Below, piece after piece: positions 1-64,000 of a stretch of DNA of 64,000 bases. The notes under the pieces are model-generated. The model ran no database searches and was not told the DNA's origin. It saw only the letters and a program-made list of their open reading frames with translations. Every line of letters begins with the position of its first letter. Position 1 is the first letter of the stretch. Made by a program: the position numbers and the translations under genes. The DNA lies in NCBI GenBank assembly GCA_965225855.1, contig CBDDCK010000005.1, positions 512,001 to 576,000 of the forward strand, given 5' to 3'. The DNA comes from Spirochaetia bacterium. GTDB taxonomy: Bacteria > Spirochaetota > Spirochaetia > SP-2023.

Positions 1-1861
1 GCTGGGGCTTTGCGCCCTGCTTTTGCTTTTTCTCTTGTTTGGGAGGCTGCTTGATTATTGGTTTTGGTGAGCGCTTGCTTTGGCTGCCGGCAAAACGCGC
101 GCGCAATTCTTCTATACGTTCATTTTCTAACTGGTGGAATAAAATTTGCGGTTTAGGCAAAGGCTTTGCTGTATATAAATTTTGGTAGTTACCCAAATTC
201 TGCCAGCTAAAAAAATTTTTTCCAATAGATTTATTAGGCTGAATCTCGGTCTCAACAGCAAGTAGGCCTAGCAATGAAAGCATTTTTTCAGCTGTTTGCG
301 GCAAGTATGGGCGCAGGCAAATACTCAAATCATGGATCAAATAGACTAAAGCTGTCAGCCAAGCGTGGGTCAAAGTCCGATCGCTTTTTACCAGTATCCA
401 AGGTTCTTTTTCTTGGAATATTTTATTGCCGTTATTCGACATATCCATAATGCGGTGCAGGGCGTCTTTGAGCTGGCTCCATTCCAGCTTTTCAGTAATT
501 TCATTTTGTTGGCTACGCAATTCTTTGGCAAAGGCTACTAGCTTGCTATATTGCCAAACTTGCTCTGCTGGCAATAATTGGCCGCCAAAAAAACGCTGCA
601 AAAAACTCAAACTGCGGTTGACTAAATTGCCCAAATTGCCAATCAATTCGCGATTTAATAGTTGTTGAAATTCACTCCAGGTAAATTCGTAGTCGCTTTT
701 TTCTGGGCGGTTATAGTATAAATAAAAACGCCAGCAGTCGGCACTAATGCCTGTATCTTGGCAGTCATTGCCAAAAATACCTATACCGCGAGTTTTGGAA
801 AATTTGCCACTTTCATAATTTAAATATTCAGACGATGACATGTGGTGCAGCATTGTCCAATGTTTTGGATTTTCTTGTGTTTTGTGTGCTTCTTGTACTT
901 TGTGTGTTTGGGTTTTAGCCTGTGAGGCTAGTAGTGAGCTGGGGAATAATACAGTATGAAAAGGGATATTATCTTTGCCGATAAATTGGAATAGCTCGAC
1001 TTCTTTAGGGTTTTGCCACCAATTGCGCCAAGCATTTGCATTTTCACCGTGTTGCTCTAAAAGCTCTGCTGTAATGGAAATATAGGCAATGGGCGCATCA
1101 AACCAAACATAAAAGACTTTGCCGGGCATATCGGGAACGGGCACACCCCAGCTTAAATCCCGCGTAATGCAACGTTTTTTTAGACCATCTCGAATCCAGC
1201 TCTTGGTCATCTTCAAGGCGTTTTTGGCCCAACGGCCACGCTCACTAGCTTCATTGAGCCAAGTTTCCAGACGATCGTTTAATGCTGGCAAGTCGAGAAA
1301 TAAATGTTGTGTGCTACGTTGTTGCGGTTTTTGGCCACAGCTACCGCAGCGTGGCTCCAGTAAATCTATGGGTTCAAGCATTATTCCGCAATCTTCACAT
1401 TGGTCGCCGCGAGCATTTGTACTATGACAATGGGGGCAGCTACCGTGGATATAGCGATCGGCTAGGAAGCGGTTGCAATCCAAACAGAATGTTTGTTCCA
1501 TATCTTGTTTGTGGATAAAGCCATTGGCTTTAATTTCGCGGTAAAGATGCTGCACAATTTCTATTTGCTGTGGGCAAGAGCTACGGCCAAAATAGTCAAA
1601 GTCAATAGAAAACCATTCATAAATTTCTTTATGAATCTTGTGAAAGCGGTCGCAAAGTTCTTTAGGAGTTACTTTTTCCTGTGAGGCTTTAGTTTCGGTT
1701 GCTGTACCGTATTCATCAGAGCCACAGATGTACAAAGTTTCATAACCCCGTTGGCGGCAGAAACGGGCAAACACATCGGCGGACAATACTTGAATCAAGT
1801 TGCCTAAATGCGGAATATTATTGACATAAGGTAGGGCTGAGGTAATCAAACGCTTTTTCAT
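1..1861 (-). CDS. metG: Methionine--tRNA ligase (3' end outside the window; absent from the ORF track)
   Basis: Manual translation from ATG at 1861: MKKRLITSALPYVNNIPHLGNLIQVLSADVFARFCR (HIGH-like HLGN), later ESGKFSKTRGIGIFG (KMSKS equivalent). Confidence 0.95.
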   Translation of the reverse strand, partial: MKKRLITSALPYVNNIPHLGNLIQVLSADVFARFCRQRGYETLYICGSDEYGTATETKASQEKVTPKELCDRFHKIHKEIYEWFSIDFDYFGRSSCPQQIEIVQHLYREIKANGFIHKQDMEQTFCLDCNRFLADRYIHGSCPHCHSTNARGDQCEDCGIMLEPIDLLEPRCGSCGQKPQQRSTQHLFLDLPALNDRLETWLNEASERGRWAKNALKMTKSWIRDGLKKRCITRDLSWGVPVPDMPGKVFYVWFDAPIAYISITAELLEQHGENANAWRNWWQNPKEVELFQFIGKDNIPFHTVLFPSSLLASQAKTQTHKVQEAHKTQENPKHWTMLHHMSSSEYLNYESGKFSKTRGIGIFGNDCQDTGISADCWRFYLYYNRPEKSDYEFTWSEFQQLLNRELIGNLGNLVNRSLSFLQRFFGGQLLPAEQVWQYSKLVAFAKELRSQQNEITEKLEWSQLKDALHRIMDMSNNGNKIFQEKEPWILVKSDRTLTHAWLTALVYLIHDLSICLRPYLPQTAEKMLSLLGLLAVETEIQPNKSIGKNFFSWQNLGNYQNLYTAKPLPKPQILFHQLENERIEELRARFAGSQSKRSPKPIIKQPPKQEKKQKQGAKPQ

Positions 1862-1893
1862 ATTGCCTGTATTGTTCCTTATTTTTGCCAGTT

Positions 1894-2496
1894 TTACGCT
1901 AACCACGGCCGATTTTGGCGCAGTTTTTGTTCGTGGGCATAAATGGCTGCTTCACTAGCCAAAATCAAATCTATATCGTCCAAGCCTTCCAGCAAGCATT
2001 TGCGTTTAAAACTATCGATTTTAAAGCTATAGTTTTTATGTTCTACGCTTATATTTTGTTCAACTAAGTCTACCGTAAATTCTAGCCCCTGCTGGGCAAA
2101 CAAGCGCATTTCTTGGAGTTGTTCAGTGGCAATGATGGGTAGGGCTAAAATGCCATTTTTTACGGTATTACTGAGGAAAATATCGGCAAAACTTTCTGCG
2201 AGAATGACACGAATACCAAAATCGGCCAAGGCCCAAGGTGCGTGCTCACGAGAGGAACCACAGCCAAAATTCTTGCTAGAAATAAGTATTTTAGCTTCGC
2301 GGTAGGGTTTTTGGTTCAGCACAAAGTCTGAAATTTCCTGATTTTCTTGGTCATAACGCATTTCATGAAATAGATGGACTCCTAGGCCGGTGCGTTTAAC
2401 CGTTTTTAAAAAACCTTTTGGAATTAGCATATCAGTATCAATATTGTCAATATTGAGTGGTGCAGCAGCCCCTTTGACAACGGTAAATTTGTCCAT
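1894..2496 (-). CDS. leuD: 3-isopropylmalate dehydratase small subunit
   Basis: NIDTDMLIPKGFLK and NFGCGSSREHAPWAL motifs. Confidence 0.97.
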   Translation of the reverse strand: MDKFTVVKGAAAPLNIDNIDTDMLIPKGFLKTVKRTGLGVHLFHEMRYDQENQEISDFVLNQKPYREAKILISSKNFGCGSSREHAPWALADFGIRVILAESFADIFLSNTVKNGILALPIIATEQLQEMRLFAQQGLEFTVDLVEQNISVEHKNYSFKIDSFKRKCLLEGLDDIDLILASEAAIYAHEQKLRQNRPWLA

Positions 2497-2543
2497 AGGT
2501 ATATTCTCCTCTTGGTTCTAATTATGTTTTTGAGCCGCTTTTG

Positions 2544-2939
2544 CTATTCTTGTTTTTCTTGGGCAGGGATTGTATGTTTTAACTCAAATCCCCGGACTAT
2601 GGCAAATGCGATCAATGCTAGCAAAAATACGCTAAGATACATCAAGGCTAAACTTTGTAGAGTTTCGATAATAAGGCGATATATTTCCAGAATACATCGG
2701 TATAAATTTAACTTGATTTTACCAGCGATATAATCTTCTAATTTATAAATATTGACGCCACCAGAAATGCCTGTTATGTAGGCGGCAAATTTTATATATT
2801 TATCCCAAGCCCTAGATATTTTATCTTGAATAATGCGCTGAAATATTGCCGAAACAGGTGCATCGAAAACTTTAACCACAGTATAAGAGACAATAACGGG
2901 AATGAAAAATGTAATAACGAATAATAATACAGAAAACAT
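2544..2939 (-). CDS. Hypothetical membrane protein between leuC and leuD
   Basis: 131 aa with 2-3 hydrophobic segments; AAGGA RBS just after the leuC stop. Confidence 0.75.
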   Translation of the reverse strand: MFSVLLFVITFFIPVIVSYTVVKVFDAPVSAIFQRIIQDKISRAWDKYIKFAAYITGISGGVNIYKLEDYIAGKIKLNLYRCILEIYRLIIETLQSLALMYLSVFLLALIAFAIVRGFELKHTIPAQEKQE

Positions 2940-2949
2940 TGTTTGTCCT

Positions 2950-4356
2950 TTATTTTTCGATCAATTCGCGCACATCGCAGATATGGCCTTCAACGGCAGC
3001 AGCAGCAGCCATCGCGGGGCTCATCAAATGGGTGCGGCCGCCTCGCCCTTGGCGCCCTTCAAAGTTGCGATTTGAAGTGGAAGCACAGCGTTCATTGGGC
3101 AAAAGTTGATCGCCATTCATCGCTAAGCACATCGAACAGCCTGGCATGCGCCATTCAAAGCCGGCCTCAATAAAAATTTTGTCTAGCCCTTCTTTTTCTG
3201 CCTGTAAACGCACGGGCATGGAACCGGGCACAATTAGAGCTTGTTTGATATTAGAAGCAATTTTCCTTTGGCCTTTGGTTGCGGCGGCTTTTAATACTTT
3301 GGCTGCTTCGCGAATATCTTCAATTCGGCTGTTTGTGCAGGAACCAATAAAAATCTTATCAATTTGCACATCTGCCAGTTTGGTGCCCGGTTGTAGGCCA
3401 ATATAATCTAGTGTTCTTTGTTTTGTTGGGCTAGTGGCTTTCGGCACAACACCATTGATATTTAAAACATCTTCAGGCGAAGTGCCCCAAGTTACCTGAG
3501 GCTCTATATCGGCAGCATCAAATTGTAGTTCTTTGTCAAATACCGCATCGTCATCTGTTTTGAGGCTAAGCCAATGGGCCATAGCCTGCTCCCACTCTTG
3601 CCCTTTGGGCGACATTGCGCGTTCTTTCAAATAGTTAAAAATTGTTTGATCGGGAGCAACCATGGCAACGCGGGCCCCAGCTTCAATCCCCATATTGCAG
3701 ACCGTCATACGGCCAGCGATACTCATATTTTCAAATACACTGCCGGCAAATTCAATGGCATAACCAGTACCGCCTGCTGTTCCAATTTGTCCAATTACAT
3801 AAAGAATAGCATCTTTAGGCCTCACATATGGGCTAAGCTTGCCATCAATACAAATGCGCATATTCTTCATTTTGCGTTGCAACAAACATTGGCTGGCCAT
3901 CACTTGTTCCACTTCTGATGTGCCGATACCAAAGGCAATCGTACCAAAAGCCCCATGGGTAGCGGTATGCGAATCACCACAAACTACAGTACTGCCAGGT
4001 AGTATAAAACCCCGCTCGGGGGCAATAACATGGCAAACACCGTTGTATTTGTGCCCTAAGGGATAGTATTCAATATCACTTTCCTCGGTATTGTGGGCTA
4101 AGGTTTCCAATTGGATTTTGGCTTGTTCGTCTACAATCGTTTCAATGTTACAAGTTGGGGTATTGTGGTCGGCAACCGCTAATAATTTGTGCTTGTTGCG
4201 CACGGTGCGATCTTTGAGTTTTAAACCTTCAAATGCTTGTGGTGAGGTAACTTCATGGACAATCATGCGGTCTATATAAAGCAGGCTGGTTCCATCGGAT
4301 CGTTTTTCTACTTCATGTTCTTTCCATATTTTATCATAGAGGGTTTCGCCTGGCAT
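2950..4356 (-). CDS. leuC: 3-isopropylmalate dehydratase large subunit
   Basis: [53 protein letters not shown] motifs. Confidence 0.98.
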
Positions 4357-4931
4357 CGGTGTCTCCTTTTTATTTAGCTTTAAAAGTTTATGTTCTGTAA
4401 TCTCTTATTCTTAACCGAATGTAGTCTCTTCAGAGACAAGCTTGGCCCAGCTAGAATAGTGAAATTACTTTATAAGCGCAATCAATAATTTTTGTAAGAC
4501 TAAATATAAAAGATATTTATAAATTGTTTATGATTTAACTATGGTACAAGGCTCTTTTGTTTTACAATGCAGTGTAAATTTTGGGAAAATTTTGAAATCT
4601 ATTATAAAAACTGTTTTTCGATTAGGCAAGAGGGATTCCCATGTGGGCAAAACAACAATACATAAAGCAATAGTTTGTTTTTGTGCTTTGTGTCTTGTCA
4701 GTTGTTTTGGTATCACAACGCAAAATCAAACACTATTAAACCATAAGCGTTCTCGCAATCTCAACCCAACCGTGAAGGCTATCGGGTTTATCAAGTTGAC
4801 AATTGGGCCTAAGCTTTGCTAAAATTTTCTCAATTGATGGAGCTCGACCCATATTATACTTATTAATGAATTTCATGCGGTGATTTCTCTCGGCGATAAA
4901 ATTGGCAACAAAATTAGATTTTATTGACAGT

Positions 4932-6671
4932 ATGCCCAATCGTTTACAGCTTTGTGTGTTCCACTACCACTTAAAGCCCGGTGGGGTTACCGATGTTATT
5001 ATGGGCTGGATTCGCGTCTTGGCGCGTTATTCGGCAGAAATTTTCCCCCAATATCGAGAGCTTGTGGTGCGCGTATGTTGTGGCAGCGCAGAAAATGTAG
5101 CACAATTGCAGTCAGAAGATTTTGGTTTGCTAACTGTTGATTTTGCGATAGACAGCCGGCTCGGTTATGACAATCAAGATATACTATCTTTTGGCAAAGA
5201 TTATCCCAAACATATAGAGCAAGTGGCGACGCATTTATTAGAGCATTACAACGCTAAAGGTTGGGATAATTTATGGTGGCTGCACAATTATCATTTGGGG
5301 AAAAACGTCGATTATACTCAAGCGTTGCTTCAAATTGTTCAGCAGCTAAAGCCGGCCAATTTAAGCTTTTTATTGCATATTCACGATTTTCCCGAATGTG
5401 GGCGACTTGCGCTGTATCAAAAATTGCTTCAAAGTCAGTGCAGTTTGTATAGTCAATGTTCTGCCGAAGTTGCTCTGCTGTATCCAATTGCGCCTAATGT
5501 TTGTTATAGCACAATCAACAAGAGGGATTTACAAATTCTGCGAGATGCTGGTTTACCAGAGCAGAAATTATTTTTTTTGCCAAATCCTGTGATATTTGAT
5601 GATTTAACAAAATTTCCTGTCGATAGCGCTTCTTTGCGCATGCAATTTAACCAAAATTTTTGTTTGCCAGATGCGCCATTGGCATTGTATCCAGTGCGCT
5701 GTATTCGGCGCAAAAATATTTTAGAACTGGCACTGCTGAATGTATTGACCAAAAAGCCGTGGAATTTGGTTTGTACTTTGCCCGGGGTATCGGAGAGTGA
5801 ACAGCTTTATTCAAAACAGGTTGAAAACTTATATCAAAATGGGGTGATTCAAGGTGCTTGCCATGTTGGCCTGCAATTAGAGCAAAAAGGCTGGAGCTTT
5901 GCCATGTTGTGCCATGCTGCTGATATTATTGTTTCTAGCTCTGTGATGGAGGGTTTTGGCTTTACTTATTTTAACTCGATGTACTGGGGCAAAACTTTAT
6001 TTGCTCGCTATCTTGATGTTCTACAAGGTTTTGAGCATTGTTTTGAACCTGCGTTGTCCCTATTTTATCGCCAACTAAAAATTCCACTGTACAAGCTTAA
6101 TGGTAGGGTAGACCCTATATTAGCAGAATTATATTTTGAGCTACAACAAAAATATAGCAATTACATGCTTGGCTTGCCAGCTTTTGTGGGTAGGGAATTG
6201 CAACGTGAATTTAGCAAATTGCTTAAGCCGTCTGGTGAGCAGCTGCCCGAATATTTGGATTTTGCTTTATTCAATTTAGCCCAGCAAAAAAAACTTTTAT
6301 GGCGCTTGCACCATCATAAAAATGATACTGAAGATTGTTTTTTGCTAGCTTGCCGCCAAGCAAACTCAAATCTACTACAAGGTTTTGAATCTTTTCTATT
6401 TTATTCTGAAAATTTGCTTAAAAATCCTTCTGAAAATAAAGTGCAGCAAAATCGCAAAGATCTTGTTCGCAAAGATCTTGCCACCGAATTTGCACCACAA
6501 CGCCTTGCAAAAATTTTCAAGCAAGCGAGTATGGCTTGTTTGTCTGATCGTTTTGTGCTTGAGCCCAAATGTGCTGTTGATTTAGCTGCGATTAGCTATA
6601 ATGTTTTGCGTTCCTTTAGCAAATGGCAATATCATTATGCTATTTTATTGGACGATTGCTTGGGAAAATAA
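4932..6671 (+). CDS. GT-B fold (GT4-like) glycosyltransferase
   Basis: FHYHLKPGGVTDVI N-terminus, HIHDFPE, YPVRCIRRKNILE, SSVMEGFG (ExFG). ATG 4932 preferred over TTG 4902. Confidence 0.75.
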   Translation: MPNRLQLCVFHYHLKPGGVTDVIMGWIRVLARYSAEIFPQYRELVVRVCCGSAENVAQLQSEDFGLLTVDFAIDSRLGYDNQDILSFGKDYPKHIEQVATHLLEHYNAKGWDNLWWLHNYHLGKNVDYTQALLQIVQQLKPANLSFLLHIHDFPECGRLALYQKLLQSQCSLYSQCSAEVALLYPIAPNVCYSTINKRDLQILRDAGLPEQKLFFLPNPVIFDDLTKFPVDSASLRMQFNQNFCLPDAPLALYPVRCIRRKNILELALLNVLTKKPWNLVCTLPGVSESEQLYSKQVENLYQNGVIQGACHVGLQLEQKGWSFAMLCHAADIIVSSSVMEGFGFTYFNSMYWGKTLFARYLDVLQGFEHCFEPALSLFYRQLKIPLYKLNGRVDPILAELYFELQQKYSNYMLGLPAFVGRELQREFSKLLKPSGEQLPEYLDFALFNLAQQKKLLWRLHHHKNDTEDCFLLACRQANSNLLQGFESFLFYSENLLKNPSENKVQQNRKDLVRKDLATEFAPQRLAKIFKQASMACLSDRFVLEPKCAVDLAAISYNVLRSFSKWQYHYAILLDDCLGK

Positions 6672-6832
6672 ATATTTCCATGTGAGTAAAAAACTGTGAT
6701 AGATAGAAAAATTCTCAAAATAATGCATGAATATTTTGTAAATAGCGAAGAGGCCAAGCAACTGTTAAATGATAATAGAGGACCTTTAGATAAAAATGGA
6801 AAGCAATGCTACTCAATGATTAATCAAATACC

Positions 6833-8680
6833 TTGATGATATTCTCAACCGTAGAGAGCTTACAAAAGCAAAACAAAGTCCAAAACGAAAAATTAAAGGT
6901 GCTGAAACAATTATTTCCTGAAGTCATCAATTCCGATGGGCAATTAGACATCAACGCCCTTCAAGACTTCATAAGCCTTAACCAAACCACCGCCAACAAC
7001 AAAGGCTATGAACTTACCTTTGCCGGCAAGGGCTTGGCCAAAGCTAGAGCCAGCAGCGAAACGCCTTATGAACTCAAAACCGAAACAGAGCAAAGCAAAA
7101 ATTGGCACAGCACCGAAAATGTCATGATTCGGGGCGACAATTTAGAAGTATTGAAAATCTTGAAGGCAAATTATTTTGCAAAAGTTAAAATGATTTACAT
7201 AGACCCACCTTATAACACCAAAAGTGAAAACTTCATTTATAACGACAACTTCAAAAAAAACGAAAAAGATTTAATCAAAGACTTTGGTTTGGACGAAAAC
7301 ACCACAGACTTTTTAAGTAATGTTTATGGTACTCGTAGCCACAGTGGTTGGTTGGCGTTTATGTACCCTAGATTGAAATTAGCGCGTGATTTACTCAAAG
7401 ACGATGGCGTGATTTTCATCAGCATAGACGACAACGAACAAGCGAATCTAAAAATTCTTTGCGATGAGATTTTTGGCGAAGATAATTTTGTTGCCCAATT
7501 TGTTTGGAAGACAACAAAAAGCGCACAAGGTATGAAAACCAAAAACATGATTGTGAACAATCAAGAAATAATTTTTACCTATGCAAAGGACAGCAATATT
7601 TTTGAATTTATCGGTATGGAAAGAAATGATGTTGGGTTTTCCAATCCGGATAATGATCGAAGGGGGGCATGGAAAAGGCAGTATTTGCAAAGATTAGGGC
7701 AGAATCTATCAAAAAAGAGAATTGTCGATCCTATCACCAACATATCATATGAGTTTGAGACTCCTTATACTCAAGAAAAATTAGAACGTTGGATTGAAGA
7801 AGAAAGAATTATTTTTCCCAAAAATAAAAATGGCTACCCAGCTAGAAAAGAATTTTTAAGTGAATATAAAAATAATAAACAGTTGGTAACCAGTTTAGAT
7901 TTATACCCTACAAAATCATATACTGAAAAAGTTTATAAGTTTTTTGACAACTATAAAATATTTAATAACCCAAAACCGGACGATTTAATTAAATTCCTTA
8001 TCAAGAATAGCTTTAATACAAATAATGATATTATCCTAGATTTTTTTGCGGGTTCGGGCACTACCGGCGATGCGGTAATGCAATTAAATAATGAAGATGG
8101 CGGCAATAGAAAATTTATCTTAGTACAATGGGACGAAGCCATAAAAGAAAATACCGAAGCGTATCAATTTTGTATTGAAAATAACTTTGAGCCGGTAATT
8201 TCCAGTATTACCATAGAGAGACTAAATCGTGCGGGGGCTAAACTCAAACAAGAGCAAAAAGCCAAAGAAGGCATATTTGAAAGTGAAAAATTGGATATAG
8301 GCTATAAAGTCTTTTCGCTCAAGCCAAAACCGAAAATTATAGAAGACGATAATCATTTATTTACTTTAGAAAACCAAAGAGAACATACTACCGATACTGT
8401 ATATAATATGCTTTGCGCCACCAATAAACCTTTGCACACGCCTGTACAAGAACGTATTGCCGATAGTTTGTATTTGGTGGAACATATAGCAAAGGGCACA
8501 ATGCAAAAAAGTTTTTATTTGCTCAATATACCCAATGAGGAAATAGCCAAACAGATAATTGCTGAATTGGACAAAAATCCCGATAGCCAAATTTATATAG
8601 ATGGCTATAGTAGTATCAAACTGCAAAATTGGCTAAATTTGGGTATCGAGAGTAAAGAGAGTGTAAGGGTGGTTTATTAG
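6833..8680 (+). CDS. mod: Type III restriction-modification methyltransferase Mod (mod1; no adjacent res)
   Basis: [29 protein letters not shown], variable [14 protein letters not shown] (beta-class m6A order). Confidence 0.95.
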
Positions 8681-8716
8681 AAATAATTTCATTATAGCAA
8701 TTTTATTGGGGAAACA

Positions 8717-9136
8717 ATGATGGATAACAACAGAATAAAACATTTGGAGTTTTTGCAAAATATCATTACTAGAATGAATACCAATTCATTCCAAATAAAA
8801 ACTTTTACCGTTACTATGGTATCTGCGCTGTTAGCGGTTTTTGCCTCTACTAAAAATGAATTATTTATTTTGATTGGAGTTTTTGCAGTGTTGTTGTTTT
8901 GGTTTTTGGATAGTTATTATTTGCAGCAAGAAAGAAAATTTAGAGGCATCTATAACAATATTTCTGGCCTAAAAAAAGATGTTGCAATTAAAGATTTTGA
9001 AATGCCTATACATAAGTTTGTTGGTGGGCAGTTCAATTATTGGCAAGTATTTTGTTCTAAGACAATATGCTTATTTTATGGCTTTATTATAAGTTCCTTG
9101 ATAATAATTTTTATTGTTTTTAATTTTTGTTATTAA
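8717..9136 (+). CDS. Hypothetical 3-TM membrane protein (KHLEFLQNIITRMNTNSF type), possible defence effector
   Basis: 139 aa, three hydrophobic segments, FWFLDSYYLQQERKFR motif; lies in the defence island. Confidence 0.7.
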   Translation: MMDNNRIKHLEFLQNIITRMNTNSFQIKTFTVTMVSALLAVFASTKNELFILIGVFAVLLFWFLDSYYLQQERKFRGIYNNISGLKKDVAIKDFEMPIHKFVGGQFNYWQVFCSKTICLFYGFIISSLIIIFIVFNFCY

Positions 9137-9200
9137 GGTTTTGTTGATTATTAGGGTTGGGGATAAAATTTTTATCTTAATGTAAAGAAAAGTAGAGTTT

Positions 9201-9283
9201 ATGATAAACAAAAAAGAGTTGAGTCAAAATGCTATAAAAACCGTAGACAGTTAAAAAATGGAATATTGAGTTTTAAAGATTTC
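9201..9283 (+). pseudogene. Eroded 5' fragment of a mod gene
   Basis: MINKKELSQNAIKTVDS* resembles mod3 MINQSDLPKHNIPSLDS and mod1 STVES. Upstream aaagtagagtttatg resembles mod3 gagagtggagctatg. gaatattgag...aaagat matches the mod NIEALKD codons. Confidence 0.5.
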
Positions 9284-9332
9284 GCTTATGGATTAAAACA
9301 AAAGCAATTCATAATTCATCAAGGGAGAATAA

Positions 9333-9752
9333 ATGGTGAATGAAGATATAAGATGGCAACAGCGGTTTTTGAATTTTCAAAAAGCATTTCATCAACTCCA
9401 TGAAGCTATGGAGATTTTAGAAAAACGCCCTTTAACTAATTTAGAAAGGCAAGGTTTCATTCAAGCCTTTGAATATACCCACGAGTTAGCTTGGAAAACC
9501 ATGAAAGACTTTTTAGAATACAAGGGCAATACACAAACCATTTATGGTTCAAAAGACGCCACAAGAGAAGCGTTTAACGTAAATCTTATCACGCATGGAG
9601 AAGATTGGATGCGTATGATAAACAGCAGGAATTTAACCTCACACACTTATAATGAGGCTAAAGTACAAGAAATTATAAAGCTTATATCAAACAATTACTT
9701 TGTTAGATTTGTAGAATTTAAGGAAAAATTTCAAGAGCTTCAAAACCAGTAA
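9333..9752 (+). CDS. HI0074-family nucleotidyltransferase substrate-binding / HEPN protein (toxin-like)
   Basis: RWQQRF, GFIQAFEYTHELAWKTMKD, RNLTSHTY (RX4H HEPN motif). Confidence 0.9.
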   Translation: MVNEDIRWQQRFLNFQKAFHQLHEAMEILEKRPLTNLERQGFIQAFEYTHELAWKTMKDFLEYKGNTQTIYGSKDATREAFNVNLITHGEDWMRMINSRNLTSHTYNEAKVQEIIKLISNNYFVRFVEFKEKFQELQNQ

Positions 9753-9753
9753 T

Positions 9754-10053
9754 ATGTTCGGATTATCGCAAATCACGATAGATTCTATCAATGCAATTTT
9801 TGTAAATTATCAAAGTATTTTAAAGGTTATCGTGTATGGTTCAAGGGCAAAAGGCAATTACAAAGAAGGCTCTGATATAGATTTGGCTTTATTTGGCAAT
9901 GGCTTGGATTTTAAGGTTATCAGTGAAATAGATTGCAAAATTGATGATTTGATGTTGCCCTACAAAATAGACCTTTGCATTTACAATCATTTGGAAAACA
10001 GCGACTTAAAAGATCATATCAATAAAGTAGGTAGGCTTTTCTTTGAGAAATAA
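9754..10053 (+). CDS. Minimal nucleotidyltransferase (MNT, HI0073-like antitoxin)
   Basis: YGSRAKGNYKEGSDIDL (GSX10DXD); adjacent to the HEPN gene. Confidence 0.92.
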   Translation: MFGLSQITIDSINAIFVNYQSILKVIVYGSRAKGNYKEGSDIDLALFGNGLDFKVISEIDCKIDDLMLPYKIDLCIYNHLENSDLKDHINKVGRLFFEK

Positions 10054-10054
10054 C

Positions 10055-10215
10055 ATGCTAACTGAACAAGATTTAAGCCAACACAACATCAAAAGCCTAG
10101 ACCCTTCGCAAACGCACAAGGAAAGCCAAAACGCAACACTACAAGCCCTCAAACAATTATTGCCGGAAGTCATCAATGCCGATGGGCCGATGGCCAATTG
10201 AATATTGAGGTCAAA
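10055..10215 (+). pseudogene. 5' remnant of a mod3-like gene
   Basis: MLTEQDLSQHNIKSLDPSQTHKESQNATLQALKQLLPEVINADG; DNA nearly identical to ~26445-26575; frameshifted by an 8-bp tandem duplication GCCGATGG (10178-10193). Confidence 0.9.
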
Positions 10216-10234
10216 TTGAAGGTAGAATTACTAT

Positions 10235-11197
10235 ATGCCAAACAAATCACATTTTAATAAAGGACATATTGCACTCAATAATCAAAGAAAAAATGGCGTT
10301 AGCCATAGTTCTAAAATAGATTTACCGGCGCATAATGTCAAAAAAACAACTCATACGGTTTTCATTCAAGATGCTGTCAAGGCGTTAAAAAATATTCCTG
10401 ACAATACGATTCAATTAATCTTGATCGATCCACCTTATAATTTAGATTTAGATTATTGGGATACCTTTGAGAATTATTTGGAGTGGGCTAAATTGTGGCT
10501 GGACCCAATATACAGAGTTTTAGCACCTTCTGGAAATTGCGTTATCTTTGGAGGTTTTCAGTATCAAGACCTTAAAAAGGGAGACCTTTTAGAAATACTG
10601 TATTACACAAGGCATTCGACTAATTTGCGTTTTGTAAATCTTATAATATGGTATTACAGAAATGGAATGAGTGCTCATAGGTTTTTTGCAAACCGGCATG
10701 AAGAAGCAGTTTGGTTGTCAAAAACAAAAAAGTATTATTTTGATCTTGATTCGGTAAGAATTCTATACGATGAAGAAACAAAAAAAATCTATAAAAAGGA
10801 TAAAAGACTAAATCCTGATAGTGTAGATAAAGGCAAAAACCCTACAAATGTTTGGGAAATAAGTAGGCTTAACGGAAATTCAAAAGAGAGAGTCGGCCAC
10901 CCCACACAAAAACCAATAGAAATTATACGGAGATTTGTTCGCGGTCTTTCATACCCTGGTTCTCTAGTTCTTGATTTCTTTGCTGGATCAGGAACAACTG
11001 GCAGAGTTTGTATTGAAGAAGGTAGGAATTCAATATTGGTAGATGACGATTCTACTTTGAATGACTACCTTCAGACACATATAGAACAAATAGATGATAC
11101 GTTTATGAAACCTTATGAAATAGTTCAGGGTAACGATATATCTAAAACTATTAGTAAAGTTTGGAATATCGATCGTAATAAAGTAGTATCCGTTTAG
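10235..11197 (+). CDS. Orphan beta-class N6-adenine DNA methyltransferase, M.RsrI-like (predicted GAATTC)
   Basis: DPPY before FAGSGT. Segments NGMSAHRFFANRHEE, KTKKYYFDLD, KDKRLNP and SRLNGNSKERVGHPTQKP closely match M.RsrI as recalled. Confidence 0.88.
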   Translation: MPNKSHFNKGHIALNNQRKNGVSHSSKIDLPAHNVKKTTHTVFIQDAVKALKNIPDNTIQLILIDPPYNLDLDYWDTFENYLEWAKLWLDPIYRVLAPSGNCVIFGGFQYQDLKKGDLLEILYYTRHSTNLRFVNLIIWYYRNGMSAHRFFANRHEEAVWLSKTKKYYFDLDSVRILYDEETKKIYKKDKRLNPDSVDKGKNPTNVWEISRLNGNSKERVGHPTQKPIEIIRRFVRGLSYPGSLVLDFFAGSGTTGRVCIEEGRNSILVDDDSTLNDYLQTHIEQIDDTFMKPYEIVQGNDISKTISKVWNIDRNKVVSV

Positions 11198-11253
11198 AAA
11201 GTTGGTTTAATCTGGGTGCGCATAATAAGAAAAATATCACGGTGGTTTATTGA
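11182..11253 (+). pseudogene. 3' remnant of a mod3-like gene
   Basis: Translates as SSIRLESWFNLGAHNKKNITVVY*, versus the mod3 end SSICLEDWFNLGAHRTDKKNIAVVY*. Confidence 0.88.
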
Positions 11254-11286
11254 TGGAAACGGGAGTTTAAGTAAGGAATAAACAAT

Positions 11287-12618
11287 ATGGCACAAGACAG
11301 TATTCTGCAATTAAAAATTGAAAACTTTAGGGCTATCAAAAAGGCTGATATTGAGCTTAATGGCATTACTGTAGCAGTAGGTGAAAATGGGGCCGGTAAA
11401 AGTACTATTTCTAAATTACTGTATTATTCTATTAAGATTGTCAATTACTATGATGAAGTTATTTATGAAAAACTAAAAGATAGGATATATGAGATAATAA
11501 AAGTGTTATCATCTATCAACCGCTATTATGACAATGATGATTTGAAAAATGATTTAGATTCTGTAAGAAACAACGATGCTGTTAATAAAAAAGAATTGCT
11601 TATTGATATTATTGATCGTCTCCAAGAATATGATGATAAACAATTGGGTAGAAAAATAGACAAAATAAGGTATAGATTGCTATTGAATTTTATTATTAGA
11701 AATGATGTTGAGGACTTTGATAATATTAAGGATTCTAAGGATGTTTGGAATATCTTAAAGAAAAAGGTTGTCCAATTATATGACAATGCCCAAAAAGATA
11801 TTCAGGCCAGAAGTAAAAAAATCTTTGAAAACAAATTGGCTAGTGTGTTTAATCAGAAACTGAAAGACTTTGTTGTTTGTGAGCATGGTGAAGCTATTAT
11901 TAGCAGAGACGATCAGCTAGGACAATTTTTCAGTATATCTAATGCTATTTATATAGATAGCCCTATGGCGGTGGAACATCCGGCCTATAAGGGGCGTTGG
12001 GGATATAGGGATATAGATACCGATGCCTTTAGCCATTGGAAAGATTTAAACTTTTATCTTAAAGAGACCAATCAAAAGCATCTTGAAGAAATTAGAGATA
12101 CAGATATATATGGTGAATTGCAAGATATTTTTAGTTCTGACGAAATTTTAGATGGAAAAATATCCATTAATGAAGGACGAGAGGAATTAATATACCGTAG
12201 AAACGATGGCCAAAATTTTCCTATTTTGGATTGTGCCACAGGGGTAAAGTCGATTGCTATTTTACAAATGCTCTATATTAATGGCTGGTTGAGTAATAAA
12301 ACGCTATTAATTTTAGATGAACCCGAAACTCATTTGCACCCACAATGGATTGTGGAATATGCCCGATTGGTAGTTTGGCTGAACAAAAAAGTAGGGGTTA
12401 CGTTTTTTATAGCGTCTCATAATCCCGATATGGTAAGTGCGATACAAGATATTAGCGACAAACAAGGTATTAATGACAACCTTAAATTTTATCTTGCTAA
12501 AAAACAAGAAGACTATACTTATAAATTTAACGATCAAGGCACAGATGAAGAGAATATTTTTGCCTCATTTAACATAGCCATAAACAAGATAAATAAATAT
12601 GGCGGTGATGATGAGTAA
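11287..12618 (+). CDS. AAA_15/AAA_21-like (OLD/AbiEii-type ABC) ATPase
   Basis: LKIENFRAI start, GENGAGKST Walker A, ATGVKS signature, LILDEPETHLHP, ASHNP. Confidence 0.9.
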   Translation: MAQDSILQLKIENFRAIKKADIELNGITVAVGENGAGKSTISKLLYYSIKIVNYYDEVIYEKLKDRIYEIIKVLSSINRYYDNDDLKNDLDSVRNNDAVNKKELLIDIIDRLQEYDDKQLGRKIDKIRYRLLLNFIIRNDVEDFDNIKDSKDVWNILKKKVVQLYDNAQKDIQARSKKIFENKLASVFNQKLKDFVVCEHGEAIISRDDQLGQFFSISNAIYIDSPMAVEHPAYKGRWGYRDIDTDAFSHWKDLNFYLKETNQKHLEEIRDTDIYGELQDIFSSDEILDGKISINEGREELIYRRNDGQNFPILDCATGVKSIAILQMLYINGWLSNKTLLILDEPETHLHPQWIVEYARLVVWLNKKVGVTFFIASHNPDMVSAIQDISDKQGINDNLKFYLAKKQEDYTYKFNDQGTDEENIFASFNIAINKINKYGGDDE

Positions 12619-13102
12619 ATATTGCCAAAATGTAACCTTAAATCATAAAGTAGCTCAAGAATATATAGATTGTGTTCAATCAATTGATTGTATTTGCAGA
12701 GAAGAAAGTTTTCATGAAGGAAAAAAGAAATGTTGTGATGTAGAGAATATTACATTTGGAGATGCGCAAGCCATCAATTTAGATTGTGTAATGAGAAAAG
12801 AAAAACCTATTCTTGCTTCTGTGGATATAATAATAGGATTAAATAATAAACGATATGTTGGGATTGAATTAAAATTGAATGTTAAAAAAGTTCCTATAAA
12901 TGATTCACAACAACTTAAAAGGAAAAGGTGTAATACGCTGAAGAAACTTAAATGTCAAGAAAACAATATGGACTTTGTTTTAATTTATTGCAGAACTTCA
13001 AAAGCGGAAAATTATTTACATAGAATACAAAGAGAGAGAAATCCGCCAAAACACGGATATGAAATAATGTTTCTTGAAGATTTTAAAACAAAATTTTGGT
13101 AG
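12599..13102 (+). CDS. Cys-rich hypothetical protein, possible PD-(D/E)xK nuclease partner of the ATPase (start may be 12608 or 12611)
   Basis: Overlaps the ATPase stop; SVDIIIG...VGIELK motif. Confidence 0.65.
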   Translation: MAVMMSKYCQNVTLNHKVAQEYIDCVQSIDCICREESFHEGKKKCCDVENITFGDAQAINLDCVMRKEKPILASVDIIIGLNNKRYVGIELKLNVKKVPINDSQQLKRKRCNTLKKLKCQENNMDFVLIYCRTSKAENYLHRIQRERNPPKHGYEIMFLEDFKTKFW

Positions 13103-13118
13103 AGAGTATTCAAAAACA

Positions 13119-13688
13119 TTATTCAAACAAGATTAGAGCTTTATAATAAACCAGAACATCAGCTAGGCTCGCTTGAGAGCCCAATAAATAAACGGAATTT
13201 TTTTGTAATAACCTTTCATATTTTGCTAAAGTTAGCAAGCATTGTTGTTGGGCCGCACGCCAGAAATGTTCACAACTAGAGCTAGGGCTTGAATGGCAAT
13301 TCCATTCATTTTTATAGCGTTCTGGGTATTTATAGCAGTCTAAATAATATTTGAATGGTCCATCATTTTCATTGCCGATCGCTTCAGTCTGCAATCTTTG
13401 TTCTTCATCAAGGCCTACCCACCAATTGTCTCTATCAAATTGGCCGTTATTTCGTTCTAAAGCCCAATGCATAATGTCCCAACTTTCCTCACAAAGATAC
13501 GCAGTTTCAGCATGGTAAAGTACAGGAACTGTAACCCGTTCTTTATGCGATAATTTTACTAAATCATAAGGCTTATTCTTCAAAGACACTTCAATCAAAG
13601 AAAAGGGTAATTGGCTATATTCAAGCACCATACGGCAGCGTATTGCATAAGGGCAACGCCTAAATGAATAAAAAATATATGGTTTCAT
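13119..13688 (-). CDS. Glutathione S-transferase family protein, probably C-terminally truncated
   Basis: YSFRRCPYAIRCRM, TVPVL, ESWDIMHWAL, NDGPFKYYLDCYKYP; ends 11 aa after SLADV, where homologues normally continue. Confidence 0.85.
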   Translation of the reverse strand: MKPYIFYSFRRCPYAIRCRMVLEYSQLPFSLIEVSLKNKPYDLVKLSHKERVTVPVLYHAETAYLCEESWDIMHWALERNNGQFDRDNWWVGLDEEQRLQTEAIGNENDGPFKYYLDCYKYPERYKNEWNCHSSPSSSCEHFWRAAQQQCLLTLAKYERLLQKNSVYLLGSQASLADVLVYYKALILFE

Positions 13689-13780
13689 TATCGCTCCAGC
13701 AATGGCTATAAAGTAGGTTATTTTGTTTGACAGCTCTAAAGTAATTTTAGTGGTAAGCTAAAATCGAAACAAGATAGTTT

Positions 13781-13864
13781 CTATGCATAGAAACATTTTG
13801 TTTTTATAGATAGAATCGTTTTGTTTCTATTTATGGAATATCTTTATTTTTATATATAGAATTG
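13781..13864. repeat. 23-bp tandem array, family A (consensus YTATAGATAGAATCGTTTTGTTT), 3.6 units
   Basis: Units start at 13781, 13804, 13827 and 13850. Confidence 0.8.
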
Positions 13865-13933
13865 TTATTTGACAATTGTATTAAACTGTGTTTTAATAGG
13901 CAGCAATATTATATATATGCGGGGTTAAATGAT

Positions 13934-14641
13934 ATGGCAATAAAATATGAATTACTGAAAAATCATATTGGCAGTGAACCAAAAGGCTACCATGCCTTAG
14001 TATGTAACCAAAAGGTATATGACCGTAAAGAGTTTGTTGAGATGATGCTCAATCGCGGTACGTCATTGACTATAGCCGATATTGAAGCGGTGCTAGCTTG
14101 CCAAGAAGAAGTCATCAAACAAATAGTCAAAAATGGCGAAGGGCTCAATACGGGTGTCTTTATCATGCATATTGATATTAAAGGCAAATTTGACGATGCC
14201 AATAGTCCTTTTAACAAGTCCAGTAATAGCTTGGCCATCAATATAACGGCAAGTAAAGTACTGAAAGATCTTTTGGGTGATATAGATGTGGAACGAGTCT
14301 ACAGTTCTGGTAAAGAAGCCAAAATCACCGTTGTTGAAGATATAGACAGCCAGACTCAAGATAGTAAATTGACCCCTGGCGGCCCGATAAAAGTTCTAGG
14401 CAATCGCATTAAAATCAAAGCTGCTGTGCCTTCGGACAACAAAGAGGGTTTGTACGTAGTAAATATAGCTGATGATAGCGAAACAAAGTTTAATACACCG
14501 ATTCGCAATAAGCCTTCTGAATTGATTTATATCATTCCGACTTTGCCAGCAGGCCAATATAAGTTGGAGGTACGCACCTATAAAACAGGTGCTACTGCCC
14601 TAAAAATCATTGCCTTCGATACGGTATTTACAGTTAGTTAG
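13934..14641 (+). CDS. HU-like DNA-binding domain + Ig-like (DUF4469-type) protein
   Basis: N-terminal RGTSLTIADIEAVL...GEGLNTG HU-like fold; C-terminal LTPGGPIKVLGNRIKI...RNKPSELIYIIP..LPAGQYKLEVRT. ATG 13934 preferred. Confidence 0.8.
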   Translation: MAIKYELLKNHIGSEPKGYHALVCNQKVYDRKEFVEMMLNRGTSLTIADIEAVLACQEEVIKQIVKNGEGLNTGVFIMHIDIKGKFDDANSPFNKSSNSLAINITASKVLKDLLGDIDVERVYSSGKEAKITVVEDIDSQTQDSKLTPGGPIKVLGNRIKIKAAVPSDNKEGLYVVNIADDSETKFNTPIRNKPSELIYIIPTLPAGQYKLEVRTYKTGATALKIIAFDTVFTVS

Positions 14642-14715
14642 GTATAGGTTTTATGCCATATATTATTACTTAGTTTTAAGTGATCAAAAAATAAAGGTAA
14701 TGCCAATACTTTGTA

Positions 14716-16164
14716 ATGGAATCTAAAACAATTGAAAATCTTGAAAAACTCAAAATATTGAAAGATGATATTCTTTTAAGTGAAATAAATGAATTAGATG
14801 ACTCTTTAACAAGATATTTTTCTTCCGCTTTTAATATTGATGATGCCTTGACTAGAAAGATTGTCAGTTTCCAAGCAAATAAATCTCGCACATATTATAA
14901 ATTATATAAATATAAAGAGGCGTTTTCCGTAGATTTAGTAGAATATCTTTTTCATAAATATAAAGTAGAATATGGTAAAATTCTTGATCCTTTTGCTGGG
15001 TCTGGTACATCTTTGTTTGCTGTTTCATCATTAGGTTATCAAGCAGAAGGTATTGAACTCTTACATGTAGGACAAAAAATTATAAAAGCAAATATACTGA
15101 TTAGAAATGATAATAAGAAGAAAATTACTGCTGGATTGAAAACTTGGCTATATAAAAAACCTTGGAATAATAAAGGGGAAATTAAAGATTTTGAAATACT
15201 TCGTATAACTAATGGGGCATATCCCTATGAAACGCATCAAAAAATTAAGCGGTATCTTAATGATTTAGAATATGAAATACAAGAAATCAAAGAAATACTA
15301 TTATTTGCACTTCTGTCTATTCTTGAATCAATTAGTTACACAAGAAAAGATGGCCAATACCTTCGCTGGGACTATAGAGCTGGACGTAGAAATGGTAAAC
15401 ATATTTTTGATAAGGGAAAAATCTATTCATTTGATGAAAGTATCATAGAAAAGTTAGCTGAAATAATAAAAGATATAAATTATGAAGATAATAATGATGA
15501 TTTATTGTTTCTAAAACAAAAGAATATAGAAAAAGGGGATATTAGCTTATTAAAAGGTTCGTGTTTAGATATTTTGCCTAAACTAAAAGGATATAGTTAT
15601 TCTGGAATAGTAACATCACCACCTTATTGTAATCGTTATGACTATACGCGTACTTACGCATTAGAACATGCAATACTTGGTATAAATCAAAATAAATTAT
15701 CTAATTTAAGACAAGCCATGTTAAGTTGTACAGTAGAAAATAAAATAAAAGAGCTTACTAATTTAAGCTATGATTGGAAAATAGCGATAGAGATTTGTGA
15801 AAATTTACCATTACTGCAAAAAATATTAGATTATTTAGATTATAAAAAAGAGATAAAAAAGCTTAATAACAATGGTATTGCTCGTATGGTTAGAGGTTAT
15901 TTTTACGAAATGAGTTGTGTTACTCAAGAATGTTATAGAGTATTAGATAAAGATGGTATAATGTTTATGGTTAATGATAATGTTCGATATGCTGGGGCAG
16001 TAATACCTGTAGATATAATTCTTTCAAAAATAGCTGAAACAATCGGATTTAAGATAGAGAATATTCTTGTTCTGCCACAAAGTAAAGGCAATAGTTCTCA
16101 ACAAATGGGTACGTATGGGCGATCAGTTTTAAGAAAGTGTGTGTATATATGGAAGAAGATATAA
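14716..16164 (+). CDS. N4-cytosine DNA methyltransferase, M.AvaI/M.BsoBI-like (predicted CYCGRG)
   Basis: YKYKEAFS, LDPFAGSGTS, VTSPPYCNRYDYTRTYALE, KGNSSQQMG; directly upstream of an AvaI-type endonuclease. Confidence 0.88.
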   Translation: MESKTIENLEKLKILKDDILLSEINELDDSLTRYFSSAFNIDDALTRKIVSFQANKSRTYYKLYKYKEAFSVDLVEYLFHKYKVEYGKILDPFAGSGTSLFAVSSLGYQAEGIELLHVGQKIIKANILIRNDNKKKITAGLKTWLYKKPWNNKGEIKDFEILRITNGAYPYETHQKIKRYLNDLEYEIQEIKEILLFALLSILESISYTRKDGQYLRWDYRAGRRNGKHIFDKGKIYSFDESIIEKLAEIIKDINYEDNNDDLLFLKQKNIEKGDISLLKGSCLDILPKLKGYSYSGIVTSPPYCNRYDYTRTYALEHAILGINQNKLSNLRQAMLSCTVENKIKELTNLSYDWKIAIEICENLPLLQKILDYLDYKKEIKKLNNNGIARMVRGYFYEMSCVTQECYRVLDKDGIMFMVNDNVRYAGAVIPVDIILSKIAETIGFKIENILVLPQSKGNSSQQMGTYGRSVLRKCVYIWKKI

Positions 16165-16167
16165 CAA

Positions 16168-17128
16168 ATGCCATTTAAAAATCATCTAAAGTCATATCAA
16201 GACTTAATTACCCCCTTATGAAGAAACAAGAGCAGGATTTATTTCATTAGCATTAGAAAAGAACAGAAAAGCAACGCCCTTTATTGAAGAAGCTAAAGCA
16301 CTCAAAGTATTTGCATCAAAAGCAAAAAGGCCAAAAGATTTATTGGAAATATACGAAATTAAAGACTCCCTACTTACAGCATCGGGAGTCTCTGAAAAAG
16401 CAAAAAACTACTTAGAAAAAGATGATAAAGAAGAGGCTATATACCAACTAATAAAGAATTTTTTAGAACCTGCTGGAAAGGCGTTTTTAGATGAATTAAT
16501 CTATCGTTTTTTGCTAACAAGAGGAGATTCTTTGGGCGGTAGTATGAGAAATCTAGCGGGTGTACTGGGAGAATGGCGGTTTACAAGAATGTTTATATCT
16601 ACCTGTTCCATTAGCGGAATAAATTTAGAATATCTTGATTCTAAAACTAAGAAATGGATAAATCATAATTCTGATCCTGAGATAGAGAAACAGATAAAAG
16701 GCTTATATTGGGTTTATAAAAACAAAGAGCGTACCATAATTTATAATTTAACTGTGCCAATATTAAAAAAGAATATTGACCTTTGCTTGTTTGATAGTTC
16801 TCCTAGTCAGATAGTATTTGGTAAAAATGCCAATTCGGTACACCATAATTTTACAAAATATCTTGCCTTAGGTGAATTAAAAGGTGGTATTGACCCAGCA
16901 GGAGCAGATGAACACTGGAAGACCGCCAATTCAGCATTAGCTAGAATTAGGGCTGCATTTTCTGAACAATGTTGTCCTGTTAAAACATTTTTTATTGGTG
17001 CGGCAATTGAAAATGCGATGGCAAAAGAAATATATGAACAATTGAATAATGGCATTCTTTCAAATGGGGCAAACTTAACAAATGAAAATCAAGTTGTTTC
17101 ATTGTGTAATTGGTTAATTAAATTATAA
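16168..17128 (+). pseudogene. AvaI/BsoBI-family Type II restriction endonuclease, +1 frameshift at codon 15-16
   Basis: MPFKNHLKSYQDLIT then CCCCC (16211-16215) leads to TGA. Removing one base restores PYEETRAGFISLALEKNRKATP, continuing to GELKGGIDPAGADEHWKTAN as in BsoBI. Confidence 0.92.
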
Positions 17129-17230
17129 AAAATATAGAATATCAATGCTGAAAATAAAAAATTCTATATGCCAACAAGAAATCTATTAAAATTGACTTAG
17201 TGGTACGGTAATAATGGTTAGGGGATTTTT

Positions 17231-17361
17231 CTATGTATAGAACTGTTCTCGTTTCTATATATACAATCGCTTTATTTCTATAGATAGAATCGTTTTGTTT
17301 TTATCTATAAGAATTTTTTGTCTTTATAGATAGAATCGCTTTGTTTGTATAGATAGAAATG
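17231..17361. repeat. 23-bp tandem array, family A, ~5.6 units
   Basis: For example CTATAGATAGAATCGTTTTGTTT and TTATAGATAGAATCGCTTTGTTT. Confidence 0.85.
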
Positions 17362-17502
17362 AAAGTGTTGAAAATAGAGTTGTCGTATAATGAAATACGA
17401 AAAGAAAAACACTGCAAATAGAAGTATTAACGGAAACAACGAAAAGATTTCTATGGAATTATTCCTTTTTGCCTCTTCATTTTAACTTTATTGGTTGGGT
17501 AT

Positions 17503-18360
17503 TCATCTATTAATTCTCTTTTCTTTTACCTTAACAAGGGACTTTAAATTTTTGTTAAATTGTCTTGCATCAATAGAATAATGGGATTTTCTATGGCAGT
17601 TACGACATAGAGCTATCACGTTATAAGGATGATCGGGTCCACCATCTGATAGGCGATGTAAATGATGGCATTCCAGAAATGGTCCCGATTTTGTATTAAA
17701 TGGTGCAGGATTATTACAGGCCTCACAATTACCACCAGACCTTTTTAAGGCATAGAGTTTTATAGCCTGCGAACGATAATAGGTTTGTTTTTCAATAAGC
17801 TTGACTGTTTGTAAATTCTTTGCTTTCTTTAAGGCAGCGATTCTTAAATCACTAAGAGATTTCTTTTTAAGTTCTTCTTCCGATTCGGGTATATAGTCAT
17901 CAATTTCTTGTCGTCCAGCTAAACCAACTGTGGAATCAATATCTAAGTGAAATATGAAGGCCTTTCTCATCTTGTCATTTCTATCAGGCCTCTGCCCCTC
18001 ATGGTATCCTATACAATTGGCTTCTCCCATATAGCGTACAGAACCATCTCTTGTGGATTCAAACATATGGATAGTTTTGTTATTTTCTTTATGCGCTCTT
18101 AAGGCTTCATTTCCTTTATTCATCTTCATGTCGCCTTCTCGACCTTCTCCAGTATACCAGAAGATACCATTATCACTGTACTCATTTTTATACCCATACT
18201 CTTCTTCTTTATTATAATCAAAAATAAAAATTACTGGATATTCTGCAGGGGTCGAAATTCCATATTGATTCTGCCCCCCGTAAATATTATGGATTTCACC
18301 TTTTCTATTGTATTCTTTTCCAACTTCAAACACGATTAACTCCCAATTTATTAGCTTCAA
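17503..18360 (-). CDS. SRA-like domain + HNH endonuclease (McrA-like, putative Type IV modification-dependent restriction)
   Basis: GGQNQYGISTP...YTGEGREGDM SRA-like N-terminus; CEACNNPAPF...LECHHLHRLSDGGPD..NVIALCRNCH. Confidence 0.85.
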   Translation of the reverse strand: MKLINWELIVFEVGKEYNRKGEIHNIYGGQNQYGISTPAEYPVIFIFDYNKEEEYGYKNEYSDNGIFWYTGEGREGDMKMNKGNEALRAHKENNKTIHMFESTRDGSVRYMGEANCIGYHEGQRPDRNDKMRKAFIFHLDIDSTVGLAGRQEIDDYIPESEEELKKKSLSDLRIAALKKAKNLQTVKLIEKQTYYRSQAIKLYALKRSGGNCEACNNPAPFNTKSGPFLECHHLHRLSDGGPDHPYNVIALCRNCHRKSHYSIDARQFNKNLKSLVKVKEKRINR

Positions 18361-18417
18361 TTTTTATGTTATGAAAATATTAATATGTTCCAATTCATTT
18401 ATACCATTTTACCCTCT

Positions 18418-18501
18418 GCATGTATAGAACCGTTTTGTTTCTATCTATAGAAATTTTTTGGTTTTATGGATAGAATAGGTTTGTTTTTATATATGGAAAT
18501 G
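18418..18501. repeat. 23-bp tandem array, family A, 3.6 units
   Basis: Units start at 18418, 18441, 18464 and 18487. Confidence 0.8.
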
Positions 18502-18538
18502 ATAGACGAATTTATAGGAAACAAGTTAGGTTTAAAAT

Positions 18539-18676
18539 ATGAACATCAAAGAAGAACAAACAACGGACAATATCAAAATACCCTATAATATGAAGATTCT
18601 CAAAAAGCATTTTTCACACTGCTTTGATAAAGCGGGGGCTTTTGATTTTAGTAAGCTGATAGTTATTATCTTTTGA
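18539..18676 (+). pseudogene. 5' remnant of a mod2-like gene
   Basis: MNIKEEQTTDNIKIPYNMKILKKHFSHCFDKAGAFDFSKL versus mod2 TDNIKAPNNIELLKQHFSHCFDKAGAFDFAKF; catttttcacactgctttgataaagcgggggcttttga is identical to 20980-21017. Confidence 0.9.
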
Positions 18677-18687
18677 TAATTAAATTT

Positions 18688-19347
18688 TTATAAGTCTTTC
18701 ACAAAATCTTGCAATTCTTCTCTTAAAAATTTAAATATGTCTACGCTAAATTTCATAGATGCAAATATGTTAGGAATTATTTGCTCTTTTTTATCTAGTT
18801 GTTTTCTACTTCTAATTTGTGTTTGTTGCAATAAAATTCCATATTCTAATAAATTCAGCTTAATTTTGGGGTGGACTATCTGATTGTTTGCTTGCAAACA
18901 TTGTAAATAATTATCCATACATTCTAGTGATTTAGTTAAATCTATATCTCCTACTTGTTTATTCTTGCTTAAATATTGGATAACTAGGTTTTCTAACATA
19001 CCTTCAATAATAATAGGGTCTCCTAAATGTTGAATTACATTCGGATATAATAACTGTATTTGGCCTTTTGTGTTTTGGCTTTGTTGATTATTTGGGTCTT
19101 CATCACAAATAATTTTTGCAGGTACTCTGCGGAAAACATTGATTGACGTTAATCGCCCTAACATCTCTAGCCAATTTTTTATTCCATCTAAGCCACCACA
19201 ACTTATGATTACCGTATTTTTATCTGGCCTGTCACTCAAATTCCATCCACTGTTTATGGTTTTAGCGTCAATTTGCCATAATTGTTTCAAAAATTGATAG
19301 AGAAATTCTTGGTCATGGATACCTTCACAGATAAGTAGCTTTTCCAT
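18688..19347 (-). CDS. TOPRIM-like protein (DUF3226/DUF4435-like), partner of the ATPase
   Basis: LLICEGIHD, SCGG, IICDED (TOPRIM E...DxD), GMLENL. Confidence 0.7.
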   Translation of the reverse strand: MEKLLICEGIHDQEFLYQFLKQLWQIDAKTINSGWNLSDRPDKNTVIISCGGLDGIKNWLEMLGRLTSINVFRRVPAKIICDEDPNNQQSQNTKGQIQLLYPNVIQHLGDPIIIEGMLENLVIQYLSKNKQVGDIDLTKSLECMDNYLQCLQANNQIVHPKIKLNLLEYGILLQQTQIRSRKQLDKKEQIIPNIFASMKFSVDIFKFLREELQDFVKDL

Positions 19348-19358
19348 ATGGACTAATT

Positions 19359-20516
19359 TTAACCTCGGCGCAAGTCGGCAAAACCTTTTAATTGAGCAAC
19401 ATTTTCTTGTGAATAGTAATGTGTCTCAATTTTGTTTTCTTCTTCATAAAGGAAATGCACTAAAATATTTTGTTTATCATTGCCTTCATATTTTGCAATT
19501 TCCTGCAAAATATCAAAAGAATGAGTTGTGGCAAAAAGCTGGATATTTCTCTTGGTTAATTCTGGAATAATCAATTCCAATAAGATTTTTATTGTATCTG
19601 GATGCAGGCCATCGGTAATCTCATCAAAAAGAATTACATCAACTCCATTGCATAAAATTCTTAAATATAGATTAAGGATTTTAATAAAGCCAGTACCCAT
19701 AGCATTTAGAGAAAAAGGTTTATCAAATTCATGATAGTAAATATTCAAAGTATTATTCGCATCTCGTATTTCATCAATATGGGGATCAATTTGTCGAATA
19801 AAACCCAAAACCTTTTGGCAAATCTTACGGTCTTGTATTAGCCCAGTTTCCTGCTTACTAAGTCTATCATTGTTTGGGACAAAACAAACTCTAGGCTCGT
19901 ATTGTTGCTTTATCTGATGATACCGTTCTATACCACTTTTCCAATCAGGTATAATTTCGCGGTTTTGTTCTACCATAGCATTTTGTAAAAAGCTTTCTAA
20001 TAAATTTTGTGCTGGTGGTATTCTGTTTTTATCAATTTCTTTGATTAAAATTTCCCAATCACACCAATTGATTTTTCGAGCCCCTTGTTTTTGATCTCGA
20101 ACCTCACAAGCAATTTTGAGCCTATCGGGTTGTTGGATTCTGCTATTGTCAACATATTGAATCTGGTATTCTAAAATATGACCAATCCTTGGTTTGCTTA
20201 CTGCATGATTTTGGCAATGGAAAGCAATCGTAATGGGCTTTACTGTATTAAATTGGTAAAAAAAGTCTTGATACTGTTCTATATCTCCTATGCCTGATTT
20301 TCTTGTTTCCATTAAAAAGCTACGAAAAAAATCTGTTGGTTCAAGCCCAAGAGAAAAAGCGATAGCTTCCAGTATGCTGGTTTTACCGATATTATTTTTA
20401 CCTATAAGTAAATTGAAGTTAGAGCATTCTTTTAGCTGTAAATCAGTAAAGCCCTTAAAATTTTTTATATTCAATTGGGTTATAAATTTCTTATCATTTT
20501 CTGCCATAAAACGCAC
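19359..20516 (-). CDS. AAA_15/AAA_21-like ABC ATPase
   Basis: IKNFKGF, GKNNIGKTS, AMGTG, ILFDEITDGLHP, ATTHS. Confidence 0.9.
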   Translation of the reverse strand: MRFMAENDKKFITQLNIKNFKGFTDLQLKECSNFNLLIGKNNIGKTSILEAIAFSLGLEPTDFFRSFLMETRKSGIGDIEQYQDFFYQFNTVKPITIAFHCQNHAVSKPRIGHILEYQIQYVDNSRIQQPDRLKIACEVRDQKQGARKINWCDWEILIKEIDKNRIPPAQNLLESFLQNAMVEQNREIIPDWKSGIERYHQIKQQYEPRVCFVPNNDRLSKQETGLIQDRKICQKVLGFIRQIDPHIDEIRDANNTLNIYYHEFDKPFSLNAMGTGFIKILNLYLRILCNGVDVILFDEITDGLHPDTIKILLELIIPELTKRNIQLFATTHSFDILQEIAKYEGNDKQNILVHFLYEEENKIETHYYSQENVAQLKGFADLRRG

Positions 20517-20650
20517 TCTCTTTTAGTTTATGTAATTTCATATACAAAATTTCGCAATCATAGATTTTTACTAAAAGTTAGTTTATTGTAATTTTATTCT
20601 CTAATCAATGCTTAAAAATTATTTTATTGTTTTAGCCATATAAAAATACA

Positions 20651-20850
20651 GCCAAAGTTATCTCCGTGAATTGCTCGGGCAATATACGGGAAGAGCTTTG
20701 GCTAAATACGGGAAGAGCTTCGGCTAAATACGGGAAGAGCCCCGACTAAATACGGGAAGAGCTTCGGCAATACACTGTTTTACTTAGAGGCGGCTACTTA
20801 GTAGGCCAACACTTTATTATTGTTGTTTAGGTTTTTATTTAAATGCCGAG
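20651..20850. repeat. Dispersed element, family B: leader + 4 x 22-bp (AAATACGGGAAGAGCTTCGGCT) + trailer, upstream of mod2
   Basis: Leader GCCAAAGTTATCTCCGTGAATTGCTCGGGC and trailer AATACACTGTTTTACT are shared with the copies at 22922 and 26151. Confidence 0.9.
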
Positions 20851-20889
20851 GATATGGCAATATGCGGTAAACGATAACAGGAATAACCA

Positions 20890-22887
20890 ATGATAGAACT
20901 AGGACAAGAACCAGAAATTATAAAACAACGCCTAACCGATAACATTAAAGCACCGAATAATATCGAGCTTTTAAAACAACATTTTTCACACTGCTTTGAT
21001 AAAGCGGGGGCTTTTGACTTTGCTAAATTTAAGCAAGAGCTTTCGCAAAATGAAGAGACTAATTTTTCTAAAGAAAGTTACGGCTTAGAGTGGCTGGGCA
21101 AAAGCTATGCCAGACTTTTGGCTAGCGATGAAGCCACCACCTTACTTAGAGAAAATAAAGAGTGGAACGCCCAAGCCCAAAACCAAAACAGTCAAAATCT
21201 ACTCCTCAAAGGCGATAATCTGGAGGTGCTAAAGCATTTAAGTAATGCCTACTACCAAAAAATCAAGATGATATACATTGACCCACCTTATAATACAGGT
21301 AGTGATGGCTTTGTCTATCAAGATAATAGAAAGTTTAATACCCAAGAGTTAGCCGAGTTGGCAGGCATAGACGAAGAACAAGCTCAACGCATTTTGGACT
21401 TTACCCAAAGCAAAAGCAACTCCCACAGTGCTTGGCTTACCTTTATGTACACCAGATTATACATTGCCAAACAATTACTCAAAGACGATGGCGTACTATT
21501 TATTAGCATTGACGACAACGAACAAGCCAATCTAAAACTACTTTGTGATGAGATTTTTGGCGAGGATAATTTTGTAGGAAATATTATTTGGCATAAAAAA
21601 ACACAACCTTCTTTTTTAAGTAGTGAAATATCTAATGTTAAAGAGTATATTTTACTTTATAAGAAGTCTGAAAAATTGATTAAAACTTTTGGAGGGACTA
21701 CAAACCCTGATAAAAAGATAGAGATGATAAATGCTTCAAATAAAGAAGATGTTAGGACTTTTAACAGAAATAATATTATTTTTGACAATGGTGCTTTTAA
21801 CGGTATTTTACAAAAAGGTAAGTATGGGAATGCTAATTTACAAATAGAACTACTACAAAATGTTGAGATAGCTAACGGAAAGCCGTTATGTGATTTTGCA
21901 TTAATAGGTAGGTTTAAGTGGTCTCAAGTAAAAATCAATGAATCTTTTAGTAAAGGGGATACATTTTATTTAACTACAAAAACATTAAGACCAATTATGG
22001 AACAAAAAGAAAAAGTGGTAAAAACAAAACCAATTCTTGATTTATTAAGTAAGAAAACTAATTTTGAAATAGGGACTAATACAGATGGGACAAATGAAAT
22101 AGCAAATATTTTTCAAAAAAAAGAATTATTTACTAATCCAAAGCCTACTAAATTAATCAAATACCTTATAAAAAGTATTGAAAACAACCCCAACGACCTA
22201 ATCCTAGACTTCTTTGCTGGCAGTGGTACTACTGGCGAGGCGGTAATGCAATTAAACAGTGAAGACGGCGGTAATAGAAAGTTTATCTTGGTACAGTGGG
22301 ACGAAGCCATAAAAGAAAACAGCGAAGCCTATCGGTTTTGTACGCAGAACAATTTAAAGCCCGTTATTTCTAGTATTACACAAGAACGCCTTATAAGAGC
22401 TGGGCAAAAGCTAACAAAAGGGAATATAACGGACTTATCCACTTTGGATTTGGGTTTTAAGATTTTTGAAACCATAGCCAACGATGAGGGCGTGTGGGCA
22501 AATTATGACTTTGCAGCTAAAGAATCAAATGACAATATTGTCCTTTTGGACGAGGAAAAATTGCAAGAACAAGACTTGCAAAACCTACTCACCACTTGGA
22601 AAACTTATGACAATATCCCGCTAACCCAAGATTTAAGCGCGGTGGATTTAGCAGGGTATAAGGGCTATTACTTTGACAGTAAATTATATTTAGTCTATCC
22701 AGGTTTTGCGACAGAACACCTTGTAGCCCTGCTCAATAAAATAGATGGCGATACAAAATTTAATCCGGCCAATATCTACCTCTTTGGTTTTAACTTTGAA
22801 AGCAAAATGTTGCGAGAATTGGCAGAGAATATAGCCAATTACAAAAACAAGAAAGCAATTGAGATGGATTTAATCACCAGATATTGA
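20890..22887 (+). CDS. mod: Type III RM methyltransferase Mod (mod2)
   Basis: [46 protein letters not shown]; followed by res. Confidence 0.96.
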   Translation: MIELGQEPEIIKQRLTDNIKAPNNIELLKQHFSHCFDKAGAFDFAKFKQELSQNEETNFSKESYGLEWLGKSYARLLASDEATTLLRENKEWNAQAQNQNSQNLLLKGDNLEVLKHLSNAYYQKIKMIYIDPPYNTGSDGFVYQDNRKFNTQELAELAGIDEEQAQRILDFTQSKSNSHSAWLTFMYTRLYIAKQLLKDDGVLFISIDDNEQANLKLLCDEIFGEDNFVGNIIWHKKTQPSFLSSEISNVKEYILLYKKSEKLIKTFGGTTNPDKKIEMINASNKEDVRTFNRNNIIFDNGAFNGILQKGKYGNANLQIELLQNVEIANGKPLCDFALIGRFKWSQVKINESFSKGDTFYLTTKTLRPIMEQKEKVVKTKPILDLLSKKTNFEIGTNTDGTNEIANIFQKKELFTNPKPTKLIKYLIKSIENNPNDLILDFFAGSGTTGEAVMQLNSEDGGNRKFILVQWDEAIKENSEAYRFCTQNNLKPVISSITQERLIRAGQKLTKGNITDLSTLDLGFKIFETIANDEGVWANYDFAAKESNDNIVLLDEEKLQEQDLQNLLTTWKTYDNIPLTQDLSAVDLAGYKGYYFDSKLYLVYPGFATEHLVALLNKIDGDTKFNPANIYLFGFNFESKMLRELAENIANYKNKKAIEMDLITRY

Positions 22888-22921
22888 TATGCCAAAATAG
22901 TTTTAGCGATGCAATAACATA

Positions 22922-23090
22922 GCCAAAGTTATCTGCGTGAATTGCTCGGGCAATATACGGGAAGAGCTTCGGCTAAATACGGGAAGAGCTTTGGCAATAC
23001 ACTGTTTTACTGAAACGCTGCGCTTGTGGACGGTACTGGTAAAAATACTCATTGATTATGGTTGTTTGGTTTTTGGTTTCAATGCTGAAG
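22922..23090. repeat. Family B element with 2 x 22-bp units, upstream of res1
   Basis: Same leader, unit and trailer as the copy at 20651. Confidence 0.9.
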
Positions 23091-23109
23091 GTTGATAAGA
23101 GATACGAAT

Positions 23110-26031
23110 ATGGTAAAATTACATTTTGAAAAGAACTTAGAACATCAACGACAAGCCGTTGAGGCCACTATCAAAGTCTTTGATGGGGTAGAACAACAAA
23201 CGCCTAAGGGCGTGCATAAAAATAGTATCAATCCAACTTTTAATTACCAAAGCCTTGCATTCAAACAGAATATCAAGCAAATACAAAGGCATAATGGCAT
23301 TGAAGCAAAACCAACTTTTTCTAATATCATTGATATTATGATGGAGACGGGCACGGGCAAGACTTATACCTATACCAAGACTATTTTTGAGCTGAATCAG
23401 CATTACGGCATTTTTAAGTTTATTGTGGTTGTGCCCACCTTGCCCATTAAAGCCGGGACAATTGATTTTTTACAATCCGATAGCACCAGAGGGCATTTTC
23501 AAACCCAGTACAACAAAAGAATCAATCTGCATATTGTCCAAAGCGAAAATAAAAAAGCTAACAAAAAATCATCGGCTATGCCTCCGGCGATTAGCGAATT
23601 TGTCAAGGCACAAAACCATAACAATATGGAAGTGATGATTATCAATGCAGGAATGATTAACTCGGACACAATGGGCAAAACATACGATACCACTTTATTT
23701 GATAGGTACAAAATACCTTTTGAAGGCATAGCAGAGACCAAGCCCTTTATAATTATAGACGAACCACACAAGTTTGATAAGAAAAACAAAACTTGGGAGA
23801 ATATACAAAAATTCAATGCTCAATGTATCTTGCGCTATGGTGCAACCTTTCCCGAAAAACAGATTAAAAGGCCAATACCCTTATTAAAGAAAAAAGAAAC
23901 TATAAAAATTAAAGATTATCACAATCTGATTTATGAACTCAAAGCTATAGATGCCTTTAACCAAAAGCTAGTCAAGGGAGTTATTGGGCATATTACCGAG
24001 TTTGCAGAAGGCCAAAAGGTTATGGTGCAATTAACAGGCTCTGATGACAAGGAAGCGAGTTTTAAATTGATTGGTACTAAAGACAAAAATAGCGTTAAGC
24101 TAACCAAAAAACAGAGCTTATCAAAAATACATCAAGCCATAGATGATTTGTGTATAGATAAACTCAATAAAACAGAAGTGATACTTTCCAATGGCTTACA
24201 ACTCAAAAAGGGCGATAAGATTAGCCCCTTTTCTTATCACCAAACCCTGCAAGAGTATATGATAGCAAAAGCGGTAGGGAAACACTTTGAAAAAGAAAGG
24301 GCCTACCTTACGCAAGAGGTCAAAATCAAACCCTTGACACTATTTTTTATCGACAATATTGATGAGTACAGAGACCAAGAAGGCAGTATAAGGCAAATAG
24401 TCGAAACGCAAATTAAAGCCCAAGCGGAAGGATTACTCGAAGGTGAAAACAATGCTTTTTATAAAAGCTATTTAGAACAAACGCTAAAGGATATTGCCCA
24501 AACGCACGGCGGCTATTTCTCCAAAGACAACAGCGATAAAGACGATAAAATTGAAAAAGAAGTCAATGAGATTTTGCACGATAAGCAAGCCTTATTGGAC
24601 TTAAACAATACAAGGCGATTTATCTTTTCTAAATGGACACTCAAAGAAGGCTGGGATAACCCCAATATATTCCAAATTTGCAAATTGCGCAGCAGTGGTT
24701 CGGAAATATCCAAACTGCAAGAAGTCGGTAGAGGCTTGCGCTTGCCGGTCAATGAATACGGCAATAGGGTCAAAGATATCGAGTTTTATTTGGATTATTT
24801 CGTGGATTTCACCGAAGATGATTTTATTGACCAACTGGTTCAAGAGGTGAATCATAAGTCCAATGCTTTCTCAAGAGAGGCCCATTACGACAAGCTAAGC
24901 GATGAAATGGTCGGAATGATTTGCAAGCATTATAGTATTTCAGAAGAGGATTTATTAAAGAGCTTAGACGAACAAAACCTTATTACAAGGGCAAATCAAT
25001 TTAAAGAGGGTGGTCTAGATTATATTAGAGAACACTATCCTTTGATCTTTGCAGGCGTTGATAGCAATCAAATACGAAAAGATACAGATACCAAACCAAA
25101 GGCTAAAATAAGGGTTGAAAAGTATCCCCAGCTACAAGCCTTGTGGGAGAAGCTGAACCAAAAAGTTATCTTAGAGTATAACATAAAAAATGAACCAGCA
25201 TTTAAAGACTTACTGAATGGCTTTTTAGAAAATGCTACTTCCTTTGTAAGTACGGGGATTACAGAAAAAACGCAACAGATTAAGCTGAAAAAGGACGAGG
25301 CTTTTATATTGGAAGAAACCTCGATTAGCGATAGCGACTTAACCGCAATGGTTACCATGCCCTACGATAAGTTTTTAAAACAGCTAGCCAAAGCCTTACA
25401 TATCAATATGAAAACCTTGCATAACGCTTTTGTGGATTTGCATATTCCTATTAACCAATACCTTAACCAGACGACTATAAGAAGCTTTAAACAAAAATTT
25501 AATAACTATTTAATGCATCAAGCCATCAATGATTTTGGCATCGCCTACCAACAAGTAACCAACGCTATTCACCCCACCAAGCTCACCAATACCCAAGGCG
25601 ATGTACAAAAAGAAATCAATGCTGCCGATGTGGGCGTACTGCAATCCGGCGAAAAAGTAGCGGATAAATACCTTTTTGAACAATTATTTTATGATTCGGA
25701 GTTAGAAAAAGAAAATATCAAGCAGAATATTCAAGAAGTGATTGTCTTTACCAAAATCCCCAAAAACTCTATAAAAATCCCCGTTGCAGGGGGCAAAAGC
25801 TATTCGCCGGACTTTGCCTATGTATTCAAATCAAAAGATGGCAACGAGCAACTACACTTTATCGTAGAAACCAAAAATGCCGATGAAGAAGGGCTAAGAG
25901 CTGAAGAACAAGCCAAAATACAATATGCCGAACAATTTTTTAAAGGGGCTATCAAAGTTAAATTTGAAACGCAGTTTAAAGAACAAACAATAATCGAGCT
26001 GATTGAGAAAGCATATAACGGGCAGATATAA
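23110..26031 (+). CDS. res: Type III restriction endonuclease Res (res1)
   Basis: METGTGKT, IIIDEPH, KWTLKEGWDNPN, QEVGRGLRL, YSPDFAY..FIVETK. ATG 23110 preferred. Confidence 0.96.
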   Translation: MVKLHFEKNLEHQRQAVEATIKVFDGVEQQTPKGVHKNSINPTFNYQSLAFKQNIKQIQRHNGIEAKPTFSNIIDIMMETGTGKTYTYTKTIFELNQHYGIFKFIVVVPTLPIKAGTIDFLQSDSTRGHFQTQYNKRINLHIVQSENKKANKKSSAMPPAISEFVKAQNHNNMEVMIINAGMINSDTMGKTYDTTLFDRYKIPFEGIAETKPFIIIDEPHKFDKKNKTWENIQKFNAQCILRYGATFPEKQIKRPIPLLKKKETIKIKDYHNLIYELKAIDAFNQKLVKGVIGHITEFAEGQKVMVQLTGSDDKEASFKLIGTKDKNSVKLTKKQSLSKIHQAIDDLCIDKLNKTEVILSNGLQLKKGDKISPFSYHQTLQEYMIAKAVGKHFEKERAYLTQEVKIKPLTLFFIDNIDEYRDQEGSIRQIVETQIKAQAEGLLEGENNAFYKSYLEQTLKDIAQTHGGYFSKDNSDKDDKIEKEVNEILHDKQALLDLNNTRRFIFSKWTLKEGWDNPNIFQICKLRSSGSEISKLQEVGRGLRLPVNEYGNRVKDIEFYLDYFVDFTEDDFIDQLVQEVNHKSNAFSREAHYDKLSDEMVGMICKHYSISEEDLLKSLDEQNLITRANQFKEGGLDYIREHYPLIFAGVDSNQIRKDTDTKPKAKIRVEKYPQLQALWEKLNQKVILEYNIKNEPAFKDLLNGFLENATSFVSTGITEKTQQIKLKKDEAFILEETSISDSDLTAMVTMPYDKFLKQLAKALHINMKTLHNAFVDLHIPINQYLNQTTIRSFKQKFNNYLMHQAINDFGIAYQQVTNAIHPTKLTNTQGDVQKEINAADVGVLQSGEKVADKYLFEQLFYDSELEKENIKQNIQEVIVFTKIPKNSIKIPVAGGKSYSPDFAYVFKSKDGNEQLHFIVETKNADEEGLRAEEQAKIQYAEQFFKGAIKVKFETQFKEQTIIELIEKAYNGQI

Positions 26032-26150
26032 TAAGTATATACTGCTTCACTGAAAGCACAAAACCAAACGCCCCCACCCAAACAGAGCCCCCAAGAGCGC
26101 CTTACAGCAAATAATTTTGGCAAATAGCTTTAGCAATTTAACAAAACAAG

Positions 26151-26410
26151 CAAAGTTATCTCCGTGAATTGCTAGGGCAATATACGGTCAGAGCCCCGAC
26201 TAAATACGGTCAGAGCTCGCCCTAAATACGGGAAGAGCTTTGCCCATATACTGTTTTACTTAGAGGCTACCCTTAAAGGCTAGCATTCAAAGTAGTTATG
26301 TGCCAGTGGTGGATGCGATGGCTAGCTGGGAATTTTACATAAATATGATTGGCCAAAACCATACTAATTGATTATGATTGCTTTGATTTTTTATGTGAAT
26401 ACTAAGGAGA
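26151..26410. repeat. Family B element with 3 x 22-bp units, upstream of mod3
   Basis: CAAAGTTATCTCCGTGAATTGCTAGGGC leader, units AAATACGG(TC/GA)AGAGC, trailer ATACTGTTTTACTTAGAGGC, and the distal ATACT.ATTGATTATG block. Confidence 0.85.
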
Positions 26411-26418
26411 GTGGAGCT

Positions 26419-28341
26419 ATGATCAACCAAAGCGATTTACCAAAACACAACATACCCAGCCTAGACTCTGCGCAAACGCACAACGCAAGCCAAAACGCAA
26501 CACTACAAGCCCTCAAACAATTATTGCCGCAAGTCATCAATGCCGATGGCCAATTGAATATTGAGGCACTCAAAGATGTTATAGATATTGCCCAAACCAC
26601 CGCCAACAACAAAGGCTATGAGCTTACTTTTGCCGGCAAGGGCTTGGCCAAAGCCAAAGCCAGTAGCGAAACTGCTTATGAACTCAAAGCCCAAACAGAG
26701 CAAAGCAAAGATTTTGACACTAGCCAAAATATCGTGATTCGGGGCGACAATTTGGAAGTATTAAAAATCTTAAAAGCCAATTACTTTGAGAAAGTCAAAA
26801 TGATTTATATTGACCCGCCCTACAATACCAAGAGCGACAATTTTATCTATAGCGACAATTTCGAGAAAAAGCAACAAGAGCTTATCGAAAGTTTTGGTTT
26901 GGACGAAAGCACAAAGGATTTTCTAAGCAATGTTTACGGCACGCAAAGCCACAGCGGTTGGTTGGCCTTTATCTATCCGCGCTTGAAACTTGCAAGGGAT
27001 TTACTTAGAGATGATGGCGTGATATTTATTAGTATAGACGATAACGAACAAGCCAATCTGAAAATACTTTGTGATGAGATTTTTGGGCAAGATAATTTTG
27101 GAACAAGTTTTATATGGCAGAAAACAGATGCGAAGGTAGATCAAAATACAAATGCAAAAGTTATACACCGAGAGAAAAAAATACATGAATATATTTTATG
27201 TATTTTTAAAAATAAAGGCACAACGAGATTTAATAAAATAAAAAAACTGCCGATTTGGGGCAAACAACAAACTAACCCCGACAAAGATAAGAGAGGTAAT
27301 TGGCAATCAGGGATAATATCTTATGAAGAAGGACACAAAAACGAGGATAAAAGCAGTGAGTATTACTATACTTTAATATCCCCGTCTGGTATAAAATGGA
27401 AAAGGCATTGGTTTTTAAACCAAAAAGATATGAATGAGTTGGTTTTAGATAATAGGGTATATTTTGGGAAATCACCAGACTATAACAACGTACCAAGAAA
27501 AAAGACCTTTGAAAATGAGGAACAAAATTACCATTTTGAAACAATAGTAAGGGAAATGGGAACAAGTTCCAGCAGTAAAAGTGAAATAGAAGAAATATTT
27601 GATAAAAGGAAAGGAATATTTGATACACCAAAGCCAATTAAATTGGTAAAAGAAATTGTACGATGTTCTACCAACCCAAACGACCTAATCTTAGACTTTT
27701 TCGCAGGGAGTGGCACTACTGGCGATGCGGTGATGCAATTGAATAATGAAGACGGCGGCACTAGAAAATTTATCTTAGTGCAGTGGGACGAAGCCATCAA
27801 AGAAAACAGCGAAGCCTATCGGTTTTGTACGGAGAATAATTTAGAGCCCGTTATCTCCAGCATCACCATAGAACGCTTACATCGTGCGGGGGCTAAACTC
27901 AAACAAGAGCAAAAAACCAAAGAAGGTATATTTGAAAGTGAAAATTTGGATATAGGTTATAAAGTGTTTTCGCTTACGCCCAAGCCCAAACTTACGGAAG
28001 GGGCTAATAATGTATTTGTGTTAGAAAATCAAAGAAACAATAGCACTGACACTTTATATAATATGCTTTGCGCCACCAATAAACCTTTGCATACGCCCGT
28101 ACAAGAACGTATTAAAGGTAGTTTGTATTTGGTGGAACATGTGGAAAAGGGCATAACGCAAAAAAGTTTTTATGTGCTCCATATGCCCAATGAAGAAATA
28201 GCCAAACAGATAATTGCTGAATTGGACAACAACCCCGATAGCCCAATTTATATAGATGGCTATAGTAGTATCTGTTTAGAAGATTGGTTTAATCTGGGCG
28301 CGCATCGTACCGACAAGAAAAATATAGCGGTGGTGTATTAG
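26419..28341 (+). CDS. mod: Type III RM methyltransferase Mod (mod3; close paralogue of mod1 with a different TRD)
   Basis: DPPY and FAGSGTT motifs; AAGGAGAG/GGAG RBS before ATG 26419. Confidence 0.96.
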   Translation: MINQSDLPKHNIPSLDSAQTHNASQNATLQALKQLLPQVINADGQLNIEALKDVIDIAQTTANNKGYELTFAGKGLAKAKASSETAYELKAQTEQSKDFDTSQNIVIRGDNLEVLKILKANYFEKVKMIYIDPPYNTKSDNFIYSDNFEKKQQELIESFGLDESTKDFLSNVYGTQSHSGWLAFIYPRLKLARDLLRDDGVIFISIDDNEQANLKILCDEIFGQDNFGTSFIWQKTDAKVDQNTNAKVIHREKKIHEYILCIFKNKGTTRFNKIKKLPIWGKQQTNPDKDKRGNWQSGIISYEEGHKNEDKSSEYYYTLISPSGIKWKRHWFLNQKDMNELVLDNRVYFGKSPDYNNVPRKKTFENEEQNYHFETIVREMGTSSSSKSEIEEIFDKRKGIFDTPKPIKLVKEIVRCSTNPNDLILDFFAGSGTTGDAVMQLNNEDGGTRKFILVQWDEAIKENSEAYRFCTENNLEPVISSITIERLHRAGAKLKQEQKTKEGIFESENLDIGYKVFSLTPKPKLTEGANNVFVLENQRNNSTDTLYNMLCATNKPLHTPVQERIKGSLYLVEHVEKGITQKSFYVLHMPNEEIAKQIIAELDNNPDSPIYIDGYSSICLEDWFNLGAHRTDKKNIAVVY

Positions 28342-28425
28342 TGGGGAAGCCAATTAAATCTAGGCGTGGATAATGCCAATAAGTAAAATATTATTGTGGT
28401 TTGTTAGAAATTTAAAAATTAGAAA

Positions 28426-29203
28426 ATGGCTATTATGAATTTTTGTTTAATGCAGTTAATACAAAAAAATACTACTGAAACAGAAAGATTTATTTATCCT
28501 AATAAAAGTAGTTTTCAGGGTATTGAAAAAGAGGGTTCTTTTAGAAATGGCAAAACTTTTTATGAGTTTAATATTGAAGAAACAGATAAATATATTTGGT
28601 TTTCTTTTGATTATGGAGAAGCAAATCCAAGAGATGATCAGCTAACAAATATACAAACGGGAGAAAAAAGAGACAATCCAAGAGCAGAAGACGAAAGTAG
28701 AAGAAACCAGACAGTTTTTTGTTCTATATGACTATGGAACGGAGTTTTTGTATATATATAACTTAGATAAAAAGAACATTTTTAAAACATTTTTAACTGA
28801 AAAATTATCAATAATTTTTGAAATAAAAAACATTTATGTATCAAAAGATGAATTCATTAAACAACTTAAAGAAGTTTCAAAAATTCAATTTACAGATACT
28901 AGAAATCTATTTAATCAAGGTAGTAAAGAAAGACAAGCATTAATAGATTTAACAGGAACAGATGCACCAGATAATTTTTCAATTGAAGCTACTTATTCAA
29001 AAGGAATGCTTGTTAAGATTGCACGATTTTTAAGAAAACAGGAAAACAGGAATTTAGTTATCAAGGGAAAAGATGAAAGCGGTTTTGAAAAGATATATAA
29101 TAGTGAAGACTTGACCCAAAAAATAAAGATTGATGTAACTAAAAATGATAATGGTAAATATGATTCTGAAACTGTAAAAATTAACTTACTGTCAAAATTA
29201 TAA
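28426..29203 (+). pseudogene. Hypothetical ~258-aa soluble protein split by a +1 frameshift near 28695
   Basis: Removing one A from GACGAAAGTA gives ...AEDEVEETRQFFVLYDYGTEFLYIYNLDKK, joining ORFs 28426-28731 and 28748-29203. Confidence 0.7.
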
Positions 29204-29211
29204 ATAGAACA

Positions 29212-29670
29212 ATGAAATTGAAATTTTTAAAACATAAAGATTTACATTGTTTTGTAATTTTAATGCTTATCTCCTATATTATGGGATATTTTATATTTGA
29301 TAAAGCCTATAATAATTATTCTGAATTGATTACTTTTTTATCCATAGTCTTTGGTTTTACCATAACATCATTTTCTATACTATTTAATACGCCATTGAAA
29401 AAGGTTCTTTATGATAGAAGAATAAAATATTATGAAACAGAATTACACAGGCTAAGAACTTTTTATTCCAGTGCTCTATTATTTAGCATTCTATCTATAT
29501 CTTTTTTATTAGTTTTCTATAAAGATTTTACCATACTTATAAACATAATGGAGTATAAGCTTTATATAGCAAAACATAATTTTATTTTACCTATAATTGT
29601 GGGAGAAATTTATTTTCTTTATAAACTTATGGAAGATTTATTTAGAATTTTTGTATATCCAACAAACTAA
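29212..29670 (+). CDS. Hypothetical 4-TM membrane protein
   Basis: Four hydrophobic segments, ITFLSIVFGFTITSFSILF; co-oriented between mod3 and res2. Confidence 0.75.
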   Translation: MKLKFLKHKDLHCFVILMLISYIMGYFIFDKAYNNYSELITFLSIVFGFTITSFSILFNTPLKKVLYDRRIKYYETELHRLRTFYSSALLFSILSISFLLVFYKDFTILINIMEYKLYIAKHNFILPIIVGEIYFLYKLMEDLFRIFVYPTN

Positions 29671-29680
29671 AGACTAACCC

Positions 29681-32596
29681 ATGCACTTTGAAAAACAAGC
29701 CTACCAAGAAGATTGCGTAAACAATATCATTCAAGTTTTACAGGCTTGTGATGTCCGCAATAACGATTTTAGCCATTTACCCAATGCCATTGATCAATTA
29801 TGGCGGGAAAGAGGCTATACTCAATTTATCAAAAGAGATGTAAAGCGTTTAGATATTTTAATGGAAACGGGTACGGGCAAGACCTTTACTTACCTGAAAA
29901 CCATTTTTGAAATGCATAAAAATTTTGCTAAAACGAAATTTATTATTGTATTGCCACGCACGGCGATCAAGCTGGGTGTGGTGCAAAATATCAAATTGAC
30001 ACGGGATTTTTTCTTTCAAGAATACGGCCAACACTTAAAATATATCGACTATCCCAAAGAGAGACTTTCTAAAATACAACACGACTTTTTAAATACCGAT
30101 GATTTGGTGGTTTTGCTTACAACCAACAGCGCCTTTAATTCCGACAAAAATAAAATCAATCAAAGTACCGAAACGCTTTTTGAGCAAGGCAGCGTTTGGA
30201 ATGGCATTAAAAATATAAAGCCCATTATCATTATTGACGAACCGCATTTACTCTCGGGTGCCGAAACCCAAAAAGGCTTGGATAAGTTGGATAATAGCCT
30301 ACAAATCCGCTTTGGTGCGACTTTCCCCAAAGACAAAAAAGACCAAGCTCATCATCTCTCCAATGTGGTTTATAGTTTGGATAGTATTTCCAGTTTTCGG
30401 CAGTATTTGGTCAAAGGCATTACGGTGCATACCCTTATGGGTGATTGGGAACAAGGGGGCTTAAAAGTCTCTGCTCTCGAAAGTAAGGCCAAAACTTTTA
30501 TGGCAGTGTATGATATAAACCAAGTCGTGTATAAAAAGAAAATTAGAGTAGGTGAGGATATAGGGACGATTACCGGCTTAGAAAATTACAAAGGGGTAAG
30601 TGCTACTCAAATCAAGAAAGATAAAGTGTATTTGACAAACCAAAGCATTTTAGAAGTCAGCAAAGAGGCTTATGAATTGGGCGATCAAGAAATGCTCTTT
30701 ATGATTAAAGAGGCCATCGCCAAACATTTTGCCAAAGAACAAAAGCTGTTTGATAAAGGCATTAAAGCGCTATCGTTATTTTTTATCCCGCGTATAGACG
30801 ACTTTAGAGAAAATGAGCAAAACCCGAATCCGCGTATCAAAACTATTTTTGCAGCAGAATATAAAATTCAAAGAGACCACATCTTAAAAACCACGCAAAA
30901 CGAAGCCTATAAAAATTACCTTGCCAAAGACTTTAGCGAGTCAGGAAAATTACAAGTGCATGAAGGCTATTTTTCAGGCGATAAAATCTCTACTAAAGAT
31001 AAAGACGCAGGCTTAAATAAAGAAGATTTGGGAGTAAATTTAATCTTAAATGAAAAGCAAAAATTGCTTTCATTGGAAACGTCTTTGCGGTTTATTTTTT
31101 CGGTTTGGGCTTTGCAGGAGGGCTGGGACAATCCCAATGTTTTTACCATTTGCAAATTAGCCGATACCGCCAAAGATACCAGCCGCAGGCAACAAGTCGG
31201 GCGGGGCTTGCGAATCGCCGTCAATCAAAACGGCGTAAGGCAGACCTACCAAAAGTTATATGAAAAAGAGCATGATTTTTACGACATCAACACTTTGGAT
31301 ATGATAGTCTCTGGTAAAGAAAGAGAATTTATTCATGCCATACAGCAAGAGATACAACAAGCAAGTTTTTCTTTGGTGGGCGATGTGGTTTCGCCCGATA
31401 CGCTCAAAGATTTAGAGTTGAGCGATGGCGAAAGTAATTCCATATTGAACACCTTAAAACGAAAGAAAATTATAAACGATGAAGGTGTTATTTTGTCTTC
31501 GATTTATGAGTTTTTGAAAGTCAATAAACAAGCCGTAGATGAAACAAGTGATTTTAACGGCGATATGAAAATCATCGATGAACGCTACCAAGAAATCTTA
31601 AAAATCTTTACTGATAATAGAAATTTGGTAAAAGACGGCAACCAGGAAAAGTACAAGAAAAAAGTAAAAATCCGTCCGAACCAATGGCAACAATTTAAAA
31701 CGCTGTGGCAAGCTATTAGTAAAAAATCCAAGATTGTTTATAAAAATATAAATGAGCAGAAACTTGTTGAGAAAGTCGCTGAAGAATTTAACAGACAAGA
31801 TATAGAGCCTATCCAGATCAAGCGATTGATACAAAAATACAATGCCCAAAGCGACCAAATTGAAAACACAGAAGAAACCCAAATGGGGCAAATAGATTTT
31901 TTCCAAACACAAAAGTTTAGCGATTTTTTAGATTTCTTTGTCAAAAAAGAAAAGCTACCGTTTGGCTTTATGCTCAAACTGTTAAATAAAATGGATAAAC
32001 AAAAAATTCAAAACAACCCTAAAAAAGCCCAAGCCAGATTATTAGAGATATTCAAAGATACCATACACGGCAATATTTTCAGTAGCGTATCTTATCAATT
32101 TATGGAAACCTCCATTTACCCTAACGATTTACAAAATGAAGATGGACACAAAAAACCTAGCATTCCCTATACACTTTTGGGTAAGTCTTTTACAGAAAAA
32201 GATATACCGGAGAACCTCCTCTACGATACTATTTGCTATGATTCAGACATAGAAGCAGAGATACAACAAGAGGACTTCCAAAAAGTCAATGGTAAAACCA
32301 TCACTGTCTTTGCAAAGTTGCCCCAAATACCTATTCCAACGCCTTATAAAAACTACAATCCAGACTTTGCTTATTTGATAGATGAAGATAATCGCAAAAA
32401 ATTATTTCTCATTGTAGAAACCAAAGGCTACAAAAATCAAGATGATATTCCGAAAGAAGAAAAGCAAAAAATCGACTATGCCAAGAAATTTTTTGAATCT
32501 TTAAAAAATCAACTCAAAGATGAGAATATAGAAGTCCGATATAAAACGCGGATCAATGGGCAGAGTTTGAGTGATTTATTGCAAAATACCGGATAA
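29681..32596 (+). CDS. res: Type III restriction endonuclease Res (res2)
   Basis: METGTGKT, IIIDEPH, WALQEGWDNPN, QQVGRGLRI, YNPDFAY..LIVETKG. Confidence 0.96.
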   Translation: MHFEKQAYQEDCVNNIIQVLQACDVRNNDFSHLPNAIDQLWRERGYTQFIKRDVKRLDILMETGTGKTFTYLKTIFEMHKNFAKTKFIIVLPRTAIKLGVVQNIKLTRDFFFQEYGQHLKYIDYPKERLSKIQHDFLNTDDLVVLLTTNSAFNSDKNKINQSTETLFEQGSVWNGIKNIKPIIIIDEPHLLSGAETQKGLDKLDNSLQIRFGATFPKDKKDQAHHLSNVVYSLDSISSFRQYLVKGITVHTLMGDWEQGGLKVSALESKAKTFMAVYDINQVVYKKKIRVGEDIGTITGLENYKGVSATQIKKDKVYLTNQSILEVSKEAYELGDQEMLFMIKEAIAKHFAKEQKLFDKGIKALSLFFIPRIDDFRENEQNPNPRIKTIFAAEYKIQRDHILKTTQNEAYKNYLAKDFSESGKLQVHEGYFSGDKISTKDKDAGLNKEDLGVNLILNEKQKLLSLETSLRFIFSVWALQEGWDNPNVFTICKLADTAKDTSRRQQVGRGLRIAVNQNGVRQTYQKLYEKEHDFYDINTLDMIVSGKEREFIHAIQQEIQQASFSLVGDVVSPDTLKDLELSDGESNSILNTLKRKKIINDEGVILSSIYEFLKVNKQAVDETSDFNGDMKIIDERYQEILKIFTDNRNLVKDGNQEKYKKKVKIRPNQWQQFKTLWQAISKKSKIVYKNINEQKLVEKVAEEFNRQDIEPIQIKRLIQKYNAQSDQIENTEETQMGQIDFFQTQKFSDFLDFFVKKEKLPFGFMLKLLNKMDKQKIQNNPKKAQARLLEIFKDTIHGNIFSSVSYQFMETSIYPNDLQNEDGHKKPSIPYTLLGKSFTEKDIPENLLYDTICYDSDIEAEIQQEDFQKVNGKTITVFAKLPQIPIPTPYKNYNPDFAYLIDEDNRKKLFLIVETKGYKNQDDIPKEEKQKIDYAKKFFESLKNQLKDENIEVRYKTRINGQSLSDLLQNTG

Positions 32597-32603
32597 ATGG
32601 CAA

Positions 32604-33167
32604 TTACCTCGAAATTTTTTGTATTAGGCAAGATGCATAGGCTTCTAAAGCATTACCTTGGCCGACTGCTCCAACCCCTTCTTTGGTTTTGGCTTTCACG
32701 CTAATTTGTTCTAACTGTAAAGCGGTCATCGAGCTAACATCAGTAGCAATGGGCGAAAAGCCTTTTAGCAAATGGCTGCGGATATCATCAATAATGGGTC
32801 GCAAGCGAATTTTTTCCAATACAACAGTGCAATCGAGATTGACGAGATGAAAGCCTCTGACCTGTATCCAATCCCGATAGACAATTTGGAGCATTTCAAG
32901 ACTGTTGGCGTTGTGCCAACAATTTTCTGAAGGCGGGAAATAGGTGCCTATATCGCCAAGGGCTAGAGCACCGAGCAAACTATCTATAACCGCATGGCAT
33001 AAAACATCACCATCAGAATGGGCAATTGCAGTATAGGCACAGGGAATAAAATAACCCCCTAAGTATAATCCATTACCATCTTTCAGGCGATGTAAATCAT
33101 AACCTTGGCCAATGCGTAAAGAAGATAGGCTATAAGAACAATCGCCAGGAACTGAAGAAACCGACAT
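32604..33167 (-). CDS. ispF: 2-C-methyl-D-erythritol 2,4-cyclodiphosphate synthase
   Basis: RIGQGYDLH, HSDGDVLCHA, GDIGTYFP, SVKAKTKE. Confidence 0.96.
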   Translation of the reverse strand: MSVSSVPGDCSYSLSSLRIGQGYDLHRLKDGNGLYLGGYFIPCAYTAIAHSDGDVLCHAVIDSLLGALALGDIGTYFPPSENCWHNANSLEMLQIVYRDWIQVRGFHLVNLDCTVVLEKIRLRPIIDDIRSHLLKGFSPIATDVSSMTALQLEQISVKAKTKEGVGAVGQGNALEAYASCLIQKISR

Positions 33168-33199
33168 GAAAATTTTATCAACTATTCTTAGCCAGACCC

Positions 33200-33739
33200 T
33201 TAGTTGTTACTATTTTCCAGGCGAGTATGCAGCAAATCTTCAATTTCCTCTTTCTCAAGATTCATAGCTAAAGCAATTTCTTCAACTAAAATCTTGAGGG
33301 CATTGTCGTAAAGCTTGCGCTCTAAAATCGGCAATTCTTTCACTTTACTTCGGTGATATAAAGAGCGAACCACAGTAGCTATATCCATAACTCCGCCTAC
33401 TTTTAATAAATCTAAATTATTCTGGTAACGCAACTTCCAATCACTGGTTAAAGGCTCATCTTTATTGGACATCGAAATCAATGCTTTCTCGGCATCTGCT
33501 TTGGCAACAACCGGGCGCAAACCCAACTGATTTGCTTTATTAATGGGTAGCATAATTGTCATATCCGTTGCATTAACATAAATCGTATAATATTCGACAT
33601 TCTCCCCTTTAAATATTCGGTTACTTCTTTCTGTAATTTTGCCAACTCCTTGCAACGGGTAGACAACATCTTGCCCAACTTTGAAGCTAAATTTTTTCTG
33701 GGAAGAATTTTTACTAGGAGCAGATCTGGATATTGGCAT
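33200..33739 (-). CDS. carD: CarD-family transcription factor
   Basis: FKVGQDVVYPLQGVGKI, GLRPVV, DWKLRY, LPILERKLY. Confidence 0.93.
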   Translation of the reverse strand: MPISRSAPSKNSSQKKFSFKVGQDVVYPLQGVGKITERSNRIFKGENVEYYTIYVNATDMTIMLPINKANQLGLRPVVAKADAEKALISMSNKDEPLTSDWKLRYQNNLDLLKVGGVMDIATVVRSLYHRSKVKELPILERKLYDNALKILVEEIALAMNLEKEEIEDLLHTRLENSNN

Positions 33740-34165
33740 ATACTTTGGCTATTTTGTTTTAGATTCTTGTAACATGTGGTTTTACTGATGTAGGTCTATA
33801 TGGAAGATACGGGCATGGCACTGATAATAAAGTAAACCAGCTCATTGAGCTAAACCGGAATGAAATGCATAGGTTGGGGATAACTCTGCCATATGGTTTG
33901 AATTATACTGCTAATCTCATCTTATGGATAATTTGTCTGGATAAGACCGAGCATAAATGGTTAAAGATCGCTAAACGAAAATGGCAAGTGCATAAAGGAA
34001 TATATAAGACCATAGATATAAAACTAAATTGATTATTATAATTATCAAAGAAAAGTCAAGTAATTTTATATCAAAATTAGATTTTTTGATCTTTGCTTGC
34101 CAAAGTATTATAAATCTTGATAAAATGCCATTTTTATAATTAGATTTCTTCGCTAATCCTTTAGC

Positions 34166-36472
34166 ATGGCGTTCCCTTTGAGTTTTGAGCTTGATTTTAA
34201 GTTTGTTTTTTTGTATTTGCAAAAGGGATTGTCTTATAAAAATGAGGTACTACGTTTGAATTATCGAATTTTCCGTTGGTTAATTACCGGCTCCATCGTG
34301 TCTTTACTCTTTACTGTTGTGTTGTCTTTGACAATGTTGTTTTCTGGCAATTTTGGCGATGATGAGAAAAATCGTGAAATTACTTTAGAGCTAAAACACA
34401 TTGTGCAGCAAATAGCGGATAACCAAAGTAAGCTAATTGCAGATTCTCATCAAGTTAGTAAATTATTAAATATTCCTGCAGAACAATACCGCCAGCTAAA
34501 TTCCTCTAGTTTTCTTCAAGAGCAGCCGGATTCTCAAGGGCCGAAAAAATTGGTGCATACAAATAACATGACCAATGAGATAGTGGTAGAACCATTGGAA
34601 AAAGCAGGTAATTCTTTGGAGATCGCTTTTTTTGATGCCTTGCGTTATCTAGACCAAAATTTGCAACAAGAAAAAATATGGAAAGAATTAAACGAATTGC
34701 TTGGTAGTAAAGACTGGAAAAATTTACTCAAAGAAATAAGATTGCGGCAAGAGCGCAATCACGATTCAGTATGGTTATTTCCCAGTAAAAAAAAATTATT
34801 ACCTAGTGGTCATATTGCTTCTAAATGGTTTGAGTTGCAAGCGGTTCAAGGGAAAAAAGCAGTACAGTTCAAATTGAGTAGCCCTTTTTCAAGTTATACT
34901 GGGGGGCTGGATATTAGCAAAGAATTACGTCTTTTTCTGCGTGAACAAAGTACGCAATTATATAGTTTGGCAACTCAATATGATAAAATGTATCAGTTTA
35001 TCAGTAGCCCTACCGTGCAAAAGCAATTGGCACGGCGTAAACTTTATATTAAGAGCTTGCAGCCTTCCAAAATAAAAAAAGACGCAACAACTGGAACTCG
35101 TATTTTAAATGTAGCCCAAACAGATTGGGAAGTGCGCACCCGTTATGAACAGATAGTAGCGCATTTTCATTTTGATGTGGATAACTATCAATTGCGGTGG
35201 AATGATAAAATCTACCAATCTGTACAGTTACTGCAATCTGATTGGAAGATATTTGTTGAAAATGTAGACACTCGTACAGAAGGCCAACGCCGCGAAGCAA
35301 AGATGCGTCAATATTTGTTGAAAATGTTTTCAGACTCCGCATTTTTATTGCAGATGGAGCAATACGGTTTTAAGCCAGCCAAAATGCCTCCGCGTGAAGA
35401 CCTTTATTACGAGTACTATGATTTGCTTGGTCAAAAAGGTCAGAAGATGGCGTCTTTTGCCTTACAAAAGCAAATTGGCGAAGCATATTTGATGGATCGC
35501 GATGATGTGAAAATTCGCGCTATCAAAAGCTTTTTAACAGGGGCTAGCGACTTACAAAGTTTGTTTAATGAAGATGATGTTGCGAGTATCGCTCAAAATA
35601 GTTCCTACTCTCCAAATGATGAGCAAGTTCAACAAAAAATTGCCAATACTTTCAATAACAAGAATACCAAGCAGAGGGATTTAGAAGTTATTTTGTTGAT
35701 TGGTACTCACTACAATATTGCCGATGTAATTATGCTTATATCCATTAATAAAGATACACAAACATTGACCATGATCAGCTTGCCCCGCGACCTTTACTAT
35801 AATAAAAGTAAAATTAATAATATTTACTCCATGTACGGGATTGCTACTTTTATGAAAGTATTGAGTGAGATAGCGGATATTGCCATAAGTAAATACATTA
35901 GCATTGATATGTATGCCTTTATTGAAGTTGTCGATTTGATTGGTGGTATCAATGTTTACCTGAAGGAAGATTTAATCGACCCAAGTTATAAAATAAAGCA
36001 AATGGGTAAATGGCAAACTTTGGTAATGCGCAAAGGCAAACAGCATCTTAATGGGCTAGGGGCTCTGCGTTATTCACGTTCGCGCCATACCAGTAATGAT
36101 TTTGAGCGTTCTGAGAGGCAACAATTGATTTTAAACCAAGTGTTGCAAAAGTTGAGTGGAGAATTGGGCAACCCTAAAAAATTGCTGCCATTTTTGAAAA
36201 TGATGCAAAAATATATTAAGACTAATTTCAGCACAACAGAAGCTTTGCGCTACTGGCTTTCATACGGCAAGTATAAACGCAACTTTGGCAATACCATAAA
36301 TACAAATAATGTGCTCTATTACACTTGGACAAATTATTTGCACTTGAATTCACAAGAATTAGCTAAAGCCAAACAAGATCAAAATTTTTCTCGTGGTGCA
36401 TTTATCCTACTGCCTAAACGCAATGATTGGAGTTTGATTCCCAATTATATTATGCAGTTGCAAAATAATTAG
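34166..36472 (+). CDS. LytR-CpsA-Psr (LCP) family protein with long N-terminal extension (true start may be TTG ~34256)
   Basis: N-terminal TM; ADVIML, ISLPRDLY, KIN, ALRYSRSRHTSNDFERSERQQ. Confidence 0.88.
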   Translation: MAFPLSFELDFKFVFLYLQKGLSYKNEVLRLNYRIFRWLITGSIVSLLFTVVLSLTMLFSGNFGDDEKNREITLELKHIVQQIADNQSKLIADSHQVSKLLNIPAEQYRQLNSSSFLQEQPDSQGPKKLVHTNNMTNEIVVEPLEKAGNSLEIAFFDALRYLDQNLQQEKIWKELNELLGSKDWKNLLKEIRLRQERNHDSVWLFPSKKKLLPSGHIASKWFELQAVQGKKAVQFKLSSPFSSYTGGLDISKELRLFLREQSTQLYSLATQYDKMYQFISSPTVQKQLARRKLYIKSLQPSKIKKDATTGTRILNVAQTDWEVRTRYEQIVAHFHFDVDNYQLRWNDKIYQSVQLLQSDWKIFVENVDTRTEGQRREAKMRQYLLKMFSDSAFLLQMEQYGFKPAKMPPREDLYYEYYDLLGQKGQKMASFALQKQIGEAYLMDRDDVKIRAIKSFLTGASDLQSLFNEDDVASIAQNSSYSPNDEQVQQKIANTFNNKNTKQRDLEVILLIGTHYNIADVIMLISINKDTQTLTMISLPRDLYYNKSKINNIYSMYGIATFMKVLSEIADIAISKYISIDMYAFIEVVDLIGGINVYLKEDLIDPSYKIKQMGKWQTLVMRKGKQHLNGLGALRYSRSRHTSNDFERSERQQLILNQVLQKLSGELGNPKKLLPFLKMMQKYIKTNFSTTEALRYWLSYGKYKRNFGNTINTNNVLYYTWTNYLHLNSQELAKAKQDQNFSRGAFILLPKRNDWSLIPNYIMQLQNN

Positions 36473-36524
36473 TTTTACGGATTTATCATGACCAATACTA
36501 AAAGATTATAAGGATCTATCAATC

Positions 36525-37949
36525 ATGCTGGAGTCAGCCGAATCACCAATTTTAGGCCATATTGCTATTGTGGGCCGACCCAATGTTGGCAAGTCTACTT
36601 TATTTAACTCTTTACTGGGGCAGCGGCGCAGCATTACTTCGCCAGAATCCGGGGTAACACGCGATGTCATTACCGAGCAAATTAATTTTCAAGGCTTTGA
36701 AGTTTTGGTTTCCGATAGCGGGGGGATACGAGCGGATTTAAAAGGCCCCATTCAGCCTAAGGCACGTAAAGGGCAAGCCGATGATACGCTTTGTTCTTGG
36801 CCACAGCTCAATCAGTGTGTGCAATCGCGTAGCCTCGCCTTGCTCAAAAAAGTAGATTTAATTCTTTGGGTTTTGGCATTGAGTGAATTTAATGCAGAAG
36901 ATCAACAATTGTTGGAGCAATTGCAGCCATTGCGTGAAAAAGTAATTTTGGTGATCAACAAAGTTGATACTAAGGAAAAGCAACCCCAAGCTTATAATTT
37001 TTATGAGTACGGCTTTCCTAATTTAGTGATTATTTCTGCTCTGCACCGAAGGGGTTTTCAGCAATTAGAACAAAATTGCATTGCCTTTTTACAGCAACAA
37101 GTAAAAGTAATCCCAGAGCTTCAAGAAACAGCAAAGGATATTACAGGCTATAGCCAAAATCCGCAGATTCGCTTTACTCTGATTGGTAGGCCTAATACCG
37201 GCAAATCTACTTTGTGCAATGCTTTAGTGGGCCATGAAACTTCATTGGTGTCGGATATGCCGGGTACTACACGTGATGTTATTACCCAGCAATTTTGTTG
37301 GAAAGGGAAATTTTATCAATTGACAGACACCGCTGGCATTCGGCGCAAAAATAAAGTACAGGAAAATGTGGAATATTATTCGGTCAATCGGGCCATAAAA
37401 AATTTGGATAATGTCGATGTTGCCGTATTGCTCATTGATAGCCGTGAAGGTATCCAACAGCAGGACAAAAAAATTGCCCAGCAAATTATTAAACGCGGGC
37501 GGGGCTTGATTCTTGCTCTCAACAAAATAGATTTACTGGAAACAGGGGCTAAAGCTGCATTGCGGGAGCTGGAAGAAAATACTCGTGAGCTATTCCCTCA
37601 TCTGCGCTATGCGCCCGTTTGCACCATATCAGCACTTTCTGGTAAAGGTATGAAGCAGCTTTTACAGGTTATCGACCGTGTTTATCTCCAGTTAAATAAA
37701 CGAATTAATACTGGTTTGCTAAACCAAGCTTTGCAAGATTGGGTTCGCTATGAGCCACCGCCCAGCCATGGTTCTCTGCGTTTTAAGGTGCGTTATTTGA
37801 CCCAAGTGGAAGTAAACCCATTGCGTTTTATTTTGTTTGTCAACCGCTCTAAATCGTTCCCGCAAAGTTATTTGAATTTTATACAAAACAAAATTCGCAA
37901 AGAGCTAGGCTTTAAAGACGTTACCCTACATTTGCATCTTCATGAGTAG
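36525..37949 (+). CDS. der: Ribosome biogenesis GTPase Der
   Basis: Two G domains (GRPNVGKST and GRPNTGKST, DTAGIRRK, NKxD) and a KH-like C-terminus. Confidence 0.97.
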   Translation: MLESAESPILGHIAIVGRPNVGKSTLFNSLLGQRRSITSPESGVTRDVITEQINFQGFEVLVSDSGGIRADLKGPIQPKARKGQADDTLCSWPQLNQCVQSRSLALLKKVDLILWVLALSEFNAEDQQLLEQLQPLREKVILVINKVDTKEKQPQAYNFYEYGFPNLVIISALHRRGFQQLEQNCIAFLQQQVKVIPELQETAKDITGYSQNPQIRFTLIGRPNTGKSTLCNALVGHETSLVSDMPGTTRDVITQQFCWKGKFYQLTDTAGIRRKNKVQENVEYYSVNRAIKNLDNVDVAVLLIDSREGIQQQDKKIAQQIIKRGRGLILALNKIDLLETGAKAALRELEENTRELFPHLRYAPVCTISALSGKGMKQLLQVIDRVYLQLNKRINTGLLNQALQDWVRYEPPPSHGSLRFKVRYLTQVEVNPLRFILFVNRSKSFPQSYLNFIQNKIRKELGFKDVTLHLHLHE

Positions 37950-38583
37950 TGTTCTCTGCAGTTTCTTCTGTGGAATGATGTTTCTTCTGTTGATAGTGTC
38001 GCCATATTTTGTTTACAGCATAGCCAACCATTCCGAGGAAAAACAGCAATAAAATCAATTGTACCGTGCGAATATCTTGCAGGATTTTATTGCTATAATA
38101 TCTGCTAAGTAAATAAATTACCGAAATACTCAATGAGCCGGATATTGTATCCAGCAATAAAAATTTCCAAACAGGGAAGTGTGTTATACCCGAAAACAAA
38201 GAGAGTGCGTTGCGAACTCCAAATGGAATTAGGCGGCCTAGCAGTATGGTTAAGGAGGCATGCTTAGCAAAGTGCTGGCTCAATAGGTCTAGCTTGCGCT
38301 GTGGCATTACGCGTTGGAATAAAGGCATTTTGAGTATCGAATCACCGGCTTTTCGCCCGATCACATAAGAAAGCATATCCCCTCCTACTGCCCCTGCAAT
38401 TAATGCCAAATGCATCCAGCCGATTTGTTGGGGCACCACATTGGAGACAAAAATTCCTGCGATAATTACCGTCAAGTCTTCAGAAATAGGGATATTCAAG
38501 GCGGCAATCACAAGAACGAAAAATATAATTAATGGTGCTATATTGGCATATTGATAAAGGATTTGCTCCAACCATTCTTGCAT
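37921..38583 (-). CDS. DedA family membrane protein
   Basis: IPISED, GDMLSYVIGR, GRLIPFGVR motifs. Confidence 0.9.
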   Translation of the reverse strand: MQEWLEQILYQYANIAPLIIFFVLVIAALNIPISEDLTVIIAGIFVSNVVPQQIGWMHLALIAGAVGGDMLSYVIGRKAGDSILKMPLFQRVMPQRKLDLLSQHFAKHASLTILLGRLIPFGVRNALSLFSGITHFPVWKFLLLDTISGSLSISVIYLLSRYYSNKILQDIRTVQLILLLFFLGMVGYAVNKIWRHYQQKKHHSTEETAENTTHEDANVG

Positions 38584-38621
38584 TGTGTTTCCTTATTTTT
38601 TGATTGTTTTGGGATTAGGCG

Positions 38622-39059
38622 TTATAAGTTATTTTTACTTGCATAAACAACGTAGCCATTATTTCGGCGCAGCAAGTACACTTCTGCTTGGGGAAAATAG
38701 AATAATGTTAGCATCTCATCACTGCCAGCTAGCATTCGGCTTTGACCCCATAGACTTTTGGCTAGCAAGCCATCATCTAAATGTTCTCCTACTAGCTGCC
38801 CTAATTCAGCCTCTGTAGGTTGTGAATTCTCCAAAACCGCTAGGGCTTCCTTGTTTGAGTTGTACTGGTCTAACTTGGAGGATTTTAGTTGCAAACGCAG
38901 ACCGATAATTACCCCCCCAAATATTAGGGTTGAAGCAATTAGCCAGGTATAGTTGCAGCGCAGGCGTTTTCGTACTAATAGTTTGCGTTCCCAGTATCTT
39001 TTCCAAGGTAGGGGTTCTGTTGCAAAGCATTCTAAATTTTCAGAAATATTTTTTTTCAT
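38622..39059 (-). CDS. Hypothetical membrane-anchored protein
   Basis: 145-aa ORF with one TM segment, co-oriented with dedA. Confidence 0.55.
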   Translation of the reverse strand: MKKNISENLECFATEPLPWKRYWERKLLVRKRLRCNYTWLIASTLIFGGVIIGLRLQLKSSKLDQYNSNKEALAVLENSQPTEAELGQLVGEHLDDGLLAKSLWGQSRMLAGSDEMLTLFYFPQAEVYLLRRNNGYVVYASKNNL

Positions 39060-39163
39060 ATAGATTAAAATTTTCGGTATATGTTTACAAGATTTTATTT
39101 AGATTTGCAGTTTATTACTGATTGTTCGTAGTATTTCAAGACAATCTAAATTAGAGAGCATAC

Positions 39164-39475
39164 ATGTTATCAAAAAATACAGCGAATATCAATCTTAGTG
39201 AAGACATTATCTCTGCGGACACCCGCTCGCGATACTGTTTTGTATGCGCTGCCTTTGTTTTAGAGCATTACAAGGAAATTATGAAAGATGGTGGCCAGAA
39301 ATCTTGCGATGTAGCGGTGCGTTGTGGCCATCTAAACCCACAAACGAAATATATTTTTTCGCGTTTGGGGATACAGCCTCTGCCACGCCAATACCGAACA
39401 AGCCACCCACCAACATGGGTCAAACTTGCAAGGTGTCAAACTGATGGGGTCTTCGATAACGCCAAAAAATGGTAA
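39164..39475 (+). pseudogene. Possible 5' remnant of a Mn-dependent inorganic pyrophosphatase (PpaC/DHH family)
   Basis: AVRCGHLNPQTKYIFSRLGIQP resembles the PpaC AR.G.LN.QT.Y.F..FG..P segment; a YLCGH and a DTV occur in shifted frames upstream. Confidence 0.4.
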
Positions 39476-39868
39476 TGCCAAACATTAGGAATAAGCCCTA
39501 CCACCCTCCAAGCCTTCACAACAAAAACCAAACCATGCCATAACTATGTACTTTTGAAAAGTAACAATTATGGACTAGGTCGGCCCATAGTTATCGACTT
39601 GCTGCGTCTATAGCTATGGATTGGTTGCTTTGATGGTTTATAGATTCAACTAATATGGAATGCAAATGGATTGGCATGGATTTTGAACCACCTTACAACA
39701 CAAAACAACACTAAGACACAAAAAAAGTGCCCAAACATAAAAAAGCACAAAAAAACTTACAAAAAGCCTTATAAAGGCCTTGACGCAACACCCCCCTAGC
39801 AAAATGGGGCACTGTACACTAGCCCGTATGGGTTGGCGAATCTTTATCCATTTTTGGAGGTATTGCTT

Positions 39869-41641
39869 ATGTATAAGCTCAAACTACTTTTATTGCCTAT
39901 AGCCTTGCTACTGGCCTTTATGGCCTTTGCCTGCGCCCCACCCGATGACGATGATCGATCTTCTGGGCCGACTATCAATAACGCCATCTACGACTTTGCT
40001 ACGGCTATCTTAACCGTACAAGGCACTAACTTAAGTCCTACAGAAGCGCAAATCCAAACCATCGTGGTAGATGGCCTAGCCTTCAGTTCCTATACTGCAG
40101 ATGACGATGCCACTGGGGTAAATAGTAACGGTCTTGCAAAAGGTAAGTACCGTATTAAAAGCGATGGCACAGCGCTTTGGCTTAGACTTACCGATCAACA
40201 TAAAACTGTTCTTGAGGCCAAGCCCGGTATGGATAGCAATGGTCTAAAAAAAGGGTTGCTTAGCGTTGGTACTGGTGCTTGGGCGGGTTTAAATACAGCC
40301 AAAGACTTGGACGTTAGTAATATACCCGATAAGCAGTCTGAGACCGAATCCGAAGAAGAGTCGCCTAAGCAAACTGAAGAAGCTGAACAAGACGAACAAG
40401 CTGAAGAAGTCGAACAAGCTGAAGATAAGCAGTCGCCTGAACTACCCGAAGCCGAACAAACCGAAGAAGTCGAAGATAAGCAGTCTAAGACCGAAACCGA
40501 AGAGCAGTCGCCTAAGCAACCTAAAGCCGAAGAGCAGTCGCCTAAAGCCGCAATTACCGGTGCAACCTACAATGTTGGCACGGCTCTGCTAACCGTACAA
40601 GGTACTGACTTAGGTAGTGCGACCCAAGCCCAAATCCAAACTATTACGGTAGATGGTGTAGCCTTAAGTTCCTATACTGCAGATGGCACAGCCACTGGGG
40701 CAGATAGTAGCAGTCTTGCAAAAGGTAAGTACCGTATTAAAAGCGATGGCACAGCCATTTGGCTTTACCTTACCGATCAACATAAAACTACTCTGAATGG
40801 CAAGACAGGTATGGATACCAATGGTAGAAAAGTCGGGTTGCTTACTAGCACTGGTGCTTGGGCGGGTTTAGATACAGCCAAAGACTTAACCGTTAGTGGA
40901 CACCCCGAAATCACCAGTGCAAGCTATGATGTAGAAACAGGCGTGTTAGTGATTACAGGTGTCAATTTACCAAAAGCAGTTACAGGCTGGGACTTTAGGA
41001 AATTGAGGTTTGTCGCAGGTAATGGTCGTAAGAGTGAACCATTATTACCGCACCGCGTAACCGGTAAAAACACTAACAGAGGTTCTGCAGCAAGTGCAAC
41101 AAGCTTAACGATTACTTTAATCGGTCATCAAAAATTGACAGCCAATAGGATATTGGTTAAGAATGGTGATAGTGATGTTGATGGTGCATACAACCTGGAA
41201 GCAGCAGCAGGATTTGCAGGTGGTAGGGCAGCAGACACAAGCAATAACCCGATTACCGTTAGTGGGTATGTAGTCAGAATCAATGACGCAAACTACTCTG
41301 CTGATACAGGCTTGTTACGGATTTTCGGTCTCAATTTACCGACAACAATTGCAGAGTGGGACTTTAGCAAATTGACGCTTGTATCCGGTGATGGTAATAA
41401 GAGATACACATTACCCCAGCACGCAATAGGTGAAAACACAGCCACAGGTTCTACAGCAACTTTATACTTCTTATATATTACTTTAAGCGGTAGTGTAAAA
41501 GCCAAAGCCAATAGTATATTGGTTAAGAATGGTAAAAGTGATAATAATGGTGCATACAACCTGGAAGTAGCAGCAGGATTTGTAATTGGTGGTTCAGCAG
41601 ACCCAACCAATGCTATTAAAGTTGCAGGAGTTGTTGAGTAG
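39869..41641 (+). CDS. Modular surface lipoprotein with repeated beta-rich (Ig-like) domains and acidic linker (lipoprotein 1)
   Basis: GGAGG RBS; signal peptide ending AFA-C, then APPDDDD; domain order A-linker-A-B-B; paralogue of 59748-62801. Confidence 0.85.
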   Translation: MYKLKLLLLPIALLLAFMAFACAPPDDDDRSSGPTINNAIYDFATAILTVQGTNLSPTEAQIQTIVVDGLAFSSYTADDDATGVNSNGLAKGKYRIKSDGTALWLRLTDQHKTVLEAKPGMDSNGLKKGLLSVGTGAWAGLNTAKDLDVSNIPDKQSETESEEESPKQTEEAEQDEQAEEVEQAEDKQSPELPEAEQTEEVEDKQSKTETEEQSPKQPKAEEQSPKAAITGATYNVGTALLTVQGTDLGSATQAQIQTITVDGVALSSYTADGTATGADSSSLAKGKYRIKSDGTAIWLYLTDQHKTTLNGKTGMDTNGRKVGLLTSTGAWAGLDTAKDLTVSGHPEITSASYDVETGVLVITGVNLPKAVTGWDFRKLRFVAGNGRKSEPLLPHRVTGKNTNRGSAASATSLTITLIGHQKLTANRILVKNGDSDVDGAYNLEAAAGFAGGRAADTSNNPITVSGYVVRINDANYSADTGLLRIFGLNLPTTIAEWDFSKLTLVSGDGNKRYTLPQHAIGENTATGSTATLYFLYITLSGSVKAKANSILVKNGKSDNNGAYNLEVAAGFVIGGSADPTNAIKVAGVVE

Positions 41642-41682
41642 GGTTTTGTTGTTACGGTAAGCAATGCTTACATTTGAAAATT

Positions 41683-41718
41683 GCAGCCTTGGTAAATTTT
41701 TTTATCAAGGCTGCTTTT
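41683..41718 (+). terminator. Rho-independent terminator
   Basis: GCAGCCTTGGTAAA / TTTATCAAGGCTGC stem followed by TTTT, 40 bp after the lipoprotein 1 stop. Confidence 0.8.
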
Positions 41719-41840
41719 GCTGTATAGCAAAGCTAGAAAAACTTTATTAAGGCTACAAACTTTTTTTAGTAATAGCTTTAAACAAAATCTTTGAACAAAG
41801 CCCTTACAATAATTATTGCCAGAACGTTGGCATAAAAATT

Positions 41841-42287
41841 AAGAGATTCTCTTAATGCCCAATAATAGAGTCTCTTAATGCCTAATAAGAGATTTTCTTA
41901 ATGCTCAATAAGAGATTTTCTTAATGTATAACAACAGAATTTCTTAATGCCTAACAAGAAAGTTTCTTAATACCCAATAAGAGAATTTCTTAATGCTCAA
42001 TAAGAGAGTTTCTTAATACCTAACAAGAGAATTTCTTAATGCCCAATAAGAGATTTTCTTAATACCCAACAAGAAAGTTTCTTAATGCCCAATAATAGAA
42101 TTTCTTAATGCTCAATAATAGATTTTCTTAATGTATAACAAGAGAATTTCTTAATGCCCAATAAGAGATTTTCTTAATGCCTAATAAGAGAATTTCTTAA
42201 TACCTAACAAGAGAATTTCTTAATACCTAACAAGAGAATTTCTTAATACCTAACAAGAGAATTTCTTAATGCATAACAAGAGATTTT
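41841..42287. repeat. 23-bp tandem array, family C (AAGAGAWTTTCTTAATRCCYAAY), 19 full units plus a partial
   Basis: Constant 23-bp period from 41841 to 42278 (437 bp = 19 units); no unique spacers. Confidence 0.97.
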
Positions 42288-42440
42288 TGTAACAAGATAA
42301 ACTTTGGCCAAGCCTTGCTGGCCTTTTGGGTGGGTACTATGGCTAGTAACCCACTACCAAGCGGGTAGTGGATTGCTAGCTTGGTAGTGGAATAATTTTG
42401 CTTATTCATAGTTATTACGCTTGGATTTTCTAAATACAGA

Positions 42441-43592
42441 TTAAAGAAATTCAAGCACTTCAATACTTAATTCTTCTAATCTTATACCAGCATAGCGGTG
42501 CAAACTATCGACAACATATGTTTGCAATTTATAAAGGAAGCTATTTAATTCTTTAGCATTTTCACCTTTTACCAAACAAAACGGTATTTTGATAAATATT
42601 TTCACCCTCTGCGATAATCGGCCAATGCGCATCCGCTCTATTTCAATATCTTGGTTGTATTCGTCAATACAGTGGACAATCATTTGCCGTAAAGCACTTT
42701 CGGTAATTTGAACTTTCCCTTGTTTTTGCGAATTATCTTCGAGGTCTTTGTTCATAAATTGGGGTTTTACCACCATTTTTTCAAAAACTTTTTCACCCTT
42801 TTTCCGCGTATACTTTTTTAAATAGTGCTTCATACCCAAACGCAAGTCCGAAAGAAATACACGAAAACTTTCTTTAAATAAGTAGTTGTACTCTCTGGAA
42901 ACTTCAATCGCAGGAACAGGGATAATATGATGCCCTCCGCGGCGACTCTTACGGGCTTTCTCTATTTCTTCTGGATTAGATATTTCTTCTATATAAGTTA
43001 TATCACTCTCGGCAATTTGGGGCAGGCCCAACCGGTCGGCAATTATATAGACCATTTTGGTCGAGGTACCCACCAACAAGATCCGTTGTACTTTATTTTC
43101 TTTTATTGCCGTTCGCACTTCGGCTAAATGTTCAGAGTCATCAAACAGGGCGGTTTTGATGGCCTTGATGTAAATTTGTTCATTTTTAGCCGAACGGCCT
43201 GCAACAATTCGGCTATTTTCTATTAAAATGCCGTCATCAATTAAAAATGGAATATTGTGGTTTTCGGCAAATAATAAGGCACGAAAACTTTTGCCCGTAC
43301 CGCTGGCTCCCACAAGGGCAAAAGGGCGGGGACGACCACCACGCAGTAATAAATCTATTTTTTGGACAACGACTTGATGTTGTCCAAAGTGCGCTTCGAT
43401 AATAGGCTCTGCACGTTCACGCAGCCGGCGCAATTTTTGACGCACATTGAATCGCTGTTTACCCGAGCCTTTTATATTTTTAGCTGCATCATTTTCACAA
43501 TGTAATGCCATTGCCCCACCCCTTTTTTCTTCCAAGGAACTTGGCTCAATTGCTTTTTCTGAACTTCTTGGTTTGGGCTTACGCAAGGGCAT
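42441..43592 (-). CDS. Conserved P-loop protein with C-terminal Asp23/Gls24-like domain
   Basis: ALVGASGTGKSFRA, IDDGILI, AGRSAK, HIIPVPAIEV, GKVQITESALRQM. Confidence 0.8.
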   Translation of the reverse strand: MPLRKPKPRSSEKAIEPSSLEEKRGGAMALHCENDAAKNIKGSGKQRFNVRQKLRRLRERAEPIIEAHFGQHQVVVQKIDLLLRGGRPRPFALVGASGTGKSFRALLFAENHNIPFLIDDGILIENSRIVAGRSAKNEQIYIKAIKTALFDDSEHLAEVRTAIKENKVQRILLVGTSTKMVYIIADRLGLPQIAESDITYIEEISNPEEIEKARKSRRGGHHIIPVPAIEVSREYNYLFKESFRVFLSDLRLGMKHYLKKYTRKKGEKVFEKMVVKPQFMNKDLEDNSQKQGKVQITESALRQMIVHCIDEYNQDIEIERMRIGRLSQRVKIFIKIPFCLVKGENAKELNSFLYKLQTYVVDSLHRYAGIRLEELSIEVLEFL

Positions 43593-43663
43593 CGTCCACT
43601 TTTTTCATTAGGATACTAAAGAACAGAAATAACCAAACTCAAGTCTGCGGTATAACAATAAAC

Positions 43664-43975
43664 TCACGAAGCTGCTGAGCTGGTTTCATTCTTCGGAGCG
43701 TTACTTGCAGTATTAGCAGAAGAATTGCCCGATTCTCCAGTTTTTTCAGCTTTTCCTTTTGGGGTTTGTTTGTCCTTTGTTTGCTTTGTGTCTGCTTTTT
43801 TGCTATCGTTGACGTAAAAACCATCGCCCTTAAAAATAACCCCTGCGCTGGAAATCAAGCGGCGCAGTTTAGGCTCTTGGCAATGGGGGCAATCTTGCAA
43901 AGGCTGGTCGTGAATAGACTGAGAAGCCTCAAACTGGGCTTCACAAGAACTACACTGATAGTCATAAGTAGGCAT
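43664..43975 (-). CDS. FmdB-family zinc-ribbon protein
   Basis: MPTYDYQCSSC...CPHC...GVIFKGDGFYVND. Confidence 0.92.
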   Translation of the reverse strand: MPTYDYQCSSCEAQFEASQSIHDQPLQDCPHCQEPKLRRLISSAGVIFKGDGFYVNDSKKADTKQTKDKQTPKGKAEKTGESGNSSANTASNAPKNETSSAAS

Positions 43976-44053
43976 ATCTTCTCCTGTTTTTTTATCACTC
44001 TCACTATAGAAAGTATATTTCGCAAGTTTGGTACTGGTAAACCAGACCCTATT

Positions 44054-45355
44054 CTAGATAGTTCCCGGGATTAGCTTGAGAATTTCTTTGATGGAGAGGC
44101 ATTGCTCATCAACTTCAAAAGAACGGCCGTGTTCAAGAATTTTATGGGCTACGTCCCACATGGCAGGGTAGGCAGAACGCAACATGTGATTTGCGTAAAT
44201 ACAGACATTGATACCCTGATCGATTAATTCCCTCTCATAAACCTTGTTGTAACTGGTTGGCACCACGATAAGAGGAACAACTCTAGGCAAGCGGTGGAAA
44301 CGCTTACAAAACTCATAGATTTCAGCGGGGTCTTTATGGCGACTGTGTATCATAATCCCATCAACCCCAGCATTGATATAGGCATCGGCACGAGCAATTG
44401 CATCGGCCATACCAGCATCGAGAATTAGGCTTTCAATGCGGGCGACTATCATAAATTCTGGGTTGACCCTAGCGTGCAGTCCCGCTTGAATCTTGGTGCA
44501 AAAGCCTTCAATGCTATCCTGCTGTTGCGCAACTTCATTGCCCAACAGAGAATTTTTCTTCAGTCCAGTTTTATCTTCGATAATCACAGCAGAAACACCC
44601 ACACGCTCCAGCGTACGAACGGTGAAAGGAAAATGTTCCAACTTGCCACCCGTATCGCCATCGTAAATCATGGGCTTGGTGGTTACTTCAAAAATATCAT
44701 TGATGGTTACGAGCCTTGAAGTTATATCGACTGCTTCTATATCGGGCTTTCCCCTACTGGTGGAATCTGTGAGGGAGCTAGACCACATACCGTCAAAACA
44801 AACGGTTTTACTGTCTCGTTCCACCGCAGCATTTTCGGCAATTAAGCCCGAGAGGCCGTTATGAGTTTCTAACACGCGCACCATATCTTTAGCGGCTATC
44901 AAACGCTTTAGGCTTTGCAAGCGCATTGTCGGGGTAATGCCAGTACTGGAAATGTTTTTGATAATATCCGAGGAGCTAATATCTTTGGTATAGGGCACCT
45001 CTATTAGCTTACCACCCCATTGGACTAAAGCACTGATAACCCGATTGCGGAAAATATCCATCGGGGCTTTTTGCCAGTCATCACCGTGGATTACATAGTT
45101 TGGCTGTAGCTTGGCTACCATTACCGAATCGTCCCACTCTTCTTGGGGTACAACTTGGGATACACCTTTTAAATTCTCCAGCACTTGCCTGCGTTGTTCA
45201 AAATTGAGATAGGGTAAACGCTTGTAGTCAGCAATGGCTTTATCGGTCAATAAGCCAACCGTTACATCGCCGTACTCACGAGCTTTTTCGATAATGCGAA
45301 TGTGCCCATGATGGATAATATCACCACTCATAGATACATAGACCTTTTTCATCAA
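44054..45355 (-). CDS. aepX: Phosphoenolpyruvate mutase fused to an N-terminal cytidylyltransferase domain
   Basis: DIIHHGH and HGDDW (CTP transferase); IIEDKTGLKKNS (EDKX5NS PepM signature). Confidence 0.95.
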   Translation of the reverse strand: MMKKVYVSMSGDIIHHGHIRIIEKAREYGDVTVGLLTDKAIADYKRLPYLNFEQRRQVLENLKGVSQVVPQEEWDDSVMVAKLQPNYVIHGDDWQKAPMDIFRNRVISALVQWGGKLIEVPYTKDISSSDIIKNISSTGITPTMRLQSLKRLIAAKDMVRVLETHNGLSGLIAENAAVERDSKTVCFDGMWSSSLTDSTSRGKPDIEAVDITSRLVTINDIFEVTTKPMIYDGDTGGKLEHFPFTVRTLERVGVSAVIIEDKTGLKKNSLLGNEVAQQQDSIEGFCTKIQAGLHARVNPEFMIVARIESLILDAGMADAIARADAYINAGVDGIMIHSRHKDPAEIYEFCKRFHRLPRVVPLIVVPTSYNKVYERELIDQGINVCIYANHMLRSAYPAMWDVAHKILEHGRSFEVDEQCLSIKEILKLIPGTI

Positions 45356-45768
45356 CTACTCCTAGCTATTCTTATTTTGACGTTGCAAAAGTAGGGGCAG
45401 ATTCTACTTATAGACCGAACAATCTGCAAGCACTTTAGATAAAAACCGTTTCATACAAAAATAAAAGCTTAGATTCTCTTTACTAAAAGAGCCGATAGGA
45501 TAAAGCTCTACCCAAGAACCAAGAACCAAGGCCCAAGAACCAAGGCCCATAATGATAAACGAAGAAGCAAAAGAAAGGTTATACTACCAATATTCTATTT
45601 ATTACCCGAACTTACTTATTATTTATTGTATTCTAGCGATAATACGTATTGACCAGACAACCAAAAATTCCCTTTATAGTTCAACAACCGACTCTCTTTA
45701 CGACCTACAAGATTTACTCTACATTATTTTGACTTTGTTCTGCTGTAGTTTCATAGTTATGAATTGAG

Positions 45769-45813
45769 CAAGTCGATAACTATGGATTAGGTCGGTCCAT
45801 AGTTATCGACTTG
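45769..45813. repeat. Perfect 18-bp inverted repeat with a 9-nt loop; degenerate copy at 39559-39601
   Basis: CAAGTCGATAACTATGGA-ttaggtcgg-TCCATAGTTATCGACTTG. Confidence 0.9.
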
Positions 45814-45873
45814 GCTGACTATCATTTTAGGATACAGGTAACCCAATAATTCATCCAGTAATTAAATTAGTAT

Positions 45874-46068
45874 TCAATAGGCCCTCACCTGATCATTGAC
45901 TAGCTAAATATGGTTGCCATCTTGGTTTAGTAGAAATATGCCATTCGTCCGCGCTTGTTCTATCATCTCCTCATCGGTGATCAAAGTGCCAAAGCCAAAA
46001 TACAGCTTCTGATCGTTGTACTCAGGATAGCTTTCTCTAAACTGTTTAATTTTCTTTTCAACAAATTC
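45874..46068 (-). pseudogene. C-terminal remnant of a DUF3782-like PD-(D/E)xK protein
   Basis: EFVEKKIKQFRESYPEYNDQKLYFGFGTLITDEEMIEQARTNGIFLLNQDGNHI*LVNDQVRAY*, homologous to the C-termini of 58735 and 63123; internal TAG at 45904-45906. Confidence 0.75.
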
Positions 46069-46325
46069 CCCTTGGGTAAACCTTGGGTAAGGCCCAAGCT
46101 CCGCAATTATCTAACCACGGCAGGGGCCTCCTTATATAGTTTGGCAATTGTAGCGATTGGCCATAGTTGGCACTAGCTCCCAAAACTAAGGCCAAACTCA
46201 AGGCCCTAATTCAGAAATATTGTATTTATTTTTCATTTTCCAAGAGAATAAATATTTAGATGAATATTTTATATCTAATCTTGTATGGAACTCACAAAAT
46301 ATAGGTTGATAAATTTTGAGTGTGC

Positions 46326-46370
46326 TTGACAAGACTTTATTTCCCCTTATTATTATTGGTTATCAATATT
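46326..46370 (+). promoter_or_regulatory. Sigma70-type promoter with an overlapping Fur-box-like dyad
   Basis: TTGACA(46326)-16-TATTAT(46348). 46352-46370 on the minus strand reads AATATTGATAACCAATAAT, 13/19 to GATAATGATAATCATTATC; lies upstream of iron uptake genes. Confidence 0.55.
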
Positions 46371-46393
46371 ATTTGATTTTAAGGTTTAAGGTT

Positions 46394-47200
46394 ATGCTGT
46401 CGTGCTGTAATATTTCTTCAGGATATGGGAAAAACTCCCAAGTCTTTTTTGGATTAAATTTAAATTTTGAACCCAATAGATTTACCGTATTATTGGGTGC
46501 AAATGGCTGTGGCAAAAGCACATTATTAAAAACTATTATGGGTTTTTTGCCACTATCACAGGGCAAGATTTTATTAAACGATATTAATGTGCGTTCCATT
46601 AAACCGAAAAAATTGGCTAAGAAAATTTCCTATTTGCCGCAGCATCTCCATTGTCCCGATTATTTAACGGTGGGAGAATTAGTGGAATTGGGGCGTTATG
46701 CCAATTTAAAAGAAAGCGTTTTTGGGGCCATTAACAAACAGGAACGTGATTATTTCATCTATTGTTTAGAACAAGTTGGCTTGCAAGATATGGCAAGTAT
46801 TGCTGTCAATTCACTCTCTGGCGGGCAAAAACAACGAGCATGGATTGCGATGGTGCTAGCACAAGATAGCGATATTATTTTGCTGGACGAACCGGTCAAC
46901 CATTTGGACCCCAATTATCAATATTCAATCCTAAGCCTAGTTCGTAAAATTAGGATCGACAATAACAAAACAGTAATTGTAGTTCTGCATGATTTAAATC
47001 AGGCGTGTGTATTTGCCGATAACGCATGCTTACTAAAACAAGGCCAAGTTATTGCCAATGGTACAGTAACGCAATCTTTAACTGCTGATAATATTAAAAT
47101 CAGTTTTGATTTTGATATTGTTCCTATCGAACATCAAAGCCATAGGTTTTGTTTACCACAGACGCAAAGTTATCAGACCAACGCAACGGACAAAGCATGA
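46394..47200 (+). CDS. Iron-siderophore ABC transporter ATP-binding protein (FecE/FhuC-like)
   Basis: GANGCGKST, LSGGQKQRAWIAMVLAQD, LLDEP, VLHDLNQA. Confidence 0.92.
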   Translation: MLSCCNISSGYGKNSQVFFGLNLNFEPNRFTVLLGANGCGKSTLLKTIMGFLPLSQGKILLNDINVRSIKPKKLAKKISYLPQHLHCPDYLTVGELVELGRYANLKESVFGAINKQERDYFIYCLEQVGLQDMASIAVNSLSGGQKQRAWIAMVLAQDSDIILLDEPVNHLDPNYQYSILSLVRKIRIDNNKTVIVVLHDLNQACVFADNACLLKQGQVIANGTVTQSLTADNIKISFDFDIVPIEHQSHRFCLPQTQSYQTNATDKA

Positions 47201-48213
47201 CCAGACACAAGAATAGCATATGGCTGTTTTTCGGTTTTTTATTGCTAGTCATAGCACTGATTATCAATATGTCTGTGGGGTCAAAATATATCCCCATATT
47301 TGATGTGCTACGCGTTTTTTATGATTTTAACGAAGACTCTTATTTTGACTATATGGTGCGAGATACCCGTTTCCCCCGCAGCGTGATTGCGATTTTTGTG
47401 GCGGCAAATATGGCTGTTTGTGGTTGTGTTTTACAAGGAGTCTCTAACAATCCATTGGCATCGCCATCGTTATTAGGCATTACATCGGGTGCCGTTTTTG
47501 CTGTGGTATTCTTGGGATTTTATCTAAGTATTCCTTTGGAGTATCATGGTTTTGTTGCCTTTGGTGGCGGCATTATGGGATTTGCCTGTTGCTATATTGT
47601 TGCCAAAATGGCTGGATTAAAAAATGACCCACGAGGAATGGTGTTAATTTTAGCAGGGGCCATTGTATCTTCTTTGTTAGGTACTATTGCCAATGCTTTA
47701 GTGCTTGCCGATCAGGGGTTATGGACATTATTGCGCAACTGGATTGCAGGTGATATCAACCATGTGTATATGGAACGCCTCAATGATCTATGGTTATTTG
47801 GAGTTATCCCCATTTTGATTTTGTTTTATATTTCCCGCCCTTTGACATTAATTATCTTAGGAACAGAAACTGCCCAAGCTACCGGGGTTAATGTGAAATT
47901 TTATATGATGGTGGCTCTGACTTGTGCCATTTTTGCATCGACTGCCGCAACTGCCGTAATTGGCCCAGTTGGATTTTTTGGCTTGGTTGTGCCCCATATG
48001 GTGCGCCCTTTGGTGGGGGTACATTTTCGATATGCTATCCCTATGAATATATTTGTTGGCAGTACAGTTGGGTTGGTGGTGGATAGCATTGCTCGCACTG
48101 CATTTTTACCTTTTATCGTCAATACCAGCGTTATTATGCAAATATTAGGGGGCATTGTATTTGTATTGATGGTGAGAAGGTACTACATCAATAAACAAGT
48201 GTCCAATAGGTAA
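47197..48213 (+). CDS. FecCD-family iron ABC permease
   Basis: RFPR, NNPLASPSLLGITSGA, GPVGFFGLVVPH; ATGA overlap with the ATPase gene. Confidence 0.92.
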   Translation: MTRHKNSIWLFFGFLLLVIALIINMSVGSKYIPIFDVLRVFYDFNEDSYFDYMVRDTRFPRSVIAIFVAANMAVCGCVLQGVSNNPLASPSLLGITSGAVFAVVFLGFYLSIPLEYHGFVAFGGGIMGFACCYIVAKMAGLKNDPRGMVLILAGAIVSSLLGTIANALVLADQGLWTLLRNWIAGDINHVYMERLNDLWLFGVIPILILFYISRPLTLIILGTETAQATGVNVKFYMMVALTCAIFASTAATAVIGPVGFFGLVVPHMVRPLVGVHFRYAIPMNIFVGSTVGLVVDSIARTAFLPFIVNTSVIMQILGGIVFVLMVRRYYINKQVSNR

Positions 48214-48215
48214 AT

Positions 48216-49277
48216 ATGATGATTCAAAAAACTATAGATGGTCGCCATCGTTTGCATCTGCTATATTTTAACATGGATACCCACAATTTATTCACATTGG
48301 TATGGCTTGCCTTAGGTATTATATTTGCTATGGGCTGGTCTATTCAATCTGGCACAGAAAGCGTCTCATTTATAGAAGTATTGCAATCTTTTGTGGGCTA
48401 CGATTTGGGGGCAGATAAAGAATTTGCCATTTATGATAACCGCATGCCCCGTATTATTATGGCAGGGTTAGTCGGTTGTTGCGTTGCGATGGTAGGGGCA
48501 ATTTTGCAATCGCTAATGCGTAATCCATTGGCAGACCCCGGATTATTGGGATTATCACAAGGTAGCATTCTCACGATTATGGTAACCATGTTTTATTTTC
48601 CCAACTTGCCCCATATTTATTATCCTTGGTTTGCCTTGTTGGGTGGTTTAGCTGTTGGCTTTCTATTGCTATTTTTAGTGGGCAAACACAATCAAGGAGG
48701 TATTGCTATATTGTTGATGGGAATTGCGCTAGAGACCGTATTATCATCTATTTCATCAATTATGATTTTGCATTTTGACGTGACCCGGTCTTATAACATT
48801 GCCCAATGGGCACAGGGCTCACTGTTTTATTCTAGCTGGGATTATGTGCTTGAATTTATGGTTTGGTTTACCCTAGCCTTGGCGGGACTGATATTTTTGT
48901 GTAAACCGCTGCGAGTTTACGACCTTGGCGACCAAATGGCTTTGTCTTTAGGCGAACGCATTACCGTTAGCAAACCAATTTTGCTTATTTTTACTGTTTT
49001 AATTACAGCGGCTAGTGTTTCTGCTGTTGGTCCAATGGCATTTTTGGGGGTGTTATGCCCCCATCTGGTAGATTTTGTTACCAAAGCTAGTGGTCGTTCA
49101 CGGGTATTTCTATCGGGTATGGTAGGAGCATTTGTTTTGATTATTGCCGATTACATCACCCGAACGAATTTAACCTATTTATACATGCCTATCGGTATGA
49201 CTATTATTATGGTAGGAGTGCCATTATTTATTGTTACACTACGTTTGAGGTATTTGCAGATAGCGCGCAGTCAATAA
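48216..49277 (+). CDS. FecCD-family iron ABC permease
   Basis: RMPR, RNPLADPGLLG, GPMAFLGVLCPH. Confidence 0.92.
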   Translation: MMIQKTIDGRHRLHLLYFNMDTHNLFTLVWLALGIIFAMGWSIQSGTESVSFIEVLQSFVGYDLGADKEFAIYDNRMPRIIMAGLVGCCVAMVGAILQSLMRNPLADPGLLGLSQGSILTIMVTMFYFPNLPHIYYPWFALLGGLAVGFLLLFLVGKHNQGGIAILLMGIALETVLSSISSIMILHFDVTRSYNIAQWAQGSLFYSSWDYVLEFMVWFTLALAGLIFLCKPLRVYDLGDQMALSLGERITVSKPILLIFTVLITAASVSAVGPMAFLGVLCPHLVDFVTKASGRSRVFLSGMVGAFVLIIADYITRTNLTYLYMPIGMTIIMVGVPLFIVTLRLRYLQIARSQ

Positions 49278-49325
49278 TTTATATTCTTAATATCATAGAG
49301 AAAATAGAGAAAGGAGAAATATTCT

Positions 49326-50336
49326 ATGAAAAATTATATTCTAATTGCGTTAGTTTTAATACTACTGCTAGGTTGTTCTCGTCAGAAGCAAGAGCAAGCT
49401 GAGCCTTCAGCGGCTGCGGCTTCTTCGGCAGAATCTTCGGTGGAGATGAAAACTCTAACCGATGATGCGGGGCGCAACGTCAAAGTCCCCGTAAAACCGA
49501 AGGCCATTGCGGGTGGGCATGATGCGATTGTAACCCTGCCATTGTATGAGCTGGGTTTGCCTGTAATCGCTTCGCTTACGCGTAAAGACCCAGCAACAGG
49601 GGAGACAACTGTTTTTGGCCTCAAAGAGATTTTTGGTGTTACTGCTAAGCAAGCGGGAATTCAAAATGTGGCTGGCTATCAGGATATTGATGTGGAAAAG
49701 GTCCGTGCCTTAGGCGTTGACTTGTATATCGGTACTGAAGGTTCAGAAAAGACCGCCAACAAATTCAAAGGGGTTGCACCTTATTTTATCCAAAACAGTT
49801 ATTCAAAGGTCAGCGGTAATGCCAATCAAAAGATATTGGCAGAGCGTTTTGGCGCAATGGATAAATGGAACGAGCTGAATGACAAGTACCAAAAACGTTT
49901 GACAGAGGTTAAAGCAAAATTGCCCTTTGACCCATCTACGAAAACTTATATTGGGGTTATTATGTTTGACAAGCTAAGTGTTGGCAACAGCATTGGTGGG
50001 GTAAACCAAGCAATGGAAGATTTAGGTTTCCAAAAGGCAGATTGGCTTACTGGAGAGAAAAACTTAGGCTTTATGGTTCCAGTTGCCCCCGAAGAAATAG
50101 AAAAAATTGACCAAGATATTGTATTTATGATGGCAGGGTATTCATTTCCCGACCGTTCGCCAGCAAACACCCGAAAGCTGGTCCGAGCTTATGCTCCGGG
50201 CTGGGAGAAATTCCTAAAGGCAGCCACAGAAAACCGCATTATTTTTGTGGACAGTATGTTTACGGTTACCCCGACTTTTGCATCGAATATGTATATTCTC
50301 GATCAACTAGAACAATATTACAAGAGAGTCTCTTAA
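49326..50336 (+). CDS. Iron-siderophore ABC substrate-binding lipoprotein
   Basis: Lipobox LLG-C; TDDAGRNVKVPVKPKAI; DIDVEKV. Confidence 0.88.
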   Translation: MKNYILIALVLILLLGCSRQKQEQAEPSAAAASSAESSVEMKTLTDDAGRNVKVPVKPKAIAGGHDAIVTLPLYELGLPVIASLTRKDPATGETTVFGLKEIFGVTAKQAGIQNVAGYQDIDVEKVRALGVDLYIGTEGSEKTANKFKGVAPYFIQNSYSKVSGNANQKILAERFGAMDKWNELNDKYQKRLTEVKAKLPFDPSTKTYIGVIMFDKLSVGNSIGGVNQAMEDLGFQKADWLTGEKNLGFMVPVAPEEIEKIDQDIVFMMAGYSFPDRSPANTRKLVRAYAPGWEKFLKAATENRIIFVDSMFTVTPTFASNMYILDQLEQYYKRVS

Positions 50337-50376
50337 TACCTAATAAGAGAGTCTCTTAATGCCTAATAAGAATTTT
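50322..50376. repeat. Two-unit copy of the family C 23-bp repeat overlapping the stop codon of the substrate-binding gene
   Basis: AAGAGAGTCTCTTAATACCTAAT AAGAGAGTCTCTTAATGCCTAAT AAGAATTTT. Confidence 0.85.
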
Positions 50377-50596
50377 TTGCGTCCAGTGAAACTTTTGCCA
50401 AGTCTAGCTAAAACAGTCCAGCACTAGAAACTATCTAAAAAGGTTCGTTTTTACGTTATAAATTATGATTTTCATTTCTAAATATGGACTAAATTTTATC
50501 TTTAGGTTACAATTTTCATTATCTACTAGATTCTAGTGAGTAAATTCAATCACAAAAATAAAAGGATGGATAAAGGATTAATAAAAGGATGGATAA

Positions 50597-51204
50597 ATGA
50601 AAACTAAAGACTTTATTCTATGCGGCATACTAGCGGTAGTTTATTTTGTTATTATGATGCTAGTGAGTATGGTAATCACTCCAATAGTTGGGATTTTTGC
50701 CAACCTTGTGCATTTAGCTATACGCCCCTTATCACAGCAATTATTCCGTTACTGTTGGTTCGGAGAGCTCCTAAATTTGGAGTATTGACTATTTACACCG
50801 TTGTTTGGGTAACCCTTACTGCTTTGATGGGGCCTATCTTGCCTTGGATCATTACGGTGCTAGTTTGTACCCTAATAGCGGACTTAATTGCATTCTTCCA
50901 TAAATACAAGAAAATTTGGGTATTAGGTTTGGCCTTTGGAGTTATGGCATTGGGGCAATCCTTGGGATACATCATCACTATCAGATTCCTTTGGGATTCA
51001 TATAAAGGAATGTTTATCTCCAGAATGGGAGAGGAATGGGTGCAGAATATGACAGAGCTTTTCTACCAAAGTTCTATCCTAGCTCTTTTTGTTATAGTGC
51101 CTATAGTCTCCTCGTTAGTCGGTACGTTCTTGGCCGAGAAAATCTATAGCAAACACTTCCACAAAACAGCGATACAAGATAGCGATACGATACAAGACAG
51201 CTAA
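50597..51204 (+). pseudogene. MptD-family ECF transporter S component, frameshifted near 50720
   Basis: MKTKDFILCGILAVVYF N-terminus in one frame; TPLITAIIPLLLVRRAPKFG...GTFLAEKIYSKHFHKT continues in the -1 frame. Confidence 0.8.
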
Positions 51205-51207
51205 ATC

Positions 51208-51947
51208 ATGATCAAACAAATAGACCCACGTACTTTATTTGTGGTAATTATGGCGGTTGGTATATTTCCTATTTTAACCATTTATTCTATTCGCTAGAAA
51301 AGATCTACCTATGTATTTTCCTAGCTATTTTGCTCGCGTTTTTCTTTGGTTTGGTTAGCGTAGCCTTAAAAGCCTTTGGCATCTTTATTTTAATTGGTTT
51401 AGTCAGAATCTCCATTGACTTTATAGATGCATATGCTGGATTTTACTCCCAAACCTTTGCGCAAATACTGGTGCTTTTTGTGTATCCATTGGATCTTTGT
51501 TTAATGTTAGCGCCTACATTTACCATAGGTTTTATCTTATTCCACAAAGTAGATACTTCTTTGTTGATAGCCTCGCTTAGAAAAATGAAATTGCCGCGTG
51601 GAGTGGTGCTATCTATTAGTGTGGCTTTACGCTATTTACCCACTATAAAAACAGAAATCATTTATATTCGCGAAAGTATGGCCATGCGCGGCTTGGATTT
51701 TGGAATAAAAAACTTTGTCTGTAAGCCGCTAAAGACTTTTGAATATGCCTTAGTGCCTTTGCTATTTCGTTCTCTAAAAATTGCAGAAGAACTTTCTGCT
51801 GCAGCCTTGACTAAGGGTTGGGAGTACCAAGGCAAAAAAAGTTTTTATGTGGATTGTCGTTTTACCAAAACAGACTTATTTACCGTCCTATATATTGTTT
51901 TGGGTTTAATACTAATTGATAGAATGCCACCTCTTTTTATATTTTAG
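51208..51947 (+). pseudogene. ECF transporter T component, frameshifted near 51283
   Basis: MIKQIDPRT start stops at TAG 51295-51297. One extra T in ATTTATTC joins it to YSLEKIYLCIFLAILLAFFF...VALRYLPT...AMRG...AALTKG. Confidence 0.8.
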
Positions 51948-51968
51948 CAGATTATATTTTAACAGAAC

Positions 51969-53441
51969 ATGTTACATTTAGAACGATTAAATTTTCGCTA
52001 TAATGGCATGCAACAACAATGCCTTTGTGATATTTCTTTAGAATTAAATGAAGGCCAATTTATCTTATTATGTGGTTGCAGTGGCTGTGGCAAAACGACT
52101 CTGACACGCTGCATCAATGGTTTAATTCCACGATTTTTTGAGGGCAAATTTAGCGGAAATATCCAGCTAGGCCAGCAAAGTTGCCATACTCTGGATATAC
52201 ACCATATTGCCCAAAAAGTCGCCAGCGTGTTTCAAGACCCACGCAGCCAATTTTTTACTACAGATGTAAGTTCCGAACTAACGTTTGGGCCAGAAAATTA
52301 TGGTATTCCAAGGGAACACATAAAACGCCGTATGGACGAAATTTCTGAACTTTTAGATATAGGGCATTTGCTGGGGCGCAGTTTGTTCTCTCTATCTAGC
52401 GGAGAGAAACAAAAGGTCGCTATTGCCTCTGCCTTAATTATGCAACCTTCCATTGTAATTCTCGATGAACCTTCGGCCAATTTAGACCCAGCGGCAATTC
52501 AAGAATTACAACAAGTGCTTGCTATTTTGAAGCAACAAAACTATACGGTAATTATTTCAGAGCATCGTTTTTTCTTTTTGAATAATTTAGTCGATCGAGT
52601 TTTATATTTTAAAGATGGCAAAATTCAGGAAAAATTTAGCAGAGAAATGTTTTGGGAATTTAGCGATACACAAGCCGAGCAGTATGGGTTGCGTTGCCCA
52701 AATTTTAAGGCATCTTTGCCAAGTGCCCCACCAAATATTGGCAATATTGGCGAAAGTTCTGCCCAAAATCAGTCTCTCAACAATGAGATAACAAAAAAGA
52801 CGGCACCAGCTTTGCAGTTAGAAAATCTATGTTATTCTTACAGTAAGAATGTTGTATTTAAAGGATTTTCTTGTATTTGCAATTTAGGGGAAATCGTTGC
52901 CCTTACTGGTAATAATGGGGTAGGCAAAACTACGTTGTTGCGAATTGTGGCAGGATTGGCTAAGGCAAATGCAAGCACCATAATTAAAATTAAAGGGCAA
53001 CGACAAAAGCCCAAACAACGAAAGTCTAATTGTACTTTTGTGATGCAAGATGCAGATTACCAGCTTTTTACGGAAAGTGTTTTCCAAGAGCTATACTTGG
53101 GCAACGAAAAACAAAAAGGCATTAAAGAAAAGGTCGAGCAAGCTCTCAAATATTTTAGCCTGTGGGAATTGCGCAATCGGCACCCAAGTTCTTTATCTGG
53201 TGGAGAAAAGCAAAGGCTGGTGATAGCTTTATCTATGGTGAATAATACCGACTTAATTTTAATGGACGAACCTACTAGTGGTTTAGACCGTGTCAATATG
53301 GAGCGTGTAGCAGCCTTACTACAAAAGCTAGCCTCCCTAAATAAAACAATTATTGTTGCCACTCATGATTACGAATTTATAGAAAAATGTTGTAACAGAA
53401 CTATATCTCTACCAGTGTTAAATCTGCCTTCCGCTAGTTAA
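51969..53441 (+). CDS. ECF transporter duplicated ATPase (A component)
   Basis: Two ABC domains (GCSGCGKTT, LSSGEKQ, DEPSANLD; GNNGVGKTT, LSGGEKQR, DEPTSGLD). Confidence 0.92.
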   Translation: MLHLERLNFRYNGMQQQCLCDISLELNEGQFILLCGCSGCGKTTLTRCINGLIPRFFEGKFSGNIQLGQQSCHTLDIHHIAQKVASVFQDPRSQFFTTDVSSELTFGPENYGIPREHIKRRMDEISELLDIGHLLGRSLFSLSSGEKQKVAIASALIMQPSIVILDEPSANLDPAAIQELQQVLAILKQQNYTVIISEHRFFFLNNLVDRVLYFKDGKIQEKFSREMFWEFSDTQAEQYGLRCPNFKASLPSAPPNIGNIGESSAQNQSLNNEITKKTAPALQLENLCYSYSKNVVFKGFSCICNLGEIVALTGNNGVGKTTLLRIVAGLAKANASTIIKIKGQRQKPKQRKSNCTFVMQDADYQLFTESVFQELYLGNEKQKGIKEKVEQALKYFSLWELRNRHPSSLSGGEKQRLVIALSMVNNTDLILMDEPTSGLDRVNMERVAALLQKLASLNKTIIVATHDYEFIEKCCNRTISLPVLNLPSAS

Positions 53442-53508
53442 AAACTGTAAATATGTATTTCTATTCAAACATATAAGACTTTGTCAAATAAATCTGAGGA
53501 ATGAAGAT

Positions 53509-54288
53509 ATGGGTTTGAGCGATTTAAAACGGCTACTGCAGAATAAAAGCAAAATTGTGTTACAGAGCAAACAAAATCCTTTGGAAGATTATTGGATTTT
53601 TGATTTTTCGATAGAAAAAAATATACCGCCCAATCATAAAAAGATAACACAAGATATAACTTGGCTGCCAGGCGATTATTGCTTAATTAGTTTTGCCGAC
53701 AAACGAGTTACTAAAGGAATGAAGCATCGCTATATGAGTATTGTTTCTACACAGCAGCAGGGCTTTATACGCTTGGCGATGCGTATTGGTAGCCAGTCTA
53801 GTGCCTTTAAAAGTTGCATGGCAAATCTTGTAAAAGGTGAAACTATGGTTATGCGTGGTCCAACTGGCAGCTTCCATATTTGCGACTACCAAAACCCGAT
53901 TGTTATGCTAGCCGGAGGTATTGGTATAACGCCTATGCTGGCTATGATACGCCATCTAACAGAGGAAATCGAACAACCTGTTGTACATTCCAAAGTGCAT
54001 TTATTATATACAACAAAAGGGCAGCCTCTCTTTCGTGAAAATTTAGAAGCTTTAGCTGCGGACAATCCCAGTATTCAGCTTAGTTTTTTACAAGGAAGAA
54101 ATGCTATTCATTCTGCTTTAGCGGATTTACTGCAACAATTTTCTACTACCGCCAACTACTATATTGCTGGGCCTAAAGGTTTTTGCACAGACATTAAGCG
54201 AAAGCTCCGCCACAGCAAAATTCCCAATAAAAGAATATTTATCGATCGATTTTATGGTTGCCAGCCATTGTTTTTGAACAAAGGCTAG
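53509..54288 (+). CDS. FAD/NAD(P)H-binding ferredoxin-reductase-like oxidoreductase
   Basis: RYMSIVS (RxYS-like), GPTGSF, MLAGGIGITPM, YIAGP, FYG near the C-terminus. Confidence 0.85.
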   Translation: MGLSDLKRLLQNKSKIVLQSKQNPLEDYWIFDFSIEKNIPPNHKKITQDITWLPGDYCLISFADKRVTKGMKHRYMSIVSTQQQGFIRLAMRIGSQSSAFKSCMANLVKGETMVMRGPTGSFHICDYQNPIVMLAGGIGITPMLAMIRHLTEEIEQPVVHSKVHLLYTTKGQPLFRENLEALAADNPSIQLSFLQGRNAIHSALADLLQQFSTTANYYIAGPKGFCTDIKRKLRHSKIPNKRIFIDRFYGCQPLFLNKG

Positions 54289-54319
54289 CGACAAGAGTTA
54301 CGGCGCAAGGACTAAGAAA

Positions 54320-56143
54320 ATGGCTAAAAAGAAAGAGGGTATATCTCGGTTGTTAGAAATTGCCGGAGAAAAAACAGGCTTACTTGCTTTGTCTTCGGTT
54401 CTTTCGTTTATTAGTGCGTTATTGCAGCTAGTGCCGTTTATCGCAATTTACTTTATTACTGCAGAAATTTTAAACAATGCAGCCGACCCAACTGCTATTA
54501 ATGTTGCGCACCTGAATGCTTGGGGTTGGGGCACGCTTGCTTCCCTTGTTTTATTCACCTTGATTTTTTTTGCCAGCATAATGGCATCGCATGTCGCTGC
54601 ATTTCGCATTATTTATACGCTGCGCCTGTCTTTGTGCCGCTATCTTGCGAGGCTCCCTTTGGGCTATCATACGAACAACGCTTCAGGGGTTATTCAGAAA
54701 ACGTTGCAAATGAATGTCGAAAATACGGAACAGTTTATTGCACACCAATTGCCGGACTTTATTACAGCGGCTGTTACTCCGTTGCTAATTTTTGCTGCTC
54801 TTTTTTGGCTCGATTGGCGGCTGGCCTTAGTTTGTCTTATTCCGATTGTTTTTTGTTTTGTGATTCAATTTTTGTGGTTTTTTTCTGCAAAATCAAAAGA
54901 CAATATGAAAATGTATCAAGATAAATTGGAACAAATGAATGCCGCTGGTGTTGAATATATTAGGGGTATGCCGGCAGTTAAAGTGTTTGGCCTTACGGTA
55001 GATTCATTTCTTTCGTTCCGCAACGCGATTCTCGGTTATCGGGACTGGGCTATCCGCTTTAGTATAGCCCATCGCCATAATTTTACTCTGTTTATGACCG
55101 TGCTTACTTCTTTGGGAACTTTTATTTTACCTATCAGTGGTATGATATTCAGCAAACAACCGCAAGATTTAGCCTTTGCCTTGACCTTAATACTTTTTTT
55201 GCTAATTGCTCCTGGTCTGGCACTTTCAGTTTTAAAGATAACCTATCTCGGAGGTCAAATGAGAATGATTAGTGAAGGAGTCAATCGAATAGATGCTATT
55301 TTTGACCAAAAACCAATAGCCGAACCTACAGCCACAACAGCTAAAATTCCGAGCAAAAGTAATTTGTCTTTTTATGAAGTTTCTTTTTCTTATCAAGATC
55401 ATAATGCGGCTATTCGCAATAAGGCATTGGATAACGTTAGTTTTAATGCACCAGAGGGTTGTATTACCGCTTTAGTAGGCCCGTCCGGCAGTGGCAAATC
55501 CACCATCGGCTCGCTTGCTGCACGATTTTGGGACCCAGATCAAGGGAGTATCACAATAGGAGATATAGATTTGCGAGAAATGGGTACAGATACACTGATG
55601 CAAAACCTATCTTTTGTCTTCCAAGATTCCCATTTATTTTATGATACTATTGAGGAAAATATCCGCATGGGCAATAAGAATGCAAGCCAAGAGCAATTGC
55701 TTGCTGTGGCCAAAGCGGCTTGCTGTGACGAGTTTATCAAACAATTACCCAAAGGCTATCAAACCAAAATTGGAGAGGAGGGCGTATATCTTTCGGGTGG
55801 CCAAACCCAAAGAATTTGTATCGCTAGAGCCATCTTAAAAGATGCTCCGATTTTAATTTTAGATGAAGCTACAGCTTATGCGGACCCTGAAAATGAACAA
55901 AAGATTGAGCAGGCACTCCAAGTTTTAATTCACAATAAAACCGTAATTATTATTGCTCATCGTCTTTCCACCATTCAGCATGCCGAGCAAATTATTGTGA
56001 TCAATGAAGGCAAGATAGAAGGTAGCGGGACTCATGCAGAATTGCTATCCAGAAACGGCCTTTACAGCCGAATGTGGCTAGCTCATAACCAAGCAGTCGC
56101 ATGGCAAATACATACCGGAGAACAAGATGAAACAATTTCTTAA
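54320..56143 (+). CDS. YbtP/IrtA-like ABC half-transporter
   Basis: SHVAAF, EQFIAHQLPD, VEYIRGMPAVKVF, GPSGSGKST, DEATAYADPENE. Confidence 0.9.
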   Translation: MAKKKEGISRLLEIAGEKTGLLALSSVLSFISALLQLVPFIAIYFITAEILNNAADPTAINVAHLNAWGWGTLASLVLFTLIFFASIMASHVAAFRIIYTLRLSLCRYLARLPLGYHTNNASGVIQKTLQMNVENTEQFIAHQLPDFITAAVTPLLIFAALFWLDWRLALVCLIPIVFCFVIQFLWFFSAKSKDNMKMYQDKLEQMNAAGVEYIRGMPAVKVFGLTVDSFLSFRNAILGYRDWAIRFSIAHRHNFTLFMTVLTSLGTFILPISGMIFSKQPQDLAFALTLILFLLIAPGLALSVLKITYLGGQMRMISEGVNRIDAIFDQKPIAEPTATTAKIPSKSNLSFYEVSFSYQDHNAAIRNKALDNVSFNAPEGCITALVGPSGSGKSTIGSLAARFWDPDQGSITIGDIDLREMGTDTLMQNLSFVFQDSHLFYDTIEENIRMGNKNASQEQLLAVAKAACCDEFIKQLPKGYQTKIGEEGVYLSGGQTQRICIARAILKDAPILILDEATAYADPENEQKIEQALQVLIHNKTVIIIAHRLSTIQHAEQIIVINEGKIEGSGTHAELLSRNGLYSRMWLAHNQAVAWQIHTGEQDETIS

Positions 56144-57890
56144 CGATATAACTTCTGGATTTCCCCAGAGACTTACACAGCCAATTATTGCCTCTTTTTT
56201 TGAAGGTTTGGCGCGCATTGTTCCGGCAATCATCACATACCAAATTTTAGAGCTCGTATATCAAGTATTTGCCCATAACACTCCGTTAAATATAAAGCAA
56301 TTGTGGTGGCTTATAGCTGTGGCCTGTGGCTGGTTGTTTGTGCAATATATTCTTTCTCTTATTGCTTATAACACAAGTTTTATTCAATGCTACATGACTT
56401 CGGCCGAGGGGCGAATATCACTGGCAGAACATTTGCGCAAATTGCCCTTAGGTTTTTTTGACCGCCGCAACCCTGCCGATATTTCTAACATGATTCTTTC
56501 TGACTATGCAGAACTCGAACACGCTATATCTCATCAAGTACCTCAGTTAATTAGTGCGATATTTTTCCCGATTATGGCTTTTATTTCTTTACTTTTTATT
56601 GAATACCGCCTAGCTTTTGCTTTGTTTTTGGGTGCGCCTGTGTGTCTCTTGGTTCTTTGGCTTAGCTTCCAATTGCAACATCGTCTTTGCCAGGCACACG
56701 TTAAAGCCAAAGTAGATGCTACAAGTAGACTACAAGAATATATTTTGGGAATCAAAGATATACGGGCGCACAACCTTGCCGGAGAGCGTTTTGAACGATT
56801 AGAAAAATCTTTTGCAAAACTCAAAAAAGAATCGATCCGCTTGGAGGGAATATTAGGCTCGGTAATGATGTGTGCCATTACTCTCATTCGTTCTGGCTTG
56901 GTGTTGACTGTATTTGTTGGCACTTTTCTATTGATGGAAGGCCAGCTATCATTACCTATCTTATTGTTATTCCTTATGATAGGCAGCCGTGTTTACGACC
57001 CTATTACCGTGGTGCTAATTAATTTTACTACATTGCGTTATGCAATGCACAGTGCAGCAAGAATCAAACAAATTAGAGAAACGGCTTTACCCTCTCAAAC
57101 CATTACGAAAAAATGTACCCAGGAAGTAGCAAAAAATAATAATGATACTACCCATTATATTTCATTAGAAAATGTTTGCTTTGCTTATAATGAAGAACCC
57201 GTATTAAAAGAAGTTCGTTTCACAATCCCTCGCAATAAAATTACGGCGTTAGTGGGCCCTTCAGGAAGTGGCAAATCAACTATTTTAAAGCTGCTCGCCC
57301 GTTTTTATGAGCCACAGAATGGTGCAATATTATTAGAACAAAAAAATATTTGCGATCTAGATTGCGAAGAACTGTTAAAAAATATTTCTATGGTGTTTCA
57401 AGATGTATATTTATTTCAAGATACTGTGGCCGCCAATATTGGCCTAGGTAAAAAAAATGCAAGCCAACAAGAAATAGAAAATGCTGCCCATAAAGCTTGT
57501 TGTAATGATTTTATTGCAAAATTACCCCAAGGTTACCAAACCCAAATTGGCGAGGGTGGTTGCACTCTTTCGGGTGGTGAGAAACAAAGGCTTTCTATCG
57601 CGCGGGCTTTTTTGAAAGATGCTCCGATAATTTTGTTAGATGAAGCTACTTCTTCGCTGGATCCAGAAAATGAAAATCGAGTACAAGAAGCAATTAGCAA
57701 TTTAATCAATAATAAAACGGTTTTGATTATTGCTCATCGTCTAAAAACAATCATGCGAGCAGATAAAATTGTAGTTCTGCAAAATGGAACAGTAGTTGAA
57801 ACTGGCAAACATGAAAAATTGCTGGAAAATCAAGGGTTGTATGCAAAACTATGGAATTTACAACAAAGTTCCACCCACTGGAAAAGGTAG
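56127..57890 (+). CDS. YbtQ/IrtB-like ABC half-transporter
   Basis: RISLAEHLRKLPLGFF, LEHAISHQVP, LSGGEKQRLSIARA, DEATSSLDPENE. Confidence 0.9.
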   Translation: MKQFLNDITSGFPQRLTQPIIASFFEGLARIVPAIITYQILELVYQVFAHNTPLNIKQLWWLIAVACGWLFVQYILSLIAYNTSFIQCYMTSAEGRISLAEHLRKLPLGFFDRRNPADISNMILSDYAELEHAISHQVPQLISAIFFPIMAFISLLFIEYRLAFALFLGAPVCLLVLWLSFQLQHRLCQAHVKAKVDATSRLQEYILGIKDIRAHNLAGERFERLEKSFAKLKKESIRLEGILGSVMMCAITLIRSGLVLTVFVGTFLLMEGQLSLPILLLFLMIGSRVYDPITVVLINFTTLRYAMHSAARIKQIRETALPSQTITKKCTQEVAKNNNDTTHYISLENVCFAYNEEPVLKEVRFTIPRNKITALVGPSGSGKSTILKLLARFYEPQNGAILLEQKNICDLDCEELLKNISMVFQDVYLFQDTVAANIGLGKKNASQQEIENAAHKACCNDFIAKLPQGYQTQIGEGGCTLSGGEKQRLSIARAFLKDAPIILLDEATSSLDPENENRVQEAISNLINNKTVLIIAHRLKTIMRADKIVVLQNGTVVETGKHEKLLENQGLYAKLWNLQQSSTHWKR

Positions 57891-58009
57891 TAATAGCCAA
57901 GCCGTTTACAATGGACGTAGAAAAGGGACGTAGAAAAGCGCACGGACAACACCACGCTCTAGTATATCTGGGACGGGTGTTAGTGAAGTACTCGGGCAGT
58001 CCCTGGCGT

Positions 58010-58613
58010 TTAGTTAGATTGGGCAAGACGCAGACGTGCAAACCAACAAAAACCAAAAGGCGAGTTATAGCGGTTGTGTGGGGTTTGGGCGGAAAAGTAC
58101 GCCAAACTATAAGAAGCTTTATACGAATTGCACAGCCAAGCCTCCTCTTCTACAATCAATGACAATGACCGAGCTAAAGCCCTGGCAGAAGTGGCCGGGA
58201 TAAGTTTGCGGGAAGGCAGCGAGTCGGTACAAAAAGCGAAAATTCTTGCCACCTTGATCAGTAACCCCACTACATCTAAGCCCATGTTACTGTCCCCAAA
58301 GTTGGGATTTCCCGCTGGGTACTGCCTATAAATGTAGGGAAGTTCATTGGACTACCTCGGTAATTCTGTATTGAAATTCATTTCCTTCCTTCCATGTTTC
58401 TACTTCTACGGGCAAATGCGCTACGGCCTTTGTTTTTAGCTGGTTTACTTTGTGTAATTCGCTACCCATATTCGGGTTGGCAAACCAATCGCCTAGCTGG
58501 GTTTGTATGGCTATTTCTGTTTGCTGCTGTAGCGTGGGCTTAGTGAGACTTAGCATAAGTAAACGCTTCATTAATGTAATCGTAATGTTCTTTACGTTTA
58601 GTCCCCAGAACAT
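58010..58613 (-). pseudogene. Possible decayed phage baseplate genes (Mu gp46/gp47-like)
   Basis: GDWFANPNMGSELHKV resembles GPW/gp25/gp46-type wedge proteins; its TGA overlaps (ATGA) a broken ORF starting MNFPTF. Confidence 0.35.
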
Positions 58614-58734
58614 AGCTTCTGTATTAATAATACCTTTTTTGTATTACAAATTTAGGGTCAGCACTTGGCTTTACTTATACTTTAGGGTATATTGGGGTAA
58701 ATCGTATTTACAATCGTTATAAAGGGCCAATACA

Positions 58735-59337
58735 ATGACTGATCAAGAATTAAAAGACTTAGTAGCAAGCTTAGCCATTGCTCAAGCCAAGACCGATAAG
58801 CAGTTGACTGAAACCGATGAGCAAATTCGCACTTCCCAAGCCAAAACTGATGAGCAATTGGCCAAAACCGACCAGAAAGTCGCTGAAACTACCCAAGGGC
58901 TCAATGATTTGAAAAAGCTGTTTGGTAGTGCCCAGAACAACCAAGGGCAAATCAATGAAGAATTTATATGCAACAGTATAACAACCAACGGCAAGGTGCT
59001 CTGGGGCGTTTGTTACGATTATATAGAGCGCAATGTCAAAAGCCGTTTTGGCCAGACCCAAGGCCAGTACGACTGCGTTGCCTACAATAGTAATAGCATT
59101 GCGATTGTCGAAGTCAAGAGCAAAGCCCATATCAACGATATAGCCAAATTCCCCACGATGATAAAGACGTTCCGCATTCTGTATCCGATGTACAAAGATT
59201 TTAAGATTTATATAGGCATTGCCTCTTTGCATATCAATAATGATGTAGTGAAGGAATGCCAAGACAATGGCTATGGTATTTTGCGTTTGTCGGGCAACAC
59301 ACTGGAAGAACTGACTAGCAAGCTTATCGCTCAATAA
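58735..59337 (+). CDS. Coiled-coil + PD-(D/E)xK domain protein (DUF3782-like), copy 1
   Basis: (K/E)TDxQ heptads; NNQGQINEE; QYDCVAYN...IVEVKSK. Confidence 0.8.
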   Translation: MTDQELKDLVASLAIAQAKTDKQLTETDEQIRTSQAKTDEQLAKTDQKVAETTQGLNDLKKLFGSAQNNQGQINEEFICNSITTNGKVLWGVCYDYIERNVKSRFGQTQGQYDCVAYNSNSIAIVEVKSKAHINDIAKFPTMIKTFRILYPMYKDFKIYIGIASLHINNDVVKECQDNGYGILRLSGNTLEELTSKLIAQ

Positions 59338-59393
59338 GGCTCTACTAGCTCAAACGGATAAAGTCCAAGCCAACGTTGAGGCTGCACTACAAT

Positions 59394-59442
59394 CGATTTT
59401 CTGCTCCCAAAGCAGACGCCTTAGCCACTAGGCTACACCCCG
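59394..59442 (-). pseudogene. 5' 49-nt fragment of tRNA-Pro(TGG), lacking the T-arm and 3' acceptor strand
   Basis: Matches 63809-63857 with one mismatch. Confidence 0.9.
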
Positions 59443-59652
59443 CGTTTAAGCACCGAAAATATAACCAACTTTAATCTTTCCCGTTTGTATATTCATGTAG
59501 GCGCTCCTTCAAATACCCCGATACTGCTCGCCAGCTGTGTGCTGTTTCTCTATCTCGCGTATGCTTACCCAAACTTCGCACTGTTTGGGCTTTGTGCCCG
59601 CATTACCGCTTCGATAAATAAATATTATTTTAGAAAAAATTTGCAAAAGTTC

Positions 59653-59681
59653 TTGACAAATTTTGCCCCCATTCATAAATT
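59653..59681 (+). promoter_or_regulatory. Sigma70-type promoter of lipoprotein 2
   Basis: TTGACA-17 bp-TAAATT, ~65 bp upstream of the ATG. Confidence 0.7.
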
Positions 59682-59747
59682 GATATGTGATGGCAAAGCT
59701 TTTGAATTTGCTAACTTTAATTTTCTCTTTTTTTGGAGGTATTGCTT

Positions 59748-62700
59748 ATGAATAAGCATAGATTATTTTTATGGCCTATAGTTTTGCTATTGGGCTTGGG
59801 TATGGCGTTTTCCTGCGCCCCGCCCGATGATGATGATGGACCATCGAAGCCGTCTAAACCGACTATTAGTAGGGTTATGTACGATTTTCATACGGCTGAG
59901 CTAACTTTAAATGGTAGCAACCTGCCTACCACAGATTTGCAGTTGGATAAGATTTACGTTGGTCTTAAAGGCACTGAAATTGCTTTGAAAGATAGTTCTG
60001 GAGCAAAAGCTGAACAAGTGTCTATCACAACGAGTAAGCATATCTATAAAATTACGGATCCTGCTCTTGATTCAGTTTTTGAAAAAGATGGTAAATTGAA
60101 TGAGAGTGGTACGGCCTATAACCTAAAGCTGGAAGCAAATTGGGTAATGGCTGACACAGGTTCACAGCAGGATACAATTGAAATTTCGGTTAGAAATGTT
60201 ACCGATGAACCAGGTCTTACAAAAGTGCTTATGGAAAAATCAGGTAGCGATTATGATTTAACGCTAGAGGGATATAATCTAGGTACGGAAGAATTGCAGT
60301 TGGGTAAGATTTCCGTTTCTGTAGGTACTGATGAAAGTACCTTGGATGGCAAAGTATCTAAGGTCGGTTCCCCAACAAGTAGAATGCACAGCTATAGAAT
60401 TAATGATCCTACTCTTAAAGGCTACTTTGACAAAGATGGTGGAATGGCTGCAGATAATGATCAATACGAATTGAAACTAGAGGCAAATTGGGTAACGACT
60501 ACCACAGGTGCAGCTATAGAAAGTATCCAAATTGAGGTTAGTGGCTTTAGTACTAAAGTAAACGAGGCAAGCTACAATGTTAGCACTGATATCTTAACCT
60601 TAGAGGGTGCTAACTTAGCTAGTGCGACTGCGACCCAAGAGCAAATCCGAACTATCAGGGTAGATGGCGTAGCCTTAGATTCCTATACTTCAGATGTTAC
60701 AGCCAGTGGGCCGAATAGTGATAGTATTGTAGCAGGTAGCTACCGCTTTAAAAACGATGGCACAACGCTTTGGATTAAACTTACATCTGTAGATGCAACT
60801 GAGCTTGAGGACAAGCCAGGTATGGATTCTGATGGTACAAAAGCCGGTAAGCTTGGGGTTGGCGCTGGTGCTTGGGCTGGTTTAGATACAGCTAAAGACT
60901 TAATGGTTACTGGAAACTCATCACCATCTAGCCCTACCCCTGCAATCACCAGTGCAACCTATGCTACAAATACAGGCATGTTAGTGATTACAGGTACTAA
61001 TTTACCAACAGCAGTTGCAGGCTGGGACTTCACCAAATTGAAGTTGACCGCAGGTGTTGATGAGACCGCATTAAGTGAGCACCAATCTTCAGGTGCAAAC
61101 ATAGCTACAGGTACTTTACCAAGTACAACAAGCTTAACGATTACTTTAACGGGTACTGAAAAAACCAAAGCCGATGGTATACTGGATAATAATGGTCTTC
61201 GTGCTAAGGATGGTGATAAATACAACCTTAAAGCAGAAGCAGGATTTATTAAAGCTAGTACAAGCGCAGCAGACCTAACAGGTAATGATATTAACGTTAG
61301 TGGATACCCACCACCAGCTAACCCTACAATCACCAGTGCAACCTACAATGTTGGTACAGGTGAATTAGTGATTACAGGTACTAATTTACCATCAACAGTT
61401 GCAGGCTGGGACTTCACTAAATTGAAGTTTGTCAAAGGTGATGGTACTACTGAGAGTACTGCATTAAGTGGGCACCAATCTTCAAGTGGAGACACAGCCA
61501 CAGGTTCTAATCCAAGTTTAACAGGCTTAACAATTACTTTAACGGGTACTGAAAAAACCAAAGCCGATGATGTACTGAATATAAATGGTGATAGTGATGC
61601 TATTGGTAAATACAACCTTAAAGCAGAAGCAGGATTTGTACGTGCTAGTACAAGTGTAGCAGACCTAGCAGGTAATGATATTACCGTTAGTGGAAACCCA
61701 GCTAAAGTAGCCCAGGGAAGCTACGATGTTAGCACTGATATCTTAACCTTAGAGGGTACTAACTTAGCTAGTGCGACCCAAGGACAAATCCAAACCATCA
61801 GGGTAGATGGCATAGACTTAACTTCCTATACTCCAGATGACACAGCCACTGGGCCGAATAGTGATGGTATTGCAGCAGGTCGCTACCGCATTAAAACCGA
61901 TGGCACAGCGATTTGGATTAAACTTACCAATGGAAATGCAGGTACGCTTGAGGCCAAGGGAGGTATGGATTCTGATGGTAGCAAAGCCGATAAGCTTGAT
62001 GTTAGCACTGGTACTTGGGGTGGTTTAGGTACAGCCAAAGCCTTGGTCGTTAGTGGAATCCCTACAATCACCAGTGCAACCTACGATGTTGTTACAGGCG
62101 CGTTAGTGATTGCAGGTACTAATTTACCATCAACAGTTGCAGGCTGGGACTTCACTAAATTGAAGTTTGTCAAAGGTGATGGTACTACTGATAGTACTGC
62201 ATTAAGTGGGCACCAATCTTCAAGTGGAGACACAGCCACAGGTTCTAATCCAAGTTTAACAGGCTTAACAATTACTTTAACGGGTACTGAAAAAACCAAA
62301 GCCGATGATGTACTGAATATAAATGGTGATAGTGATGCTATTGGTAAATACAACCTTAAAGCAGAAGCAGGATTTGTACGTGCTAGTACAAGTGTAGCAG
62401 ACCTAGCAGGTAATGATATTACCGTTAGTGGAAACCCAGCTAAAGTAACCCAGGGAAGCTACGATGTTAGCACTGATATCTTAACCGTAGAGGGTACTAA
62501 CTTAGCTAGTGCGACCCAAGGACAAATCCAAACCATCAGGGTAGATGGCATAGACTTAACTTCCTATACTGCCGATGACACAGCCACTGGGCCGAATGGT
62601 GATAGTATTGTAGCAGGTCGCTACCGCATTAAAACCGATGGCACAGCGATTTGGATTAAACTTACCAGTGCAAATGCAATTGATCTTGAGGACAATGCAG

Positions 62701-62801
62701 GTATGGATTCTAATGGTAACAAAGCCGATAAGCTTGGGGTTAGGACTGGTACTTGGGCTGGTTTAGGTACAGCCAAAGTCTTGGTCGTTAGTGGAAACTG
62801 A
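59748..62801 (+). CDS. Large modular surface lipoprotein (lipoprotein 2), eight beta-rich repeat domains
   Basis: GGAGG RBS; signal peptide ending AFS-C, then APPDDDD; domain order C-C-A-B-B-A-B-A. Confidence 0.88.
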   Translation: MNKHRLFLWPIVLLLGLGMAFSCAPPDDDDGPSKPSKPTISRVMYDFHTAELTLNGSNLPTTDLQLDKIYVGLKGTEIALKDSSGAKAEQVSITTSKHIYKITDPALDSVFEKDGKLNESGTAYNLKLEANWVMADTGSQQDTIEISVRNVTDEPGLTKVLMEKSGSDYDLTLEGYNLGTEELQLGKISVSVGTDESTLDGKVSKVGSPTSRMHSYRINDPTLKGYFDKDGGMAADNDQYELKLEANWVTTTTGAAIESIQIEVSGFSTKVNEASYNVSTDILTLEGANLASATATQEQIRTIRVDGVALDSYTSDVTASGPNSDSIVAGSYRFKNDGTTLWIKLTSVDATELEDKPGMDSDGTKAGKLGVGAGAWAGLDTAKDLMVTGNSSPSSPTPAITSATYATNTGMLVITGTNLPTAVAGWDFTKLKLTAGVDETALSEHQSSGANIATGTLPSTTSLTITLTGTEKTKADGILDNNGLRAKDGDKYNLKAEAGFIKASTSAADLTGNDINVSGYPPPANPTITSATYNVGTGELVITGTNLPSTVAGWDFTKLKFVKGDGTTESTALSGHQSSSGDTATGSNPSLTGLTITLTGTEKTKADDVLNINGDSDAIGKYNLKAEAGFVRASTSVADLAGNDITVSGNPAKVAQGSYDVSTDILTLEGTNLASATQGQIQTIRVDGIDLTSYTPDDTATGPNSDGIAAGRYRIKTDGTAIWIKLTNGNAGTLEAKGGMDSDGSKADKLDVSTGTWGGLGTAKALVVSGIPTITSATYDVVTGALVIAGTNLPSTVAGWDFTKLKFVKGDGTTDSTALSGHQSSSGDTATGSNPSLTGLTITLTGTEKTKADDVLNINGDSDAIGKYNLKAEAGFVRASTSVADLAGNDITVSGNPAKVTQGSYDVSTDILTVEGTNLASATQGQIQTIRVDGIDLTSYTADDTATGPNGDSIVAGRYRIKTDGTAIWIKLTSANAIDLEDNAGMDSNGNKADKLGVRTGTWAGLGTAKVLVVSGN
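61322..62797. repeat. 738-bp intragenic tandem duplication (B+A domain pair)
   Basis: CCCTACAATCACCAGTGCAACCTAC at 61322 and 62060; long identical stretches follow. Confidence 0.93.
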
Positions 62802-62875
62802 GCAGGATTATAATTATTGCTATAATCAATGATTGTCTGGCTTATTTTTAGCTTTTAGAGCATTATGCTTATTCA

Positions 62876-62923
62876 GCAAGCAAGGTTTTGGGTTTAATCC
62901 CAAGGCCTTGCTTGCCTTTTTTT
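62876..62923 (+). terminator. Rho-independent terminator
   Basis: GCAAGCAAGGTTTTGGG / CCCAAGGCCTTGCTTGC stem followed by a T run. Confidence 0.85.
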
Positions 62924-63122
62924 GGGTGTAACCTATGGCTAGTAACAACAAACCAAGTTAGTAGTGGGTTGCGACTAGCTTGGTAGTGGAATGATTCGCT
63001 ACCAGAGTCTAGCTTTTAGAATGGACTGCCTTATTTGTGGGGTGCTAGTTAAAACCAAACTCTTGCTTTGTAGGTTATATTGGGGTAAATCGTATTTACA
63101 ATCGTTATAAAGGGCCCATACA

Positions 63123-63704
63123 ATGACTGATCAAGAATTAAAAGACTTAGTAGCAAGCTTAGCCATTGCTCAAGCCAAGACCGATAAGCAAATTCGCACT
63201 TCCCAAGCCAAGACCGATAAGCAATTGGCCAAAACCGACCAGAAAGTCGCTGAAACTACCCAAGGGCTCAATGATTTGAAAAAGCTGTTTGGCAGTGCCC
63301 AGAACAACCAAGGGCAAATCAATGAAGAATTTATATGCAACAGTATAGCAACCAACGGCAAGGTGCTCTGGGGCGTTTGTTACGATTATATAGAGCGCAA
63401 TGTCAAAAGCCGTTTTGGCCAGACCCAAGGCCAGTACGACTGCGTTGCCTACAATAGTAATAGCATTGCGATTGTCGAAGTCAAGAGCAAAGCCCATATC
63501 AACGATATAGCCAAATTCCCCAAGATGATAAGGAAGTTCCGCATTCTGTATCCGATGTACAAAGACTTTAAGATTTACATAGGGATTGCCTCTTTGCATA
63601 TCAATAATGATGTAGTAAAGGAATGCCAAGACAAAGGCTATGGTATCTTGCGGTTGTCGGGCAACACACTGGAAGAACTGGCTAGCAAGCTTATCACTCA
63701 ATAA
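63123..63704 (+). CDS. Coiled-coil + PD-(D/E)xK domain protein (DUF3782-like), copy 2
   Basis: As copy 1, one heptad shorter. Confidence 0.8.
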   Translation: MTDQELKDLVASLAIAQAKTDKQIRTSQAKTDKQLAKTDQKVAETTQGLNDLKKLFGSAQNNQGQINEEFICNSIATNGKVLWGVCYDYIERNVKSRFGQTQGQYDCVAYNSNSIAIVEVKSKAHINDIAKFPKMIRKFRILYPMYKDFKIYIGIASLHINNDVVKECQDKGYGILRLSGNTLEELASKLITQ

Positions 63705-63784
63705 GGCTCTACTAGCTCAAACGGATAAAGTCCAAGCCAAAGTCGAGGCCGCACTACAGTTATAAATGAATGAAACAAGAAAAA

Positions 63785-63857
63785 TCGGGGTGGAGGGACT
63801 CGAACCCCCGATCTTCTGCTCCCAAAGCAGACGCCTTAGCCACTAGGCTACACCCCG
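63785..63857 (-). tRNA. tRNA-Pro (TGG), CCA not encoded
   Basis: CGGGGTGTAGCCTAGTGGCTAAGGCGTCTGCTTTGGGAGCAGAAGATCGGGGGTTCGAGTCCCTCCACCCCGA folds as a cloverleaf with anticodon loop TTTGGGA. Confidence 0.97.
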
Positions 63858-63870
63858 TTTAAGTACCCAA

Positions 63871-63899
63871 AATATAACCAACTCATTGAATTGAGTCAA
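63871..63899 (-). promoter_or_regulatory. tRNA-Pro promoter
   Basis: Minus strand TTGACT-17 bp-TATATT just upstream of the tRNA. Confidence 0.75.
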
Positions 63900-64000
63900 C
63901 GACAAAATAAATTAATTTGCTACAATGTTTACTAACTTACCTTGCACTACAATTTCTTTGCGAATATTTTTACCAGCAAGTTGTTGTTGCACTTTCCGCT

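Follow-up and report, generated by a model that had tools for sequence, protein, structure and literature searches.

An intact gene for an M.RsrI-like DNA methyltransferase stands between the two ends of a Type III mod gene whose interior is missing, an arrangement that was confirmed in every point. It lies in the window, i.e., the whole stretch of 64,000 nt analyzed here (C5:512001-576000 of genome G000; assembly 2.7 Mb, 94% complete), and bears on how integrase-free defense islands change their content. The explanation we favor, at a probability of about 0.58, is that a methylase-nuclease pair entered a mod gene once, that a deletion followed, and that the surviving mod ends serve as crossover arms in a mod-cargo-mod array. 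The capture event looks ordinary and one-off. The mod arrays with persisting short ends are more interesting, and it is likely that these ends shuffle cargo in this genome.

Anatomy of the hollow mod copy

The preliminary description placed a mod3-like 5' end with an 8-bp duplication ahead of the M.RsrI-like gene and proposed that the breakpoints be fixed by alignment to mod1 and mod3. This alignment was run, fixed both remnants as listed in Table 1, and bore out the 5' end: with one copy of the duplication left aside, 127 of 148 positions are identical to the start of mod3 and mod4 (local score 185; maximum of 200 shuffles, 31), compared with 85 of 124 for mod1. The five bases TCAAA, up to 10215, are assignable to either side of the 5' junction, and the end point of 10215 given earlier is therefore fair. 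The 72-bp 3' end had been called mod3-like. It is a mod remnant (local score 111; best of 200 shuffles, 33) but more mod4-like than mod3-like, because 67 of its 72 positions match mod4, compared with 61 for mod3 and 47 for mod1. It was also correct that this remnant supplies the stop of the methylase and that about 1.7 kb of mod interior has been replaced by an unrelated gene. The final four codons and the TAG at 11195-11197 are mod sequence read in a different frame, and 1,697 bp of mod3-equivalent interior are missing, with 971 bp present instead. The junctions correspond to mod nt 148 and 1845, i.e., to about codon 49 and to 25 codons before the mod end.

A derivation of the two remnants from different mod copies had been named as grounds for abandoning the earlier interpretation. 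Both are compatible with a single mod4-like allele (mismatches: 1/80 distally in the 5' remnant, 5/72 plus a 6-bp gap in the 3' remnant), although the first 150 nt of mod3 and mod4 do not differ, so that one mod copy cannot be told from two. A short-read contig of run X1 matches 10136-13700, including the duplication and the two junctions, without any difference; because X1 probably is the source sample, the contig is not independent. Other readings of the junctions were tried and rejected: a methylase N-terminus derived from mod (an NKG look-alike), because this N-terminus is invariant in homologues; an in-frame mod-methylase fusion, because stops occur between the two ATGs; and the 8-bp repeat as a target-site duplication, because its two copies adjoin each other, 17 bp ahead of the junction.

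Table 1. Coordinates of the mod genes, mod remnants, and neighboring genes (window positions unless a contig is named)
Feature	Coordinates	Strand	Basis or remark
mod1, Type III methyltransferase, intact; opens the sub-array as its first repeat unit	6833-8680	+	PADLOC MTase_III, E 1e-145
Cargo that immediately follows the mod1 3' end, PDC-M50A-like membrane protein	8717-9136	+	PADLOC PDC-M50A, E 4e-44
Cargo, HEPN (9333-9752) and MNT (9754-10053)	9333-10053	+	Pfam PF08780, PF18765
mod 5' remnant	10055-10210	+	Mosaic; aligns to the starts of mod3 (ATG 26419) and mod4
Likely crossover arm, the same in mod3 and mod4	10123-10165 (43 bp)	+	No mismatch between 10122 and 10166
8-bp tandem duplication, GCCGATGG twice	10178-10185 and 10186-10193	+	Frameshift leading to a stop at 10198-10200
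Spacer, mod junction to methylase start	10211-10234	+	From sequence; AAGG, a ribosome-binding-like word of putative function
Intact methyltransferase of M.RsrI/EcoRI-specificity type, without nuclease	10235-11197	+	Full-length homology
mod 3' remnant, mod4-like, 6 bp missing	11182-11253	+	Source of the final four codons and the stop of the methylase
Cargo, AAA ATPase (11287-12618) and 167-aa ORF (orf167, 12599-13102), behind the mod 3' remnant	11287-13102	+	Pfam AAA_15, AAA_21; weak PADLOC HEC-02A
GST-like host gene	13119-13688	-	Similarity to homologue stops at 13148/13149
mod2-type 5' remnant next to a TOPRIM/AAA cassette of opposite orientation	18545-18654	+	tblastn residues 10-46, E 3e-10; score 96, shuffle 31
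mod2, intact	20890-22887		
mod3, intact	26419-28341	+	5' 600 nt common with mod4, TRD different
Decayed second mod 3' end, directly behind mod3 and ahead of three cargo ORFs and res3	28354-28410	+	
mod4, close fourth copy outside the window	C5:1808059-1809981 (start 1809981)	-	

The orphan methylase and its relatives

The ORF between the mod ends is homologous to M.RsrI (PDB 1eg2) over residues 1-299 (E 1e-107), and the catalytic DPPY and SAM-binding FxGxG (FAGSG) motifs are invariant in 24 homologues. With this full-length homology and these motifs it resembles the methylases of EcoRI-family Type II systems; relatives pair with PF02963 nucleases. It differs in being an orphan whose C-terminus and stop come from mod. 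A complete EcoRI/RsrI-type R-M system was not found here, as no cognate endonuclease gene was detected in the genome: tblastn with four relative nucleases gave no EcoRI-family nuclease below E 0.25 in the 94% complete assembly. M.RsrI is specific for GAATTC, and the orphan methylase, judged by its homology, would share this specificity. GAATTC is the fourth rarest of 64 palindromes in the genome (278 seen, 737 expected; O/E 0.38). This rarity fits a past nuclease and indirectly supports the presumed specificity, although palindrome avoidance is general here, with 20 of the 64 palindromes at an O/E below 0.75. In a 24.6-kb sample of the congener G002, the O/E is 0.3, with only 2 sites. Loss of the nuclease only is the safe route for losing a Type II system.

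Relatives of the methylase were examined at 21 of 80 loci, namely those with at least 52% identity. An EcoRI-family nuclease adjoins the methylase at 13 of the 21 (downstream on the same strand at 9, convergent at 1, upstream at 3). In the three closest relatives (83, 79, and 77% protein identity) it is always directly downstream, and at locus L018 its start overlaps the methylase stop. No nuclease was seen at 8 of the 21 loci, some of them clipped by contig ends, and the methylase could therefore have arrived alone. The C-termini of the homologues fall within about five codons of the 3' junction (the methylase of locus L020 ends AAAGTAGGATGA; the mod counterpart is AGTAGTAT), which places this junction where the nuclease would begin. 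Such a position, at the nuclease start of the closest relatives, fits a deletion and tells against mod ends as uptake sites. A 5-nt microhomology at the junction (AGTAG), read from the homologues and not from the donor, is plausible. The proposal that mod termini themselves take in foreign genes also found no support among the relatives: a Type III mod or res occurs at 0 of the 21 loci in the flanks available, and a donor would therefore bring no mod arms.

At L020:5966-6016, the methylase stop is overlapped by a stub that looks by eye like the start of an EcoRI-family nuclease and is not followed by a full gene; it may represent another nuclease loss among the methylase relatives. No close M.RsrI homologue was found in three congeners (G001, G002, and G003), and no relative was found on viral contigs. 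A metagenome scan gave 6 loci at 47-52% identity, and none of the 4 that were mapped has a mod array or an internal repeat.

Mod ends, cargo, and crossovers

The hollow copy belongs to a defense island (6833-32596) in which three Type III mods are intact and which further contains two res genes, a BsoBI-type pair, an HNH nuclease, HEPN-MNT, and two AAA cassettes. mod1 and mod3 share 77-85% nucleotide identity in their conserved parts. The stop of MNT lies one base ahead of the ATG of the 5' remnant. The decayed mod 3' end behind mod3 is 79% identical to mod4 over 57 nt (E 7e-8), with a weaker score of 48 against a shuffle best of 37. Cargo between the end of a mod and the next mod or res comprises PDC-M50A-HEPN-MNT, AAA-orf167, three small ORFs, and a cas12a-like gene. 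Most cargo thus lies between the 3' end of one mod and the start of the next, the reverse of the layout claimed when mod ends were described as landing pads. No integrase was found among the 49 window ORFs scanned with Pfam, and the two tyrosine integrases of the genome (PF00589; C5:383726 and C1:134691) are both outside the window. Of the suggestion that the island is loaded without an integrase, the absence of a tyrosine integrase in or near the island stands, and capture by mod ends is not supported. An integron or other site-specific cassette system is not indicated, since no tyrosine integrase is linked to the array.

Repeats and further genes were also recorded in the island. Tandem repeats of 22 bp precede mod2, res2, and mod3 (20626-20790, 22897-23025, and 26122-26274); the pattern forms 32 clusters genome-wide, many in front of mod genes, and could represent recombination or promoter elements. 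An AT-rich short repeat family lies at cassette borders (13777-13867, 17228-17365, and 18420-18505). A gene for an HU-like DNA-binding and DUF4469 protein (13862-14641) has at least five paralogues in the genome, some at other R-M clusters. The nuclease ORF of the BsoBI-type pair (14716-17128) as listed begins at profile position 57 of 313 and may be truncated; the O/E of CTCGAG in the genome is 0.47.

Profile and BLAST scans of the genome, in which the mod2 type was covered by tiles and tblastn only, gave two families with 11 intact mods in all, together with 6 remnants of 5' ends and 5 of 3' ends. None of the 11 remnants exceeds 160 nt, and no intermediate lengths were found; under uniform breakpoints the odds of such short remnants are about 4e-7 (5') and 6e-6 (3'). 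Three pairs of remnants form both-ended hollows. One contains a gene (M.RsrI), and the two of the second family, at C5:127443-127572 and 784970-785137, are empty, one being joined at a 14-bp direct repeat common to both ends. Hollowing needs no cargo, because empty hollows exist, and their emptiness is a further point against mod ends as uptake sites. The breakpoints vary between cases. A foreign cassette adjoins 4 of the 6 5' remnants, and three of these cassettes are derived from Type II R-M systems. The three unpaired 5' remnants concerned abut a partner stub and a Type II methylase, an intact Type II pair on the other strand, and TOPRIM/AAA on the other strand. Cassettes behind mod starts do turn up recurrently.

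Two of these loci and the second family can be described further. At C5:776943-778217, a 49-codon stub and then an intact Type II methylase gene come after a mod 5' remnant; the stub is 67% identical to the gene upstream of the homologous methylase at locus L124 and has a weak REase_II match (E 3e-5). This is a second methylase without its partner behind a mod start. At C5:2000036-2001980, a divergent mod-like start follows 22-bp repeats and faces a Type II R-M pair that is intact and lies on the opposite strand. The second family has seven Type III-like mods at C5:113205-131973 and 769209-785137, in the order mod, TPR-like repeat gene, 22-bp repeats, mod; its arrays contain no internal res, and a distant res-like gene is at C5:763920.

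A crossover near 10122 in the 5' remnant was shown by its mosaic structure. Compared with mod3, 20 of 68 positions mismatch in 10055-10122 and 1 of 80 in 10123-10210 (Fisher P 4e-7; 0/2000 permutations), and over those distal 80 bases mod1 and mod3 have 21 differences. The proximal part, 10055-10122, comes from another allele. From the mosaic alone it does not follow that the crossover came later than the hollowing. Four of seven short-read runs were compared over 5600-13700. In run X4, from a different study, one contig (depth about 7) departs from the reference at 13148, continues for 34 letters that include a mod start, and rejoins at 10080. The inserted mod start has 4/25 mismatches to mod3, compared with 11/25 to the 5' remnant. 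The contig crosses the hollow junction with one extra T and has no 8-bp gap among the matches listed, which we read as the duplication being kept; X4 also carries the methylase, with 5 differences in 400. X4 is a metagenome-like run, and at this depth the contig could be chimeric via the 43 bp that the 5' remnant has in common with intact mods. Similarity between the GST-like gene and its G002 homologue stops at 13148/13149, the very base of the X4 joint; the homologue aligns to GST-like residues 4-180 and extends about 65 residues more. A mod that once lay downstream was likely deleted here, leaving this gene end as its scar. Read most simply, orf167 was formerly followed by a mod start, and the hollow mod and AAA-orf167 stand in circularly permuted order in the two strains. 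Because the hollow junction is unique, at least one lineage would then have crossed over inside the dead 5' end. The mosaic and the single low-depth contig thus uphold the 5' remnant as a crossover site, and directed uptake, which the earlier reading of mod ends as recombination sites had included, is not upheld. With regard to other joints, 8608->11182 in X4 and X6 reflects only mod alleles with a matching 3' end, and for 6153->6884 in X5 no explanatory similarity was found between 6093-6153 and the mod start. HEPN-MNT lacks coverage in X4-X6 and depths vary among the X1 contigs; neither observation entered the argument.

Swapping of TRDs and ends among intact mods is active in the lineage and clearer than in the hollow copy. 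Identity between mod3 and mod4 is 99-100% in the first 600 nt, drops to about 50% in the TRD, and is 78-99% beyond it. P0122 is a mosaic of the TRD of mod4 with mod1-type ends. In family B, the 5' end of copy b778 groups with a130/b769 and its 3' end with a113/a117/a121/b781. The intact mods accordingly show TRD movement, to which the hollow copy had been likened. The hollow copy itself does not: there is no in-frame fusion, and its junctions are outside the TRD-flanking motifs and far outside the TRD borders.

An intact mod at the hollow position, or other cargo between the same mod ends, would have favored the earlier interpretation. Neither was found; for other cargo the search covered 4 runs, six congener stretches, and the 60 of 99 E. 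coli matches listed, a thin sampling. No syntenic locus was found in the three congeners, in which the two flank genes compared are present but far apart. Among 400 genomes of the phylum, no mod3 relative exceeds 71% nucleotide identity over at least 300 nt. The congener G001 does have mod-cargo-mod arrays, and at L100:4973-5200 a 228-bp duplicate of a mod 3' end, 97-98% identical, lies between a cargo gene and res. At locus L098, a mod is split by an IS-like gene. As a control, the 5' end of the EcoP15I-type mod was found in 89 of 5,426 E. coli genomes, 88 of them covering at least 80% of the 203-nt query. This mod is single-copy there, and no hollow form occurs among the 60 of 99 matches listed; a lone 41-nt mod start adjoins a transposase pseudogene.

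Origin of the hollow copy and its parallels

In the explanation we favor, a Type II pair would have joined non-homologously behind about codon 49 of a mod4-like gene. One deletion, from the last codons of the methylase to 72 bp before the mod end and probably at AGTAG, would then have removed the toxic nuclease and the mod interior and left a harmless orphan methylase. Because both mod ends were kept, RecA-type crossovers in them could change the neighbors of the hollow unit, which are HEPN-MNT upstream and AAA-orf167 downstream here and orf167 upstream in the X4 strain; the mosaic shows a crossover, and the timing comes from the one contig. Circular permutation would be expected from unequal crossing-over, or from excision of a circle and its re-integration. 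The mod ends would move genes already captured and would not capture new ones, and the route between cells may be transformation, as comEC was found in the genome. Counting against this explanation are the unseen intermediate (a mod with both methylase and nuclease), the 4 of 6 5' remnants abutting foreign cassettes, which is more than plain decay needs, and the short arms (156 and 72 bp).

Closer to the preliminary description is the idea that mod ends are recurrent acceptors whose interior is replaced in one step, e.g., by homology-facilitated illegitimate recombination during transformation. The presence of comEC, the low odds of six 5' and five 3' remnants all being so short, and the Type II R-M derivation of three of the four cassettes abutting 5' remnants are in agreement with it. 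However, deletion erosion also leaves short ends where the signals of neighbors must stay, cargo is present in only one of the three both-ended hollows, and the breakpoints are not at the same place in each case. Because two of the four cassettes are oriented toward the remnant, these two do not use its promoter. Considering also that no mod is near the 21 methylase relatives and that E. coli shows no hollow form among the 60 of 99 matches listed, we regard recurrent acceptance as improbable. A broader version, in which the mods are an integrase-free, integron-like platform with short ends as cassette-array sites, capture preferred behind mod starts, and the hollow mod as a travelling pseudo-allele (a giant TRD) able to replace any intact mod, appears doubtful.

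It is unlikely, too, that the hollow copy is an inert scar of an insertion and deletions, possibly in two neighboring mods, with the X4 joint a chimera and the mosaic older than the hollowing. Plain deletion does make such ends, as the empty hollows illustrate, and the identity of mod3 and mod4 at their 5' ends makes two source copies look like one. The lone mod start beside the transposase pseudogene in E. coli is in line with a scar. Run X4 has low depth and is in fragments, and upstream of 10188 it showed no intact mod 5' end. A chimera would, however, require the loss of two graph branches, and the GST-like gene is cut exactly at the X4 joint base. The distal 80 nt of the remnant are, moreover, nearly those of mod3 and mod4, with mod1 differing at 21 positions, which argues for recent origin or exchange. 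Insertion driven by restriction, in which a cassette enters through nuclease cutting and repair and about 100 bp of a mod end are duplicated in the process, so that the remnants would be target duplications, would account for the duplicated mod2 5' end around a cassette (18545 and 20890) and for the duplicated mod 3' ends behind mod3 and around a cargo gene in G001. We consider it very unlikely, since the ends around M.RsrI are different parts of mod and not copies of one target, and since single-crossover integration yields the same duplications without cutting. Such insertion with long target duplication is reportedly connected with Nobusato et al. 2000.

The known processes behind the hollow copy are the shuffling of tandem paralogues and the replacement of mod by a Type II system seen in H. 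pylori, and the use of the array would be a variant of these. In H. pylori, locus 4 can carry, in place of mod, a hypothetical gene or a Type II R-M system together with an IS (Furuta and Kobayashi 2012, PMC3467074). Conserved mod flanks there exchange the TRD, as do mod3/mod4 and P0122 here; our case differs in that both mod ends stay, no IS was seen, and the mods form arrays. In the S. aureus lpl cluster, crossovers in tandem paralogues lead to deletion, duplication, re-integration of circles, and apparent translocation, the moving unit being a 3' part, a spacer, and the next 5' part (Tsuru and Kobayashi 2008, PMC2568036). Common to both are tandem paralogues whose 5' and 3' parts group differently (family B and the remnant mosaic here). 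In contrast to lpl, whole defense genes form the spacers here and methylase genes the repeats, among which dead hollow copies seem to persist.

The enteric immigration control region, a possible parallel to this island, has a variable restriction content and no integrase at its anchors; those anchors are core genes, whereas the repeated arms here are the defense genes themselves (PMC12707154). Accessory genes embedded within R-M systems, as is the mod-res cargo here, including the PDC-M50A match, have been described for Hma, BREX, DISARM, and Type I systems; in the sections available these genes lie between intact genes, and "recombination" has 0 occurrences in the main text as available (Payne et al., 10.1101/2024.01.29.577857). 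R-M remnants have been linked to rearrangements (PMC4760077). No paper on mod remnants or on tandem mods with cargo was found in a literature search conducted mostly outside subscription journals and supplements. Should dead mod ends continue to serve as crossover arms, an array of Type III methylases would be both a defense and a scaffold, the order of cargo would be predictable from the mod ends, and remnants would mark cassette borders for new defense genes.

The slot between mod and res holds three small ORFs at mod3 and a cas12a-like gene at mod4. The latter (1,243 aa; C5:1804250-1807981, L001:9250-12981, minus strand; PADLOC Cas12a, E 8e-184) sits between the mod4 3' end and a res3 5' remnant of about 60 nt. 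It is about 730 kb from the main CRISPR array and the other cas12a, to which it has 29% identity.
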